Notes: generated by a model not told the origin, from the sequence alone. A DNA stretch of 64,000 bases from Anaerohalosphaeraceae bacterium (GCA_050309605.1 JBNRMN010000090.1:15383-79382); one strand, 5' to 3'; counted from the stretch's first letter, positions 1-64,000 are shown. Made by a program: numbers and translations.

Positions 1-46
1 CCCATTCGTGTGATTTCAAATATCTTGCGTCCGGATCAATCATCAT
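1..46 (-). CDS. gcvH: glycine cleavage system H protein, 5' end only (runs off window)
   Basis: Manual translation gives MMIDPDARYLKSHEW, the typical GcvH N-terminal Y..SHEW motif. AAGGA RBS at 56-60. Lies directly downstream of gcvT. Confidence 0.85.
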   Translation of the reverse strand, partial: MMIDPDARYLKSHEW

Positions 47-138
47 CTGTAGAATTCCTTATAATAAATCGTCCTGTCTTGCCGCTATGCCGCTTTATAC
101 TTCAAGTTCCGGCTTTCGGTTCTGACGTCTGTCTTGTT

Positions 139-1383
139 TTATTCAATCTCAGCCAGGGCAATATCGCCGCTGCGATTGTCCAGATTTCGCCGAACAAGCC
201 GCATTTTCAGCCGCCGCTGCCGCACGTCGGCCTCCAGTACCGCATCGGGGGCCACCTCCGGCGCGACCAGTGCCAGCCCGATTGCGCGTCGGCCCGTCTG
301 ATCGGTCAGCCGCCAGGTGTCGCCGTCTTTGCGTGTACCCCAATAGGGCGCTACCGTCCCGCTGGTTACAAAACCGACCGGTTTGTCCCTATCATACACC
401 ACCGTCTCAGCGCGTGCAACACCGCTGTCTGTCAGTCGAAACGACCGAATCACCCGCGGCAGATCGCTTGTCTGTGAAAAATCACCCGCGGCGTATCGTT
501 TCCGTGCCTCGGCCTGACGCAGCAGGGCTGCTTTGCCGACATACTCGCCCTTGCTTTGGTCAAAACTGACCGCATACCGCGCGATCGGACAAGCCAGCGC
601 GCCGATTTCCGCCCCGTCCGGCCCGACGCCGAACTCATGGCCGTACAGCGGCAGTCCCGCTTCCAGCCGCAGCGTGTCCCGCGCTCCCAGCCCGACCGGC
701 TCGGCCCCGCCATCCAGCAGCGCATCCCACAGCGATCCAACCGCCTCGGCGGCAATAAACACCTCAAAACAGATCGGTTCGCCCGTATAGCCGGTGCGGG
801 CGACCGTTGCCTGAACACCGCAAAGGGTGACCTGACTTAATGCATTGCGCCGCTTCGGCGGCAGGACGCCGCCCTCAAGCAGCGTGCGCAAGATCGTCTC
901 GCTCTGAGGCCCCTGCAGGGCGATCATCGCAAGCGACTCGCTGATATCCGTCAGGGTAACCCCGTCAAACGTCGAGACGTGCGAACGGAGATACTCATAA
1001 TCCGTTTGGGCGTTCGAGGCGTTGACCACCAGCAGATAATCCCCCCTGTCAAGCTGATACAGATAGGCATCGTCGATGACCCCGCCTTCCGGGTTGGCCA
1101 TAATCGTGTACTGGCTGTTGCCCGGCGACAGGTTTAGAACATTGTTGGTCAAAAACCGCTGGAGAAAATCAACCGCCTTTTCGCCCCGGATACGAAACCG
1201 CCCCATATGCGAGACGTCAAAAAGCCCGGCGTTCTTTCGGGTGGCCAAGTGCTCGGCCACAATGCCCCCGGCGTACTGAATCGGCATCTCCCAGCCCGCG
1301 AAATCCGCCATCCGCGCCCCCAATGCCGTATGACGTTGATGCAGTCTTGTCTGTTTCATAGCCTGACTTAAAAAAGAGTTCAT
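139..1383 (-). CDS. gcvT: glycine cleavage system aminomethyltransferase T
   Basis: Motifs FAGWEMPIQY, GLFDVSHMG, ARTGYTGE, GLGARDTLRLEAGLPLYG. Alternative start at ATG 1359. Confidence 0.96.
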   Translation of the reverse strand: MNSFLSQAMKQTRLHQRHTALGARMADFAGWEMPIQYAGGIVAEHLATRKNAGLFDVSHMGRFRIRGEKAVDFLQRFLTNNVLNLSPGNSQYTIMANPEGGVIDDAYLYQLDRGDYLLVVNASNAQTDYEYLRSHVSTFDGVTLTDISESLAMIALQGPQSETILRTLLEGGVLPPKRRNALSQVTLCGVQATVARTGYTGEPICFEVFIAAEAVGSLWDALLDGGAEPVGLGARDTLRLEAGLPLYGHEFGVGPDGAEIGALACPIARYAVSFDQSKGEYVGKAALLRQAEARKRYAAGDFSQTSDLPRVIRSFRLTDSGVARAETVVYDRDKPVGFVTSGTVAPYWGTRKDGDTWRLTDQTGRRAIGLALVAPEVAPDAVLEADVRQRRLKMRLVRRNLDNRSGDIALAEIE

Positions 1384-1501
1384 TTGTCGTAAAGTGGAAC
1401 AAAAAGTCTAACACACACCGCCGCCGACGTCAAACACAATCGCGATTATGCAAAATACCTCTTGCTATTCAAAACGAATTCGGTATAGTAATACGCTCAT
1501 T

Positions 1502-1587
1502 GCCCAGGTGGCGGAATAGGCAGACGCGTCAGGTTGAGGGCCTGATGGGGTTAATACCCCGTGCTGGTTCGACTCCAGTCCTGGGCA
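1502..1587 (+). tRNA. tRNA-Leu (GAG)
   Basis: GCCCAGG/CCTGGGC acceptor stem, anticodon arm TCAGG-TTGAGGG-CCTGA, long variable arm, GGTTCGACTCC T-loop. CCA not encoded. Confidence 0.96.
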
Positions 1588-1703
1588 ATCGTCATTCCGC
1601 GCTGCCCCTGAGAGACCGCCATTATGGCTGGGTCGTCTCATCTTGAACGGCGTGAGGGAAAGCATCAATCCTCTGTTGCGTCGAACTTTTCTTGTGTGTT
1701 CAG

Positions 1704-3128
1704 TTATATTGAGCCGGTCGCGCGTTCAAAGGCCGCTTTGGCGATATGATAGTTCCACTGCGTTTCGACCAGAACGCTTTCGGCTTGGGACAAGGCGGCC
1801 TGGGCATCCAGCAGGTCCGTGACAGTACTTTTGCCGACTTCGTAGCGCTGGCGCGTCAAACGCATGCTTTCCCGTGCGTCTTTGACCAGGATATCGGCGG
1901 CATGCAGCGCCTCACATGCCTCTGTCAGACGCGAATGACTTGTCCAGACCTCTTGCCGCACGGTCAGGATAAGCTGTCGGATCTGAGCTTCCTTTCTCGA
2001 CAGTTCGCGGCGTGTTCGATCCAATCGACGGCTTCGTTCAAATCCGGTAAACAGCGGCAGCTCAAGACCAACGCCTACAGACCAATCCTCATCGCCGGGC
2101 CAGAACTCCGAGTCGCGCCGCCCGTACCGCCCCATGGCTCGCAGTACCGGGCCAAAATCGCTTTGGGCGGCCGCCACCTCGCTTTGAGCGCCGACGATAC
2201 GCTGAAGGGCGGCTTTCAGCTCAGGCCGCTGCTGTATGGCCGATTCGAATGAAGCGTCCAGATTGACCGTGTTCGGCGCGATAACCGACGGCAGCGTATC
2301 GTCAATCTCTATCGGCAACTCGACCGGCAGTCCCATCGCGGTATTGAGATTGCCCCGGCTGATACGCACTCGGTTTTCCGCTCGAACGACAGCCAGCCTC
2401 CGGTCGGCCGTTTCCACCCGCATCCGCAGCACATCGGCCTCGACCGCGACGCCGACCTGTCTGCGCTGCTCGGCCAGACGCAGGTGGTCCTCTGCCCGCG
2501 CTGCGTTTTCTTCGGCAACCTTGAACGCCTCATAAGCCGACAACAAACCATAGTAGGCCTGCTGAACCATCAACGCAATATCCTGCCGCACTATTTCAGC
2601 TTCGTATTCCGAGGCGCCGGCTTTGGCTCGGGCCGCGGTCAGGTGCGCCCGTCGTCGGCCGCTGTCAAGCAGCAGCCACTGCGCAGCCACCCCGCCGCTG
2701 TAATCGTCCGTCGGGCCGACGACGCTGGTTTGCGGCCCCATCGCACCGCCCAGTCCGCCGGGCAAAAAGGCATGCGTCTGAAACCGTCGATAGTCGGCGG
2801 TCAGATTCACGTGAGGGTAATAGCCCGCCTCTGCCTGTTTGGCGGCATGGTGTGCGGCGGCCAGACCTTCACGCGACGCCTGGAGCAAAGGGTTTTGTGC
2901 CAGTGCAATGCGCACACACGCCTCAAGCGTCAAATCTTGATCCTCCGGAATGAGGTCTGTTTCCTTGGTGGGTACCCCCGCAGCATCTGACGGCTGTGAA
3001 ATGGACGGCGGCAGATAGCGGTTGATGGACGGCGTGCGTTCATACGGCAGTTCAGCACAGCCGGCAAAATACACAAAGCCCACGGTTAACCTAATCAGCA
3101 GATGGATACCGCGTTGAATATTCATCAT
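1704..3128 (-). CDS. TolC-family outer membrane efflux lipoprotein
   Basis: Lipobox-like FAGC, LTLEACVRIALAQNP, two OEP repeats, YEVGKSTVTDLLDAQ. Last gene of the RND operon. Confidence 0.93.
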   Translation of the reverse strand: MMNIQRGIHLLIRLTVGFVYFAGCAELPYERTPSINRYLPPSISQPSDAAGVPTKETDLIPEDQDLTLEACVRIALAQNPLLQASREGLAAAHHAAKQAEAGYYPHVNLTADYRRFQTHAFLPGGLGGAMGPQTSVVGPTDDYSGGVAAQWLLLDSGRRRAHLTAARAKAGASEYEAEIVRQDIALMVQQAYYGLLSAYEAFKVAEENAARAEDHLRLAEQRRQVGVAVEADVLRMRVETADRRLAVVRAENRVRISRGNLNTAMGLPVELPIEIDDTLPSVIAPNTVNLDASFESAIQQRPELKAALQRIVGAQSEVAAAQSDFGPVLRAMGRYGRRDSEFWPGDEDWSVGVGLELPLFTGFERSRRLDRTRRELSRKEAQIRQLILTVRQEVWTSHSRLTEACEALHAADILVKDARESMRLTRQRYEVGKSTVTDLLDAQAALSQAESVLVETQWNYHIAKAAFERATGSI

Positions 3129-3152
3129 ATCACCTCGAATCATCAATTGACG

Positions 3153-6100
3153 TTAGTCATCTGTCGCCGCAGCCGCCGGCCGGACGCGGCGTTTCAGGCA
3201 CGCCGCCGCCGAGTCCATCGATGCATAGACCACCGGGATAATCACCATTGTCAAAAACGTCCCCGCCAGCAGACCACTGGCCGCGGCAATGCCCAGCGGA
3301 CTCATCCGCTCCAATCCGACGGCCAATTCCAGCACCAGCGGCGTCAGGCCCAACACCGTCGAAACCGTCGTCATCAGAATCGGGCGAATGCGAAGCCGAA
3401 CGGATTGGACAATGGCCTCATCCCGTGCCATCCCTTCCTGTTGTGCTTTGAGGATAAACCCCAGCATCAGAATGCTGTTGTTGACCACCGTGCCGCCCAG
3501 CAGAATCAGCCCCATCATGGCCGGTTGACACATCGGTTTGTCAAACAACAGCAGTCCCCACAGCGCCCCGGCAGCGGCCAGCGGAATGGCCGCCAAAATC
3601 GTAATCGGATGACGCAGCGATTTGAACGTCGCCATCAGCAAAATATACAACAGCACCAAACCCACCGCCAATGCCTGAACCATACTCTTCTGGGCACGCG
3701 CCATATCCGCGACGGTACCGGCCACCTCGATATGATACCCCTCCGGCGATTCGATTTCCAACAGACGCTGCCGGACCATGGCGGCGACTTGCTTGATCGT
3801 ATAAACCCGATTGACAGCGGTAATGTCCAGTGTATTGCGCAGATGTTCGCGTGTGACAAACGGCTGGTCGCGCTGGGTCTGAACCTGCGCCATCGCTCGC
3901 AGCGGCAAAGGACCTGAAGACGTGCTGACATAGATCTGCTCCAGTTGATCGGGGTATTGTATCTCGGATGGTGCATATTGCACGTAAATGGGAATGTCGA
4001 GCATACCTTTCAGCCGCATCATGGAAGCGGGCACACCTTTAACGGCGATCTTGAGTTCCTCGGCCATTTGGGACGGCGTGGTTTGATAAAGACGGGCAAG
4101 GGCCGGATCGACACGGACAATATACTCGACCTTGTCGAAATACCAGCTTCGTCTTACATCCATCAGACCCGGCAAACCGTCCAGCGCTTCAAGGCACTCA
4201 TCGGCCAATGACGAGACAATCGTTGAATCCGGCCCGCTGACAATAATATTCAGCGGCGCTTTGGTCGTGGCCATCGGCGTGGCCCCGTATTCGTTGATGC
4301 GGCTGGAACGGACGCCGGACAGCGCTGTCAATTGTTCTCGCCAGGCGTCCTGAATCTGCCAGATGGTTTCGCTGCGCTGCGTTCGGTCCACCAGATGAAC
4401 GGTGATTTTCGCTGTCTGGGCGGTTGCTCCGCCGCCGCCGAAACTGATTTGTCCGGCCTCCGAGCCGACGACCGAGGAGACCATTTGAACGCCCGGTGTA
4501 GCGAGAATGATTGATTCCGCCTGCGACAGCACATCTTCGACCTGGGCCGGCGAGTACTCCGTTGGCGTCTCAAACTCAATCATGCTGATACCGGTATCCA
4601 TCGGCGGCATCAACTCGCCGCCGATCAATGGGACGACGATGCGTACCGTGGCGACAAACAACACCGCCGCCCCAAGCAGCGTGACTGTTTTGTACCGCAG
4701 CGCCCACCGCAATGCGCCGACATAGACCGTTGCAAGGACGCCGACCCCGCGATCCATATTGCCGAAGAAGCGTTCCAATACGTTTTTCTTTGTTTTTCGC
4801 CGCTTGAGCAGCCAGGACGCCACCAGCGGCACCACCGTCAGCGCGCTGAGCAGGGAGGCGGCCAATGTCGTCACAATCATCAGATTCAAAGGCCGCATCA
4901 CCTGCTGGGTATAGCCGCCGGTAAACGCCACCGGAACCAGGACCACCACGGTGGTCAGCATGCCGGCGGTAATTTCCAGTGCCACCTGGTTGGTTCCCAC
5001 GCGCGCCGCTTCGGCGGCGTCGGGTTTGTCCATCTGCTGCCAATGCCGATAGATATTTTCCAGCACCACCACCGAGGCATCGACCACCATGCCGACCGCG
5101 ATAATTAAGCCTGACAGCGTGACCATATTGAGCGTAAACGGCGACAGGCTCAACACCATCAGACTGCCCAGAAAGCTCAGCGGAATACTGACCGCCACGA
5201 CCGCCGCCGCCCGCACATCGGCCAGGAAAACAAATATCACGATAACCGTGATGATGACCGCCTGGCCCAGACTTTGCTGCATGCCGCGCACGTTAACATC
5301 GATCAAGGGCTGCTGGTCGTCGGTAATCTCAAAAACAATGTCAGGATAGCGCGCCTCCAGTTTGGGCAAAAATGCCTTGAAGGTACGGATGGCATCCACA
5401 GTCGGACTGTCGTCGGGCCGCAGAATGTTGACCGCAATGGCCGGTTTGCCGTTGCCGTGATAGACACTGCGCGGCTGCTGAACCGAAAGGCTGACATCAG
5501 CCACATCGCGAACACGCAGCAATCCCTGGCCGGTCAATCGCAGCGGCAAATTGCGAATCTGCTCGAGCGACTCAAATTCGCCGACGATTTTAACAAGATG
5601 CTCCTCGCGTTCGGAATACATCGTCCCTGCCGGGGCGGCGACATTTTGGGCGGCCAGCGCCGAAACGACTTCAGGGAGCGTCAGACCATGGACGGCCAAA
5701 CGATCCCGGCTGATGCGTACCTGTACTTCGGGCTGATGGCCGCCGAAGACATCCACGTCGGCAATTCCGGGCAATGCAAGAATCTGGTCTTTGATCTGGT
5801 TTTCAGCCAGCAGACGAATCTGCGACAAGGTTTGTGGACTGCCCGCACGGGGCGACAGCGCCAGCGTCGCCAGCGGCCGTGTGGCGTCGGTGATCTTGAA
5901 AATGCGCGGCTCAAGAATATCCGCCGGCAAATCCGCCCGCACCCGACCGATGGCATTCTGAACATCCAGAACCGCCTGTCCGATGGTGGTGTCATAATCG
6001 AACTCCACGTTGATGCTCGACACTTCGTCGCGCGTCGTGCTGGCCACCTTGACAAGACCGTCCAACGTATTCAGCTCTTTTTCCAACACACGGGTGATCT

Positions 6101-6284
6101 TGTCGGCCACGTCGCCGGCGGCCGCGCCGGGACGCACGGTAATCACGGCCACCTGAGGCGGAACCGTGTTCGGAAACAAATCCGTCGGCGTGCGAAGCAG
6201 CGACAAAATGCCCAGCGCCGCGACAACCATCACCGCGGCAACGACCGCATACGGATTGCGAAGCGAAAAACCGGTCAGATTCAT
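3153..6284 (-). CDS. RND efflux permease (AcrB/CzcA family)
   Basis: ~1040 aa with GMVVDASVVVLENI and RIRPILMTT. ATG 6284 overlaps the upstream stop (ATGA). Confidence 0.95.
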   Translation of the reverse strand: MNLTGFSLRNPYAVVAAVMVVAALGILSLLRTPTDLFPNTVPPQVAVITVRPGAAAGDVADKITRVLEKELNTLDGLVKVASTTRDEVSSINVEFDYDTTIGQAVLDVQNAIGRVRADLPADILEPRIFKITDATRPLATLALSPRAGSPQTLSQIRLLAENQIKDQILALPGIADVDVFGGHQPEVQVRISRDRLAVHGLTLPEVVSALAAQNVAAPAGTMYSEREEHLVKIVGEFESLEQIRNLPLRLTGQGLLRVRDVADVSLSVQQPRSVYHGNGKPAIAVNILRPDDSPTVDAIRTFKAFLPKLEARYPDIVFEITDDQQPLIDVNVRGMQQSLGQAVIITVIVIFVFLADVRAAAVVAVSIPLSFLGSLMVLSLSPFTLNMVTLSGLIIAVGMVVDASVVVLENIYRHWQQMDKPDAAEAARVGTNQVALEITAGMLTTVVVLVPVAFTGGYTQQVMRPLNLMIVTTLAASLLSALTVVPLVASWLLKRRKTKKNVLERFFGNMDRGVGVLATVYVGALRWALRYKTVTLLGAAVLFVATVRIVVPLIGGELMPPMDTGISMIEFETPTEYSPAQVEDVLSQAESIILATPGVQMVSSVVGSEAGQISFGGGGATAQTAKITVHLVDRTQRSETIWQIQDAWREQLTALSGVRSSRINEYGATPMATTKAPLNIIVSGPDSTIVSSLADECLEALDGLPGLMDVRRSWYFDKVEYIVRVDPALARLYQTTPSQMAEELKIAVKGVPASMMRLKGMLDIPIYVQYAPSEIQYPDQLEQIYVSTSSGPLPLRAMAQVQTQRDQPFVTREHLRNTLDITAVNRVYTIKQVAAMVRQRLLEIESPEGYHIEVAGTVADMARAQKSMVQALAVGLVLLYILLMATFKSLRHPITILAAIPLAAAGALWGLLLFDKPMCQPAMMGLILLGGTVVNNSILMLGFILKAQQEGMARDEAIVQSVRLRIRPILMTTVSTVLGLTPLVLELAVGLERMSPLGIAAASGLLAGTFLTMVIIPVVYASMDSAAACLKRRVRPAAAATDD

Positions 6285-7480
6285 TGCCGCACCTCCACCG
6301 GCAGTCCCGAATTGAGTACCGACCACCCCAGAAATGTGCTGATAACCACCTGCTGCCCCGGCTCGATGCCTTCCACCGCGGCCTGATCGTTCTGCTGTCC
6401 GATTAGACGTACCGGTATGGCGTCAAGCCGACCGTCCCTGACGACAAAGACATGCGATTGCCCTTTGGGGGATTCGGTAACAGCGGCAGCGGGAACGAAG
6501 GTGACACTTTCTTTTCGTTTTAGCACCAACGAAAGCGGAATGTAAGCTCTGCCGACCAGCTCTTCAGCCGACTCGCCGGTCAAAACGGCTTCGGCCCGCA
6601 GCATCCGAGCGTGATTCAACGAAGGATAAAGCGTATGAACGGACGCCTGACGAACAGTCCCTCCCGGCGTCGTATAGCTGACGGACATTCCCGTTCGCAC
6701 CTGTGGTACATCCTGTTGCGGAATATCAAACGCCAGCTTGAGACGACGGTGATCTTCGACGGTCAGCAGCGCTTTTCCGGGAGCCGCCAGATCACCCGGA
6801 TCGACATGGCGCTCAGACACCACCCCGTCAAAGGGACTGACGATGGAACAATAACTGAGCCGCGTTTGTATCTCCGCCAGCCGCCGTTTCAGCGAGGCGG
6901 CCTGATACTCCAGGGCGCGGGACTTTTGGCGAGTTGATTCCAGCCGACCGGTGATTTCATTGACCCGCTCCCGAGCCGCTTCCGCCTCTGAGACCGTTGC
7001 GGCTCCGCCGGCCTGCAGGTGTGCGATTCGGTCGGCTTCCCGCGTCCAGTAATCCAGTGAGCCGGCCAGCGATTGAACCGTAGCGTCATTGGCCGCCTGT
7101 TCGGCCCGTACCTGGTCGATCTGGGCCTGAACGGAGGCCATGGTCTCTTTGATCTCCCGATCATCCAGCGTCATCAGCAATTGACCGGCCTCAGCCCGGT
7201 CGCCTTCTTTGACCAAAAGGGATTGAACCGTTGTGGTCAGGCGGGCAGACAGTGTCGCGGTCTGCACCGGCTCGGCAAGGGCCAGGTAATCTCTGACATG
7301 CTCCCATGTTCCCCTGTAAGAGCGGGCGGTCTGCACCGCAAGCGGCCTGATCTGAAACCGAGGCGCAGCGGCCAACGCCGTCTTTTTTTGTTGAATCAGC
7401 ATCCTGGCGCCAAAACCAATCCCGATGACGACGATAACGGCCAACAGGATGTATCGTGTGCGTTTCAATCGAATTTTCAT
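6281..7480 (-). CDS. RND periplasmic adaptor (membrane fusion protein)
   Basis: N-terminal TM, lipoyl half-motifs (VKEGDRAEAGQLL, IVSPFDGVV), coiled coil. Confidence 0.93.
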   Translation of the reverse strand: MKIRLKRTRYILLAVIVVIGIGFGARMLIQQKKTALAAAPRFQIRPLAVQTARSYRGTWEHVRDYLALAEPVQTATLSARLTTTVQSLLVKEGDRAEAGQLLMTLDDREIKETMASVQAQIDQVRAEQAANDATVQSLAGSLDYWTREADRIAHLQAGGAATVSEAEAARERVNEITGRLESTRQKSRALEYQAASLKRRLAEIQTRLSYCSIVSPFDGVVSERHVDPGDLAAPGKALLTVEDHRRLKLAFDIPQQDVPQVRTGMSVSYTTPGGTVRQASVHTLYPSLNHARMLRAEAVLTGESAEELVGRAYIPLSLVLKRKESVTFVPAAAVTESPKGQSHVFVVRDGRLDAIPVRLIGQQNDQAAVEGIEPGQQVVISTFLGWSVLNSGLPVEVRQ

Positions 7481-7516
7481 AGAATGTCCTTTATTGAACG
7501 CTGGTGCTCTCCGGTT

Positions 7517-8110
7517 CTACTGAAGCGCCTTGAGAAACAACGGCCAGACCTTTTGGGCCTGCCGCGTCACATCGAAATCGCCGTCGCTGAGATGCCATAA
7601 AATCATAGACGGCTGAATCAGTCCCAAAAACAGCACCGCCGCCGCGCCAACATCCACCGTTTCGGCAATCTGGCCGGCGGATTGAGCCTGACCCAGCAGA
7701 CATGTCACTTCATCCAGATAAGAACGGATGACCCCCAAAATGCGACCTTTGCGCTCCGGATGGTCGGCGTGAAAATCCCGGGAAAAGATAACGACGGGAA
7801 TCCCGCGGTTTTCCTGAATCAGGTGAATATGCCGACAAAACAACTGATGCAATCGCTCAAGCGGGGCCTGTGTCTGCTCACGGACAGCCGCGACATTGTC
7901 GAGCAGTTTGCTGTGTATCAGCTCAACCGTCAGGTTTAAGATCTCGTCTTTATTCCTGAAATGACGGTACAGGGCCGAGGGAACCAGCCCCACACGTCGT
8001 GCCACCGCGGCAACACTGAGCTGCTGAAGCCCGCCGGCTGACACGATGTCCAGAGCCGCTTGGGCGATCTGTTCTCGACGAATCCGAGTTTTAAGTTTTT
8101 CAATAGCCAC
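7517..8110 (-). CDS. TetR/AcrR family regulator
   Basis: HTH LSVAAVARRVGLVPSALYRHFRNKDEI. GTG 8110 chosen as start because the predicted promoter lies at 8141-8168. Confidence 0.92.
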   Translation of the reverse strand: MAIEKLKTRIRREQIAQAALDIVSAGGLQQLSVAAVARRVGLVPSALYRHFRNKDEILNLTVELIHSKLLDNVAAVREQTQAPLERLHQLFCRHIHLIQENRGIPVVIFSRDFHADHPERKGRILGVIRSYLDEVTCLLGQAQSAGQIAETVDVGAAAVLFLGLIQPSMILWHLSDGDFDVTRQAQKVWPLFLKALQ

Positions 8111-8121
8111 AATAAACTCAC

Positions 8122-8168
8122 AATGTGAATGGATGTTCACATTATAACAGCCAGAAAAGATTTGTCAA
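8122..8168 (-). promoter_or_regulatory. sigma70 promoter of tetR-RND operon with overlapping TetR-type operator
   Basis: Minus strand TTGACA (8168-8163), 16 nt, TATAAT (8146-8141). Perfect inverted repeat AATGTGAA-N6-TTCACATT at 8122-8143. Confidence 0.8.
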
Positions 8169-8229
8169 TACCGAAACGCCCGGGATAAAATGAAATATTC
8201 CTAAAAACAGGTTGATTTGATAGAATGAA

Positions 8230-8255
8230 AACATATAATGTGAGTATTATGTGTT
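8230..8255 (+). promoter_or_regulatory. putative ArsR operator
   Basis: Imperfect inverted repeat AACATATAAT-N6-ATTATGTGTT just upstream of arsR. Confidence 0.6.
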
Positions 8256-8291
8256 ATTGTAACAGAGTGATACAGCCGAAAAGATTGATAT

Positions 8292-8621
8292 ATGGACAAA
8301 GAAAAACTGAAATTTTACGAACTAAAGGCCGAGGTGATTCAGGCCGCGGCCCATCCGATCCGTTTGGCGGTTATCGAGTTTCTGGCCGAAGGCGAACAGT
8401 GTGTTTGTGATATTGTAACGTATGTCGGGGCGCAGCGATCCAATGTCTCGCGCCATCTGGCGGTGATGCTGCGGGCCGGGATTCTCGAATGCCGAAAAGA
8501 AGGGCTAAAGGTCATCTATTCGCTCAAGACTCCGTGCATTGTGGAATTTCTGGGTTGTGTGGAAGAGGTCTTGAAAGAACGAATGAAAAGCCAGACGGCC
8601 TTGCTGAGCAGGCTCGCGTAA
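8292..8621 (+). CDS. ArsR/SmtB family repressor
   Basis: AHPIRLAVIEFL, EQCVCDI, SNVSRHLAVM. Confidence 0.93.
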   Translation: MDKEKLKFYELKAEVIQAAAHPIRLAVIEFLAEGEQCVCDIVTYVGAQRSNVSRHLAVMLRAGILECRKEGLKVIYSLKTPCIVEFLGCVEEVLKERMKSQTALLSRLA

Positions 8622-8667
8622 AGTCGTCCCGACTGAATGCAATTATTCATCAACGAGAACTGATGCA

Positions 8668-9996
8668 ATGGACTGGAAGAACGAATTCAAGAAATTAGCC
8701 GCGGTAGTGGTCGTGTTTCTGGCGTGTTTTTATCTGCCGGTCCATCATTCACGATTTGTAAACGCCGTTCTCGAATCGCTGCATCTGGTCAAGTGGTACG
8801 CCCGCGAGCATGTGCTGCTGTGTCTGATCCCGGCGTTTTTCATTGCCGGTGCAATCGGCGTGTTTGTCAGTCAGGCATCGGTGATGAAATACCTCGGCGC
8901 CAAGGCCAACAAAGTACTGGCCTACGGCGTGGCCAGTGTATCCGGGACGATCCTGGCGGTCTGTTCGTGTACGGTGCTGCCGCTGTTTGCGGGAATTTAT
9001 AAGATGGGGGCCGGACTGGGGCCGGCCACGGCGTTTTTGTATTCCGGCCCTGCAATCAATGTGCTGGCGATTATTATGACCGCGCGGATCCTCGGCCTGG
9101 AGCTGGGCATTGCCCGAGCGGTCGGAGCGATTGTGTTCAGCGTGGTCATCGGGCTGCTGATGCATCTGATCTATCGCAAAGAGGAACTGGAAAAAAGCAG
9201 CGGACAAATGGCGATGCCTGAACCCCAAGTGGCCCGGCCGTTGTGGAAAAATGCGGCGTTTTTCGCGTCAATGGTAGGTATTCTGGTCGTGGCCAACTGG
9301 GCGCGGAGCGGCGACGTACGGGCGGTCTTTCTGTGCTGTCCGGGCGGCCTGAGCACTTATACGATTGAAGGGATGGTGGTTCAGGAGGGCGACGATTACG
9401 TCCGCGTGGTCGATCGCGCCGGGACCGAACATGAAATCCCCGCCGAGCAGCTTCAGGCAGTCGAACCCGTTGACAAGAATATCGTGTATGAGGCCATTTT
9501 TCGCGCCCGCTGGGGTATTACGGCAGCACTGCTGGTGCTGTTCGGCGGGATGCTGCTGATGTGGTTCAGTCGCGGTGAGATAGCCGAATGGGTCGGGGCG
9601 TCGTGGGGGTTTGCGTGGCAGATTTTGCCGCTGCTGCTGATCGGCGTACTGGCGGCCGGATTCCTGCTGGGTCGCCCGGGCTATGAGGGCATTATCCCGG
9701 CCCAATGGGTCGAAAAGGCCGTCGGCGGCAACAGCCTGTGGGCAAACTTGTTCGCCTCGTTTGCCGGGGCGTTTATGTATTTTGCGACATTGACGGAAGT
9801 GCCGATTTTGCAGGGTCTGCTCGGCGCCGGCATGGGCAAAGGCCCGGCGCTGGCGCTGCTGCTGTCCGGGCCGGCGTTGAGTTTGCCGAATATGCTGGTC
9901 CTCCGCTCGGTGATGGGCACACAGAAAACAATCGTCTTTGTGGCGCTGGTCGTCGTGATGGCGACGATCAGCGGATTGATTTACGGGGCGCTATAA
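8668..9996 (+). CDS. ArsP-like (DUF318) permease
   Basis: LAVCSCTVLPLF, AFLYSGPAIN, MYFATLTEVPI, GPALSLP. Carries a central hydrophilic insertion. Confidence 0.88.
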   Translation: MDWKNEFKKLAAVVVVFLACFYLPVHHSRFVNAVLESLHLVKWYAREHVLLCLIPAFFIAGAIGVFVSQASVMKYLGAKANKVLAYGVASVSGTILAVCSCTVLPLFAGIYKMGAGLGPATAFLYSGPAINVLAIIMTARILGLELGIARAVGAIVFSVVIGLLMHLIYRKEELEKSSGQMAMPEPQVARPLWKNAAFFASMVGILVVANWARSGDVRAVFLCCPGGLSTYTIEGMVVQEGDDYVRVVDRAGTEHEIPAEQLQAVEPVDKNIVYEAIFRARWGITAALLVLFGGMLLMWFSRGEIAEWVGASWGFAWQILPLLLIGVLAAGFLLGRPGYEGIIPAQWVEKAVGGNSLWANLFASFAGAFMYFATLTEVPILQGLLGAGMGKGPALALLLSGPALSLPNMLVLRSVMGTQKTIVFVALVVVMATISGLIYGAL

Positions 9997-10038
9997 GAAC
10001 CGCAGGTTTTACAGAAAACATAACGTAGGTTTGTTGCA

Positions 10039-10518
10039 ATGACACAATTTACAGTACATCGGATCGGCGTCATCCGTACGCCGCATAAGCAAGCTGACGG
10101 CACGCCGATTCAATCGGCCTTTGCCAAAGGCATTGAAGGCGTGGTCGAAGTCTTTGAGCCGTATGCTGCGGGACTGAAAGATCTGGAAGGCTTTGATCGC
10201 ATCTGGCTGATTTACTGGTTTGATCGCTCAGCGGACTGGAAGCCGCTGGTCAAACCCTACATGGATACACAGCAGCGCGGTGTTTTTGCCACGCGAGCGC
10301 CGGCCCGACCGAATCCGATCGGTCTGTCATCGGTCAAACTCGAGGGCATCGAGGGCAACACACTATACATACGCGATGCGGATATGCTGGACGGAACGCC
10401 GCTGCTGGACATCAAGCCGTACAGTCCAATGTTTGACCATTTTGATGTGTCGCGCAGCGGCTGGATGGACCACGTCAAAGACGCACGGATAATCGCCGAC
10501 GAGCGATTCCAAAAATAA
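10039..10518 (+). CDS. tsaA: TrmO/TsaA-like SAM-dependent methyltransferase
   Basis: GVFATRAPARPNPIGLS, DMLDGTPLLDIKPY. Confidence 0.9.
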   Translation: MTQFTVHRIGVIRTPHKQADGTPIQSAFAKGIEGVVEVFEPYAAGLKDLEGFDRIWLIYWFDRSADWKPLVKPYMDTQQRGVFATRAPARPNPIGLSSVKLEGIEGNTLYIRDADMLDGTPLLDIKPYSPMFDHFDVSRSGWMDHVKDARIIADERFQK

Positions 10519-10593
10519 GCTCAAGGGTAAAATGTAAAAGGAAAAATTATGGATTCGGCCGCAGCCGAGGCTATTTGATCAGGAGACAGACGA

Positions 10594-10827
10594 ATGAAAA
10601 AGATACAGATATTGGGAACGGGGTGTCCGAAGTGTAAAAAGCTGGCCGAGAATGCCGAAGCGGCCGTCAAAGCCGCCGGTGTGGCCGCCGAGATTGAAAA
10701 GGTAACACAGATCAACGACATTATGGCAATGGGCGTGATGATGACCCCGGCTCTGGCGATTGACGGCCAGGTTAAAATCGTCGGCAAGGTCGCCTCGCCG
10801 GATGAGATTCAGGCAATGCTAACATGA
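10594..10827 (+). CDS. small redox-active disulfide protein (MTH895-like thioredoxin)
   Basis: IQILGTGCPKC, GVMMTPALAIDG. Confidence 0.92.
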   Translation: MKKIQILGTGCPKCKKLAENAEAAVKAAGVAAEIEKVTQINDIMAMGVMMTPALAIDGQVKIVGKVASPDEIQAMLT

Positions 10828-10897
10828 CAGAAGTCAGAAGTCAAAGGTCAGAGGTCAGAGGCCAGAAGACAGAAGACAGAGGACAGAAGTCAGAAAG
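10828..10897 (+). repeat. tandem heptamer repeat, ~10 x CAGARGN
   Basis: CAGAAGT CAGAAGT CAAAGGT CAGAGGT CAGAGGC CAGAAGA CAGAAGA CAGAGGA CAGAAGT CAGAAAG, read directly. Confidence 0.9.
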
Positions 10898-10906
10898 GGA
10901 CAGACC

Positions 10907-11371
10907 ATGAGTACGATTGTAAAAATGGCAATTGTCGGCGGGTTGATGGCGGCTATCGGGACGGTCGTCGTACTGAAAAACGGCGGAACCTCTACGTGCT
11001 GCCCGCCGGCGACCCATCCGCCCGGCGGCGCCGGTCTGCACGATGAATATGATGAACCGGTACAGATTGCTCCCTCGCCGTCGGGTCTGCCGCGGCTGGT
11101 GGAGTTGGGATCAACGACGTGCATCCCCTGCCAGATGATGAAGCCGATTCTTGAAGAGCTGACGTCCGAGTACGACGGCAGGCTGGAGGTGCAGTTCGTG
11201 GATGTCCACCAAGAACCGGCCAAGGCCGAACAGTTCAAGGTTCGTGTGATCCCGACGCAGGTGTTTCTTGACGCCGACGGCAGCGAGCTGTTTCGCCACG
11301 AAGGCTTCTTTCCGAAAGAGGATATTTTAGCCAAATGGGCCCAACTGGGATTCGATTTTGTTCAGCCATGA
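10907..11371 (+). CDS. membrane-anchored/exported thioredoxin
   Basis: N-terminal hydrophobic segment, TCIPC active site, cis-Pro loop VIPT, extra CC pair near the N-terminus. Confidence 0.9.
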   Translation: MSTIVKMAIVGGLMAAIGTVVVLKNGGTSTCCPPATHPPGGAGLHDEYDEPVQIAPSPSGLPRLVELGSTTCIPCQMMKPILEELTSEYDGRLEVQFVDVHQEPAKAEQFKVRVIPTQVFLDADGSELFRHEGFFPKEDILAKWAQLGFDFVQP

Positions 11372-11395
11372 TCGGTTAAACCCAAAGGCAATACG

Positions 11396-12091
11396 ATGCA
11401 GGAACTGTTTACACAATTGACGCGCGCGGTCGAAGGGGCATGGTTTGCTGCGTTGGCCGCGTCGTTTATCTGGGGCGTGTTGAGTATCGTGCTCAGCCCT
11501 TGCCATCTGGCCAGTATTCCGCTGATTGTCGGATTTATCGAAGGACAGGGGCGCATGACGACACGGCGGGCGTTTGCGGTTTCAACGGCGTTTTCGGTCG
11601 GCATCCTAATCACAATCGCACTGATCGGCGTGGTCACCGCCGTGGCCGGTCGGATGCTGGGCAGTCTCGGTGCGTGGAGCAATTATCTGGTCGCAGCGAT
11701 TTTTTTTCTGGTGGGGTTGTATCTGCTGGATGTGATCCCGATGCCGTTTTCAGCAGCCGGTCCCCAAGGCGTGCGGCGAAAAGGCATCCTCGCGGCGCTG
11801 CTGCTGGGGCTGGTCTTCGGCGTGGCGCTGGGACCGTGCACCTTCGCGTATATGGCGCCGATGCTTGCGATTACGTTTCGGCTGGCCTCGACGGATATAG
11901 GGTACGGCGTGCTGCTGCTGGCGGTGTACGGCATCGGGCATTGTTCGGTTATCGTCTTTGCCGGCACGTTTACAGAAGTGATTCAGCGTTATCTGAACTG
12001 GAATGAATCCTCCAAAGGGGCGGTGGTGGTGAAACGACTCTGCGGCCTGCTCGTGCTGCTCGGCGGCTTGTATATGCTCTATATTGCCTGA
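11396..12091 (+). CDS. ccdA: CcdA/DsbD-type transmembrane electron transporter
   Basis: LSPCHLASIP and GPCT redox cysteines, ~6 TM segments. Confidence 0.9.
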   Translation: MQELFTQLTRAVEGAWFAALAASFIWGVLSIVLSPCHLASIPLIVGFIEGQGRMTTRRAFAVSTAFSVGILITIALIGVVTAVAGRMLGSLGAWSNYLVAAIFFLVGLYLLDVIPMPFSAAGPQGVRRKGILAALLLGLVFGVALGPCTFAYMAPMLAITFRLASTDIGYGVLLLAVYGIGHCSVIVFAGTFTEVIQRYLNWNESSKGAVVVKRLCGLLVLLGGLYMLYIA

Positions 12092-12133
12092 ACACAGTAA
12101 GAACTGGATAATTCAAAACTGAGGAAAAGTCTT

Positions 12134-12832
12134 ATGTCACAACAAGTCAACAGACGTGCATTTATGAATGCGGCCGGTCTGGCTGCGGCGACCGGTCTGG
12201 TCGGTACTTCCGCAATGCAAGCCGAAACGATCAGGCCGGAGGATAAGATTCTCATCATCGGCGTGGCGTGCAGTCCGCGCAAGGGAAAAACCACTTCGGT
12301 GTCGGTTCAGACGGCGCTGAAAGCGGCTGAGACGACCCATCCGCGGATTGAAACGCGGTTTATTGATTTGGGCGGATTGACTATCGGCGGCTGGCAGGGC
12401 GGCGCCAAGCCGGACGCCCCGGCCGAGATTCGCGACGATTTCGACTTGATCATACCTTATTTTGAGGCCCCGAATCTGGGCGGGCTGATTATCGGCTCGC
12501 CGTGCTATTTCCGCAGCATCAGTGCGTTGTGCAAGGCGTTTATGGAACGGCTGTATGTGCTGCGTACGCCGACTATGCGGCTGGAAAACAAGCCCTTGGG
12601 CGCGGTCGGCGTCGGGTCGTTCCGCAACGGCGGACAGGAACTGGTCATCGAGCAGATTCAGACGGCGATGCAGTGTTTTGAGGTGATGGCCGTCGGCGGT
12701 AAACCCAGTGCCCATCAGGGAGCAACGCTCTGGAACAATTGGAACGATGACATTACGAAAGACACCTTTGGCATCGATACTGCCAACAAACTCGGTATCC
12801 GTGTAGCCGAGGCGGCGCTTAAAGTGGTGTAA
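12134..12832 (+). CDS. Tat-signal flavodoxin-fold (FMN reductase family) protein
   Basis: NRRAFM twin-Arg signal; ACSPRKGKTT, GSPCYF, RNGGQE. Confidence 0.85.
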   Translation: MSQQVNRRAFMNAAGLAAATGLVGTSAMQAETIRPEDKILIIGVACSPRKGKTTSVSVQTALKAAETTHPRIETRFIDLGGLTIGGWQGGAKPDAPAEIRDDFDLIIPYFEAPNLGGLIIGSPCYFRSISALCKAFMERLYVLRTPTMRLENKPLGAVGVGSFRNGGQELVIEQIQTAMQCFEVMAVGGKPSAHQGATLWNNWNDDITKDTFGIDTANKLGIRVAEAALKVV

Positions 12833-12915
12833 GTCGTGCCCAGTTGCGATTGCATGTGGTCTGCGTGGAAGTATTTGATACGACAACAAATCCTTGTTTA
12901 GACGGGAGGTTATGT

Positions 12916-13575
12916 ATGGATCGCAGGACATTTGTCAACACGACACTGGCCGCCGGGGCAATGGCGGCGGGTTTGACCTCGACGGTCAAGGCCCAATCGA
13001 ACGAACCGGTCAAGATTCTGGGGGTGGCGTGCAGCCCGCGCAAAGGGATGACGACCGCCGGCGGCATTCATGCCGCCCTGGACGGCGCCCGGGCCTTCAG
13101 CGACCGAATCAAGGTCGAATTTCTTGATCTGGGCGGACTGAAGTTTGCCGGCTGGACGGCGGACGGGACGTTTGATAAGGATGATTTTTCAGAGTTGGTA
13201 TTGCCGAAGCTGACCGATCCGATACCGGCAGGCTTGATCATCGGTTCGCCGGTGTATTTCCGCAATCTCAGTTCGTTGTGTATGGCGTTTCTGGAGCGGC
13301 TTGCGGCGGTGCGAAGCCCGCGGCTGCTGCTGGCCGATACGACAGTCGGCGTGCTGTCGGTCGGGGCCTATCGCAACGGCGGCCAGGAATTGGTCATCGC
13401 CCAGATTCAGGCGGCCATGCTGTGCCATCGCGCCAGGCTTGTCGGCGGCCAGCCGGCCGCCTTTCAGGGGGCAACGCTCTGGAACAACTGGGACGATGAC
13501 ATCTCAAAAGACACCTTCGGACTGGAATCCGCCCGCAAACTCGGCGCCCGTGTGGCCGAAGAGGCACTGAAATAA
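12916..13575 (+). CDS. Tat-signal flavodoxin-fold protein (tandem paralog)
   Basis: GGAGG RBS, then MDRRTFV; ACSPRKGMTT, GSPVYF, RNGGQE, QGATLWNNWDDDI. Confidence 0.85.
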   Translation: MDRRTFVNTTLAAGAMAAGLTSTVKAQSNEPVKILGVACSPRKGMTTAGGIHAALDGARAFSDRIKVEFLDLGGLKFAGWTADGTFDKDDFSELVLPKLTDPIPAGLIIGSPVYFRNLSSLCMAFLERLAAVRSPRLLLADTTVGVLSVGAYRNGGQELVIAQIQAAMLCHRARLVGGQPAAFQGATLWNNWDDDISKDTFGLESARKLGARVAEEALK

Positions 13576-13648
13576 AAAAAGATACAAACGACAAATAAAA
13601 ATGAACCATTTTCTGATTTTGGGCTTGCTTTTTTTCTAATTATCTGTA

Positions 13649-13662
13649 TATATGTACATATA
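13649..13662. promoter_or_regulatory. putative operator of second arsR
   Basis: Perfect 14-bp palindrome TATATGTACATATA upstream of arsR. Confidence 0.55.
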
Positions 13663-13687
13663 CGCATATTTTGTCAACGTTCTTGTG

Positions 13688-14023
13688 ATGATGGACAAAG
13701 AAACAACAATATTAAAGGTTTTGGGTGAACCCAATCGGCTGCGGCTGGCCGTTTTACTGGCAGCCGAAGGTCATCTGTGCGTCTGCCAGTTGGCCGCGGC
13801 GGTGGATGAGCCGGAGTACAAGGTCTCGCGGCACTTGGGGATTATGCGTGCGGCCGGACTGGTCACGGCACGGCGCGAGGGGACGTGGATGTATTATACG
13901 CTGGCCGAGCCGGGCTGTCCGCTCCAGTCGCATTTGATCGCGTTCCTGAAAACGGGCTTTAACAGCCATCCCACCGTTCAATCCGACCGCAAACTTCTCA
14001 AACAGATCAAATGCAAAACATAA
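13688..14023 (+). CDS. arsR: ArsR family repressor
   Basis: LGEPNRLRL, LCVCQL As(III)-binding motif, VSRHL, RREGTWMYY. Heads arsC-arsC-CMD-acr3. Confidence 0.9.
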   Translation: MMDKETTILKVLGEPNRLRLAVLLAAEGHLCVCQLAAAVDEPEYKVSRHLGIMRAAGLVTARREGTWMYYTLAEPGCPLQSHLIAFLKTGFNSHPTVQSDRKLLKQIKCKT

Positions 14024-14065
14024 GAGACCGGCGGTTTATTATCCATTCCCGTTTGGAGGCGAAAA

Positions 14066-14503
14066 ATGGCAAAAAAATTGAACGTCTTGTTTTTATGTAC
14101 CGGAAACTCCTGCCGAAGTCAGATGGCCGAGGGCTGGTGCCGGCACCTCAAGGGCGATATCATCGATGCATACTCGGCGGGTATCGAGACACACGGTCTC
14201 AATCCCAATGCCGTGGCGGTCATGGCCGAGGCGGGGGTGGATATTTCAAAACAACACTCAAAACGTCTGGATCAAGTGAAACACATAGACTTTGATTACG
14301 TCGTGACCGTCTGCGCCCACGCCAACGAAAACTGCCCGATGTTCCCCGGCAAGGCCAACGTTGTCCACGTCGGCTTTGACGACCCGCCGACCCTGGCCAA
14401 GGCCGCCCGGACCGAAGAAGAAGCTCTCGACATCTACCGCCGCGTACGCGATGAGATAAGGGCATTTGTCGCAGAGTTGCCGGAACAATTGAACCGACTG
14501 TGA
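14066..14503 (+). CDS. arsC: thioredoxin-coupled arsenate reductase (LMWP fold)
   Basis: CTGNSCRSQMAEG, VTVC.HANENCP, GFDDP. Confidence 0.95.
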   Translation: MAKKLNVLFLCTGNSCRSQMAEGWCRHLKGDIIDAYSAGIETHGLNPNAVAVMAEAGVDISKQHSKRLDQVKHIDFDYVVTVCAHANENCPMFPGKANVVHVGFDDPPTLAKAARTEEEALDIYRRVRDEIRAFVAELPEQLNRL

Positions 14504-14517
14504 AAGCGAGGTAAACC

Positions 14518-14955
14518 ATGAAGAAGAAAAAACGAATCCTGTTTTTCTGTAAACATAACTCCTGTCGCAGTCAGATGGCCGAGGCCCTCCTGAAACATCA
14601 GGCAGGCAATCGATTTGAGGTTTTCAGTGCGGGGCTGTCGCCTCGTCTGATCCATCCACTTGTCTATACGGTGATGGATGAGGTAGGCATTGACATTCGA
14701 AAACAGACCCCCAAGAGCATCGATCTGTACCTCGGCCGCGAACCGCTTGATGAAATCATTATCGTCTGTCAGGAATCCGAGGCGGAATGTCCCCGGCTGT
14801 ACCCGTTCGCCCTGCACGTCGAACGCTGGCCGCTGCCCGATCCGACCGCCAAAGAGGGAACGCCCGAAGCAATCCTTGACGCCTTTCGCAAAACCCGCGA
14901 CCACATCGAAGACAAAATTGAAATCTGGCTGATGCAGCACAAGGAGACATTGTGA
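14518..14955 (+). CDS. arsC: second arsenate reductase (LMWP fold)
   Basis: CKHNSCRSQMAEA, IVCQESEAECP, WPLPDP. Confidence 0.88.
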   Translation: MKKKKRILFFCKHNSCRSQMAEALLKHQAGNRFEVFSAGLSPRLIHPLVYTVMDEVGIDIRKQTPKSIDLYLGREPLDEIIIVCQESEAECPRLYPFALHVERWPLPDPTAKEGTPEAILDAFRKTRDHIEDKIEIWLMQHKETL

Positions 14956-15161
14956 TGGATGAGAAAATGAAAGAACTGATCGCACTGGGCGCCTCGGTGG
15001 CGTGCAACTGCCACCCGTGCGTTAAATTTCACACCGACAAGGCACGGAAGATGGGCATTGCCGGTGCCGAAATCAAGATGGCCTTCGAAGTCGGCAAAAT
15101 GGTCCGCCAAGGCGCTGCCGCCCAGATGGACAATGTGCTTAACAATTTACCTCAAGAATAA
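14952..15161 (+). CDS. carboxymuconolactone decarboxylase/AhpD-like small protein
   Basis: KELIALGASVACNCHPC. Confidence 0.82.
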   Translation: MMDEKMKELIALGASVACNCHPCVKFHTDKARKMGIAGAEIKMAFEVGKMVRQGAAAQMDNVLNNLPQE

Positions 15162-15174
15162 GGAATAAGGTTAT

Positions 15175-16272
15175 ATGGTTGAAAAACTGGAAACATCAAA
15201 GCTGAATATCTTTGAACGCTATCTGACCATCTGGGTCGCCCTGTGCATCATCGGCGGGATCGTGCTGGGTAAGATCGCCCCGGGCGTGGCCGAGGCACTG
15301 GACGGCATGGCGATTTATGTTGACGGCGCGCCGGTGGTCTCGATTCCGATTGCCATTGCGCTGTTTTTTATGATGTACCCGATCATGGTCAAGATCGACT
15401 TTGCCGAGGTCGTCAAAGCGGGCAAAAGCCCCAAGCCCGTCGGCCTGACGCTGTTTGTCAACTGGTGCGTCAAGCCGTTTACGATGTTTGCCATCGCGTG
15501 GTTTTTTCTCGGCGTGGTCTTTCGCGGATTGATCCCCGGCACAGAGATCGTCAAAGACGGCACGGAGGTTGAGCTGTATCGTTCCTATATTTCCGGAGCC
15601 ATCCTACTGGGCATCGCCCCCTGTACGGCCATGGTGCTGATGTGGGGCTATCTGGCCCGGGGCAATCAAGGCCATACGCTGGTCATGGTTGCGATTAACT
15701 CGCTGACCATGCTTGTCCTGTACGGCCTGCTGGGCGGCTGGCTGCTGGGCGTCAACCAAATGCCTGTGCCTTGGCAGGCGCTGCTTTTGTCGATCGGCAT
15801 CTATGTCGCGCTGCCGCTGGCGGCCGGCTACTTGTCGCGCAAGTGGATCATCACCCACAAGGGGCTGGACTGGTTTCAGGCCAAGTTTCTCCACATCCTG
15901 ACGCCGGTATCCATCATCGCCCTGTTGGGAACCCTGGTGCTGCTGTTTTCGTTCAAGGGCGAGACGATTTTAAACAATCCGCTGACGATTCTTTGGATTG
16001 CCATCCCCCTGTTCATCCAGACGGTGCTTATTTTTGCGATTACGTATGCCTTGGCCAGACTGTTGAAGTTCAGTTACGAAGACGCCGCTCCAACGGCTAT
16101 GATCGGCGCATCCAATCATTTCGAAGTCGCTATCGCCACAGCCACGATGCTGTTCGGTCTGTCCTCCGGTGCGGCCCTGGCCACCGTCGTCGGCGTTTTG
16201 ATCGAAGTACCGGTGATGCTGATGCTGGTCAAGCTCTGCCTTCGCACCAAAGGCTGGTTTAACGTCCCATAA
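15175..16272 (+). CDS. acr3: Acr3 arsenite efflux transporter
   Basis: [45 protein letters not shown]. Confidence 0.96.
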
Positions 16273-16389
16273 AAGCGAATCATCGGCGATTAAAATGGGC
16301 CGTAAACAAGTTTCGATAGACGACGTCTTTTGTATGGCTCCCTCTTGTGCCAAGGCCATAAAAACAGAACCAGACAGAGAAAAAGGATA

Positions 16390-16425
16390 AAAAACCCCGT
16401 TGAAGGGGTCAAAAACGGGGTTTTT
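16390..16425. terminator. bidirectional intrinsic terminator between acr3 and tRNA-Ser
   Basis: AAAAACCCCGTT-N12-AACGGGGTTTTT hairpin with A/T tails on both sides. Confidence 0.75.
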
Positions 16426-16441
16426 GGCCGAAAAAGGCCAA

Positions 16442-16526
16442 CGGAGGAGGAGGGATTCGAACCCCCGGTGGGTTGCCCCACAACGGTTTTCAAGACCGTC
16501 ACCTTAAGCCACTCGGTCACTCCTCC
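16442..16526 (-). tRNA. tRNA-Ser (TGA)
   Basis: Reverse complement GGAGGAGTGACCGAGTGGCTTAAGGTG-ACGGT-CTTGAAA-ACCGT-...GGTTCGAATCC...CTCCTCCG; long variable arm. Confidence 0.96.
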
Positions 16527-16805
16527 AAGTCTTTTTTGATAAACGACTTAGACATTAACTACGGCGGCCGCCGTCATCCGTGCCCCTCGTCGTTATCTAT
16601 CGGCTGCCAAAGCTTGAACGTCCACTGACTCTACCTAAAACACGACACGATTGCAAGAAATTTCAGGGAAATCTATCCGGGGGCTTGCTTTCTTTCTTCG
16701 GACTTGACAGCACCGGTACGGCCTTTGGCTTGACCTGGCGGGCGGATTGCGATACAGTACGTCCCGAACAAGACACGGTGACGAAAAACGCAAGGAATAA
16801 TCGCA

Positions 16806-17429
16806 ATGGCACACGACGAACAGGTATTGGTGGTCCGGCGGGAGGCGCTGGAACAGACGGGCATGTTTCAGGGGCTGGCGTTTGATGTGACAGCTCGGCT
16901 GGAGCGGCTGTTTGCCCCCGGCACGGCGCGGTTTATGCCCCGCGACCGGGCCGAGCAGGACCCGAACTTCAAGCAGCTCATCCCTTATGTCATCCTGCGC
17001 TGCGGCGACCGCACCCTCAGCTATGTCCGCGGCAAACGCGCCGGCGAGACGCGGCTGGTCGGCAACCGCTCCATCGGCATCGGCGGGCACATCAACCCGA
17101 TTGACGAGATGGCCCTGTTCGGCGATCTGCGCGAGACCTATCTAAACGCCGTCCAGCGTGAGGTCGATGAAGAGATCCACGTTAAAACCAATTACAGCGA
17201 CCGCATCGCGGCCCTGATTAATGACGACTCCAACGATGTCGGTTCGGTGCATTTGGGCGTGGTGCATATCTGGACACTGGACAGCGACCAGATCGAAAAA
17301 CGCGAACAGATGATTACCCAGATGGGCTTTATGACCACCGACGAACTGCTGGCCGTGCGGGACACAATGGAAACCTGGTCGCAACTGTGTCTGGACGGAC
17401 TGATCGCAGCGGCAGGACGACAACAATGA
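16806..17429 (+). CDS. Nudix-related predicted phosphoesterase
   Basis: AEQDPNFKQLIPY, SIGIGGHIN, REVDEE, VHLG, METWS. Confidence 0.8.
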   Translation: MAHDEQVLVVRREALEQTGMFQGLAFDVTARLERLFAPGTARFMPRDRAEQDPNFKQLIPYVILRCGDRTLSYVRGKRAGETRLVGNRSIGIGGHINPIDEMALFGDLRETYLNAVQREVDEEIHVKTNYSDRIAALINDDSNDVGSVHLGVVHIWTLDSDQIEKREQMITQMGFMTTDELLAVRDTMETWSQLCLDGLIAAAGRQQ

Positions 17430-18535
17430 CGCAGATGATTTTTTCGGCGATGATGCTGCCGGTCGCGGCACTGGCGGTCTGTGCGGTGCTGACTGCGATG
17501 GTGCGGCGTCAGGCGGTGCGGCGGTCATTCGTCGCCCGACCGCAGCAGGATCGTTATCATCGGTCGATCATCGCGCTGGGCGGGGGAATCGCGATTTTCT
17601 GGACGCTGGCGGCCTTTCTGCTCGGCGGGGCGGTCGTCGTTCGCTTTGGTCTGGCCCCGGGACACCTGGACGGGTGGCTCTCGCCGAAGCTGCTGGTGCA
17701 TACCGAAGGATTTCTGGAGAAACTGCCGGATTTGATGGTGGTTCTGGCCGCGGCCCTGGTGCTGCATCTGCTGGGATTGTGGGACGACCAAAAACACCTC
17801 GGCCCGTATGTCAAACTGGCGGTGCAGTTTGCCGCCGCAGCCATCGCGGCGATCTGGGCCGATGTGCGCGTGGAGATGTTTATCGAAAACAAGGTTATCA
17901 CGACGATCCTGTCGGTCTTCTGGATCGTCCTGATCATCAATGTGTTTAATTTTCTGGACAATATGGACGGCCTCAGCGCCGGCATTGCCGCCATCGCCGC
18001 GGCAGTGCTGATGGCGGCGGCCTTTCGCAGCGGACAGGTCTTTGTCGGCGCGATGGGATTGGTCTTTCTGGGGACCTTGGCGGGTTTTCTGGTGTTCAAC
18101 TTTCCGCCGGCGACTATCTTTATGGGCGACGCCGGCTCGATGGTGGTGGGCTTTTTCGTGGGGCTGCTGACGCTGCGCACCACGTATTATAATCCGCAGA
18201 TCGGCACACCGCTGTATTCGGTCTTTATGCCGGCGGTGGTGATGGCCGTGCCGCTGTATGATTTTGTGACGGTCACCTTTTTGCGGCTTCGGCAGGGCAA
18301 AAGCCCGTTTGTCGGCGACACCCAGCATTTTTCGCATCGGCTCCAGCGCCGCGGCCTGTCCGACCGGCAGGTTGCGCTGACGCTGTATCTGGCAACGCTG
18401 TGCACCGGCCTGGGCGGCATTATTCTTCAGCAGGTCAGTCCGGTCGGCGCGGTACTGGTGTTTACCCAAACGATATTGATACTGGTCATTGTCGGCATTC
18501 TTGAGGCCACATCAAACAACGGACGAAGTCATTGA
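17426..18535 (+). CDS. MraY/WecA-family polyprenyl-phosphate GlcNAc-1-P transferase
   Basis: LGLWDD, NVFNFLDNMDGL, NFPPATIFMGDAGS, HFSHRL. Confidence 0.92.
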   Translation: MTQMIFSAMMLPVAALAVCAVLTAMVRRQAVRRSFVARPQQDRYHRSIIALGGGIAIFWTLAAFLLGGAVVVRFGLAPGHLDGWLSPKLLVHTEGFLEKLPDLMVVLAAALVLHLLGLWDDQKHLGPYVKLAVQFAAAAIAAIWADVRVEMFIENKVITTILSVFWIVLIINVFNFLDNMDGLSAGIAAIAAAVLMAAAFRSGQVFVGAMGLVFLGTLAGFLVFNFPPATIFMGDAGSMVVGFFVGLLTLRTTYYNPQIGTPLYSVFMPAVVMAVPLYDFVTVTFLRLRQGKSPFVGDTQHFSHRLQRRGLSDRQVALTLYLATLCTGLGGIILQQVSPVGAVLVFTQTILILVIVGILEATSNNGRSH

Positions 18536-20940
18536 AAGTTCAAAACATCGGCCATCTGCAAAAGAAAGCGGCGCAGAACACCCAGCCGCTCTGGCTTCGG
18601 GTTTTCGAGCAGGCGCTGCTGGCGTTGGTCCTGGCCGCGGCGGTGCTGCGAGTAACGGTAATCGAAACGCCGCATGTCGAGCCGACGGCTCGAACGAGCG
18701 CACTGAGCAATGAAGCCATCAGCCTGCTGATGTCCTCTGTGTTCTGGGGGGCGGCGGTCCTGTGGGTGATGCTCAGTGCGAGTGCCGGCCGCCTGCGGTG
18801 GCGGCGCACGTCGATCACCGGAGCCGTCGCCCTGTTTGGCATCGTGGGTTTGGCTGGCGTCGCGTTTGCGTCCGACAAGCGGGCAGCGCTGACCGACTGG
18901 GCGGTGATGTTGTCCGGACCGGCAGCCGGACTGCTGGCAATGCAGCTTTTCAGCCGTCGGGAAACAGTCCGGCTGTTTTTGTGGCTGCTGCTGGCGGTCG
19001 GGGCGGCATCAACCTATGCCTGTTATGATAAAATGACCTCCTCTCATGAGATGCTCATCCGCGAATACGAACGCAACCTCGACGCGTTTCTTGAGACTCT
19101 CGGCATCGAGCCGGATAGCCTGTCTCATTGGCAGTACGAACATCGTCTGTATTCGCGCGACGTGTCGGGATTTTTGACGACGAGCAACTCGACCGGCTCG
19201 TTTTTGCTGCTGGCGGTGTTTTCGGGGCTGGGGCTGTGCATTGAGACCTGGCGAGCCATGCGCCGCAAAAAGCATGATGACCGCCGCCGTCGCGAAGAAG
19301 CGCTGGTCGCCTTGGTCTGTACAGCCGCGGCAACGGCGCTGTCGCTGGTCGGGCTGATGATGACCCAAAGCAAAGGGGCGATTGGCGCGTTCATCATATT
19401 CGTCCCCGCCTTGCCGGCGTGTCTGCTGTTCCGCAAGACGCTTTGGACATACCGTCGCGTGCTGGCGATCGGCCTGGTCGTGTTGGGCCTTTTGGCCGCG
19501 GCGGCAATGATTCTCTACGGCATACGGCATGGCCGACTGCCCGGGGGCAACTCCATGCTGGTACGCTGGCAGTATTGGGTGGCCTCGGTTGAGATGGCCA
19601 AAGAATCGCCCCTGCTCGGTGTCGGCGGAGGCAACTATGCAGCCTCTTATATGACCCACAAAGACCCGGCCGCACCGGAAACCATCGGCGATCCGCACAA
19701 CTGGGTTCTGTCACTGTTGTGTCGATACGGTCTGATCGGGCTGGCAGCGATGGGCTGTGCGCTGCTGCGTCCGGTTATGAAACTCTTTGCCGCCGGTCTG
19801 GGTTTCGACCCAACAGAAGCCGCCGGCCAAACACTCCGAAACAGCGGCCCCGAAACGATTCGCAGCAAAAAACATTGGACAGAACGCGGCGAGTGGCTGA
19901 TGTGGCTGGCGGCAACGATGGCGGTGATGGTCATCATACGTCCCGTATTGCTGGAGCTGAACACCGCACACGCCTCGGCGGCGGAATGGTCGGCGGCGTT
20001 TTTGCTGCTGGTGCTGGTTCCTGTCGGGATTATTGCGCTGGTGGTCGGTCTGCTTCGGTTTGCCTGCGCCGCAGACCATTCGATTCATCAGCCCGCGACC
20101 GCGCTTGTGTCGGCCATTGCCTGCGGACTGGCAGCGGTTCTGCTGCATAATCTGGTGGATTTTGCCCTGTTCGAGCCGGGTGTCTGGACGATGTTCTGGC
20201 TGACCGCTGCTGCCGGTTGCGCACTGTATCACACACACACCAACGGCAACACCCTGCGAATCTATCCGTTGGCCGGGCGACTGCGTCGCGGCGTCGCCCT
20301 GCTGGGTCCGGCGGCGCTGTTTTCGGCGTTCGTGTGGCAGGTCGTCGCGCCGCCGATTCAGCGGGACACACTGACCTTCGAAGCAGCGCGTGCGTTCACT
20401 GCCGAGCAGGCCCAGTCCCATCTCCATCAAGCCGTCGCCGCCGATCCCTTGTCGCCGCAGGCCGCCCGACTCGGAGCACGCCTGCTGCTGCACCGATCAA
20501 CGCAGCGGTTTATTTCGAATCAAGAACAAATGCTGCACGCCGCACAGCGTTTGGCCGAGACGGCCATCGCCCGCAACCCCGCCGATGCCCGTCCGCGTCA
20601 ACTGCTGGCCGACATCCTGTTGGCCGCAGCCGAACAGACCGACGAAGAGGCCGAAAAAACAGCCCGCAAACAGCGGGCCTTTCAGGCCTTTCAAGACGCC
20701 CTTGAGCGGTATCCCGGATCGGATGTGCTGAATTACCAATTGGGCGTGCTGGCCGAGGAACTGGGGCGTCCCGAACAGGCCGTCAGTTATCTCGAAACCG
20801 CGCTGGACATTGAACAGCGTTATCGCCAACAATTTCAAATAATGTACCCCGATCAGCCGGAGATCATCAGCCGTTTGGGACCCTGCCGATACGAGGATCT
20901 GCTCGAGCGGCTCAACCGGCTGCGCAGCGACCGCCCATGA
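18532..20940 (+). CDS. O-antigen ligase family protein with C-terminal TPR-like region
   Basis: TQSKGA, RWQYW, PLLGVGGGNY, DPHN, HNLVDF; helical C-terminus. Confidence 0.85.
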   Translation: MKVQNIGHLQKKAAQNTQPLWLRVFEQALLALVLAAAVLRVTVIETPHVEPTARTSALSNEAISLLMSSVFWGAAVLWVMLSASAGRLRWRRTSITGAVALFGIVGLAGVAFASDKRAALTDWAVMLSGPAAGLLAMQLFSRRETVRLFLWLLLAVGAASTYACYDKMTSSHEMLIREYERNLDAFLETLGIEPDSLSHWQYEHRLYSRDVSGFLTTSNSTGSFLLLAVFSGLGLCIETWRAMRRKKHDDRRRREEALVALVCTAAATALSLVGLMMTQSKGAIGAFIIFVPALPACLLFRKTLWTYRRVLAIGLVVLGLLAAAAMILYGIRHGRLPGGNSMLVRWQYWVASVEMAKESPLLGVGGGNYAASYMTHKDPAAPETIGDPHNWVLSLLCRYGLIGLAAMGCALLRPVMKLFAAGLGFDPTEAAGQTLRNSGPETIRSKKHWTERGEWLMWLAATMAVMVIIRPVLLELNTAHASAAEWSAAFLLLVLVPVGIIALVVGLLRFACAADHSIHQPATALVSAIACGLAAVLLHNLVDFALFEPGVWTMFWLTAAAGCALYHTHTNGNTLRIYPLAGRLRRGVALLGPAALFSAFVWQVVAPPIQRDTLTFEAARAFTAEQAQSHLHQAVAADPLSPQAARLGARLLLHRSTQRFISNQEQMLHAAQRLAETAIARNPADARPRQLLADILLAAAEQTDEEAEKTARKQRAFQAFQDALERYPGSDVLNYQLGVLAEELGRPEQAVSYLETALDIEQRYRQQFQIMYPDQPEIISRLGPCRYEDLLERLNRLRSDRP

Positions 20941-22025
20941 CAGAGACCTGCCGCACACAAACGATTCAAAAGCGTCTGCTGAAATGGTTTGATATTCACG
21001 CGCGGACACTGCCGTTTCGCGGCGTGCGGGATCCGTATGCAATCTGGATCAGTGAAATCATGCTCCAGCAAACCCAGGTAACCACCGTCGTGCCGTATTA
21101 CCAACGGTTTATGAAGCGCTTGCCCACGGTGCAGGCACTGGCTTCGGCGCGGCTTGATACGGTCCTGAAGCTGTGGCAGGGACTGGGCTATTACAGTCGC
21201 GCCCGCAATCTGCACAAGGCCGCCGGCCTGATCGTCAGCCGACATGACGGCACGTTTCCCGATACCCTTGAAGCCCTGACGGCGCTGCCGGGCATTGGCC
21301 GCTACACCGCCGGCGCCATTGCAAGCATCGCCTTTGGTCGGCGCGTACCGGTGCTGGACGGCAACGTGATGCGCGTCTTGTGTCGGCTGGATCGGCTGCC
21401 GGACAATCCCAAAACCGCCGCCGTCCAAAAACACCTTTGGCATCTGGCCGAAACACTCGTGCCCCAACGCCGTCCCGGCGATTTTAATCAGGCACTGATG
21501 GAACTGGGGGCCACTGTCTGTGCTCCAAAATCTCCCGATTGTGCGGCCTGTCCGCTTCAGTCGCTGTGTTCGGCATACGCCCACGATGAACAGGATGTCC
21601 TGCCGCGTATGCCCAAAGCCGCCGCGACGCCGCATTATACCGTCGCAGTCGGACTGGTCATCAAAGACGGCAAGCTGCTGATTGACAAACGCAAACCCGA
21701 CGGGATGCTCGGCGGACTCTGGGAACTGCCCGGCGGCAAAAAACGAAAAAACGAAACGCTCAAACACACCGTCGCACGCGAGATTAAAGAAGAAACCGGA
21801 ATCGAGGTCGTCGTCGGCAAACGGCTGTGCATCGTGCGCCATGCGTATTCACACTTTCGCATTACGCTGCACGCCTACCCTTGCGACTGGGCCGGCGGCA
21901 CGGCCAGACCGATCCACTGCACCGCGGTCAAATGGGTCGCACCGAAGGACTTAAATAAATACGCCTTTCCCGCCGCAACGGTTAAGATATTCAAATCCAT
22001 CGGTCTCGACGTCAAACAGCCTTAA
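20937..22025 (+). CDS. mutY: A/G-specific adenine glycosylase with C-terminal Nudix domain
   Basis: ISEIMLQQTQV, WQGLGYYSRARNL, LPGIGRYTA, C-x6-C-x2-C-x5-C cluster motif. Confidence 0.96.
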   Translation: MTETCRTQTIQKRLLKWFDIHARTLPFRGVRDPYAIWISEIMLQQTQVTTVVPYYQRFMKRLPTVQALASARLDTVLKLWQGLGYYSRARNLHKAAGLIVSRHDGTFPDTLEALTALPGIGRYTAGAIASIAFGRRVPVLDGNVMRVLCRLDRLPDNPKTAAVQKHLWHLAETLVPQRRPGDFNQALMELGATVCAPKSPDCAACPLQSLCSAYAHDEQDVLPRMPKAAATPHYTVAVGLVIKDGKLLIDKRKPDGMLGGLWELPGGKKRKNETLKHTVAREIKEETGIEVVVGKRLCIVRHAYSHFRITLHAYPCDWAGGTARPIHCTAVKWVAPKDLNKYAFPAATVKIFKSIGLDVKQP

Positions 22026-22071
22026 GCCGAATCACGGCCTATTGGCATAGCAGGGCGGCGGCGGTGGATAC

Positions 22072-23001
22072 CTATCGGCTCCAGACCAGGTCAAGCTGTT
22101 CTTTGATGTATGCCAGCGCGGGGGCCAACTCCTCATCAAAGTTCTCCCAGCGGCATTCAAACGAAATCCCGCCGGTGTAGCCGATCTGCCGCAGGGCGTC
22201 AAAATACGGCGCAAAATCATACGGCGCCACACCCGGTCGGGTACGGCCTTCCTTCTCGGCCAAATGCACGTGTGCCAGCAGGGGGCCGGCGTCAAGAATG
22301 GATTGAGGCCCTTCGTCCTCCAGCGCCATATGATAAATATCCGCCAGCACGCGAATGTTGGGGTGGTTGACCTGCCGCACAATCTCGGTGCCCTGTTTGA
22401 CGGTGTTAATGAGATTGCACTCGCTTTGATTCAGCGGCTCAATGGCAACGATGATATTGTACACAGCGGCAATCGGCCCCATATCCTTCAGCAGCTCAAC
22501 GAATTGTTCCAGTGCCTCGTCGCGACTGAAACCGTCGGGCACACGCCGGGCGCGGCCGCTGCCGAATACAATGATTTCGCTGCCGACCTGGCCGGCCCGG
22601 TCAAACGCCGTCCGCGCATAGGCCAAAACCGCTTCATGGTCAGCCTCCGGACCGACACATTTCAGATCGCCCGGTAAAAATCCCGCGTATGCATACACCG
22701 GCAATGAAGCGGACAAGGCATTGACCAAATTGGCGCCAAATTTGTCCGTCGGCTCCAGCGGCACAAGAAGCCGCTGAACACCTTCTTCGACATAATCGTA
22801 ACCGGCCGCTTTCAGTTTGTCTGCGTTATTGACCGACGTGCAAACGCCGATTGGCGGTTGCGGGACATCCCGATACGAGGTCGAGGGCGCCGAGTCCGGA
22901 GCAGGAGCCTTCTCACATCCCATGATCGACAAGCCGACCAGCAACGATACCGCACAGAAAAAGAGTGTCCGATAAAAACGCACAGACTTGTGATTTCCCA
23001 T
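22072..23001 (-). CDS. sugar phosphate isomerase/epimerase (xylose isomerase-like TIM barrel), probable lipoprotein
   Basis: IEPLN, ADIYHM, HVHLAE, ISFEC; lipobox-like IMGC; AAAGGAG RBS before ATG 23001. Confidence 0.82.
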   Translation of the reverse strand: MGNHKSVRFYRTLFFCAVSLLVGLSIMGCEKAPAPDSAPSTSYRDVPQPPIGVCTSVNNADKLKAAGYDYVEEGVQRLLVPLEPTDKFGANLVNALSASLPVYAYAGFLPGDLKCVGPEADHEAVLAYARTAFDRAGQVGSEIIVFGSGRARRVPDGFSRDEALEQFVELLKDMGPIAAVYNIIVAIEPLNQSECNLINTVKQGTEIVRQVNHPNIRVLADIYHMALEDEGPQSILDAGPLLAHVHLAEKEGRTRPGVAPYDFAPYFDALRQIGYTGGISFECRWENFDEELAPALAYIKEQLDLVWSR

Positions 23002-23121
23002 AACAAATATCTCCTTTCGCACGACTACAGAAGCTGTTTTTCTGAAACTTAACACGCCGTGAGATATTTGTCCAGCACCGTTTTTGAATAAAAATATGAA
23101 AGTTTTCCCGATCCCTGCGAT

Positions 23122-23868
23122 TTACTTGATTTGCCCCTGAAGACCGATCGTCACGTCCCTGAACGGTACATCCACCTGCGCCAGTGCGATTGCCTGTTGT
23201 GCAATCCGCACCAGGCCGGTACAGCAGGGCACCTCCATATGCACTACGGTCAGACGCTTGAGATGATTGTGCTTGATCAGTTGTGCCAGTTTCTCGACAT
23301 AGGGCGACGTGTCGTCCAGCTTGGGACAGGCAATAGCAATCGCCCGACCGGCCAGCAGCGTCTCGTGAAAATCAGCCATCGCAAACGGCACACAGTCGGC
23401 CGTGAGCACCAGATCGGCCCCGGCAAAATACGGCGCCGTCGGCGAGACCAGATGAAGCTGCACCGGCCATTGCGCCAAGTGGGACGGTCGGTCGCCGGCT
23501 TGGGTTGTTGAATTCGATTTCACCGCGGCGGCCTGGTTCAACGACATCATCCGCGCCCCCGAACAGACAAACCCGCCCTCGCGGGGCTCCTTGGGCTGCG
23601 ATACAGGCTCAGCCTTGCCGGCCTGAAGCGTCTTGAGATACGCCTCGGTTGCCGCCTCGTCAAACTCAGCCGCCTCACGCTGCTCAATGGTAATTGCGTC
23701 CTGCGGACAATGCCCCAGACACGCGCCCAACCCGTCGCAATAGGTCTCGCTGACGAGCCGGGCCTTGCCGTCGATAATCTGGATCGCGCCTTCAGCACAG
23801 GCGGTCACACACAGCCCGCACCCGTCGCATTTGCTTTCGTCAATCTTTACAATCTGTCGTATGGCCAT
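23122..23868 (-). CDS. 4Fe-4S ferredoxin-domain protein (hcp-associated type)
   Basis: CDGCGLCVTAC, CDGLGACLGHCP, WPVQL, ACPKLD, MEVPCC. Confidence 0.9.
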   Translation of the reverse strand: MAIRQIVKIDESKCDGCGLCVTACAEGAIQIIDGKARLVSETYCDGLGACLGHCPQDAITIEQREAAEFDEAATEAYLKTLQAGKAEPVSQPKEPREGGFVCSGARMMSLNQAAAVKSNSTTQAGDRPSHLAQWPVQLHLVSPTAPYFAGADLVLTADCVPFAMADFHETLLAGRAIAIACPKLDDTSPYVEKLAQLIKHNHLKRLTVVHMEVPCCTGLVRIAQQAIALAQVDVPFRDVTIGLQGQIK

Positions 23869-23905
23869 AATCTGTCCTGTCTAATCCCGTCCTGTTAGAA
23901 AATGC

Positions 23906-24124
23906 TTAATGACTATGTTCACGAATGGTTGGCTCGTCTTCCGGGCGAACCCACTTAAAAACAGCATCCGGCAGGCCCGATTCGATGGCTGTCTTGGCAT
24001 CCGCGACGACCGGGCCGAATAGCGTATCACAATGCGCCAACACGGAGGACGGAAACATCCCAAGCCCAAGCCATAGAGATATACAAACAGTGCGTTGAAT
24101 AAGGCCTCTCATCTCATTGTCCAC
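23906..24124 (-). pseudogene. truncated DUF6448-like exported protein
   Basis: Signal peptide, then AHCDTLFGPVV...KWV.PEDE..IRE, then an abrupt HSH stop at 72 aa. Confidence 0.6.
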
Positions 24125-24156
24125 AATGGGTTTTTTATTTCTTCTATTTGTAGTGC

Positions 24157-24903
24157 TTACTCTGAGGCCGCTTTTTGCTCGATCAGCACGGCCTTGGGAA
24201 ACAGGATATTGTTTTCCAAATGAATGTGCGCGTGCAGGTCGCTTTCAAGCTCCGCCAGGCCGTCATAAAGGGCCTTGAATTTCTCGCAGGCATCGTCGGG
24301 CGGCTGCCAGTTGGATGTCAACTGGCGCATCCGATCCAGCGCCGCACCGGCGTTGTCATGCTCATATTCCATTTGACGGATAGGGTTCTGCACGCTGCCG
24401 CAATGCACTTCGGGCAACGGCGCACCGGCCAGCAAATGCCGCTCAAACTGAGTAATATAAGGAAACAGAATCTGTTCTTCTTTTTCCAGATGCATCTCGA
24501 TTTCCGCGGCCAATCCGTCAAACACCTCGCGCAGTGCATCAATCAGGGCGCCATGCGCTTTGCCGTGCGCGGCCCGCACCTGGTCAAACAGCGTTCGCAG
24601 GCGCGGCAGTTGCCGACGCATAAACCCGTGGTGATGATCGACAATGTAATCGCACAGCTCCTCGGCGCCGGCAGCATTCCAGTCTTTCGGCGGCGTCCCG
24701 GCGGCCGCTGCCTGCACCGCCGCGGCCAGCTCATCCTGAAGCGCCGCCACATCGAGGCCTGCCTTCTTGGCGGCCTGCTGCAAAGTCTGTTGGCCGTTGC
24801 AGCAGTAATCCAGCCGATGTTTCTCAAACACCGCACGCAGCGCCGGATAGCGCGTCACCAGCGCCCCCAGCGATTCATTTTGATTGATATTCAATGTTTT
24901 CAT
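24157..24903 (-). CDS. ric: iron-sulfur cluster repair di-iron protein (Ric/YtfE/ScdA)
   Basis: DYCCNG, HH.FMR, HLEKEEQILFP, MEYEHD, HIHLENNILFP. Confidence 0.95.
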   Translation of the reverse strand: MKTLNINQNESLGALVTRYPALRAVFEKHRLDYCCNGQQTLQQAAKKAGLDVAALQDELAAAVQAAAAGTPPKDWNAAGAEELCDYIVDHHHGFMRRQLPRLRTLFDQVRAAHGKAHGALIDALREVFDGLAAEIEMHLEKEEQILFPYITQFERHLLAGAPLPEVHCGSVQNPIRQMEYEHDNAGAALDRMRQLTSNWQPPDDACEKFKALYDGLAELESDLHAHIHLENNILFPKAVLIEQKAASE

Positions 24904-24954
24904 CGTACACCATCCTTCTGTGCAATACACAGAATCGGGTTAACCGTTCACGAA

Positions 24955-25023
24955 CCAGAGACCAGAGGCCGAACAGTATTCGACCTCTGCCTCTGTCTTC
25001 TGTCTTCTGTCTTCTGACCTCTG
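24955..25023 (-). repeat. heptamer repeat tract (CAGARGN) with terminal hairpin
   Basis: Minus strand CAGAGGT CAGAAGA CAGAAGA CAGAAGA CAGAGG CAGAGGT, followed by inverted copies. Confidence 0.8.
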
Positions 25024-25026
25024 ATC

Positions 25027-26676
25027 CTAACTGGCCAGCATCACTTTCAAATCCTCTTGCGGCGTGCTGATCGGGGCAATGTTAAATTGTTCCACCAACA
25101 CGTTCAGCACATTCGGACCAATAAACGCCGGCAGCGACGGCCCCAGCCGCATATTCCTGATGCCCAGATGCAGCAGCGTCAACAGGATACACACCGCCTT
25201 TTGCTCGTACCAGCTCAGCACCAGGGTCAGCGGCAGATCGTTGACATCACACTCAAACGCATTGGCCAGCGCCACGGCAATCTGAATCGCCGAGTAGGCG
25301 TCGTTGCACTGGCCGACATCCAGCAGCCGCGGAATCCCGCCGATATCGCCGAACGGCAGCTTGTTAAAGCGATACTTGCCGCAGGCCAGCGTCAGGATGA
25401 CGCAATCATCGGGCACCTGTTGAGCAAACTCGGTGTAGTAGTTGCGTCCCGGCTTGGCGCCGTCGCAGCCGCCGACCAGGAAAAAGTGCCGAATCTGTCC
25501 GGCCTTGACCGCCTCGATAACTTTATCGGCCACCCCCATCACCGCGTTGTGTCCAAATCCGATAGTAATAGTCTTTTCCTCGGCGTCTTCGGTAAAGCCC
25601 GGCTGCGCCAGCGCGGCCTCGATCACCGGCGAAAAATCACGATTACTGATGTGCTTAACACCCGGCCAGGCGACCAGCCCGCAGGTAAAGATGCGGTCTT
25701 TGTAGCTGTCGCGCGGCTTTTGGATGCAGTTGGTCGTCATCAAAATCGCACCGGGGAACACATCAAACTCTTTTTGCTGATCCTGCCACGCCCCGCCGTA
25801 GTTGCCGGCCAGATGCGAATACTTCTTCAGCCCCGGATAGGCGTTGCACGGCAGCATTTCGCCATGGGTATAGACGTTGATGCCTTTGCCTTCGGTCTGC
25901 TTGAGCAATTCTTCAAGGTCTTTCAGGTCGTGGCCGGACACCAATATGGCTTTGCCTTTTTTCGGCGTTATACGAACGACGGTCGGCTCCGGGTGCCCAT
26001 ACGTTCCGGTGTTGGCCTTGTCCAGCAGTTCCATCACTTTCAGGTTCACCTCGCCGACCTTCAGGGTCATCGCCACCAGCGCATCAACATCGGTCGCCTG
26101 CGGCTCGGTTAAAAAGTTCAAGGCCTCATAGAAAAAGTCATACACCGCATCCTCTTCAATACCCAAAATCATGGCATGATCAGCATACGCCGCCATGCCT
26201 TTCAGCCCATAGACAATCAATTCCTGCAAGCCCGACACATCCGGCCCGAGGGCTTCAATTTTTTTGGCAATACTGAGGTCTTCGGCTTGGCGCATCATCT
26301 CATCCCGATTGGCCGGCGCACGCCAGTCGGCCGCGCCGCCGAGCGGTTCAGCGGATTGGCCGGCTTTCTGAGCCGCGGTTTGATAATGGTTCTTGGCCCG
26401 GTCCAGCAGCGTCCCGGCCTTGCCGAGCAGTGCTTCAATCCGAACCGGATCAAAGTTCACATTGGTCACCGTCGTAAACAAGGCCTCCAAAATGAAACGG
26501 TCAATCTCCCGATCACGGACGCCCAGCTTGCCGGCGCGATGCATCACCATTGAGATCCCTTCGGCCGCGTGCACCAGCAAATCCTGCAACAGTGCCGTCT
26601 CATTGTCCTTGCCGCACACACCAACGCGCGTACATCCTTTACCGCCTACTGTCTGTTCACACTGATAACAAAACAT
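25027..26676 (-). CDS. hcp: hybrid cluster protein (hydroxylamine/NO reductase)
   Basis: MFCYQCEQT...[41 protein letters not shown]. Confidence 0.97.
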
Positions 26677-26703
26677 GTCTCAATCCTTTCAAAAAAGTGT
26701 TTC

Positions 26704-26741
26704 GTATCTGATTTCTGTCTTCTGTCCTCTGTCTTCTGTCC
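26704..26741 (-). repeat. heptamer repeat tract (CAGARGA)
   Basis: Minus strand CAGAAGA CAGAGGA CAGAAGA CAGAAAT CAGATAC. Confidence 0.75.
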
Positions 26742-27092
26742 TCACGCACGAATCATTGTCAACAGCATCTTAAATTTTTCCTCGCCGCGCACCGCATGCG
26801 GGATATGGGCCGGCATAATCACCACCTGCCCGGCTGAGACGGTCATTTCTTCGCCCGCAATGGTAATCACCGCCTGACCATCGGTAATCTGCACCAGCGC
26901 GTCATACGGCGCGGTATGTTCACTGAGCCGCTGGCCGGCGTCAAAGGCAAACAGCGTCACCGTGCCGGGATCTTTATCGACCAGCGTCTTGCTGACCACC
27001 GAATCAGACGCATACGTGATCAAATCATTCAATGCCTGCGGCTTGGCCGTACAGGCGTCCAGGATGCCGTTTCGTTTTTTTGCTTGACTCAT
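26742..27092 (-). CDS. cupin domain protein
   Basis: SVVSKTL, TLFAFDAGQRLSEHTAPYDA, MPAHIPHAV. Confidence 0.9.
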   Translation of the reverse strand: MSQAKKRNGILDACTAKPQALNDLITYASDSVVSKTLVDKDPGTVTLFAFDAGQRLSEHTAPYDALVQITDGQAVITIAGEEMTVSAGQVVIMPAHIPHAVRGEEKFKMLLTMIRA

Positions 27093-27513
27093 CGTTTTGC
27101 ATTCCTTTCGTTTTTGCAAATTCCGCCAGCGTCACATCCGCCAAGAATCCGTCTATTACGTGCTGCATATCGCCCAGCTTCTGATGCACCGGACAGCCGC
27201 CTTTCAACGGACAGCGAAAATCGCCCGCCAAACAGCGAATCACATTGACCGGTCCCTGTATGGCCTCGATCACCTGTCCAAAAGTAATCGCTTCCGGCCG
27301 TCGCGACAACACAAATCCGCCCCGCGGCCCCATCGTACTGACGACCACGTCCGCGGCCGAGAGCTTTTGCAGCAGCTTACAGGCAATCGCATACGACACT
27401 GCATTATCCCGCGCCAGCACCCGCGCCGAAAGCGGTTTTCCGGTTTGGTACGCCTTGGCCAGATGAGATGCCATCCGCAGGGCATAATCGGTATCGCGTC
27501 GTATCACATCCAT
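27025..27513 (-). CDS. Rrf2 family regulator (NsrR/IscR-like, 3 Cys)
   Basis: DYALR, STMGPRGGFVLSR, C-x6-C-x5-C motif. Confidence 0.92.
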   Translation of the reverse strand: MDVIRRDTDYALRMASHLAKAYQTGKPLSARVLARDNAVSYAIACKLLQKLSAADVVVSTMGPRGGFVLSRRPEAITFGQVIEAIQGPVNVIRCLAGDFRCPLKGGCPVHQKLGDMQHVIDGFLADVTLAEFAKTKGMQNDESSKKTKRHPGRLYGQAAGIE

Positions 27514-27555
27514 TCTTTCAAGTTGCCTTCATTCAAATCATGCTGTCTTGTTTAT

Positions 27556-27576
27556 ATAGGAATAATTTAGTCCTAT
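27556..27576. promoter_or_regulatory. putative Rrf2 operator
   Basis: ATAGGA-N9-TCCTAT inverted repeat upstream of rrf2, inside a minus-strand TTGACT-type promoter. Confidence 0.7.
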
Positions 27577-27672
27577 TTTCGGCAAAAGTCAATACCCAAA
27601 TTTAAATTTTTTTGATTTTTTTCAATAATCCCGCTATGCTGACGTGGTCTTTTTGCACTAAGTCTTTCAAAT

Positions 27673-28215
27673 ATGAGCACTTATATATTCAAAACCCGAT
27701 GGGGGTGGTGTGGTTTAACCGGTTCTGCGCACGGCCTGAAACAGGCGTGTCTGCCGATGGCCGACGAACAGGCCGTGCTCCGATACTTGCAGGTGGAAAA
27801 CGCCAGCAACGCCTTATCAGATAAAATGCTCTCAACCTGTCGGGGCGTGTTCTGCGATTATTTTGAGGGCAAACGGGTCGATTTTTCCCGTATCCCTGTC
27901 GATTGGGCCGGTTTTACCCCCTTTCAGCGGAGTGTGCTCCGTGCCCTTCAAATGATAAGCTACGGAAAAACAATCAGTTACGATGGTTTGGCCGAGCTGG
28001 CCGGCCGTCCGCGGGCTGTTCGGGCCGCGGCCAACGCCGTGGCGAATAATCCATTGCCGCTGATTATTCCCTGCCATCGCGTCGTGCGAAAAGACGGCGC
28101 ATTAGGCGGCTTTTCCGCCCCCGGCGGGACAACAATCAAAGAAAAATTACTCACACTCGAGCACATCGACCTGTCTTCCGGCCGGGTCGATTCACCCGCC
28201 GCATCTTATCCATAA
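27673..28215 (+). CDS. ogt: methylated-DNA--protein-cysteine methyltransferase
   Basis: TPFQRSV, NPLPLIIPCHRV. Confidence 0.93.
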   Translation: MSTYIFKTRWGWCGLTGSAHGLKQACLPMADEQAVLRYLQVENASNALSDKMLSTCRGVFCDYFEGKRVDFSRIPVDWAGFTPFQRSVLRALQMISYGKTISYDGLAELAGRPRAVRAAANAVANNPLPLIIPCHRVVRKDGALGGFSAPGGTTIKEKLLTLEHIDLSSGRVDSPAASYP

Positions 28216-28273
28216 AAACAGGCACGCCATTTCAGGACGTGCCGAACAGAAAAAATGATGTTGAGTTTGTGAA

Positions 28274-28957
28274 TTATTTGATGGTTTCGTCCGGTTCAGC
28301 TCCGCGCAACGGCCCCAGCAGGCCGGTGCTTTTTCGCGGCGGAACCTGCACCCGCACGCCCATCCGACCCAGTTCCGAGGCCACATCCGGCTGATTGGGG
28401 TCAATCTCAAAACTGCGCCGCAAGTGGGTCTCGGCCCGAACGGAATCGCCTTTGGATAGGTAAAAATACCCTAACTGTTTGTGGATTGACGCGGTATTCG
28501 GCGACAATTCCTGCGCCCGCCTGTAACAGGTCAGCGCATAATCATCCAGTTTTTCCCGCTGAAAGCTGCGCCCCAGAGCCATCAGGGCCGACGCACTGGT
28601 TGCGGCCTGATTGATATACATCTCGGCCGTGATTTTGGCGCGTTGGGGGTCCTTACGATCCTGATACAGCTTAACCATCGCGGCCTGGGCCTTCCGATGG
28701 GCCGGATCAAACCCCATCGCCACATTATAATGAAACTCCGCACGCTCGTATCGGCCTTCCTGATGGTACATCTTAGCCAACTCATAATGGGCCTGCGGGT
28801 TTTCGTAGCGGGCGGCGATCGTCGTCTGCAACTCGGCCTTGCGCGCCTCGGCGGCTGTGCGGGCGGGCGCTTCCGCTGCCGTATCGGAAGGACTCGTGCA
28901 GCCTCCGACCCATACCGCCGCTATCATGCATACTGCTATCCAATATGTCTGTTTCAT
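28274..28957 (-). CDS. TPR lipoprotein
   Basis: Lipobox VGGC; several TPR-like helical repeats. Confidence 0.8.
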   Translation of the reverse strand: MKQTYWIAVCMIAAVWVGGCTSPSDTAAEAPARTAAEARKAELQTTIAARYENPQAHYELAKMYHQEGRYERAEFHYNVAMGFDPAHRKAQAAMVKLYQDRKDPQRAKITAEMYINQAATSASALMALGRSFQREKLDDYALTCYRRAQELSPNTASIHKQLGYFYLSKGDSVRAETHLRRSFEIDPNQPDVASELGRMGVRVQVPPRKSTGLLGPLRGAEPDETIK

Positions 28958-29103
28958 ATAAGCCTCCGTTCTTTATCATCGGGCTTTTGAGCGCGTTTTG
29001 TGCACAAAATTTGCCGGCGGCGCTATTCTGTACACACTGCACCGATATTGCAAGCAAAAAACCGTTTCCCGTCGTCGGGGACAGGCCCCTTGCTAAGGGG
29101 CAA

Positions 29104-31542
<2,439 letters not shown>

Positions 31543-31914
31543 TTAGATATCCTCGTCATAATCTTTCATTGGAATAATCCGCAGCTTTCGGACCGCGGCA
31601 GTCGGACAGCAGCGATGCAGCTCAGCCAGCAGGTCATTGCGCATCATCTGAAGCTGATGCATATACGGCCCCGGCGCCGCCTGAATGGTCAGGACGTGTC
31701 CCGTGTACGAATCCAGCCGACACCACGGCTTCAATCCCGGGGGGATCAACGCCTCCCATGCATCCACCAGCAACGCGTTTCGGTTAAGCTGGGCCGCGCG
31801 GCGCTGCAACAATGCCGTCGCCTCCTGATCCGCTCGAAAACAGCGCGACGCCGGCTTTTTCTGCCATTGCGTCGCGGAACGCAGCAACCTGTCCTGTTTC
31901 AGTTCGTCATTCAC
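31543..31914 (-). CDS. DciA/DUF721-like protein
   Basis: W..LIP..L...CRL......LTI.A pattern; sits in the canonical position between dnaN and gyrB. Confidence 0.7.
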   Translation of the reverse strand: MNDELKQDRLLRSATQWQKKPASRCFRADQEATALLQRRAAQLNRNALLVDAWEALIPPGLKPWCRLDSYTGHVLTIQAAPGPYMHQLQMMRNDLLAELHRCCPTAAVRKLRIIPMKDYDEDI

Positions 31915-31992
31915 ATCCGCACAGCCTTAGGACAACAAAGACACGTTCAGACAGCCCACACCGCCGGAGGTCTTGCCCGCCGCAGAGGATTT

Positions 31993-33090
31993 TTACAAAT
32001 TGACGGGCATAATCAGGTATAAGAAATTGGCGCCGCTTTTAATCAGACCGGGCCGGTCCGACTGACCGAGGTGCAGCTCAAAATCATTGGCCTTGAGCAC
32101 ACGCAGCACATCCACCAAAAACTGGGGGTTAAAGCCGATCTCAATCGGCTCACCGTCATACTCCACCGCCATATCAATCTGCGCATCGCCCGTCTCCGGC
32201 GCACGGCTTGAAAACACCAGCGAGTGCTTGTCCAGACTCAGTTTGATGCCTTTGCTGTCTTCGGTCGCCAGCAGGGCGGCACGGCGCACGGCACTGAGCG
32301 TCGGAGCGGTCGGCAGCGTCACTTTCTTTTGATAATCCGTCGGGATGATATCTTCGTAGCGAGGGAAGTTGCCTTCGAGCAGATTCGAGCTGACCACCAC
32401 ATCGCCGCATATCAGCGCCACTTGATTATTGATAAACCGGATCCCCGCCGACACACCGTCCTGCATCGGAATCTTGTCGAGAATGGTCATCGTCTTGGCC
32501 GGGACAATGATACGGCCTTCCGGCACCGAGGACGCTTTTTCCAGCGGGACCATCGACTTGGACAACCGCCGCCCGTCCGTCGCAACCAGGGCCAGCTTTT
32601 TGCCGTGCAGCTCCCAGAGGATGCCGTTCAGCGCATACCGCGTGCTTTCTTTGGCGGCGGCAAAGACCGTCTGCTCGATGCCCTCCTGGAGCGTCTCCAG
32701 TTTGACCTCCAGATCGGCCTGCCCCTCAAAGCCCGGCACAGTCGGATACTGAGCCGAGTCGTGGCCGTAAATCGTGAAGCGGCTGTCCGAACCGACCAGA
32801 TGAACGGCCGACTCGGCAGCCTGCATTTCTATAATCTCGTCAAAACTTTCTCGCACAATCGAGTTAAGCTTGTCGGCGGGGATGACAATATCGCCTTCCT
32901 CAGCCACCTCAACCTGGTTGATCAGGGCGGTGATGCCGATCTCAAGATCGGTAGCGCTCAGACGCACCGCGCCTTGTTCGGTCGCAATGCGCAGGCACTG
33001 AAGGATCGGTTTGGGTGTTCGGCTTGGAACAATGCTGGTGACCAGACCCAATGCTTCCTGTAACGCCGCTCGATTGAATTTTACTTTCAT
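31993..33090 (-). CDS. dnaN: DNA polymerase III beta clamp
   Basis: SATDLEI, STRYALNG, VATDGRRL, EGNFPRY, IGFNPQFL, YLIMPV. Confidence 0.97.
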   Translation of the reverse strand: MKVKFNRAALQEALGLVTSIVPSRTPKPILQCLRIATEQGAVRLSATDLEIGITALINQVEVAEEGDIVIPADKLNSIVRESFDEIIEMQAAESAVHLVGSDSRFTIYGHDSAQYPTVPGFEGQADLEVKLETLQEGIEQTVFAAAKESTRYALNGILWELHGKKLALVATDGRRLSKSMVPLEKASSVPEGRIIVPAKTMTILDKIPMQDGVSAGIRFINNQVALICGDVVVSSNLLEGNFPRYEDIIPTDYQKKVTLPTAPTLSAVRRAALLATEDSKGIKLSLDKHSLVFSSRAPETGDAQIDMAVEYDGEPIEIGFNPQFLVDVLRVLKANDFELHLGQSDRPGLIKSGANFLYLIMPVNL

Positions 33091-33139
33091 AGCGTCCCTC
33101 GCTTGGTTAAACAGTGTCTGTTACGCTCTAAATTCAGGC

Positions 33140-33540
33140 TTTCTTATCCAAAGTCAATCCTCTAATTTACCCTACCCGAAGGCATTTGAAAAGGGTTTTT
33201 TACGCTGTCAATGCGGATATTTTTCTCTTCAGAGCAGACATCCAACAGGGTGCCGCCCCGGCTGTTCAAAACAATATATTAAAGAAAAAAGAAACAGTCG
33301 TATTAAAACTATGGCCGGTGAAATTGTGAGGCAATTCTGGCGGCGGAGAGTAACCTGAGTTCCGCAAAGCGGTTAGAAAAAGAAAAATCAGTCGATTAGT
33401 GTGGACAAGCTGTTGGATTGACTGTGTGGATAGGTATCGAAATGCTGTTAAAACTTTGATATTAGTACTGGAAGGGGGGCTTTTTTACATTTTCTCCAAC
33501 ATGCCTCACATGATTATTAACAGGTTTTCCACAGAACGTA
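33140..33540. other. oriC: probable chromosomal replication origin (oriC)
   Basis: AT-rich intergenic region upstream of dnaN with DnaA-box-like 9-mers at 33144 (TTATCCAAA), 33400 (TGTGGACAA), 33425 (TGTGGATAG), 33514 (TTATTAACA) and 33525 (TTTTCCACA), plus a box-GGCC-trio-like arrangement at ~33275-33333. Confidence 0.72.
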
Positions 33541-33608
33541 TAACACATCGACACTGCTCTTTCAGCATTAAAAACAGCGGTCTTTGAAGGGTACGTTTAT
33601 TGTCGTTT

Positions 33609-35558
33609 TTATCCTAATCGATATTCCCATGCTTCATACCATAAAGACAGATCCTTTTTAAGAGATTCCATCTCCTGTTTTAATTGAGCCAGTCGAGCCG
33701 GGTTTTGGTAAACGCTTTCGTCGCCGAAAAGGGCGTTTAGCTGTTCCTGTTTTTCCTCAAGGGCGGCAATGGTTTGTTCCATCTGCTCGAGTGTGTATTT
33801 ATTAAAGGCCTTCAGATGTTTCGGTGCGGCGTTTTTGGATTCCCGCGATGGTTCTGTGGTTTTGGCGGTTTCGGCCCGACAGAGATCAGCCGCTTTCCGC
33901 TGTTCAAGTATTTGAATGTAAGTGCTGTAAACACCATTACTTTCAGGATAAATAGAGGGGATAATTTCGAGGTTCCCCAACTGTTTTTGACCATAGCGGT
34001 CCACGCCGATAACCAGCAGTTCTTCCGCCACCTGATCAAGGAAATAGCGGTCGTGGCTGACAGCCATAATCGTGCCGTTAAAATCCTGCAGGGCCTGTTC
34101 AAGTAGTTCGCGACTTGGAATATCGAGATGGTTGGTTGGCTCGTCAAGAATCAGTAAATCCGGCTCCTGCAAAACCAATTTACAGAGCATCAGGCGGCTT
34201 TGCTGGCCTCCGCTCAGGTCGCCGACCCGTTTGAAGACCTCCTCGCCGCTGAACAGAAATGCCCCCAAACGGGAGCGAATCGCCTCCGGCAGCAGCTCCG
34301 GGCGGGCGGTTCGTGCCTCATCAAGAACCGTGTTTTCCACATCCAAACTTAAGGCGTGTTGATCCAGGTAACCGACCTTAATCGAGCGCCCCAGTCGAAT
34401 CAACCCGTTATCCGGCGAAAGCTGACCCAGAATCAGACGTAATAAAGTGGTCTTTCCGGTTCCATTCGGGCCTGTAATACCCAGTCGTTGACCATTTGTC
34501 AGCTCGAATGACAGATTTTCAAATAAGGTCAGACTGTCAAAGCGTTTACTGATATCGTCAACACGCAAAACAAGCTCTGTTTTTGAGTGGGATTCGGCAA
34601 ATGAGAAGTGAATCGTTTTGTTTTTAGAGGTTTTTTGGAGAAAATCAGGGTTTTCTTTAAGCATCCGGTTCAGTCGGGTCTTTCGCCCGCGGGCGGTTTT
34701 GCGCATCCCCTCCTTGTCTTTGTTGCGGGCGATAAAATCAAGCGTGCGTTCGACCATCTCGGTTCGCTTTTTGTATTCTCTTTCCTGAGAAAGACTAACC
34801 GCTTGCTTGGTGGCCAGAAACTGTGAATAATTTCCCTTCCAGACGCGAGCGGTTTTGTGTTCAAGCTCAACGATTTTTTCGGCCACCCGGTCCAGCAAAT
34901 ACCGGTCATGGCTAATCAAAATAACGGCGCCGGGATAGGCCCGAAGGTAATCCTCCAGCCACGAGGCCGCCTGCAAATCGAGATGATTGGTCGGTTCGTC
35001 AAGCAAGAGACAATTGGTGTTCTGGACAAGGACTTTCGCTAATCCAAGGCGCGAGACCTGCCCGCCGCTTAGGGCGGAAGTTGGGGTGTCGTACAATTCC
35101 GGCCCGAATCCAAGCCCTGCCAGTGTACTTTTAATGCGGGCTTCGCAGCCGTATCCGCCGGACACCTCGACGGCATGGCACAAGTGATCATATTCGTTCA
35201 TCACGGATGTCAAGTTCTGGCCGTGCGAGTGGGCCATTTGCTCGGCCAGGTGTTCGATCCGCCGCAACATCGTCAAGGTCTCGGCCATGCCGTCGTACAT
35301 CTCCTCAAGCACGGTTTTTTGCCCGTCAAATGTCGGTTCTTGGGACAAATATCCGATTTTGAGGTCGGATGCAAGGGTTACTGTGCCCATATCAGGCGAT
35401 TCTGTGCCCAGAATCATCTTTAATAAAGTGGTCTTGCCGCTGCCGTTCGGGCCGATAAGCCCGACCTTCTGCCCGGCATATAAATGCAGGGCCAGACCGG
35501 AAAAAACAACATCCGAACCAAATGTCTTGTGAATATCCTGAAATACCGCAATTGCCAT
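33609..35558 (-). CDS. ABC-F family ATPase
   Basis: Two NBDs (GPNGSGKTT, GPNGTGKTT; LSGGQ; LDEPTNHLD twice), no TM, coiled C-terminus. Confidence 0.94.
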   Translation of the reverse strand: MAIAVFQDIHKTFGSDVVFSGLALHLYAGQKVGLIGPNGSGKTTLLKMILGTESPDMGTVTLASDLKIGYLSQEPTFDGQKTVLEEMYDGMAETLTMLRRIEHLAEQMAHSHGQNLTSVMNEYDHLCHAVEVSGGYGCEARIKSTLAGLGFGPELYDTPTSALSGGQVSRLGLAKVLVQNTNCLLLDEPTNHLDLQAASWLEDYLRAYPGAVILISHDRYLLDRVAEKIVELEHKTARVWKGNYSQFLATKQAVSLSQEREYKKRTEMVERTLDFIARNKDKEGMRKTARGRKTRLNRMLKENPDFLQKTSKNKTIHFSFAESHSKTELVLRVDDISKRFDSLTLFENLSFELTNGQRLGITGPNGTGKTTLLRLILGQLSPDNGLIRLGRSIKVGYLDQHALSLDVENTVLDEARTARPELLPEAIRSRLGAFLFSGEEVFKRVGDLSGGQQSRLMLCKLVLQEPDLLILDEPTNHLDIPSRELLEQALQDFNGTIMAVSHDRYFLDQVAEELLVIGVDRYGQKQLGNLEIIPSIYPESNGVYSTYIQILEQRKAADLCRAETAKTTEPSRESKNAAPKHLKAFNKYTLEQMEQTIAALEEKQEQLNALFGDESVYQNPARLAQLKQEMESLKKDLSLWYEAWEYRLG

Positions 35559-35794
35559 GAGCACACATAATCTGGATTGATGAGCGGAACAATCTAACAG
35601 CACCGAAGTATAAAAAAAGCGGGCAGCAAAAGCAATCAAACTTTTCAGATCGAGCGGCGATAATCGAGGCCGCCGCCGGAGGTGTAAGCGAAATCCGTGT
35701 TTATGAATTTTTATTTTGACAGTAATTTTTTGGTATGATACAATTTTGGAGGCGTTAATCCGCGTATGACGGCATTATATTTGCAGGGATAACA

Positions 35795-36016
35795 ATGACG
35801 ATGAGAAAAAACAATAGCGTATGGCCGGTAATCGCTCTGCTGATTGCAGTCGGGGTGTTTGGATCGGGATGCAGCTCGCGGGGGATGACTGCGGCTGAAG
35901 TCAATCGACGGCACGAACGGACAATCCAGAACAATTTGTGGCAGGTTCAGGAAGATATCGATAAGATTTTTCTGCTCGATGGGCCGACCCGTTTAAGCGA
36001 ACAAATGATACGGTGA
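35795..36016 (+). CDS. small hypothetical lipoprotein
   Basis: Signal peptide with GSGC lipobox; TTGACA/TATGAT promoter-like sequence upstream. Confidence 0.65.
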   Translation: MTMRKNNSVWPVIALLIAVGVFGSGCSSRGMTAAEVNRRHERTIQNNLWQVQEDIDKIFLLDGPTRLSEQMIR

Positions 36017-36093
36017 CCAGCCTGTCGGCAGTGTGAGGTGCATCAGGGCGAATTACGGCAACCGGTAACGTATTCGGAACAGGAAGCGGATTC

Positions 36094-36957
36094 TTGAATG
36101 CGATTCTTGACTATATTCTGCGCATTGACTTCTATGAACGTTTGATAGTTCTGGCCGAGTTGCTGTTAATTGGGTTGTTTGTTTACGCCGTTGTCAATTT
36201 TCTGGAGGGGACGCGCGGCGAACGGCTTTTTCGCGGGATGATATTCATCCTGGTGGTCGGGTCGCTGATGCTGAATCTGGTGGTCAAAAAGTTCGGCATG
36301 GATCGGATCGCCTATTTGTACGGCGGTTTTCTGATCGCCATCCTCATCATCGGCGTGACCGCCTTTCAGCCGGAAATACGACGGGCACTGATACGCATCG
36401 GACAAGCGCGGTTTTTCACATCCAGTTCACCGCTCCAACTCAGCCGCAGCGTCGAGCAAATCATTACCGCCGTCAGTCATATGGCCGCATCGCGAACGGG
36501 AGCGATTATCGTGATTCCGCAGCAGGTCGGCCTGGGGGAATTCATCGAAACCGGCGTGCGCATCGATGCGCGCGTAACCGCGGAGTTAATCGAAACGATT
36601 TTTTACGAAGGCTCGCCGCTGCACGATATGGCGATGGTGATTCAGGGCAACCGTATTATTGCCTCACGGGTGCAATTGCCGCTGGCCGAGAGCGAGGCGA
36701 TGCCCGGCAGGCCGTTAGGTTCGCGCCACCGGGCGGCCGTGGGCGTGACAAACAGTTCCGACGCCATCGTGATTGTCGTCAGCGAAGAGACCGGCATTGT
36801 ATCGCTGGCAATGAACGGAACGCTGATTCGCAATGTTTCCGAGGCTCAACTGCGTCGCCACCTGACTACAGCCGTGGTCAAGACCACGCCGATTCTCGAA
36901 AAACTCGGCAAACTTCAGAAAGACAATGACGATGACGGGGCGGTTGAAGGTTCGTGA
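36094..36957 (+). CDS. cdaA: diadenylate cyclase CdaA/DacA
   Basis: Three TM helices, FQPEIRRAL, SPLHDMA (DGA-site variant), GSRHRAA, VSEETG. Confidence 0.9.
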   Translation: MNAILDYILRIDFYERLIVLAELLLIGLFVYAVVNFLEGTRGERLFRGMIFILVVGSLMLNLVVKKFGMDRIAYLYGGFLIAILIIGVTAFQPEIRRALIRIGQARFFTSSSPLQLSRSVEQIITAVSHMAASRTGAIIVIPQQVGLGEFIETGVRIDARVTAELIETIFYEGSPLHDMAMVIQGNRIIASRVQLPLAESEAMPGRPLGSRHRAAVGVTNSSDAIVIVVSEETGIVSLAMNGTLIRNVSEAQLRRHLTTAVVKTTPILEKLGKLQKDNDDDGAVEGS

Positions 36958-37973
36958 TGATGTCTGAAAAAGTCAAAAAACTTGCGGCGGTTGTTTTCCT
37001 GACCCTCCTGGTTTGGGCGTGGGCGTATTTGTCGCTGGAGCGGCAGATTTCGCTGTGGGGCACCATTGAACTGTCGCCGGCGGCCGGGCCGGAGTATCTG
37101 GTTGCCTTTGAAGACGGCGCCTCTTTTCCCGTCAAATTGACGTTTAAGGGAACGCCGACCAAAGTCAGCGAGATCGAGCGTCGTTATCGTTCGGCGCTGA
37201 TGGATCCGCTTCACGAAAAACTGGTTTATTATTATATGCCGCAGGATTACGGCCATACGACGACGGGTTCATACACGCTTGATTTGCTGGATTTTATTCG
37301 ACAAAGCCCGACCTATCGGGAGATGGCGTTGACACTGGAGGCCTGCGAGCCGTCGCGGGTTGAGGTGGATGTGGAGGTGTTGGAATCCAAACAGCTTGCT
37401 GTGCAATGCATCGACGAAACCGGTGCGCCTCTGGCGGCTGCGGACATCCAGCCCGGCCAGGTCGAGATGTATGTGCGGCCCAATTATACCGGCCCGTCCT
37501 ATATTCGTCTGTCCGCCCAGCAGATCGCCGCGGCGCGGCAAGGCCCGATTCGCCAGCGGCCGTATGTGGAGTTGGGTCCGACCGGCCCGCGCCGAATCGC
37601 CGATGAAGAAGTCCGTATCGCCCTGCCGGCCACCGAACAGCTCAACGAATATCCGTTTCAGCCGCAGAGCATCGGTTTCATTTTCAGCCGAAATTCCACC
37701 ATTCCATCGCGTTTTCGCGTTCAGATTGAAAACGAGAGCGACCTGCGCACCATTCATTTCCGGGCAACCGAAGAGGCCTATGAGGCCTATCGGCGAATGC
37801 GGTATCACCTGTTGATCGAGATTCGTGAAGAGGATGCGGCATTGGAGGAGATTCCGCCGCGCGAAGTGATCTTTAACTTCCCTCCGGAATTTGTCCGCAA
37901 CGGACAGATCGAGGCCACTTCGTCCAAGACTGCGATGATTCAACTGGTTCCTGTAAGCCCGTCCGGCGGCTGA
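36954..37973 (+). CDS. CdaR/YbbR-like membrane-anchored protein
   Basis: Single N-terminal TM with the L..LVW.W pattern; overlaps the cdaA stop. Assignment rests mainly on context. Confidence 0.55.
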   Translation: MMMSEKVKKLAAVVFLTLLVWAWAYLSLERQISLWGTIELSPAAGPEYLVAFEDGASFPVKLTFKGTPTKVSEIERRYRSALMDPLHEKLVYYYMPQDYGHTTTGSYTLDLLDFIRQSPTYREMALTLEACEPSRVEVDVEVLESKQLAVQCIDETGAPLAAADIQPGQVEMYVRPNYTGPSYIRLSAQQIAAARQGPIRQRPYVELGPTGPRRIADEEVRIALPATEQLNEYPFQPQSIGFIFSRNSTIPSRFRVQIENESDLRTIHFRATEEAYEAYRRMRYHLLIEIREEDAALEEIPPREVIFNFPPEFVRNGQIEATSSKTAMIQLVPVSPSGG

Positions 37974-38024
37974 TGGGGCCGATTTTCCCGCGGGGCGGCG
38001 GCAGACCCGCAAACCGTGAACAGA

Positions 38025-39761
38025 TCACTGTTTTTTACAGAACACAATGACGGTTTCGACGGTCATCCACGCCGCCAGTATCAAAACGATACCGCCGACA
38101 ATGGTCAGCAGATGATTTTGTTTGCCGATGTAACTGATTTCGTTCAGCACCATGGCCCAGCCGGTCAGGATGACCATCACCAAACAGGGTAGTCCGGCAA
38201 CCAGAAACCCCAGGCCGCCTTTGCGTTTCAGGTACATCGTTACCACCAGCAGCGCCAGCGCCGCCAGAAGCTGGTTGACCGTTCCGAACAGCGGCCAGAG
38301 GACCTTGGCACCGGTGGCGTCGGCGCCGAAGGCAATGTGTCCGCCCTCGGTCTTGATGAAGGCCAGTGCCGCGGCCGTCATAACCGCCAAGGTCGTGGCC
38401 GTCCAGCGATTCGTCAGGGCCGGCAGTTTGAAATCCTCAGCCAGTTCGCCGACGACATAGCGCTGCAGTCGCACGGCGGTATCCAGCGTGGTTCCGGCAA
38501 ACGAGGCGACAAATACTCCCATCAAAGCGAAGCCGAGCGTCTGCGGAATGCCCAGCGAAGCCATTAGGTTGGCTGCGCCGCCGATAACCGGCGCCAGGTT
38601 GTCGCCCAGCCCCTTTTCACCCATCCACGAACTGTAATAATGCTGCCAGGCCTCCTGCCCGTTCATCTGACCGATGCCCAGACTCAACCCCGCTGCGATG
38701 CATAAGATCACCAGTACCGCCAGGCCGCCTTCGACGAGCATGGAGCCGTAACCGACGAACTGAGCGTCGGTTTCTTTGCCGAGCTGTTTGGTGCTGGTAC
38801 CGCTGGCCACGAGCGAATGAAAACCGCTGATCGCGCCGCAGGCGATAATCACGAACATCATCGGCAGCAGCGGCGGCGCATCGGCTCCGGCGGTCTGTAT
38901 CGCCGGGGCGACCAGTTCAAACTCCGTCCGAGTCAAGGCCGTAACGGTGATGCCGGCAGCCAGCATCGCCATGATGATAAACAACTGCCAAGCGTTGATG
39001 TAATCCCGCGGCTGAAGCAGCACGGTTACCGGCAAGGTCGAGGCAAAGAAGGCGTAAATCAGCAGCAGTATCGTCCACATACCGGTCGGCGGGATGCGCC
39101 ACGTGTCAGGAAACTGCGAAGGAAAAAGCCCGGCCTGTTCGTTCCACGCCCCCAATGCGACAGCACCGTACATCAGCCCGACGGCCATGACGGTTGCCAA
39201 CAGGACATTGACATTTTTTTTATAGACCATCCAGCCCAGGCCGACGGCGATGGGGATTTGCAGCCAAACCGCCGCAACCGATTGCGGATACAGCTTAAAC
39301 ACAGTGGCGATGACGATGCCGAAGATAGCGATGATAATCAGCAGGGCAAAAAAGACAATCAGAAAGAAGATCAGCCGGACGCGCGTATTGATGTACCGTG
39401 CGGCGATCTCGGAGATGCTTTTGCCCTCGTTGCGCAGCGACACGACCAGTGTGCCGAAATCGTGCACCGCACCCATCAGAATACAGCCGACCGTAACCCA
39501 CAGCAGCGCCGGCAGCCAGCCCCAGATGATCCCGATGGCCGGCCCGACAATCGGTCCCGTGCCGGCAATGGAGGTAAAATGATGACCAAAGACGATGCCC
39601 CGTCGTGTCGGCACAAAATCGACGCCATCCTGTTTTTCGCGACTGGGCACGGGGGCGTCGGGCAGCAGCCGAAAAATTCGCCGCGCCAAAAACCGCCCGT
39701 ACGTATGATACGCCGCCACATACCCGATCAAACACGCCAACATTAACAAAAGTACAGTCAT
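38025..39761 (-). CDS. cstA: carbon starvation protein A family transporter
   Basis: GHHFTSIAGTGPIVGP, GAVHDF, IACGAISGFH, LWPLFGTVNQLLA; GGAGG RBS. Confidence 0.94.
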   Translation of the reverse strand: MTVLLLMLACLIGYVAAYHTYGRFLARRIFRLLPDAPVPSREKQDGVDFVPTRRGIVFGHHFTSIAGTGPIVGPAIGIIWGWLPALLWVTVGCILMGAVHDFGTLVVSLRNEGKSISEIAARYINTRVRLIFFLIVFFALLIIIAIFGIVIATVFKLYPQSVAAVWLQIPIAVGLGWMVYKKNVNVLLATVMAVGLMYGAVALGAWNEQAGLFPSQFPDTWRIPPTGMWTILLLIYAFFASTLPVTVLLQPRDYINAWQLFIIMAMLAAGITVTALTRTEFELVAPAIQTAGADAPPLLPMMFVIIACGAISGFHSLVASGTSTKQLGKETDAQFVGYGSMLVEGGLAVLVILCIAAGLSLGIGQMNGQEAWQHYYSSWMGEKGLGDNLAPVIGGAANLMASLGIPQTLGFALMGVFVASFAGTTLDTAVRLQRYVVGELAEDFKLPALTNRWTATTLAVMTAAALAFIKTEGGHIAFGADATGAKVLWPLFGTVNQLLAALALLVVTMYLKRKGGLGFLVAGLPCLVMVILTGWAMVLNEISYIGKQNHLLTIVGGIVLILAAWMTVETVIVFCKKQ

Positions 39762-39773
39762 GACGACCTCCAC

Positions 39774-40718
39774 TTAAATTGAATCATGAGGCCCTAAAAA
39801 TCGGTCCCCGTTATAGTGTATCAGATGGTCGGGCATTTCTGCAATCCAGACTTCCGTTTCCCACGCGATGTCTTTGAGATGCTTTCGAAACTCGGTAAAA
39901 TCAGGAAACGCACTGACAAACACAAGCCCGGCTTTGATCGACCGGAAGATTTTCTTCAGTTCCGTGACTCGCTTGGGATTCATCGGACCGTGAGAGGTAA
40001 CAACTTCAATCAGATAAAGCCATTGTTTGCTTTCTTGGTATAAGATGATATCCGGTAGTTTGTCATGATCGCTCAAAATGATTCCCAGTTTCCTGAGGTC
40101 ATGACTGTTGTAATACAGATTTTTTTTGGCGGTATCACTCAGATACAGCACTTTCGCTCCCGGCGCAAAACGCGGCCCGAATTCTTCAAGTACTTTGATC
40201 TGAACAAGATTGTGTTTGCCCGGTGACAGGCTCAATTGCTTGCCGTTCGGCAAAGTCAAAGGAATCTGTTTTATGCGCCTTGGATTTTGATACAGCTCTA
40301 TCAGCAAGCCGTGTTTTTTGATAAATGCATCACAGGCTTTCTCTTGTTTGGCAGTATTCCATGCCTGAAGAACCTGAAGACATTCGGATGTCAAAGCATA
40401 ATGTGCATTAGGGTTGTTGGTGGGCAATGCGGCGTTATCCGGATTGTAATCGGCAATACGAGCCTGAACGAATTGATGGAGCACCTGGCGCCGAAACGTC
40501 TCACGCGTATTGGGTGCGTACTGTTTTCCGTAATATCGGGATATAAAGGCCATAATCCCTTTTGTAATAGTCATTGATTGGCGTGTTGCCTTGTGCCAGG
40601 AATCGCGAGGCTTTAGGTTCGCCAGTGCCAACAGAGTGAGTCCCGAGATATCATTTTGCTGGGCTTTCGGCAACCCGAGTACCGTCAAAATTGTTTTGGC
40701 CTCCTCGATTTTCTTCAT
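39774..40718 (-). CDS. BsuBI/PstI-family type II restriction endonuclease
   Basis: YAPNTRETFRRQVLHQF, LSPGKHN, HDKLPD, IEVVTSHGP, IAWETEVW...PDHLIHYNG. Confidence 0.92.
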   Translation of the reverse strand: MKKIEEAKTILTVLGLPKAQQNDISGLTLLALANLKPRDSWHKATRQSMTITKGIMAFISRYYGKQYAPNTRETFRRQVLHQFVQARIADYNPDNAALPTNNPNAHYALTSECLQVLQAWNTAKQEKACDAFIKKHGLLIELYQNPRRIKQIPLTLPNGKQLSLSPGKHNLVQIKVLEEFGPRFAPGAKVLYLSDTAKKNLYYNSHDLRKLGIILSDHDKLPDIILYQESKQWLYLIEVVTSHGPMNPKRVTELKKIFRSIKAGLVFVSAFPDFTEFRKHLKDIAWETEVWIAEMPDHLIHYNGDRFLGPHDSI

Positions 40719-40733
40719 CGCCTTTATGTCCTT

Positions 40734-42344
40734 TTATCGTTGAAAAAAAAGCGCTGCAATAGCCTCGACGTTACAGCCGTCAAATCCCGCTTCTAAAGCA
40801 ATCTGACCGGCTTGGATTATTGTTTCGAGAGGCGGCAGCGGAATCAGTGAAATTTCCATTGCGCCCACTTGAGTATTTCCGTTAATAACGCGAAAATAGG
40901 TATCCAGATGTTTGCTGTTCAATAAGACTGCAAGTCCGGTCGCCTCTTGAGGTGTCAGCGTGCCTTCCCGTTTATATATATAATTTAGATGATTTTCAAG
41001 TCCAAGATGCGAGACCGGCAGAAGCGATTTCAGATATGGCGCAGCAACCAGGCGACGTTGTTCTTCTTTGGCACTGAAGCGCCTTACAAGGATGAGGTTT
41101 TGATTTCTTACACAAAGTTTTGCAGTTTCATTGCAAAGCCGAAGCCATTGCGGTTTTTTGTGTGTATGGGTTGGCCATTGGATTTTCATAGAACGAATAT
41201 GATGAAGCCACAACAAGGGCACCGCCTCATTCGGTTGAGTGTCACTGTACAACAGAAAATCATGTGAACGAAACGCCACCACCGGACCGGTAGAAATGTG
41301 CAGGTTGTATTTTTCGAAAGAACCGGGCCAGGCCAGAATGCGCTCGACTATTTGCTCTTCGCCGCGATTTTTCGGCAAACGCAGAATATTCATTTTTGAT
41401 CTGGTATCCAGCAATGAGTCGGCATCATAAACAGAGGCTTGAGCCTGGTTAAGGTCGTCGGCCGAATTGCTGACGGAGATGTGAATTGCGGTTTGTGTTT
41501 TTTGTTGTCTCCACAGATCGCTTCGCGTCCCTTTTAGAATAATCATTTCCTGAAGAACGCCGTCCTTTTTGAAACCGTCGCGTCGCGAATCGAACAGATG
41601 GATAAGTTCCGGTCTGATGAGGTTGAAAAAGTAATCTCGAAATCGCTTGAAGTAAAACCCTGAAGCGAAACTTCGAGGCGTGATGAACACAAGTTGTCCG
41701 CCCTTTTTCAGCAGCGCCGCCGAGACGGCCATAAACAGTGCGTAGATATTGGGTTGTCCGTAAATGACCGACAGAGCAGCGACTGCTCGGCGATCTGACT
41801 TGGAAAGCTTGAAATATGGAGGATTGGAGATACAAACATCATAGGCGGCGATCGCATCATTAAACAACAATGAGCCGCTACAGAGCGCATCCGCATGCTC
41901 AAGAATAAAATCGTTGGTATGGATTTGATAGTCGAGTTTGACAGAATGACGATTTAGAATACTCGACATGTGCGACATACATGTGTCCAGTAATACAGAC
42001 AAATCAGGGTCGGCTTCATAGAGATCAAGGCGGATGATTTTCATCTGATGTGGGTTTCGGATAATTTGTTCACAGACTGCGCAAGACAGGATTCCGCAAC
42101 CGGCCCCCGGATCAAGAATTCGTATTTCCGGTCCGACCGGTGCTGTCAAAGAGGCCATAAATTGCGCGATGTCGGCTGAGGTAAAAAATTGACCGAATTG
42201 TTTCTTGTGTTCTCGCGAACGGCGGGCAGAGAACCACTCTCCCAGTCTTTGGGCGTACTCGACCGCCGATTCTTCGAGGCTCGATTTCGGGATTTCCGAG
42301 GCTGTTTGCGGTAACTCTGGTTTGTGCTTTTTGAGTTTTAACAT
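40734..42344 (-). CDS. N6-adenine DNA methyltransferase (BsuBI/PstI, Eco57I-like domain)
   Basis: GQFFT, ILDPGAGCG (motif I), SNPPY (motif IV), STGPVV.FR, ENHLNY, NGNTQV. Confidence 0.93.
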   Translation of the reverse strand: MLKLKKHKPELPQTASEIPKSSLEESAVEYAQRLGEWFSARRSREHKKQFGQFFTSADIAQFMASLTAPVGPEIRILDPGAGCGILSCAVCEQIIRNPHQMKIIRLDLYEADPDLSVLLDTCMSHMSSILNRHSVKLDYQIHTNDFILEHADALCSGSLLFNDAIAAYDVCISNPPYFKLSKSDRRAVAALSVIYGQPNIYALFMAVSAALLKKGGQLVFITPRSFASGFYFKRFRDYFFNLIRPELIHLFDSRRDGFKKDGVLQEMIILKGTRSDLWRQQKTQTAIHISVSNSADDLNQAQASVYDADSLLDTRSKMNILRLPKNRGEEQIVERILAWPGSFEKYNLHISTGPVVAFRSHDFLLYSDTQPNEAVPLLWLHHIRSMKIQWPTHTHKKPQWLRLCNETAKLCVRNQNLILVRRFSAKEEQRRLVAAPYLKSLLPVSHLGLENHLNYIYKREGTLTPQEATGLAVLLNSKHLDTYFRVINGNTQVGAMEISLIPLPPLETIIQAGQIALEAGFDGCNVEAIAALFFQR

Positions 42345-42349
42345 AACCG

Positions 42350-43669
42350 TTATGTTTTCTCTGTTCGTTGTCGCAGGAGCAGTCGGATGGGGACTTCTTC
42401 CAGTCCGAGCAGTTCGCCCAGTCGATGGGTCAGGAAGCGCTGGTGCGGTTCATCGAACAGGGCGGGCCGATTGACAAACAGCAGGATGCTGATCGGTCGG
42501 ACGGCCACTTGTGTCGCGTAGTAAATTTTCGGGACGCCGCGCTTGCTGCGGGCGCCGAAGCGTTCTTCGCTGATGATTTTAATCGCCTTGTTGAGCCGGC
42601 CGGTGGGGATTTTCGTGCCGGCCTGCTTGAACAGTTCCGCGGCGATATCCAGCACGCTTTGGATGTTTTTGGCGTCTTTGGCGGTGGTAAAGGCAATCGG
42701 GGCGTGCCGCAGGCCGACGAGCACCTTGTCCAGATAGTCGGCGTAGTCCTCCGAGGCGGCGACGTCTTTGGCCAGGTCCCACTTGTTGACGATCAGGATG
42801 CAGGGCTTGAACTCGTCGCGCACCAGGTGGCCGAGTTTTTTGTCCACCTGCGACACGGGCGTGGTCGCGTCCATCATAAACAGCACCACGTCGGCCCGGC
42901 GGATGCTGCGCAGGGCGCGGGTATAGCCGTAGTATTCGATGTCGTGGGTCATCTTGCCGACTTTGCGGACGCCGGCGGTGTCGATGATCATATACTGCCG
43001 GCCGTCTTTTTCGAACAGCACGTCCACCGCGTCGCGCGTCGTGCCGGGGATGTCGCTGGTGATGACGCGATCCTGTCCGACGACGGCGTTGATGAAGGTG
43101 CTCTTGCCGGCGTTGCGCTTGCCGACGATGGCGATTTTCATCACGGCCTGGACGGGCTTTTCTTTGGGCAGGTGATCCAGGGCGGCATCGATACGGTCGA
43201 GCAGCTCGCCGCGATTGACCAGATTCCTGGCCGAGATGCAGATCGGCTCGCCGAAGCCCAGCCGCACGAATTCCCCGGCCAGCGGCAGCTGTTTGGGGCT
43301 GTCGGCCTTGTTGGCCACCGGCATCACGGGCAGGTCGTGCTTGCGAAGCAGTTGGGCGATGCGCGTATCCAGCGGGGTGATCCCCTCGCGGATATCCACC
43401 ACGAACAGCACCAGACTGGCCTGGCTGATGGCCTGAAAGATCTGGTTTTCGACGTGGCTTTCCAGTGCGTCACTATCGACAATGCCGTAGCCGCCGGTAT
43501 CGACCAGCTCAAAAAACCGCTCGTTGTACTCCAGAATTGTGCTCACGCGGTCGCGCGTCACCCCGGCCGTCGGATCGACGATACTGATCATCTGGCCCGA
43601 CAGCGAGTTGAGCAGACTGCTCTTGCCGACATTCGGTCGGCCGATAATTGCCACCACAGGAAGCGCCAT
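42350..43669 (-). CDS. der: ribosome biogenesis GTPase Der/EngA
   Basis: Two G-domains (GRPNVGKSS, GKRNAGKST; DTGG, DTAG; NKAD, NKWD) and a KH-like C-terminus. Confidence 0.97.
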   Translation of the reverse strand: MALPVVAIIGRPNVGKSSLLNSLSGQMISIVDPTAGVTRDRVSTILEYNERFFELVDTGGYGIVDSDALESHVENQIFQAISQASLVLFVVDIREGITPLDTRIAQLLRKHDLPVMPVANKADSPKQLPLAGEFVRLGFGEPICISARNLVNRGELLDRIDAALDHLPKEKPVQAVMKIAIVGKRNAGKSTFINAVVGQDRVITSDIPGTTRDAVDVLFEKDGRQYMIIDTAGVRKVGKMTHDIEYYGYTRALRSIRRADVVLFMMDATTPVSQVDKKLGHLVRDEFKPCILIVNKWDLAKDVAASEDYADYLDKVLVGLRHAPIAFTTAKDAKNIQSVLDIAAELFKQAGTKIPTGRLNKAIKIISEERFGARSKRGVPKIYYATQVAVRPISILLFVNRPALFDEPHQRFLTHRLGELLGLEEVPIRLLLRQRTEKT

Positions 43670-43902
43670 AAATCTCTCAAAACCGAAGGGATATTGTAAA
43701 TTAGACAATAAATGATTATAACTGCTTAATCTCACAATGCAAAGAACACTTCTAATTTGCTTGCACGAGTGCTTAAATGTTTGATTTCCAATTTGACGCT
43801 TGATTGTGGACGATTAGAGGCTGAAATTATCGATTGTGTTCGGTTGTTTTCTTCAAAACCAGACAAACATGATTTAGAGATTGCCGTAAATAAATATCAG
43901 AT

Positions 43903-43930
43903 TTGACAATTTATCGTTTTTTCATATAAT
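43903..43930 (+). promoter_or_regulatory. consensus sigma70 promoter of the three-gene module
   Basis: TTGACA (43903-43908), 16 nt, TATAAT (43925-43930). Confidence 0.8.
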
Positions 43931-43992
43931 GTCACTTCACGACTGTGTGATCTTGTAACCGGACAGGAGTATATATCCTGAGGAGATGAAGA

Positions 43993-44811
43993 ATGGATGT
44001 AGGGACCAAGCCAATACCGAGTTTTAAGAAACCTCCTGTAACAGAGGTTGTTCTGGGTGTTCAGTTTGACAAGCTTAAGTCCTTTAATTCACTTCACTAC
44101 GGCCTATACAGAGAGAGAGTGGCTATAAATTACCCAAATTACGAAGATCGCCCCCCTCTTGTCAGTTCCTTTGAGCTTTTCGGAGACAAGGCTCAGTCAT
44201 TTTTCAAGCAGCATATGTCTTCGATACCTCCGTTACGGAGAGGGTGGTTTATCGAAAAAGAAGGGAACAGGCTTATTCAGATCGACCCGGAACACTTTTT
44301 TCATAACTGGCGAAAGGTCACCGGCGATGAAAACTACCCCAGATATCCCAAGGTCAAAGAAGATTTTTTGGCTTTGTGGGGTGATTATTTAGAATTTTTA
44401 AAGGACGTTGCTTCGGAAGAGGTTAAAGTCAATCATTGGGAAGTCACCTATGTCAACCATATTGATAAAACTGAAGGATGGGATAATCTTGACGATTTGG
44501 AAAATATTTTCGCCCAATGGTCCAGTGGCCTGACAGAAGGCTTTCTGTCTGTTCCGGAAACTCTTGAAATCAAGCAAACGTATGCCTTTCCAGAGCAAAG
44601 GGGACGATTGCATGTCGTTCTTCAGCCGGCAATCAGACATCGAGACAACAAGGAATGCATATTGCTCAGATTGACGGCACGAGGCCGACTGGATTCAAGT
44701 GAACCAGAAACAGTATCAAAGCATCTGGATATGGGCCGAGAATGGATCGTAAGAGGTTTTGCTGACCTGACAACTCCCAAAGCTCATGAATTATGGCAAA
44801 GAGAGGTTTGA
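43993..44811 (+). CDS. TIGR04255-like protein
   Basis: F.KPPVTEVVLGVQF, LIQI, NWR...ENYPRY, VTYVNHI, F..LTT..A..LW; AGGAG RBS. Confidence 0.78.
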   Translation: MDVGTKPIPSFKKPPVTEVVLGVQFDKLKSFNSLHYGLYRERVAINYPNYEDRPPLVSSFELFGDKAQSFFKQHMSSIPPLRRGWFIEKEGNRLIQIDPEHFFHNWRKVTGDENYPRYPKVKEDFLALWGDYLEFLKDVASEEVKVNHWEVTYVNHIDKTEGWDNLDDLENIFAQWSSGLTEGFLSVPETLEIKQTYAFPEQRGRLHVVLQPAIRHRDNKECILLRLTARGRLDSSEPETVSKHLDMGREWIVRGFADLTTPKAHELWQREV

Positions 44812-44812
44812 T

Positions 44813-45298
44813 ATGACACCTGAAACAGTAATTTCCGACCCTATTACAATAAAAGACAGCTATGAACTTCGGGATGAATTTGATTCTTTGGGCACTGTCT
44901 CAAGTTGCTCTACAGACGATTTTTTTTCTGTCAACCTGACCGCTGTAGCATATCGAGCATTGAGTCAACTTAATGCCATAGCACAGTTGGCGGATGATTG
45001 GGATTCTTATGGAAGTCCGCGATTAAGCGAAGAACTGTACTCGAGCGCAAAAAAACTTGTTGACTTAATTCAAGATGCCTTTGTTTCACAGGCTCCCGAT
45101 GTCGTTCCTGTTTCGGGCGGCGGTGTTCAATTCGAATGGCAGTACGGGGGCTGTGAATTAGAAATAGAATTCTCAAGTCCTTTTGAGGTTGCGTATCTCA
45201 AGGTTTTTGAAGATGAGAGTATGGAAGAAGGTGTATTTTCGATAGAGGAAATGGAAACCGAAGTCCGCAAGCTCCTGTCTTGGCTCTTTGCATATTAA
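44813..45298 (+). CDS. acidic hypothetical protein (candidate antitoxin)
   Basis: L..IAQL.DDWDSYGS...P..GGGVQFEW......LEIEF pattern; starts 1 nt after the previous stop. Confidence 0.7.
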   Translation: MTPETVISDPITIKDSYELRDEFDSLGTVSSCSTDDFFSVNLTAVAYRALSQLNAIAQLADDWDSYGSPRLSEELYSSAKKLVDLIQDAFVSQAPDVVPVSGGGVQFEWQYGGCELEIEFSSPFEVAYLKVFEDESMEEGVFSIEEMETEVRKLLSWLFAY

Positions 45299-45307
45299 CA
45301 AAGAACA

Positions 45308-45748
45308 ATGGGTAATGAAATGAATGCTGCCGAAGGAGCAACACAAAACAGCGTCGATGACAATGAATTACTCTATCGCTGTATAGTTGTTAATATCGAA
45401 CCGCAACAGTCGGCTCAAATTATTTGGGATGACAATGCTAAAAAATATCGTTTGACGTCTGCTGCTTTTAAGGATCCAGATAATTCTGTAGATATTGCCT
45501 CAAAAACGACTCCACAAGAATGTCTTGGAAGAAAGCCAAAAAGCGGGGCGGTTGCCGTCCTGTTGGCGATTGAACCCAAAAAACTGGGGTATCGTGTAGT
45601 TGAAGATCCTCTTCAAGACAATCCGGCGCATGCGTTAATTCTCAGCGGAGGAAAGCCGATGAAGAAAGCACATAAAAGGATATTGGTGAAAAAGTGTCGA
45701 TGGGTAATCGCCCCAAAGGGGTTTGATATGCTTGAGCCTGTGATTTAA
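45308..45748 (+). CDS. hypothetical protein, ADP-ribosyltransferase-like motif order (candidate toxin)
   Basis: ELLYRC...SAAF.D...SVD...NPAHALI; basic C-terminus. Confidence 0.6.
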   Translation: MGNEMNAAEGATQNSVDDNELLYRCIVVNIEPQQSAQIIWDDNAKKYRLTSAAFKDPDNSVDIASKTTPQECLGRKPKSGAVAVLLAIEPKKLGYRVVEDPLQDNPAHALILSGGKPMKKAHKRILVKKCRWVIAPKGFDMLEPVI

Positions 45749-45793
45749 TCAAAACGCGGATTTGTGTGACACTATTTAGCGAATACTCAAGAG

Positions 45794-46519
45794 ATGGCGG
45801 AAAATCCCACAAAAAAATGTCCGTTTTGCGGCGAGCAGATTCTTGCCGAGGCGATCAAGTGCCGGTTTTGTCGTGAGTTTCTGGAAGACGACAACGGCCT
45901 TCCGGTCTCGCACCATGCCCGGGCCGTGCGTACCGAACGGCCGTTGGCTCGACCGCCGGAGCCGGAGACACAAACACCCGAGCCGGCAGCGGACGATGAA
46001 GCGGCCATGGTGGTCTATCCGTCGCTGTGGGCGCTGGCGGGGGTGTTTTGCACGGCGCTGGCGGGGCTGATCGCGGCGATTGTGTTGATGGCGTATCCGT
46101 TGGGTCAGTTGCTCATTGAGCATTTTGAGTTAAGCGAAACCGCCGCCGGTTCGGTGGACTCGGCGGCGAATTGGACGGGGCTGGTGTTGTTTTTGGTTCT
46201 GGTCGGCTGGGTGTTGTATCGGGCCGTGGCGATCAAGCGGATTCGCTACGAGATCAGTCCGGATCGGATTGAGTTTGCCCGCGGCATCTTCAGCCGAAAG
46301 ATCGACAATCTGGATGTGTTTCGCATCGTCGATATCAAGCTGCACCGCTCGTTATTGGATTGCCTGACCGGCGTCGGTGCGGTCACGCTGATGACACGGG
46401 ACGAAACCGACCCGGAATTTCGATTCGAAAAGGTCAAAGACCCCAAAGACCTCTACGATATCATCAAAAAGGCCACTCTCGTTGCAGACCGCAAACAGGG
46501 CGTGGTGCATTTGCAGTAA
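45794..46519 (+). CDS. zinc-ribbon + bacterial PH domain membrane protein
   Basis: CPFCGEQI..EAIKCRFC, two TM segments, RYEI...RI....GIFSR. Confidence 0.8.
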   Translation: MAENPTKKCPFCGEQILAEAIKCRFCREFLEDDNGLPVSHHARAVRTERPLARPPEPETQTPEPAADDEAAMVVYPSLWALAGVFCTALAGLIAAIVLMAYPLGQLLIEHFELSETAAGSVDSAANWTGLVLFLVLVGWVLYRAVAIKRIRYEISPDRIEFARGIFSRKIDNLDVFRIVDIKLHRSLLDCLTGVGAVTLMTRDETDPEFRFEKVKDPKDLYDIIKKATLVADRKQGVVHLQ

Positions 46520-46538
46520 AAATCCGATGTACCTCAAC

Positions 46539-46640
46539 GCCGGCAGAGCCGCTCACTTATGCCGAAACCGTTCACCGTTTACAGTTCGACCCGTTCGTTT
46601 AGAAACGCACCGAAGGTGCACTCTAATTGCAGCCCAGGGC
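46539..46640 (-). ncRNA. candidate structured non-coding RNA (three-way junction), family unknown
   Basis: Hand-folded minus strand: P1 GGGCUGC/GCGGCUC, P2 UUAGA..GCAC-CUUCG-GUGC..UCUAA, P3 GUCGAACUGU/ACGGUUUCGGC, with G-U pairs that work only on this strand. Confidence 0.45.
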
Positions 46641-46830
46641 AAATGTAATACCAACGCAAAATAAGGATTTGCATACACAATAGCGATGCCATATTTAAGT
46701 TGGCAAGTTGGGGGGTTGGGTTTCGTGCTTGCTTGTTGCTCTGAAAACCGATAGGATTTCGATCGACAGGGGCGTTGCAGGCAATCGGCGCGTTAGATAA
46801 CCAAAAATTTGGATATGGTTTTGCACTTTT

Positions 46831-47622
46831 ATGTCAGAAATTGTTGTTGCAGTCAATCAGGTGACGTTTTATCGCAAACAGCGGGCGATTTTGTCCGATG
46901 TGAGCTGGCACATTGAAAAAGGGCGGCACTGGGCGTTGCTGGGCGCCAACGGGTCGGGCAAGACGACATTGCTGAAGCTGCTCTGCGGTTATGAATGGCC
47001 GACGTTCGGCTCGGTGCAGGTACTCGGTCGGCGGTTCGGGGCGTGCGATGTGCGTCACCTTCGCAAGCTCATCGGCTGGGTCAGTTCGGCGATGTGCCAT
47101 CAACTGCCCGGCCATGATACGGCCCTTCAGGTCGCGGCCTCAGGCCTGGAGGCCAGCATCGGACTGTACCGCACGTTCAGCGCTGAGGAGCTGGACAAAG
47201 CCCGTCGGATGCTGGCGCATCTGGGCGCTGAACACATTGCCGAGCAGCGGTATAGTACCCTGTCCCAGGGTGAACAGCAAAAGACACTGATCGCCCGAGC
47301 ACTGGTCAGCGAGCCGAAGCTGCTGATTCTTGATGAGCCGTGTATCGGGCTGGATCCGGCATCCCGTGAGCGGTTTTTGCAGGATTTGGATGAGTTTGCC
47401 GCGCGCTGCGAGGCGCCGACCATGATCCTTGTGACCCACCATATCGAAGAAATTCGCCCGTGGGTCCGTCGAGTCCTGATGCTCAAAGACGGCCGGGTGC
47501 TGGCGCAAGGCCGTCCGGATGAGGTGATCTGCGGTGCGACGATGGGGCGGCTGTTTGATTGTCAATGCCGCGTCAGCAGAGCAGACAACGGATTCCGGCT
47601 GTGGATGGAAACGGCGGGGTGA
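46831..47622 (+). CDS. ABC ATP-binding protein (ModF/YlmA-like)
   Basis: GANGSGKTT, LSQGEQQ, LILDEP, VTHH. Confidence 0.88.
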   Translation: MSEIVVAVNQVTFYRKQRAILSDVSWHIEKGRHWALLGANGSGKTTLLKLLCGYEWPTFGSVQVLGRRFGACDVRHLRKLIGWVSSAMCHQLPGHDTALQVAASGLEASIGLYRTFSAEELDKARRMLAHLGAEHIAEQRYSTLSQGEQQKTLIARALVSEPKLLILDEPCIGLDPASRERFLQDLDEFAARCEAPTMILVTHHIEEIRPWVRRVLMLKDGRVLAQGRPDEVICGATMGRLFDCQCRVSRADNGFRLWMETAG

Positions 47623-47624
47623 GC

Positions 47625-48833
47625 ATGACCGAGACGGTGCGTTCACAATGGGGGCGGCTGGTTGCCCTGACGATGGCTCATTTTGTGCTGGATATGTTTC
47701 CCGGCCTGATGCACACGATCCTGCCGGCGGTTCAGCAGCGATTTGTCTTGTCGGTGACCGCCGGCGGGGTGCTGTTGTCGGTGTTCCTGGTCGGGTCCAA
47801 TGCGATTCAGGTGCTCATCGGTCATTTACGTGAAAACGAAAGCAAGCCGCTGTTTTTATATGTCGGCCTTGGGCTGACGTGTACGATCCTGCTGTTCGGG
47901 CTGGTCGCGCCGCACCGCCTGTCGCTGTTGTGGCTGTCGGTCATCGCGCTGGTCTGCGGATCAGGCGTGGGGATGACCCACCCCGAAGGGCTTCGGGCGG
48001 TGCATCGGCTGGAAGGGATTTCCTCATCGGTCAGCTCGGCGGTGTTTATGGGCGGCGGCGTGCTGGGCTTTGCCTTCGGCAGCGTGGCCAGTACCCATTT
48101 GTATGCGCGATGGGGCTTTGCCGGACTGATCCCGTTTTGTGCGGCCTCAATTGTCACGGCGGTGGTGTTGATGCTGCTGGGTATTCGGCTGGCGTTGGAG
48201 CGCGACGAAGCCAATCGAAAGGCACTGCGCATTGACCAGAACCGATATACGGAAATCCCGTTTGGTGTTGTGCTGCTGATTGCGACGCTGACTGTCAGTT
48301 CGGTGCAGATTTTGATGTGGATAGTGCCGCAGCATATCAGCGCGATCGGGGCCGATTTGACCCGCGGCGGCAAGGCGGTCTCACTGTTTACGCTGGCCGG
48401 CGGCATCGGGGGGATGGTGCTGGCGCGATGGGCGGCTCGACGCGGCGAATTTAAGATCGTCATCTTCATGCTGGCCGTCGGTATCCCCTTTGTGCTGGGC
48501 TATGTCGTGCTGCTGCGGTTTGCCGTCTCGGTGGTGCTGCTCAGCGCGGGCGGGTTTTTCTGTTTCGGAGCGTATCCGATCATGGTCAGTATCGCGCGCA
48601 GCAGCAGGGGGCCGAATCTGGGCCGGCGGATGGGTTTGATCGTCGGCGGCATCTGGCTGGTGGCGTGTCTGTTGCCCATGGTCCTGGGACCGGCGGCCGA
48701 GTGGGCCGGAACCGGGTTTGTGATTTTTCTGTCGCCGGGCGGGTTTATTCTGGCCTTGGCGCTGGCGGTTGCAGCCGCCGTGAAAGCAAAAAGAAATCAA
48801 ACAGAAAGTTGTCATGCGTTCAAAAGCGATTGA
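47625..48833 (+). CDS. MFS transporter (Fsr-like)
   Basis: AHFVLD, G.GMTHPEG, ~12 TM segments. Confidence 0.82.
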   Translation: MTETVRSQWGRLVALTMAHFVLDMFPGLMHTILPAVQQRFVLSVTAGGVLLSVFLVGSNAIQVLIGHLRENESKPLFLYVGLGLTCTILLFGLVAPHRLSLLWLSVIALVCGSGVGMTHPEGLRAVHRLEGISSSVSSAVFMGGGVLGFAFGSVASTHLYARWGFAGLIPFCAASIVTAVVLMLLGIRLALERDEANRKALRIDQNRYTEIPFGVVLLIATLTVSSVQILMWIVPQHISAIGADLTRGGKAVSLFTLAGGIGGMVLARWAARRGEFKIVIFMLAVGIPFVLGYVVLLRFAVSVVLLSAGGFFCFGAYPIMVSIARSSRGPNLGRRMGLIVGGIWLVACLLPMVLGPAAEWAGTGFVIFLSPGGFILALALAVAAAVKAKRNQTESCHAFKSD

Positions 48834-49593
48834 TTACGATATGCATATTCATACCGCCTATTGCGGTCATGCTCCGGAGATGACGGTTGAGGCGATTTGC
48901 CGACGGGCCGACGAAGCGCAGCTTCGGCTGATTGCGATTACCGACCATATCTTTGAGCCGGGCGATATCAAGGTCATCGATCAAATACGCGCCGAGGTCG
49001 CGGCGCTGCGTCCGACGTGCCGCGTGCTGGTCGGGGCCGAGGTGGATGTGGACTGGAACAGTCCCGACGGGCGGTTGGTAACGGACGATCTGGACGGACT
49101 GGATTATGTCCTGGCCGGATTTCATTATGTGCCGACGATGGGACATTACCCCTGGTCGGTGGACGAGCGGCAAATGGAGATCGAACCGTTCCTGGCGTTG
49201 TGGGAACAGTCGCTGCTGGGGATTGTGTCCAATCCGCGGATCCATACGCTGGCCCATCCGGGACGGATGCTGGCGGCCTGTACGGAGCTGGAGGTGTATT
49301 TTGAGCATGGCCTGGCAGTGTTTGAGAAGGTCGCGGCCCTGTCGGCTCGAAACAACATCGCCTGGGAACTGAACGAGCTGACGGGCCATCGCCTGCCGCC
49401 GTATTGGCAGCAGCAATGGTATCGTTTGTATGAGGTCGCGCTGGCCGCCGGTGTCAAGATGGTCTTTGGCTCCGATGCCCATACGCCGGACAGCATCGGA
49501 TTGCAGACGTTTGCCCGGCGGGTATTGGATCAACTGCCCGCGGACAGTTTGGCCCGACCGGAAGAGGTGTTCGGCACAGTCGAATCCGAATGA
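48814..49593 (+). CDS. PHP domain phosphoesterase
   Basis: DMHIHT, AITDH, GAEVD, LAHP, GSDAH. Confidence 0.9.
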   Translation: MRSKAIDYDMHIHTAYCGHAPEMTVEAICRRADEAQLRLIAITDHIFEPGDIKVIDQIRAEVAALRPTCRVLVGAEVDVDWNSPDGRLVTDDLDGLDYVLAGFHYVPTMGHYPWSVDERQMEIEPFLALWEQSLLGIVSNPRIHTLAHPGRMLAACTELEVYFEHGLAVFEKVAALSARNNIAWELNELTGHRLPPYWQQQWYRLYEVALAAGVKMVFGSDAHTPDSIGLQTFARRVLDQLPADSLARPEEVFGTVESE

Positions 49594-49692
49594 CGGAGGG
49601 CGTTTTATTCTTTTTGTTCCAAACCATGCGGGCGGCTCGGCGTAGAAAGGGTTGTTTTTGCCTTCAACGCGATAGGATTGATACAGGATTAA

Positions 49693-50331
49693 GTGATGCC
49701 GAAGCGTTTAACCATTTTGGCCGGGGTGTTGATGCTGGCGGTCTCCATGGCCGAATTTCGGCAAGTGCAAAGGAACGACGGTATGCAGGAACAGAATCCT
49801 CTGGATGCGGTTCATTCGGATCCCAACGACCCCAACACCCTTGAGGCGACGTTTGCGGCCGGGTGTTTCTGGGGCGTAGAGCACTTCTTTGCCGCCGTGC
49901 CGGGGGTGGTCTTCACCGAGGTCGGCTATACCGGCGGCCAGGTTAAACACCCGACCTATCAGCAGGTGTGCAGCGGCCGCACCGGCCATGCCGAAGCGGT
50001 GCATCTGCGATACGACCCCAATCAAATCAGCTACGAAACGCTGGTACGGCTGTTTTTCAAGATGCACGATCCGACCACGCCCAATCGGCAGGGGCCGGAC
50101 ATCGGCACGCAGTATCGCTCGGCGATCTTTATCCATTCCGACGAGCAAAAACAGACCGCCGAGGCCGTCATTCGGGATCTGACCGCCCGGCGCGCGTTTA
50201 AGCAGCGCATCGTTACCCGGATTGTCCCCGCGGCGACCTTTTGGCGGGCCGAAGCGTACCATCAGCAGTACTTCAAAAAGAATCCAGGGCGCTCCTGTCA
50301 TACCCAATTCTGTCCGACGATGCTGCCATAG
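49693..50331 (+). CDS. msrA: peptide methionine sulfoxide reductase A (with signal-like N-terminus)
   Basis: AAGCFWG, TGHAEAV, HDPT, GTQYRSAI, AEAYHQQY. Confidence 0.95.
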   Translation: MMPKRLTILAGVLMLAVSMAEFRQVQRNDGMQEQNPLDAVHSDPNDPNTLEATFAAGCFWGVEHFFAAVPGVVFTEVGYTGGQVKHPTYQQVCSGRTGHAEAVHLRYDPNQISYETLVRLFFKMHDPTTPNRQGPDIGTQYRSAIFIHSDEQKQTAEAVIRDLTARRAFKQRIVTRIVPAATFWRAEAYHQQYFKKNPGRSCHTQFCPTMLP

Positions 50332-50477
50332 CGGCGTTCTTTCGTCAAACGGGCGCTGTATGTTTTGGCGTGCAGTGCCGGGATTTTCCCTTCGTCGTTC
50401 GATGATAGCTTGGTAGAATACGGGCCAAGCCCCGTGTGGGGCTGATCTTGCGATTGAGATATTATGGGAGACGAGAG

Positions 50478-51482
50478 ATGGATTTGACCGAGCTGCGCCT
50501 GAACGTGCTGCGGGTTGTCTTGTTTCGATTTATTGTGTTTGTGCTTATCGTTGCGGCTTTTGGACTGGTGCTTGAGAGTGTGGGCCTCAGCATTGTCGGG
50601 CTGTTGGACACTGCGTCCGGTCGATGGTTCATCGGCAGCGGGCTGAAAGTCTTTCTGATTGTCGCCGTAACCGCGGCGGTTTTGAAAATCTTTTCGATGT
50701 TGCTGGATCACAGCTTTTCGAAGCTTTCGGCTTGCTGTGACGACGAACTGAACAAACGCGCCGATACCCTCAAAGCAGTCATTCGAAACGCGGTGTATGG
50801 TCTTCTGATTTTCATTGCCATTATTATGATATTGGATAATGTGGGTTTGAATGTCGGTCCGCTTTTGACGACCGCCGGCCTGTTGGGTGTGGGGATCGGT
50901 TTTGGCGCTCAGCAGTTGGTGCGGGATGTGATCAATGGTTTTTTTATCCTGTTGGATAATCAGGTTCGTGTTGGTGATGTGGCCGGTATGGCGGGGAAAA
51001 CCGGGCTGGTTGAACGTGTTAATCTGCGAATGATTGTGCTGCGCGACGGTTCAGGCAACGTTCATTTTATTCGCAACGGCGAAATCCGTGTTGTGACCAA
51101 TATGACCAAGGAGTACTCGCGGTATGTGTTTGAGGTGGGTGTGGCCTATCGGGAGGATGTGGATGAGGTGATTGCTGTTCTCAAACAAATCGACGATGAA
51201 ATGCGGCAGGACCCCGAATACGGCCCGGATATTCTTGAGCCGCTTGAGGTGCAGGGTCTGGATCGCTTTGCGGACTCGGCCGTCATTGTACGTGCTCGAA
51301 ACAAAACCAAGCCGAGGCGTCAATGGGCCGTCGGACGGGAATTTAACCGTCGAATGAAAAAGAAGTTCGACGAGCTGGGGATCGAGATTCCCTTCCCGCA
51401 CAGGACGCTGTATATGGGACGGGGCAAAGACGGTTCGGCCGCACCGGTCAATGTTCGTATGCCGTCCGCCGCGTCGTCTTAA
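50478..51482 (+). CDS. MscS-family mechanosensitive channel (YbiO-like)
   Basis: GFGAQQLVRDVINGFFIL, VRVGD, GIEIPFP. Confidence 0.92.
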   Translation: MDLTELRLNVLRVVLFRFIVFVLIVAAFGLVLESVGLSIVGLLDTASGRWFIGSGLKVFLIVAVTAAVLKIFSMLLDHSFSKLSACCDDELNKRADTLKAVIRNAVYGLLIFIAIIMILDNVGLNVGPLLTTAGLLGVGIGFGAQQLVRDVINGFFILLDNQVRVGDVAGMAGKTGLVERVNLRMIVLRDGSGNVHFIRNGEIRVVTNMTKEYSRYVFEVGVAYREDVDEVIAVLKQIDDEMRQDPEYGPDILEPLEVQGLDRFADSAVIVRARNKTKPRRQWAVGREFNRRMKKKFDELGIEIPFPHRTLYMGRGKDGSAAPVNVRMPSAASS

Positions 51483-51633
51483 AGGTCTGATTGAAAAGCT
51501 ATTGCGTAACGACTGCATAAGACAGCGGCAGTACCGCGGCCCGGCGTTGAATCGGCGATGAATTAAGACTTGACAAGTCAGACTCCCTGTTTCACTATAA
51601 CAGCATCAAAGAACTCTATTCAGGAGAAAGCAA

Positions 51634-52794
51634 ATGGATTTTGGCGAATTATTACAAGACACCGGTCAATGGCTCATCGGTCCGGGTTTGTTGATTGTTC
51701 TGACGGTAGTCATTACCGCTGTGGTTATCAAGGCGGCGCGTTTCTTTATTGATCATCTCTTTGCACGTCTGGAACGTACGGAAAACGGCAAGGTGAAAAT
51801 GCGCGTCGAAACGTTCAAGCCTGTCTTATACAACATTCTGCGGGTCGCTGTTGTTCTGATCGCACTCGGATTGATCCTTGAGATCATGGGTGTCAGTATT
51901 GCCGGCCTGCTCGAAACCACGGCGGGCCGATGGTTTATCAGCAGCGGCTTGAGAATCTTGAGCATTATCGCCGTGACCATCGTGGCGTTGAAGCTGGCTT
52001 CGCTTTTTCTGGATCACGCCTTTTTACGGATTGAAAAGAAGCAGGATTCGGAAATGATCAAGCGATCCGAGACCCTTAAAGCCGTGATTCGCCATATGCT
52101 TCAGGTGGTGCTGGTTTCGATTGCCGTTGTTATGATTTTGGATAATTTGGGGCTGGATATTGGCCCGATTCTGGCCGCTGCCGGTGTGATTGGTCTTGCC
52201 GTCGGTTTTGGCGCTCAGCAGTTGGTGCGGGATGTCATCAACGGCTTTTTTATCCTGATGGACGACCAGATTCGCGTGGGGGATGTGGTCAGCATCGCCG
52301 GGCAGGGCGGTTTTGTAGAAGACGTAAATTTACGAATGACCAAATTGCGTGATTTGTCCGGCAATGTGCATTACGTTCGCAATGGTGAGATTACCGTCGT
52401 GACCAATATGACCAAAGAGTTTTCGCGGTATGTCTTTGATGTGCGCGTAGCGCTACGGGAAGATGTCGATGAGGTCATCGCTGTACTCAAGCAGATCGAT
52501 GCGGAGATGCGGAATGATCCCGGCTACGGCTCGGACATTCTTGAGCCGCTGGAGGTACTGGGGCTGGATCGCTTTGCCGATTCGGGAGTTATTGTACGTG
52601 TCCGTACCAAAACCAAGCCGATTCGCCAGTGGGCTGTCGGCCGCGAGTTCAACCGACGGATGAAAAAGAAATTCGACGAGATGGGCATCGAAATCCCGTT
52701 CCCGCATGTGATGCTCTACATGGGACAGGACAAAGACGGCAGCGCGCCGCCGATGAACGTCACCATGAAACCCGGCCCCACCGCCGCCAGTTAA
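51634..52794 (+). CDS. MscS-family mechanosensitive channel (tandem paralog)
   Basis: Same core motifs; internally duplicated N-terminal TM hairpin. Confidence 0.93.
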   Translation: MDFGELLQDTGQWLIGPGLLIVLTVVITAVVIKAARFFIDHLFARLERTENGKVKMRVETFKPVLYNILRVAVVLIALGLILEIMGVSIAGLLETTAGRWFISSGLRILSIIAVTIVALKLASLFLDHAFLRIEKKQDSEMIKRSETLKAVIRHMLQVVLVSIAVVMILDNLGLDIGPILAAAGVIGLAVGFGAQQLVRDVINGFFILMDDQIRVGDVVSIAGQGGFVEDVNLRMTKLRDLSGNVHYVRNGEITVVTNMTKEFSRYVFDVRVALREDVDEVIAVLKQIDAEMRNDPGYGSDILEPLEVLGLDRFADSGVIVRVRTKTKPIRQWAVGREFNRRMKKKFDEMGIEIPFPHVMLYMGQDKDGSAPPMNVTMKPGPTAAS

Positions 52795-52805
52795 AGGCTA
52801 AGGAA

Positions 52806-52964
52806 GTGGCACGGGCTTCCAGCCCGTGAAAACATAACGCATTGTCATAATAGGGTTAAAATTTATTTTTGACCTTAAGTTTTATGGCCACCTCTAATCA
52901 TGGAATATTGCATGGCCAAGATGGCCGACCGACACGACATTCACGGGCAAGATGCCCGTGATAC
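52806..52964. repeat. inverted pair of REP-like palindromes (REPIN-like)
   Basis: GTGG-CACGGGC-TTCCA-GCCCGTG (52806-52828) and CACGGGC-AAGAT-GCCCGTG-ATAC (52942-52964), with degenerate GGCC-AAGAT-GGCC at ~52914. Confidence 0.75.
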
Positions 52965-53096
52965 CTGATTTTTAGAGGTGGCCCTATATTTTTGAATTTG
53001 TTTAGTCCCGATGTATCGGGATAGAGTTTAGTGCTTAGAATTTTAAACTTCGTGATAAAAATCGCAGTCAATTTTGACGGATACGGAGATTGGTCA

Positions 53097-53318
53097 ATGC
53101 CGATATTTGAATATGAATGCCCGCAGTGCGGGTTTGTCAACGAAGCCCTGGTCAAAAACGCCGACGTCAAGGCGCCCGCCTGCCCGCAGTGTAGCCACAA
53201 AAAGACCCGCAAGAAGATGTCCGGCTTTTCGGCCGTGGTCAACGCGTCCGCGGCCGCCCCGTCCCACTGCCAGGCCTGCCCCAACGCCGGCGGCTGTCCG
53301 AGCTTCAACAAGTATTAA
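53097..53318 (+). CDS. FmdB-family zinc ribbon protein
   Basis: MPIFEYECPQCG...CPQC...MSGF...CQACPNAGGC. Confidence 0.88.
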   Translation: MPIFEYECPQCGFVNEALVKNADVKAPACPQCSHKKTRKKMSGFSAVVNASAAAPSHCQACPNAGGCPSFNKY

Positions 53319-53413
53319 TATAGAGTCAGGGTGTCGTTTTATGGCAAAAAAATCGGGGATCGTCTTTGAAAAATAAGATGGACTAATGACGCATTGTGGG
53401 TAGAATAGCCTTC

Positions 53414-53773
53414 ATGGCCACATTTTTCAACAGGTACAAATTGTTCTGGGTGTATGTCATATCTGCCGTTATCGCGTTCAATGGCGTGTTGGCAGGTCCG
53501 AAATGCGACTCGGCAAAGGCCGATCAGCCGATCAGCCTCTATTCATTGCCGGCTAATGGACACATGTTGTTTTCGCCGTGTGTAATCTCAAGCCGAGTGT
53601 GGAAATCAACTGTTCTTGAACATTCAAACGGGGGGCCATGCTGGGTCAGGTGTTATTATGGTTTCTTGAAAACAAGTTCCGATAATTTATTGTTCTGCGA
53701 CAGCACAACCGACCTGCAGATCGGACTTGAGTTTCCTACGCTTCATTCCCTTGGTTGTCTTTTTATTATTTGA
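53414..53773 (+). CDS. hypothetical protein
   Basis: ORF with an N-terminal hydrophobic stretch; no recognised motif. Confidence 0.4.
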   Translation: MATFFNRYKLFWVYVISAVIAFNGVLAGPKCDSAKADQPISLYSLPANGHMLFSPCVISSRVWKSTVLEHSNGGPCWVRCYYGFLKTSSDNLLFCDSTTDLQIGLEFPTLHSLGCLFII

Positions 53774-53887
53774 TTTACCTCTGGCAGGGTTTCAATGTCA
53801 CAAGTCTGCGAACCTGCGGATAGTTTCGTTAACATTCGATGCAGGTAGTTTTCTTTACTCACAACCCTTATGTCAGGAGTTCTCATA

Positions 53888-54346
53888 ATGAACAAAAAGA
53901 CTTCTCAGGATTCAATCGCATATATTCGCCAACTTCTCGACTCCAATGAAGTGGAAAGAGCGTTTCAGTATATTAATAAAAAAGGTACACATAAGCCTGA
54001 ATTGCGCAACGCGTTGGGCGTTTGTCTGTTGCGGCTGGGAGAAACCGAAAAGGCTGTCGGGATATTGCGGGAATTGGTTTTTCAAAAACATTTGTCCGTT
54101 CCAAAAGACACGCCGCCGCTTTTTCAGGCTAATTACGCGACGGCCCTGCTGATAAAACGCTATAATCAGATGGCAATCGAAATCATCAAGACGCTGTCTC
54201 CCTCGACCCATCCCTATATCGGTCGGCTTCATGATGCAATCGTCGGATGGCGCAAGAATCTGCCGCTGTACCGGAGAATCTTGTTTAAACTCGGATTGTA
54301 TCCCAACACCAGGATTGTATTGAACTTTCCGCCGGGGCAAATATAA
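53888..54346 (+). CDS. TPR-like hypothetical protein
   Basis: AGGAG RBS; RNALGVCLLRLGETEKAV TPR-like helix pair. Confidence 0.7.
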   Translation: MNKKTSQDSIAYIRQLLDSNEVERAFQYINKKGTHKPELRNALGVCLLRLGETEKAVGILRELVFQKHLSVPKDTPPLFQANYATALLIKRYNQMAIEIIKTLSPSTHPYIGRLHDAIVGWRKNLPLYRRILFKLGLYPNTRIVLNFPPGQI

Positions 54347-54546
54347 AGATCAGGCGGTGACGCAAATGTCAGCGTGTGATTACTGATATTGTGGTTGCAA
54401 TGAGCGGGAAAATGTGTAATCTCTGTATGAATGTTTCGGGACAAGCGGACTATGAATCAAAACAATCATGTAAATCAATATATTGAGTCTGAGAAATATA
54501 CGCAACCGGACAGTATATCCAACCCTGCCGCGAGGAGGAAGAATGT

Positions 54547-56076
54547 ATGCTGATTCTGGCCGCGACGGCGTACAATCCGTATATTTTTCTGGGCATTTCA
54601 CTGCTGCTGTTGGTCAGCGTTCTTGCCAGCAAGGCTTCCGAGTGGCTGGGGGTGCCGGCGCTGCTGATTTTTCTGGTCATCGGGATGCTGGTCGGCTCGG
54701 AAGGACCGATCGGCATTTGGTTTGACAATATCGCCTTGGCCCAGATGATCGGTACGCTGGCGCTGGCATATATTCTTTATTCGGGCGGCCTGGACACGAA
54801 CTGGCGGGTCGTCAAACCCGTTTTGCGGCCGGCGGGATTGCTGGCAACCGTCGGCGTACTGCTGACGACTGCGCTTGTCTCGGTTTTTGCAGTGCTTTTT
54901 TTTGGGTTTTCGTGGCTGGAAGGCTTGCTCCTGGGGTCGGTGATGTCGTCAACTGACGCGGCGGCGGTCTTTTCCATCCTGCGGTCGCGCAGCATCAGCC
55001 TGAAGGGGCGTCTCCAGCCGCTGTTGGAGTTGGAGTCCGGCAGCAATGACCCGATGGCTGTCTTTTTGACCGTGACGATGATCCGACTGCTTCAAACGCC
55101 GACGCTGCCTTGGTGGGTTGCAATCCCGAGCTTTCTGTGGCAGATGGCAATGGGGGCAGCGATGGGGATTCTGTTCGGCAGGTTCATCGCCTACCTGATT
55201 AACAGGACGCGTCTGGAGTACGAAGGGCTGTATCCGGTGTTGACGCTGGCGCTGGTATTGTTCACTTATGGCATCACGGACGTCATCGGCGGCAACGGGT
55301 TTTTGGCGGTATATGTGGCGGGGGTGTATCTGGGCAACAAGAGTTTTCTGCACAAGCGAAGCCTCGTGAGGTTTCATAACGGCATTGCCTGGCTGATGCA
55401 GATTACGGTGTTTTTGACGCTTGGCCTGCTGGTGTTTCCGTCGCATCTGGTACCGGTGTTCGGTTCGGGGCTGCTGTTGGCCGGCTTTTTGATGTTTGTC
55501 GGACGGCCCGTCGCGGTAATGCTCTGTCTCTACCGCAGCGGCTTTTCGTTCCGTGAAAAAGTGCTCGTCTCGTGGGTGGGGCTGCGCGGCGCGGTGCCGA
55601 TCGTGCTTTCAATGTTCCCGTTGATGGCAGGAGTCGCTCGTGCCGAACAAGTATTCAATCTGGTCTTTTTTGTTGTGATTGCCTCGGTCCTGCTGCAGGG
55701 CAAACTGTTGCCCCGGATTGCCGAATGGCTTAAACTGAACGATACCTATAGTCCACGATCCCGGCCGCCGCTTGAATTTGAACACACCGAACCCGGAATT
55801 AGGGCGGATATGGTGGACATTGCAATTTCGCCATTGTCCGAGGTTGTCGGAAAGCGTCTTCTTGAGCTGCAGCTTCCCCATGGCGTCCTGGTTACGCTCG
55901 TACAGAAAGAAAGCGGCGAGTTTTTCATCCCCGACGGTGGGACCGTTCTGCAGGCCAACGATCATGTGCTCGTATTGGGCGAATCGCAATATCTGGAAGA
56001 GGTCCGGCGGCGGATTGCGATTGAAAAAGTCCCGGAGCAAAACGACGTTTCACCGCCCCGCCAACAGAACGAGTGA
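54547..56076 (+). CDS. nhaP2: K+/H+ antiporter NhaP2/CvrA with C-terminal RCK_C (TrkA-C) domain
   Basis: SSTDAAAVFS, LESGSNDP, WVGLRGAVPI, VGKRL.EL.LP...IP.G.T.L...D. Confidence 0.92.
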   Translation: MLILAATAYNPYIFLGISLLLLVSVLASKASEWLGVPALLIFLVIGMLVGSEGPIGIWFDNIALAQMIGTLALAYILYSGGLDTNWRVVKPVLRPAGLLATVGVLLTTALVSVFAVLFFGFSWLEGLLLGSVMSSTDAAAVFSILRSRSISLKGRLQPLLELESGSNDPMAVFLTVTMIRLLQTPTLPWWVAIPSFLWQMAMGAAMGILFGRFIAYLINRTRLEYEGLYPVLTLALVLFTYGITDVIGGNGFLAVYVAGVYLGNKSFLHKRSLVRFHNGIAWLMQITVFLTLGLLVFPSHLVPVFGSGLLLAGFLMFVGRPVAVMLCLYRSGFSFREKVLVSWVGLRGAVPIVLSMFPLMAGVARAEQVFNLVFFVVIASVLLQGKLLPRIAEWLKLNDTYSPRSRPPLEFEHTEPGIRADMVDIAISPLSEVVGKRLLELQLPHGVLVTLVQKESGEFFIPDGGTVLQANDHVLVLGESQYLEEVRRRIAIEKVPEQNDVSPPRQQNE

Positions 56077-56080
56077 AATC

Positions 56081-57152
56081 CTACTCCTGCATCGGTTTTT
56101 GTTCCAGTTCGGCGCGGACGCGGGGCAGGGCGTCGGGGTAGTTGCGCTGCAGAAAATCGATCATCTTTTCGCGCAGGTAACACCGCAAGTTCCACGCCGT
56201 TCCCGCGTCGCCGGCGCTGACCAGCAGTCGCACCTCGACGGTGCGCTCGGTGGCGCCGGTCACCTGCACGATGTTGACCTTGCCGTCCCAGAGTTTGTTT
56301 CCGTCCAGCAGACGGGTTTGTTCGGCGCGGATCGCCTCCACCGGTACGGTGTAGTCCATATAGAGAAACACCGTGCCGAGAATGTCGGCGGTGACGCGCG
56401 TCCAGTTCTGGAACGGCTGTTCGATAAAATTAGGTAATCGGCAAAATCAGGCGGCGCAAGTCCCAGATTCGCACGACGACATAGGTCAGCGTGATTTCTT
56501 CGATGCGCCCCCATTCGCCTTCGACAATCACCACGTCATCGACGCGGATCGGCTGGGTGAAAGCAATCTGCATCCCCGCCACGAAGGTTCCCAGTGTGCG
56601 CTGGGCGGCAAAACCGATGACCAGGCCGGCAATCCCCGCCGAGGCCAGCAGGCCTTTGCCCAACTGCTCGACGCCTTCAAAGGTCATCAGCATCGCCGCA
56701 GCCGCCAAAATGATCAGAAGCACCGTGACGACACGCCGCATCACATTGAGCTGGGTGTGAACTTTGCGTGCGCGGAGATTGTCGCTGATATCCACTCGGA
56801 ATTTTTCAAATACGATGTCCTGGAAAACCCACACCAGACGGTTGAGCAGCCAGGCGATCGTAAAAATCAATAACAAGCTCAGGGCGTGCTGAATACCGCG
56901 CATGACCGGCCCGCCCTCTTCGATCTGGCGGAGGACGAAAAACACCGCCGTCGTTACCAGCATCCAGCGTCCCGCCCGTCGGCAGTGCTTATTGATCACC
57001 CCGTCGGGCAAGATGCTGCTTTTGGCGCTGAACCTTCGAGACACACGAAACACAATCCAATGGATCAGCAGCGCAACGAGCACGGCCGGTACAACGGCCG
57101 CCAAAATCAACACGATATCCCACAATATCGCCGCCAGTGTCTCGATGTTCAT
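56081..57152 (-). pseudogene. MscS-family channel split by a +1 frameshift
   Basis: Minus strand reads ...CCG ATT ACC TAA TTT TAT CGA. Removing one A near 56430 restores PIT-YFIEQPFQNWTR...VFLYMDY and joins the two ORFs. Confidence 0.85.
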
Positions 57153-57382
57153 CGTTTTTCCCTTTCGAATTGTTGCGTTTGGGATTTCCAAACAGTGGGC
57201 ACTTTACCCTATCGGAAGTTCGGCTTTTTTCAAGAAAAAACCACCGGTGAAATCTTTAAGTTACACCTTTAATTAGTACAATTGAGCCACGGAACTCGTT
57301 TGACATTTCGATTGAAGCGGCTAATATGGCGGCTGGTTGGTAAATACGTAATAACGATGCACTTGAGCCGGAGGTGTTTTCA

Positions 57383-57604
57383 ATGCCGATTTTTGAATAT
57401 ATGTGTACACGTTGCGGGTTTGTCCATGAAGCGCTGGTCAGCAGCGCCGCGGTTGCGGCCCCGGCCTGCCCACAGTGCGGCCACCGCAAGACCGTTAAAA
57501 AGATGTCCACGTTTTCAGCCGTGGTCAAAACCGGCGCGGAATCGTCGCCAAAAAACTGTCAAGCCTGCCCCAATGCCGGCGGTTGCCCAGGTTTTGAGGG
57601 ATAG
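57383..57604 (+). CDS. FmdB-family zinc ribbon protein (paralog of 53097-53318)
   Basis: GGAGG RBS; MPIFEYMCTRCG...CPQCG...CQACPNAGGC. Confidence 0.88.
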   Translation: MPIFEYMCTRCGFVHEALVSSAAVAAPACPQCGHRKTVKKMSTFSAVVKTGAESSPKNCQACPNAGGCPGFEG

Positions 57605-57772
57605 CAATAATTAAACCCTAATACGTCCGGTATCCTGAAAAAGGCAATCCTGAATCATTTTTTTGTTGAATTCTTCAAAAATTGAACTATTTAATAAATA
57701 AATTGTCATAAAAATGAGATCTGTGGCGTATATCTATAATAGATTAACAAGTGAATATCTCAAGGAGAGTTT

Positions 57773-58243
57773 ATGGGTCCGGATTTAGAAAAGGCGATTC
57801 ATGAGCTGAGTCTTCGAATGCGGCTGATGCGGGCCATCCAGGAAGAACGGCAGGCCGAGGACGTATTGACCGAACGGGAATCGCTGATTCTTCAGCAGGT
57901 GGCCGAGCAGGGGCCGCTGAGTGTAACGCAGATCGCCGAGGCCTGGCCCAATGTCAGCGAAAGCACCATTTCGATGACGCTGACCAAGCTCTGGAAGCGC
58001 CGGCTGGTGTCCAAGACGATCAGCCCCGAAAATCAGCGGATGACGTTGGTTGATTTGACGGACAAAGGTCATTCTGAATTGGAACAAATCTTTCGGCAGC
58101 GAAAAGAGCGTTTTCAGGCCTTGTTTAACGCGATTCAGGTTACGCCGGAGGAAAAAGAAGTACTGATCCGGATTTGCCAGCGCGGCGTACTGTTTCTTGA
58201 TGAGCTTCTTGGCTTGACCCGCGCGGCAAAAACGAAACATTAA
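57773..58243 (+). CDS. MarR family regulator
   Basis: LTERE..IL, SESTIS.TL.KL....LV, R...V.LT.KG. Confidence 0.88.
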   Translation: MGPDLEKAIHELSLRMRLMRAIQEERQAEDVLTERESLILQQVAEQGPLSVTQIAEAWPNVSESTISMTLTKLWKRRLVSKTISPENQRMTLVDLTDKGHSELEQIFRQRKERFQALFNAIQVTPEEKEVLIRICQRGVLFLDELLGLTRAAKTKH

Positions 58244-58352
58244 CGCTCTTGAAACAATGTGCACGGCATCGGGATCAATAAAGAGCAAGAACAAGCCCCG
58301 GGCACCGGCGGATTGAGCCGCCGGTCAAACACGGGAGAAAGGTGTGTGTGCC

Positions 58353-60743
58353 ATGAAAAGACAGAGCCGACGAATCCATTGGATCGGATGGGTGGGACTG
58401 CCGGCATTGGTGCTGTTGATCGGTGCAGCGGGAGCTGACCGCCGCGCCGAACGGGCTGCGAGTGAACGCGCTGCGCCGCGTGCGCAACGGGCGGAATCTG
58501 CTCCGGTGGCACGGGCTGCGCCGAGCCGACCGGAAAGTCGGGCCGCCCCGTCGGCGCGTCCTGCACCTGCCGCCCCAACACGACCAGCGCCGACGGCAAC
58601 CCGTCCCGAAAGAACGTCCAGGCCTGCACCTCAGGCCTCTGCGCCGACCTCCGGCGCGGCGACGGCTGCACGTCAGCCTTCCTCTCGTCTCAGTTTGAGT
58701 GTCTCCTCGTCCGGCGCGACAGCCTCCACGTCAGCGAGCCGTTCTGCACGAACATCGCGATCGTCGTTTATCTTTTCACGACCGATCGAACGCACGGTCA
58801 TCAGTGCTTCGCCGCGACCTTCGATCACGACGCAGCCGTCTGCGTCGGCTCAGGCGGATCGCAGCAGTCTTGCCCAGCGCTCCATCTCGGCGCGCGACAG
58901 AGCCGTAACGACCATTCGCCGCGACGCAGCACCGACGGCATCGACTGCGGATCGCCCCGACGTTCCGACACGAAGTACCGCTGTCCAAGGGCGTGTCTCG
59001 GAGCGGGTCAGCCGCGACAGTGTGGTCGAGTCGTTGGGCGGCGGATCACCTGCCGGATCGACCGCGGTTGCGGCGTCGCAACGAACTACATCGGCCCGTC
59101 CCGACGGCTTTACATTTTACGGCTCGGCCTGGTATGAGCGCGACCGGGCCTCAAACGAACCCGCTGCTGAGCGCAGCCGGGCCGCTGCAACACTGCGGGA
59201 ACGAACGGTTGAGCCGATTCGCGTCCGCACCGAGGACATTCAGGCGCGTCCGGAGCGAATCACGGCCGATCAAATCCGTCAGCGAGCCGAGCGAACGGCT
59301 GAGCGGTCCGATGCGGCCCCGCACGACAGTGCCGCCTCGCTGGATTCGGCCCGATCCGCGGAAGTCCGTTCGCCCAGCAGCGACGGCGGACGAACGGTCT
59401 GGCCGCGCGTTGAGCGGATGATTTCTCCGGATGACGCCGGCACGGCGGCCTCGACCGCCTCGGCCGACAGACGTTCTGCGCTGGGTCGTACCGAAAGAAC
59501 CGCCGACCTGCGGCAGAGTGTGCGTCCGTCAGCCCGCGACCAGCACGACCGCAGCGCCGGCGGCTCCGATGAGAGGATTAGTACGGCCGCAGCACCGAGT
59601 CGAACCGCTGAGGATCGCTCGACGTTCCGCCGCGACAGTTCCGACCGCGACAGCGTGCGGGCCGCTTCCGCCGAGGCGTCTGCGACCTATACGCGCCCGC
59701 CGCGCGAGCCGTCCAGCCGAATCGTCATCAACGGCGATAACAATGTCATCGTGCAGGGCGATGTCACGGTTCAGCAGACGCGGCCCTACATCCCGCCGCG
59801 CCGGATCACGAGCATCGGCTTTGTCCACACCAGCCCCTATTGGGTTTCGTACGGCAGCGGGTTTGTGTTCCGCTGGTCGAGCCGAAGCTGCGGCGTGGTG
59901 GCGGTGGTGCCGTTTTATGATTACTACGGCGTGACCTATTACTATCCGCGTTATCACCGCCGGTTTGTGTTCGTCAGCCTGGGCGGCTACTGGCCGAGCT
60001 ATCGGTACGTGCGGTACTACTGGTACGGGGCGCATCCCTATTATTGGTACGGCCCGACCGTGCTGACTACGCCGACGGTGCACAATACGTATAATACCTA
60101 CAACACGTACAACACCTACACGACGACGCCGACGACCGGTGCGGCCTCGACCGTCTATTCGACCGAGGGCGATTATCACTTCGACCCGGCGGTGGACGAT
60201 TTCAGTGATGTGCGTGCGCGGCTGGCCGCTGAACAAGACGCGGTGGATGTGCCGTACTTTGAGACCGCGGCGGATTTGAGCTTTGCCCATGCGGTCAAAC
60301 TGTTTGAGGCGGGCAACTACGATGACGCCGCCAGGCAGTTTGCCGAGGCGATGCTGTTGTCGCCGGACGATTCGATTTTACCGTTTACCTATGCCCAGGC
60401 CTTGTTTGCCAAAGGCGATTATGTCGCCGCGGCCGAGGTACTGCGAGCGGCCATGGCCCGCATTCCGGTCGAAGAGCCGACGGTCTATTATCCGCGCGGC
60501 TTGTATGACGAGGATCAAAGGCTGGCCGAGCAGGTTGCCGCGCTGGAAACGGCGCTGGCCGCCGAGCCGGACAACGCCGATTACCATCTGCTGCTGGGGT
60601 ATCACTATGCGGCGCTGGGCGAGTATGACAAGGCGACGATTCTGCTGAATCAGGCCGCCGCTGATGAGGCCAACCTTGACGCGGTCGCCAAGCTGCTCGA
60701 GCTGATCGACCGGCTGCAAAGCGCCCAGGCGGATGTACTGTAA
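58353..60743 (+). CDS. large exported protein: Ala/Arg/Ser low-complexity region, Tyr-rich segment, C-terminal TPRs
   Basis: Signal-like N-terminus; F.AGNYDDA..QF..A...SPDD and YHLLLGYHY..LGEY TPRs; (NTY)x4 at 60084-60119. Confidence 0.75.
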   Translation: MKRQSRRIHWIGWVGLPALVLLIGAAGADRRAERAASERAAPRAQRAESAPVARAAPSRPESRAAPSARPAPAAPTRPAPTATRPERTSRPAPQASAPTSGAATAARQPSSRLSLSVSSSGATASTSASRSARTSRSSFIFSRPIERTVISASPRPSITTQPSASAQADRSSLAQRSISARDRAVTTIRRDAAPTASTADRPDVPTRSTAVQGRVSERVSRDSVVESLGGGSPAGSTAVAASQRTTSARPDGFTFYGSAWYERDRASNEPAAERSRAAATLRERTVEPIRVRTEDIQARPERITADQIRQRAERTAERSDAAPHDSAASLDSARSAEVRSPSSDGGRTVWPRVERMISPDDAGTAASTASADRRSALGRTERTADLRQSVRPSARDQHDRSAGGSDERISTAAAPSRTAEDRSTFRRDSSDRDSVRAASAEASATYTRPPREPSSRIVINGDNNVIVQGDVTVQQTRPYIPPRRITSIGFVHTSPYWVSYGSGFVFRWSSRSCGVVAVVPFYDYYGVTYYYPRYHRRFVFVSLGGYWPSYRYVRYYWYGAHPYYWYGPTVLTTPTVHNTYNTYNTYNTYTTTPTTGAASTVYSTEGDYHFDPAVDDFSDVRARLAAEQDAVDVPYFETAADLSFAHAVKLFEAGNYDDAARQFAEAMLLSPDDSILPFTYAQALFAKGDYVAAAEVLRAAMARIPVEEPTVYYPRGLYDEDQRLAEQVAALETALAAEPDNADYHLLLGYHYAALGEYDKATILLNQAAADEANLDAVAKLLELIDRLQSAQADVL

Positions 60744-60823
60744 ACAACCCCACGGCGCGGGACGAACCGAGGTATTCGTTCCGCGCTGTTTTTGTTTTTT
60801 CGCCCTCGGGTCAGAGGCTGTGT

Positions 60824-61456
60824 TTACGTGCTCTCCAGCGGGGGCACGGGGAAATCCTCTTGGCTGTTGGCGATGGCGCGGCCAAGCCACGCGATGGTTT
60901 GGCCGAGATGAGTCATATTGCGCATCGCTTCCTCGTCATTCTGTGCTTCGCCTTTGTTTAGGCCGAATCCCATATTCCAGTAAACAGACCCGGGCACAAT
61001 CATGGACGACATCAGGAACATATGGTTGATGGTGTCGAAAGCATGTGTCGCCCCGCCGCGCCGAACGGCCACGACGGCGGCTCCGATTTTGCCCTGAAGT
61101 AATCCGCCGTTGGCCAGTGCGACCAGGCCTGTCCGGTCCAGCAGGGCCTTCATCTCGGCGGTCGTGTCGGAAAAGTACGTCGGTGTTCCAAGGATGACGG
61201 CATCGGCGGCGAAAATGGCCTCCAGAAACTCGTTCATGGGGTCCTGTTCGATGACGCATCGCTTGTTCTTGCGATCGAAACACTGGTAACAGGCCGTACA
61301 GCCCCTGACCATACGGCCGCCGATCTGAAGCGTTTGACAGTTCCATCCGGCGGCCTTGAGCGGTTCAAGGACTTGATTGAGCAGGATGTCCGTGTTTCCG
61401 CCCTGTCGGGGGCTGCCGTTGATCGCAATCGCTGTCAAGGGGCTTTGTCTGGTCAT
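60824..61456 (-). CDS. iron-sulfur flavoprotein (flavodoxin family)
   Basis: INGSPR.GGNT, CTACYQC-x7-C, GTPTYF, RRGG. Confidence 0.92.
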   Translation of the reverse strand: MTRQSPLTAIAINGSPRQGGNTDILLNQVLEPLKAAGWNCQTLQIGGRMVRGCTACYQCFDRKNKRCVIEQDPMNEFLEAIFAADAVILGTPTYFSDTTAEMKALLDRTGLVALANGGLLQGKIGAAVVAVRRGGATHAFDTINHMFLMSSMIVPGSVYWNMGFGLNKGEAQNDEEAMRNMTHLGQTIAWLGRAIANSQEDFPVPPLEST

Positions 61457-61579
61457 GGCATCTCCAATCAAATTATCTAAAGCGGACGAATCGTTAACCG
61501 TTACTGAATCGCATTATAAACATCCGCGTTCAAAATGCCAGCATTCTTTTGCTGCAGCTGCTCGTGCCGATCGGACAAA

Positions 61580-61679
61580 CGGCACCCACAAGCTATCGCT
61601 TGAAGGTGCCACCCGTTTTTGATTGTCGATTGATTATTGGCTATTGATTATTAGTCAGCCTTAAAGAGGCCACCCGTCG
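61580..61679. repeat. 100-bp direct repeat copy 1 (REP hairpin + GATTATT-like spacer + 30-bp motif)
   Basis: Identical to 62775-62874 by direct comparison. Confidence 0.95.
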
Positions 61680-61683
61680 ATAT

Positions 61684-62067
61684 TTATTTTGCTATCTGTG
61701 TTACGACCCACATAATCACGATTCCAATACAAGCCGCAATATTCTGATACATTGACAGGGATAAAAGCGCAACAGGCCCCCAAGGATAGAAATTAGTATC
61801 GAATACGATGGGAACAGTCATGGTGATTCCACCAAGGGTCACAATCAGTGTTGTTGCCAAAAGAATAATTCTGCTTATCAAAAAATCCGGGACATGCTTG
61901 TTAGCGAACGCAAGAATGATATAAGGAGTAATATTCCAAACAAATAATGCAAACACCAAGTACCCATCCTTAGTGCTTCCCGTGGTACTAATGATATAGG
62001 CCCCGATGCCCTCGACAACAATCCCCAAAACAAGAAGATACAAAATTGCTCTGCAAATAGCTTTCAT
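61684..62067 (-). CDS. AT-rich four-TM hypothetical protein
   Basis: 127 aa with four hydrophobic segments; stop lies 4 nt from the 30-bp motif. Confidence 0.7.
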   Translation of the reverse strand: MKAICRAILYLLVLGIVVEGIGAYIISTTGSTKDGYLVFALFVWNITPYIILAFANKHVPDFLISRIILLATTLIVTLGGITMTVPIVFDTNFYPWGPVALLSLSMYQNIAACIGIVIMWVVTQIAK

Positions 62068-62116
62068 TCAAGGTTCCCGATAAGTATTTGTCTTCCAAAT
62101 TCGATTTGGGCTGATT

Positions 62117-62155
62117 CGGGTGGCACCTTCAAGCGATAGCTTGTGGGTGCCGGGC
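62117..62155 (+). repeat. REP element (inverted copy)
   Basis: CGGGTGGCACCTTCAAGCGATAGCTTGTGGGTGCCGGGC is the exact reverse complement of 62772-62810; internal hairpin GGCACC..CAAGC-GATA-GCTTG..GGTGCC. Confidence 0.92.
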
Positions 62156-62184
62156 GGTGGTGTGGCGTTCATTGTACGTCTCCC

Positions 62185-62757
62185 TTATCGTCTTGGAAAA
62201 TGGTTCAGACAAATGTCCAGCGGGCCGTCGCCCTGGCCGTGCATCTGCCGATAGCTGGAATAATACCACTGTTGCGGCCATTGCACAAGGCCCCGTTTGA
62301 CGGGGTTGGCGTGGATGTACCGGACGCAGCGGATGGCTGCCGAATGGGTAAAGATGTTGCGATCATAGCCGCCGCCGTCCTGCCAGAATCGCAGCGTTTG
62401 GTGTTTTTGTCCGGTTTTCAGACGTTCCAGCACGTCCGGACGGCGCTGCCGCAGCCGGTTGATCGCCCTGCGGCTGACGCTTTGCTTGATGCTTTTGAGA
62501 ATCGCCGAGATCGAATAGACCTCCTGTGTCGGATAAATCAGCAAATGCAGGTGTTCGGGCATGAACACATACGCCCATACGTCAAAGCGGTGTGTGTGCT
62601 GAGCCGCCCGGACAGCCTCGGCCAGATAGTCGCAAAACGTCGGATTCTTCAGCAGCGGCAGTCGGCGAAAACAGCTAAACGTTAATTCGTGCCCGTGGCC
62701 GGGTACATTGTACCGTTTGCATCGCTTTTCGAATCTGCCGGTGTCATTCAACTCCAT
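62185..62757 (-). mobile_element. rayT: REP-associated tyrosine transposase (RAYT/TnpA-REP, Y1 HUH)
   Basis: H.LTFSC..R, AYVFMPEHLHLL (HUH), FWQ...YDRNI, YIHANPVKRGLV..P..W.YSS; flanked by inverted REPs. Confidence 0.93.
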
Positions 62758-62774
62758 ACGCCCTGCTCACAGCC

Positions 62775-62874
62775 CGGCACCCACAAGCTATCGCTTGAAG
62801 GTGCCACCCGTTTTTGATTGTCGATTGATTATTGGCTATTGATTATTAGTCAGCCTTAAAGAGGCCACCCGTCG
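62775..62874. repeat. 100-bp direct repeat copy 2
   Basis: Identical to 61580-61679. Confidence 0.95.
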
Positions 62875-63066
62875 TTTCTGAAGTTTTTGCTTGCGTTTCT
62901 TCACGATTTTGGCTATCCTTGGCTTCACTCGAAATGACTCCTTTCGTTCCTTTTTTGAATTAAAGGGTTAAATCAATGAGTGCATTATACTGCACTGAAA
63001 GGGGCATTTCGAGTACTCTTGTGAATTTTCAAGTCATTTTTCTATTCTGGGTACGCTTGTTTAAGG
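62875..63066 (-). mobile_element. possible left-end remnant of an IS (IS1380-like)
   Basis: Begins CCTTAAACAAGCG; contains TATAAT, an AAGGAG RBS and GTG 62928 encoding MKPRIAKIVKKRKQKLQKR, which runs into the repeat. Family assignment is from recollection only. Confidence 0.45.
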
Positions 63067-63096
63067 ATTAGTCAGCCTTAAAGAGGCCACCCGTCG
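63067..63096. repeat. third copy of 30-bp motif
   Basis: ATTAGTCAGCCTTAAAGAGGCCACCCGTCG, identical to 61650-61679 and 62845-62874. Confidence 0.95.
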
Positions 63097-63130
63097 TTGT
63101 CCGGGCATTGAGAAAGAGATATAATAATAT

Positions 63131-63844
63131 TCAGTAATCTATCTCTGCAAGGTTTAGTTTGACTCGTGAGAGACAAGGATACTTCTTCATAAGTATAGAA
63201 AATTCTTCGCTATGTGAAAGCACTTGTATTGCTTCGGCCATTGCAATTTTTCTAAGTTCGTCCCTGTTTTTTTTGCGAGAAGAACTGTTGCATTTTTTAG
63301 GAATGCATTCAGGGTGTTCTACGGCGTCAATTTTAGCATCATCAATTGGCAAGGGATAAGTTAAAACAAGGTCATAAATAGAATCACCCTTCCTGCAATA
63401 ATTTTTATTTATTTCTCCAAAATAAGATGTGGGCTTGACACGTCGATATCTGTTACTTTTGTGTTCAAAAAGCGGAATCTTGGATTCGTATTGAACAAAG
63501 AAATATCTTTCGCGCTCATCTTTTCGCCGAAAGACCATAAATGTTCTTCCATCTAAAACCGAAATGGGCAATTTAATCAGAAAAGGACCGTAGTGATTTT
63601 TATGAGAAAAATCATTCAAACCACACCATACCCCAGGAACAGAGATTTTGCCATATTGAGGATGATTCAGCGACCATTCGCTTCTAAGCGATAATTGTTT
63701 TTCATCAATTATCTTTTTCAATTCTTTGAGATGGCATGCATGATAAAGAGAGACGCTTAACTTTGAGGACAGCGTCTTATCCCACGTAAAATATCCTCTG
63801 AAATCTTTAGTGTCAAATGCTCTTTTATAGTTAGGTTCGGTCAT
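63131..63844 (-). CDS. AT-rich hypothetical protein with ART-fold-like LYH...YGP motifs
   Basis: LYHACH..EL.KII....L, GVWCG, YGPFLIKL; AAGGTGAG RBS. Confidence 0.65.
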   Translation of the reverse strand: MTEPNYKRAFDTKDFRGYFTWDKTLSSKLSVSLYHACHLKELKKIIDEKQLSLRSEWSLNHPQYGKISVPGVWCGLNDFSHKNHYGPFLIKLPISVLDGRTFMVFRRKDERERYFFVQYESKIPLFEHKSNRYRRVKPTSYFGEINKNYCRKGDSIYDLVLTYPLPIDDAKIDAVEHPECIPKKCNSSSRKKNRDELRKIAMAEAIQVLSHSEEFSILMKKYPCLSRVKLNLAEIDY

Positions 63845-63874
63845 TTTGGCTCACCTTGTCGATATAATAATAAC

Positions 63875-64000
63875 GTAAGATTTTAGCCATTTGAAGCAGT
63901 GAACTCTTTCAATGCCGGCAGCTGGCCGGTTTTGAGATAGATTTTCAGCGCCTCTTTTACTGTATTCACGGGGTTTAATCCGCGTTGTTTGAGCGTAAAA
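63875..64000 (-). mobile_element. tnpC: IS66-family element, right end with transposase C-terminus
   Basis: Manual translation of 63999-63883 gives FTLKQRGLNPVNTVKEALKIYLKTGQLPALKEFTASNG*; the element ends in TTAC (GTAA at 63875), the IS66 terminal signature. Confidence 0.75.

Follow-up and report, generated by a model that had tools for sequence, protein, structure and literature searches.

Why do unrelated sequences end at one and the same short motif around a single transposase gene? The question arises at positions 61580-63844 of the window, by which we mean the whole stretch of 64,000 nucleotides analyzed here. A first-pass annotation of the sequence described a RAYT locus laid out like a cassette array, with AT-rich segments each ending at an identical 30-bp motif, and proposed that the RAYT may capture or shuffle passenger genes in the manner of an integron. 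RAYT (TnpA-REP) genes were reportedly described by Ton-Hoang in 2012 as flanked by REPs, in arrangements named REPtrons; what cells gain from RAYTs and REPs, and why rayT genes persist for so long, is an open question. The genome that carries the locus (G000) is metagenome assembled and fragmented (97 contigs, 99.7% complete), and the locus lies at a contig end. Here, we show how the locus is built, describe its repeat family and its two insertion sequences (ISs), document how it differs between species and that its ancestry is mosaic, and infer what cuts and joins DNA at the junctions. We read the locus as a REPtron bearing long composite repeats, the ends of which serve as breakpoints of recombination.

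Anatomy of the locus

That the locus carries a RAYT was confirmed. rayT (62185-62757, minus strand) encodes a 190-aa REP-associated tyrosine transposase that scored 98.7 bits against NF047646 (cutoff, 80) and 30.4 against PF01797 (cutoff, 23), compared with 22.8 against the IS200 equivalog (cutoff, 55). Its translation reads EHLH, RFWQ, and RYIHANP, all conserved in the related genomes G002 and G006; the RAYT signatures tabulated in the excerpt of PMC6006769 consulted here are HUH, WQ, and the catalytic-tyrosine YIHxNP. The gene is single copy (one tblastn match in the genome) and is flanked by inverted arms (43 nt, 98% complementarity). It is intact and, with a dN/dS of 0.22 to 0.28 against G002 and G006, under purifying selection. 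On the host side, a gene for an NADPH-dependent FMN reductase (60824-61471, minus strand; PF03358, 1.8e-28) has orthologues in G002 (75.6% over 213 aa) and G006 (88.9%, residues 99-215 only) and anchors synteny with both genomes, which share the order unit-rayT-inverted REP-FMN reductase. The minus-strand gene order given by the first-pass annotation was likewise as claimed.

The 30-bp motif is present in three mismatch-free copies, all on the minus strand (61650-61679, 62845-62874, and 63067-63096), as had been noticed; a match to the 30-mer was obtained in none of 100 shuffles of the sequence. Copies of a 36-nt REP lie at 61580-61615 and 62775-62810 on the minus strand and, inverted, at 62117-62152. 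Genome-wide (3.4 Mb, 97 contigs), the window holds the sole copies of the motif (up to 5 mismatches) and of the REP (up to 7 mismatches). The motif had been taken for an independent 30-bp site. It is instead the 5′ end ("head") of a composite unit of about 100 nt, made of head, AT-rich spacer, and REP hairpin, and thus the tagged outer terminus of a dispersed REP-containing repeat belonging to the single-copy RAYT. Since the motif is the terminus of such a repeat, unrelated flanks are to be expected, as for any repeat of this kind. Its length of 30 reflects an IS insertion point, which sets the cut: the third motif copy (63067-63096) is an exact copy of the head, the first 30 nt of a unit cut at nucleotide 30 by an IS1380-family element.

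The unit opens with CGAC-GGGTGGCC, continues through a spacer of 10-bp AATARTCAAT-like repeats, and closes with a GGGT-tagged REP hairpin. Unit 1 (62775-62874, minus strand) is the left long repeat of the REPtron, with its head at 62845-62874, spacer at 62811-62844, and REP at 62775-62810. Unit 3 (61580-61679, minus strand) is its perfect copy, and its REP end abuts the host flank before the FMN-reductase gene; together they form a perfect 100-bp direct repeat that opens with two of the three motif copies. The inverted right repeat of the REPtron (62086-62152, plus strand) consists of a REP with the GGGT tag and a 31-nt spacer variant, 36 nt of it being 100% complementary to the REP at 61580-61615. 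It lacks the 19-nt head core, and the segment with the second cargo gene starts there instead. The same REP and spacer variant recur at G000:C71:39986-40076, followed by an inverted head.

Folding against shuffles gave a significant REP hairpin (z = −5.3). The small hairpin that had been ascribed to the motif itself (GCCT-CTTTA-AGGC) did not stand up: it was not significant (z = −1.6, with 14 of 200 shuffles folding equally well) and is not conserved across the unit family. The tetranucleotide left unpaired 5′ of the REP stem is GGGT rather than GTAG; a CGTC does occur in the complement of the head (ACCCGTCG), but the plain REPs of the family lack it. As read from the sequence, no T-run typical of terminators follows the REP, and no Rfam family matched 60500-64000 at an E value of ≤1.

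The 192-bp segment at 62875-63066 (minus strand), earlier called an IS-like stub, is truly an IS start, of an element that we take from its Pfam domain (DDE transposase group 1_4) to belong to the IS1380 family. A copy in G003, whose first part it matches at 80% identity, encodes a 511-aa transposase (PF13701, 6.5e-27, 94.3 bits against a cutoff of 34.7), and homology starts at stub nucleotide 1 in G003, G059, G034, and G051. The stub comprises the left end, a promoter-like region, and the first 19 transposase codons, and it ends exactly at the terminus of the next unit. Its left terminus, CCTTAAACAAGCG, directly follows motif copy 1 here and CTAGT in two other genomes; left termini of this type abut CTAAT or CTAGT in three genomes. 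At the window's end, 63875-64000 (minus strand) is not cargo but the right end of an IS66-family element, consisting of a terminal inverted repeat and the last 38 transposase codons. The whole element measures 1.55 kb (G000:C73:2-1554), its transposase matches PF03050 (1.1e-38, 133.7 bits), and its ends share 24 nt at 96%. An 8-bp target duplication, GTTATTAT, lies at 63867-63874, and the same 8 bp are found beside the other IS end, which closes C71; the element and its duplication link contigs C71 and C90. The same ~125 bp of IS66 closes 15 other contig ends, and the contig stops at the window's end because this multicopy element lies there.

Two genes make up the cargo. The first (63131-63844, minus strand; GC, 0.37) encodes a 237-aa protein of a conserved family, with H35 and H38 invariant, that matched no Pfam, NCBIfam, or PADLOC family. 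Among its 45 homologues, the nonidentical ones are 38 to 62% identical to it, and the record titles of the 16 loci with homologues span about eight phyla; neither a RAYT nor a unit was found in the neighborhoods of these loci. Its structure model (pLDDT, 88) had Tpt1 and DarT as best structural matches, weak at Z scores of 5.8 to 4.8, and a Foldseek search against the PDB returned nothing at an E value of ≤0.001; the model suggests that the protein may have an ADP-ribosyltransferase-like fold. Sites resembling attC were seen by eye downstream at three of the homologue loci, and a stringent search for attC core motifs returned one candidate, at 1 of the 16 loci; we make no claim for these sites. 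The second cargo gene (61684-62067, minus strand; GC, 0.41) encodes a 127-aa protein with four predicted membrane helices (4-TM) and stops 4 nt short of the head of unit 3. Its product likewise matched no Pfam, NCBIfam, or PADLOC family, and a search of 5.8 billion cluster representatives returned a single homologue, at 84% identity. Across 13 cargo ORFs, PADLOC assigned no family and Pfam gave two matches above cutoff (LEA_2 and DUF7674). No pair among 19 collected cargo ORFs matched in an all-versus-all BLASTP comparison at an E value of ≤0.001, and hence no cassette was seen twice.

The unit family and the turnover of adjoining genes

Units are spread at low copy number through one genus. 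The window's own genome has diverged 100-nt copies (74 to 85% identity) on contigs C53 (two), C73, and C71 and partial copies on C46, C23, C2, and C1. About 6 of its units are full, and unit-family matches at an E value of ≤0.001 number 12 on 9 contigs, a low count for a REP family. The two window units are 100% identical, compared with 74 to 85% for the other units of the genome; the perfect direct repeat is young. Units orthologous to unit 1 in G002, G003, G004, and G006 are 82 to 97% identical. Full-length 100-nt matches were obtained in all seven genomes of the genus; other genera match the REP part only, and 15 of 61 genomes gave any match. A relative from another genus, whose RAYT is 56% identical, carries plain GGGT-tagged REPs without the head. 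A metagenome scan with an 18-mer of the head returned 39 loci, of which nhmmer confirmed real units in 14, the remaining 25 being apparently due to chance; apart from three new loci (L102, L115, and L134), those with real units were mostly the G003 and G006 loci over again, so that the scan added little. The same 18-mer had no match in viral contigs.

Orthologues and units from one and the same array are among the copies counted, so the following statistics overstate independence: among 24 full copies in seven species of the genus, 18 start with CGAC and the upstream flanks are mutually unrelated; head-side DNA is AT-rich in 18 of 25 units, with a mean GC content of 0.408 on the head side versus 0.505 on the REP side and a lower value on the head side in 20 of 25; and a low-GC ORF in the same direction precedes 12 of the 31 copies that bear a head. 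This asymmetry between head side and REP side is not predicted by plain homology. Pseudomonas REPs avoid regions of atypical composition, according to the portion of PMC3390384 consulted. Five gene pockets are bracketed by inverted units with their tags facing inward. Small AT-rich pockets, which mostly hold one gene and vary in content between species, have units at their borders.

The expectation that cargo would vary across relatives was borne out. Upstream of the conserved unit-rayT block, five congeners have five unrelated sequences without mutual similarity, and neither the 237-aa gene nor the 4-TM gene was found in any of 60 relatives. At the orthologous position, neither G002 nor G006 has the 4-TM gene. 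Downstream of rayT, G002 has no cargo: precisely at the place taken in G000 by the 4-TM gene and its two inverted REPs, it has one untagged REP; in G006 another membrane ORF replaces FMN-reductase codons 1 to 98, and G003 and G004 are different again. The junction GGTGCC|GTTTGTCC at the host flank of unit 3 is the same in G002. Between G006 and G002, the REPtron tract is 97.1% identical and its flanks 80%, with the tract bounded by the unit and the inverted REP; as these identities show, the REPtron itself has been exchanged between species.

Two further sites differ between G000 and G006. On C53, the gene is kept and a unit plus 170 bp on its REP side has been gained or lost, with the break at the head terminus, after CG. 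On C73, G000 has 44 bp, a unit, and about 40 bp where G006 has about 15 bp between 95%-identical flanks; the ~44 and ~40 bp of extra DNA rule out clean insertion of a unit at this one site and fit neither clean transposition nor simple exchange. Units stay with the host side and do not travel with the gene. The coincidence of unit ends with gene borders that differ between species hints at repeat-guided gene swapping.

We also examined the junctions in public sequencing runs. Contigs of run X1 cover every window junction, including those from stub to head 1 and from head 1 to the 237-aa gene, and contigs of three other runs read on into the IS gene past 62873. In the runs, the 4-TM gene is deeper than its flanks, with a second variant and another 5′ context. 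One X1 contig joins rayT at about codon 51 to a head terminus (28 letters on one side, flagged as weak by the tool), and X1 depth is 33.8 over 62605-62801, 16.4 in the flank, and 11.5 within rayT. We discarded a 927-bp deletion as the source of this joint, because the depths fit a 268-bp tandem duplication better. Joint and depths suggest such a duplication, missing from the assembly or variable between strains; the junction of a circle would be indistinguishable from it. In runs X4, X9, and X10, parts of the window lack contig coverage, from which we draw no conclusion. The stub-unit junction reads ...AAACG|ACGGG, and the intact IS reads ...AAACG|GCTGG, an overlap of 2 bp (CG). Homologous exchange leaves unexplained unit termini fused to unrelated DNA with only this overlap. 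The IS stub and the X1 joint between rayT and head are two such junctions.

Explanations for the shared junction

Our preferred reading, to which we give about an even chance, is that REPtron units serve as shared homologies and break points and that the pockets turn over by recombination. The RAYT would make and spread the units, and the units, as shared 100-bp homologies and hairpin-forming break points, would drive pocket turnover: congener DNA taken up by the cell would recombine at them, and inverted or direct units would give rise to deletions and duplications. At the stub, an IS1380-family element cut one unit at nucleotide 30, and a later deletion would have removed most of the IS, ending exactly at the terminus of the next unit. 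A two-step model, with a unit inserting into the IS and a homologous deletion leaving a solo head, was replaced by this single deletion, both being events that we infer. The fixed junction would then be the mere end of homology, not a dedicated capture site. No donor with the window's cargo between units was found.

A tentative alternative, possible but rather doubtful in our judgment, is active capture. The RAYT would nick single-stranded DNA at the CG|AC-GGGT unit end and stay 5′ bound, and any free 3′-OH would resolve the link, whether supplied by foreign DNA entering the cell, by a nascent strand, or by a second nick made behind a further CG; unrelated DNA would in this way be fused to a fixed junction. 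Repeated events would yield gene-plus-unit arrays, tandem duplications, and deletions ending at unit termini, and single-gene pockets would be filled, duplicated, and emptied. The claim that unrelated sequences are fused to the motif at one fixed position is supported, and with the X1 rayT fragment there are four of them (the 237-aa gene, the IS stub, and the 4-TM gene being the others); yet unrelated flanks occur at the end of any repeat, the X1 joint is a single weak contig, the left border of the 4-TM segment does not lie at a head terminus, and no cargo gene was seen at two places. Two of the four junctions share the CG overlap, and unbroken targets read CG|GCT; a contig of run X4, from another study, adds a different sequence at the 61679 boundary, the C53 difference also breaks at a head terminus after CG, and truncated heads directly precede whole units at three other loci. 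The AT-rich head side, the low-GC ORFs before heads, and cargo absent from relatives also agree with capture. In the excerpt of PMC8266576 consulted, TnpA-REP cuts beside REPs in vitro and the 3′-OH of an added oligonucleotide joins the cut 5′ end, but by our reading the guide rule given there would predict A|C for a GGGT tag, whereas the observed joints are G|A. The integrity of the enzyme and the selection on it favor capture; however, G003, the genome with the most units, has a broken cognate rayT, and no RAYT was found in G001 or G005.

We think it unlikely that the repeats are bystanders, REP-type elements that settle 3′ of genes or in AT-rich DNA as RNA or terminator elements, while AT-rich genes would come and go by unrelated routes and the shared borders would be a by-product. 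REPs do lie mostly just downstream of coding regions (PMC3733652, in the part consulted), and units are also found after genes of ordinary GC content, such as one of 401 codons on C73 and one of 763 codons in G003. Several sit within nests of other short repeats, and others are part of RHS-like arrays, in which variable, AT-rich modules are to be expected anyway, the RHS matches being weak (E values of 0.005 to 0.009). An AT-targeting element, however, should show AT-rich DNA on both sides rather than on the head side only, the REP lacks a terminator-like T-run, and unit termini are exactly where structural differences, among species as well as among samples, have their breaks.

An assembly artifact, in which the assembler chained strain variants through the repeat and so created motif copies or their order, is very improbable. 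The locus does end a contig of a fragmented metagenome-assembled genome, the 100-bp repeat exceeds the assembly words of the public contigs, and the 268-bp duplication suggested by run X1 would be missing or strain variable. Against this, the IS66 element explains the contig end, the X1 contigs span every junction, the order from unit to FMN reductase is the same in G002 and G006, and independent metagenome contigs contain the unit arrays of G003 and G006, identically flanked. To an integron-like system, in which each gene would travel with its unit as attC and a site-specific recombinase would insert it, we give next to no credence: co-oriented ORF-plus-unit arrays do exist in the window, at G000:C46, and at G003:C37, but the unit stays with rayT while the gene before it changes (five congeners), the C53 gene was kept while its unit varied, no attC-type core sites were seen by eye in the unit, and no integron integrase was found, the best of 8 TIGR02249 matches reaching 92.3 bits against a cutoff of 265, with similar subthreshold matches in 14 of 14 control genomes.

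The family is small and tractable, with about six units per genome, one intact enzyme under purifying selection, and relatives whose enzymes are broken or missing. It makes one idea testable, the transfer of a strand of arbitrary DNA to the tagged end of a repeat, and the same chemistry has already been shown in vitro for other RAYTs (PMC8266576, in excerpt). If this idea were true, the locus would be a platform on which a "domesticated" HUH enzyme captures genes, and RAYT-REP systems would gain a selectable function. Should it fail, the locus remains a record of a composite REP unit from a planctomycete-like lineage and of the exchange of a whole REPtron between species.

Relation to known repeat systems

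In Neisseria, minimal mobile elements and intergenic mosaic repeats hold genes between conserved borders that are swapped by homologous recombination, and short dispersed repeats cluster at the exchangeable islands of naturally transformable bacteria. Here too, different genes lie between the same conserved borders; unlike those islands, the borders are cognate repeats of a resident HUH enzyme, and some junctions lack homology. Integron cassettes resemble the pockets in being small, promoter-poor, unrelated, and mostly uncharacterized genes closely followed by a structured repeat, sometimes in co-oriented arrays, with content that varies between relatives. They differ in that no IntI was found here, the repeat stays put, attC cores were not seen by eye, and the chemistry of a Y1 HUH enzyme, which would act on single strands, would be a different one. 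With IS200/IS605 elements and their miniature derivatives, the locus shares a related Y1 enzyme family (the PF01797 match), a subterminal hairpin with a guide-like tetranucleotide on the 5′ side of its base, ends that are strand specific, and a short conserved CG before the left end in most unit copies; in contrast to them, the hairpin is at one end only, the repeats around rayT are inverted rather than direct, and the C73 polymorphism (one site) is not a clean insertion.

REPtrons and TIRtrons, as described in the parts of PMC3733652 and PMC6006769 consulted, likewise have a single-copy HUH-Y1 gene (EHLH, WQ, YIHANP) between inverted cognate hairpin repeats. According to the excerpt of Di Nocera 2013 (PMC3733652), RAYT genes may be flanked by composite long inverted repeats of degenerate REPs and other stem-loops, there are dispersed families of composite repeats, and DNA can be inserted between the partners of a REP dimer. 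The flanking repeats here are similarly long and composite, made of a degenerate tagged REP plus other sequence, and form a moderate dispersed family as in P. putida, P. fluorescens, and S. maltophilia. In the GTAG/CGTC REP superfamilies of the same excerpt, an unpaired GTAG or CGTC stands at one end of the palindrome. The present system departs from these descriptions in its tag (GGGT, not GTAG), in its small family (about 6 full units), in units that stand singly or bracket a gene rather than forming short dimers, and in tagged ends that coincide with the borders of species-variable AT-rich genes. We found no mention of this last feature in the excerpted REPtron literature, and the word "passenger" does not occur in the consulted text of PMC6006769.

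REPINs are inverted REP doublets mobilized by RAYTs (Bertels and Rainey, PMC3116915 and PMC3337134, in excerpt). As in REPINs, the inverted REP pairs here are cognate to one vertically kept RAYT, and the five inward-tagged pockets amount to doublets with a very long spacer; unlike in REPINs, that spacer is a whole gene of 360 to 820 bp and only the 36-nt REPs can pair. Among the unit-family matches in the window's own genome, there was no short empty REP doublet; in G017, from another genus, REP doublets about 11 nt apart do exist.

Anatomy of the locus and identity of the motif

Read on the minus strand, the locus opens at the contig end with the end of an IS66-family element (64000 to 63875) and its 8-bp target duplication (63874 to 63867), followed by the 237-aa gene (63844 to 63131; GC 0.37), motif copy 1 (63096 to 63067), a 192-bp stub (63066 to 62875), and unit 1 (62874 to 62775), which comprises motif copy 2, a 34-nt spacer, and a 36-nt REP. 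Next come rayT (62757 to 62185), an inverted REP with a 31-nt spacer variant (62152 to 62086), a gene for a 127-aa four-helix membrane protein (62067 to 61684; GC 0.41), unit 3 with motif copy 3, spacer, and REP (61679 to 61580), and an FMN-reductase gene (61471 to 60824). GC is ~0.55 to 0.60 in rayT and the reductase gene versus 0.35 to 0.42 in the two cargo genes. As the first-pass annotation reported, all three 30-mers are identical (0 of 100 shuffles matched), and units 1 and 3 form a perfect 100-bp direct repeat. Further copies were absent from the 3.4-Mb, 97-contig assembly at up to five mismatches in the motif and seven in the REP. Elsewhere in the window, a 799-aa ORF (58344 to 60743) has a long low-complexity first half rich in Ser, Ala, Arg, and Thr, then a Tyr-rich stretch and a putative helical, TPR-like end.

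The 190-aa product of rayT scored 98.7 bits against the NCBIfam RAYT equivalog (cut-off, 80) and failed the IS200 equivalog. It carries EHLH, WQ, and YIHANP, signatures that PMC6006769 tabulates for TnpA-REP-like subclasses. The gene is single copy in the window's genome (G000). Orthologues with 93 to 94% identity (dN/dS 0.22 to 0.28) occupy the same place in the congeners G002 and G006, and those of G003 and G004 are broken by internal deletions and lie in other surroundings. Searches of G001 (95% complete) and G005 (76% complete) gave no RAYT, though both hold units.

The 100-nt unit matched 15 of 61 related genomes searched; full-length matches were confined to the seven genomes of the window's genus, and other genera showed the REP part only. 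Elsewhere in G000, diverged whole units lie on contigs C53 (two), C73, and C71, and partial units on C46 (two, head and spacer), C23, C2, and C1. Among 24 whole copies from G000 and 15 fetched loci, 18 start with CGAC and the remainder with CGGC, GGAC, CAAC, or GGCC; the sequence 5′ of the start is unrelated from copy to copy. The consensus reads CGACGGGTGGCCTCTGCAA, then 40 to 50 nt of AATARTCAAT-like 10-bp repeats, then (A)CGGGT-GGCACCTTCAAGC-loop-GCTTGTGGGTGCC(G). Because head and REP both carry ACGGGTGGC, the unit may have arisen from a tagged REP by duplication of the tag and the first bases of the stem on either side of an AT-rich insert. The REP hairpin folds far better than shuffled sequences (z = −5.3); the small 4-bp hairpin previously ascribed to the motif itself does not (z = −1.6) and is missing from most family members. 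In a relative from another genus (RAYT 56% identical), plain GGGT-tagged REPs flank the gene without a head. No Rfam family matches the repeat region.

We conclude that the motif is the end of a longer composite repeat belonging to a locus of the REPtron/TIRtron type, in which a single rayT lies between inverted cognate repeats; the anatomy of the window locus agrees with REPtrons and TIRtrons that have composite long inverted repeats. As described in PMC3733652, degenerate REPs joined to other stem-loops flank RAYT genes, such composite repeats form dispersed families, and DNA is found inserted between dimer partners. One unit in G003 (G003:C90:7796-10296; loci L018 and L091) sits with other short repeats in an 860-bp intergenic nest, where G001 has only 66 bp; a ~40-nt repeat of this nest recurs at more than 12 places in G003 with 95 to 100% identity.

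Insertion sequences and AT-rich genes at unit borders

The window closes with 126 bases from the right end of a 1,553-bp IS66-family element, a complete copy of which lies at G000:C73:2-1554 (transposase match to PF03050, 1e-38). This right end closes 15 other contigs (16 with the window's contig, C90) at 99 to 100% identity. The opposite end closes nine further contig ends, C71 among them, or 10 contigs in the overall tally, which comes to about 25. The multicopy element seems to be the main cause of breakage into 97 contigs in an assembly that is 99.7% complete. On C71 lie a ComM-like gene and a small-gene pair, which in G006 come before the unit, and the duplication GTTATTAT is present on both C71 and C90; the two contigs therefore adjoin. 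The small overlapping genes (C71:39378-39858; 81 and 85 to 86 aa), which we take to be a candidate DUF4160/DUF2442-type pair, lie just upstream of the locus and are kept in G006. With IS66 removed, the 237-aa gene stands between two repeats: an inverted unit on C71 (REP, spacer variant, and inverted head) 70 bp upstream and motif copy 1 34 bp downstream.

The description of the stub as IS-like proved correct: it is the first 192 bp of an IS1380-family element, 80% identical to a G003 copy encoding a 511-aa transposase (PF13701, 6.5e-27). Homology starts at stub nucleotide 1 in four genomes, and the flank before the terminus is CTAGT in two of the four and CTAAT in the window; the insertion site therefore lay inside a unit, which accounts for the motif length of 30. 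The far end of the stub is not an IS end. It breaks at ...CAGAAACG, followed by ACGGGTGGCC, the start of unit 1, where the intact element (the G003 copy and contigs of three metagenome runs) reads on into GCTGGCC.

AT-rich sequence lies preferentially on the head side of units. Among 25 whole units flanked on each side by 150 nt or more, mean GC was 0.408 in the 300 nt before the head versus 0.505 behind the REP. The head side was lower in 20 of the 25 (Wilcoxon P = 0.0005) and had a GC of 0.42 or less in 18, versus 7% of random G000 windows; these statistics overstate independence because orthologous copies and copies sharing an array were counted. Twelve of 31 head-bearing copies stand behind a co-directional ORF (57 aa or longer; GC no higher than 0.42) whose end falls anywhere from 10 nt inside the head to 77 nt before it; seven follow other ORFs (three of only 43 to 46 aa), and 12 have no ORF before them. 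The 19 ORFs lack mutual similarity. Five pockets, comprising both window genes and one each on G003:C40, G003:C37, and G003:C20, are bracketed by inverted units or REPs with tags toward the gene. Units terminate AT-rich modules that come after fragments with weak RHS signatures (E = 0.005 to 0.009) on G000:C46 and, it seems, on G003:C37. C46 is an 11.5-kb contig whose GC alternates between 0.30 to 0.38 and 0.50 to 0.66; within G000:C46:4500-9000 (L027), weak-RHS fragments precede AT-rich ORFs, behind which stand unit heads that lack a REP; the arrangement looks like an array of orphan toxin-immunity-like modules.

Searches of 60 relatives from the same order recovered neither window cargo gene. 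The membrane protein has one homologue, 84% identical. Homologues of the 237-aa protein number 45; the nonidentical ones are 38 to 62% identical, and 33 positions are invariant, including H35, C37, H38, H177, C180, and C185. By record titles, 16 loci with its gene spread over about eight phyla (Planctomycetota, Desulfobacterota, Nitrospirota, Poribacteria, Binatia, Hydrogenedentota, Chloroflexota, and a proteobacterium); the gene is often below its neighbors in GC. The best structural matches to its confident model (pLDDT 88) are weak ones to ADP-ribosyltransferase folds: Tpt1 (Z = 5.8, rmsd 3.6, 108 aligned) and DarT (Z = 5.3, 5.3, 5.0, and 4.8), all below the advised trust level.

Species differences and readings of gene turnover

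The locus differs among congeners. In G002 the order is unit, rayT, one untagged REP, and, immediately after it, the flank GTTTGTCC... found behind unit 3 of the window, without the membrane gene or a second unit. In G006 the order is unit, rayT, tagged inverted REP, and a different, unrelated 125-aa membrane ORF, which is fused to codon 99 of the FMN-reductase gene (L011 8789-9492, G006:C13) and replaces codons 1 to 98, so the reductase is probably dead there. Behind the inverted REP of G004 stands ACCCGTCG, which is complementary to the start of the head. The 300 nt upstream of the rayT-proximal unit (206 nt in G004) show no mutual similarity among five species (E ≤ 0.01). On C53, G006 retains a LEA_2-domain gene and lacks one unit plus 170 bp on its REP side, the break between G000 and G006 falling at the head terminus; the C73 unit is specific to G000 and came with additional flanking bases, ~44 on one side and ~40 on the other.

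REPtron anatomy settles the identity of the motif but not the coincidence of unit ends with foreign-gene borders. We give an even chance to a reading in which homologous and hairpin-driven recombination at units would bring about gene turnover; the mosaic structure of the REPtron, the lone hybrid REP of G002, and the perfect repeat within the locus argue for it. With window positions 62117 to 62874 as reference, G006 (L011, G006:C13) and G002 (L013, G002:C99; rayT dS 0.065) share 97.1% identity over the tract that runs from within the unit to the inverted REP, versus 80% in the flanks; a whole REPtron has thus moved between species at the same locus. This exchange is direct evidence of recombination with congener DNA. 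Between G000 and G006 the tract is 91.9% identical and the flanks 89 to 93%.

That the RAYT itself captures genes by acting at the unit terminus is a tentative proposal that we consider rather unlikely. Homology-free joints at CG|AC, the AT bias on the head side, and truncated heads before whole units are consistent with it, as is the in vitro joining by other RAYTs of a cut REP to an added 3′-OH oligonucleotide, described in PMC8266576. However, the tag-as-guide rule in that paper, as read here, predicts a different cut, one pocket border lies off the terminus, the unit-richest species has a broken cognate gene, and no gene-unit pair was seen twice. Among the papers listed in library searches on RAYT/REPIN cargo and REP gene cassettes, none describes RAYT gene capture. 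That the repeats are mere bystanders is improbable, and an artefact or a true cassette system, taken jointly, very improbable; the earlier likening to an integron without a tyrosine integrase fails on the integron's defining points.

The locus in metagenomic communities

Parts of the stretch were present in 20 runs from 13 studies; since all of the data are assembled contigs, they inform on presence alone. Contigs of run X1 span each window junction. In X4, X9, and X10 the stub runs on into its transposase gene. One X4 contig extends up to the head terminus at 61679, beyond which it passes into other sequence, and on the rayT side X4 and X9 contigs diverge at 62777, the REP 3′ end.

A joint between 62605, which lies inside rayT, and a head terminus, with a CG overlap, is present in one X1 contig (depth 18.1); it is a weak joint with 28 letters on its short side. 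We considered a deletion, but the X1 depths (33.8 over 62605 to 62801, 16.4 in the flank, and 11.5 over the rest of rayT) fit better with a 268-bp tandem repeat of the unit plus rayT codons 1 to 51; a circle junction would look alike.

The membrane gene region (61684 to 62143) shows several-fold the depth of the surrounding genome in X1 and X4 (in X4, 55 to 89 over the gene versus 2 to 10 in the flanks). A second variant of the gene exists, and in three runs it has another 5′ context. The gene therefore also lives elsewhere in these communities, possibly in a more abundant organism or element.
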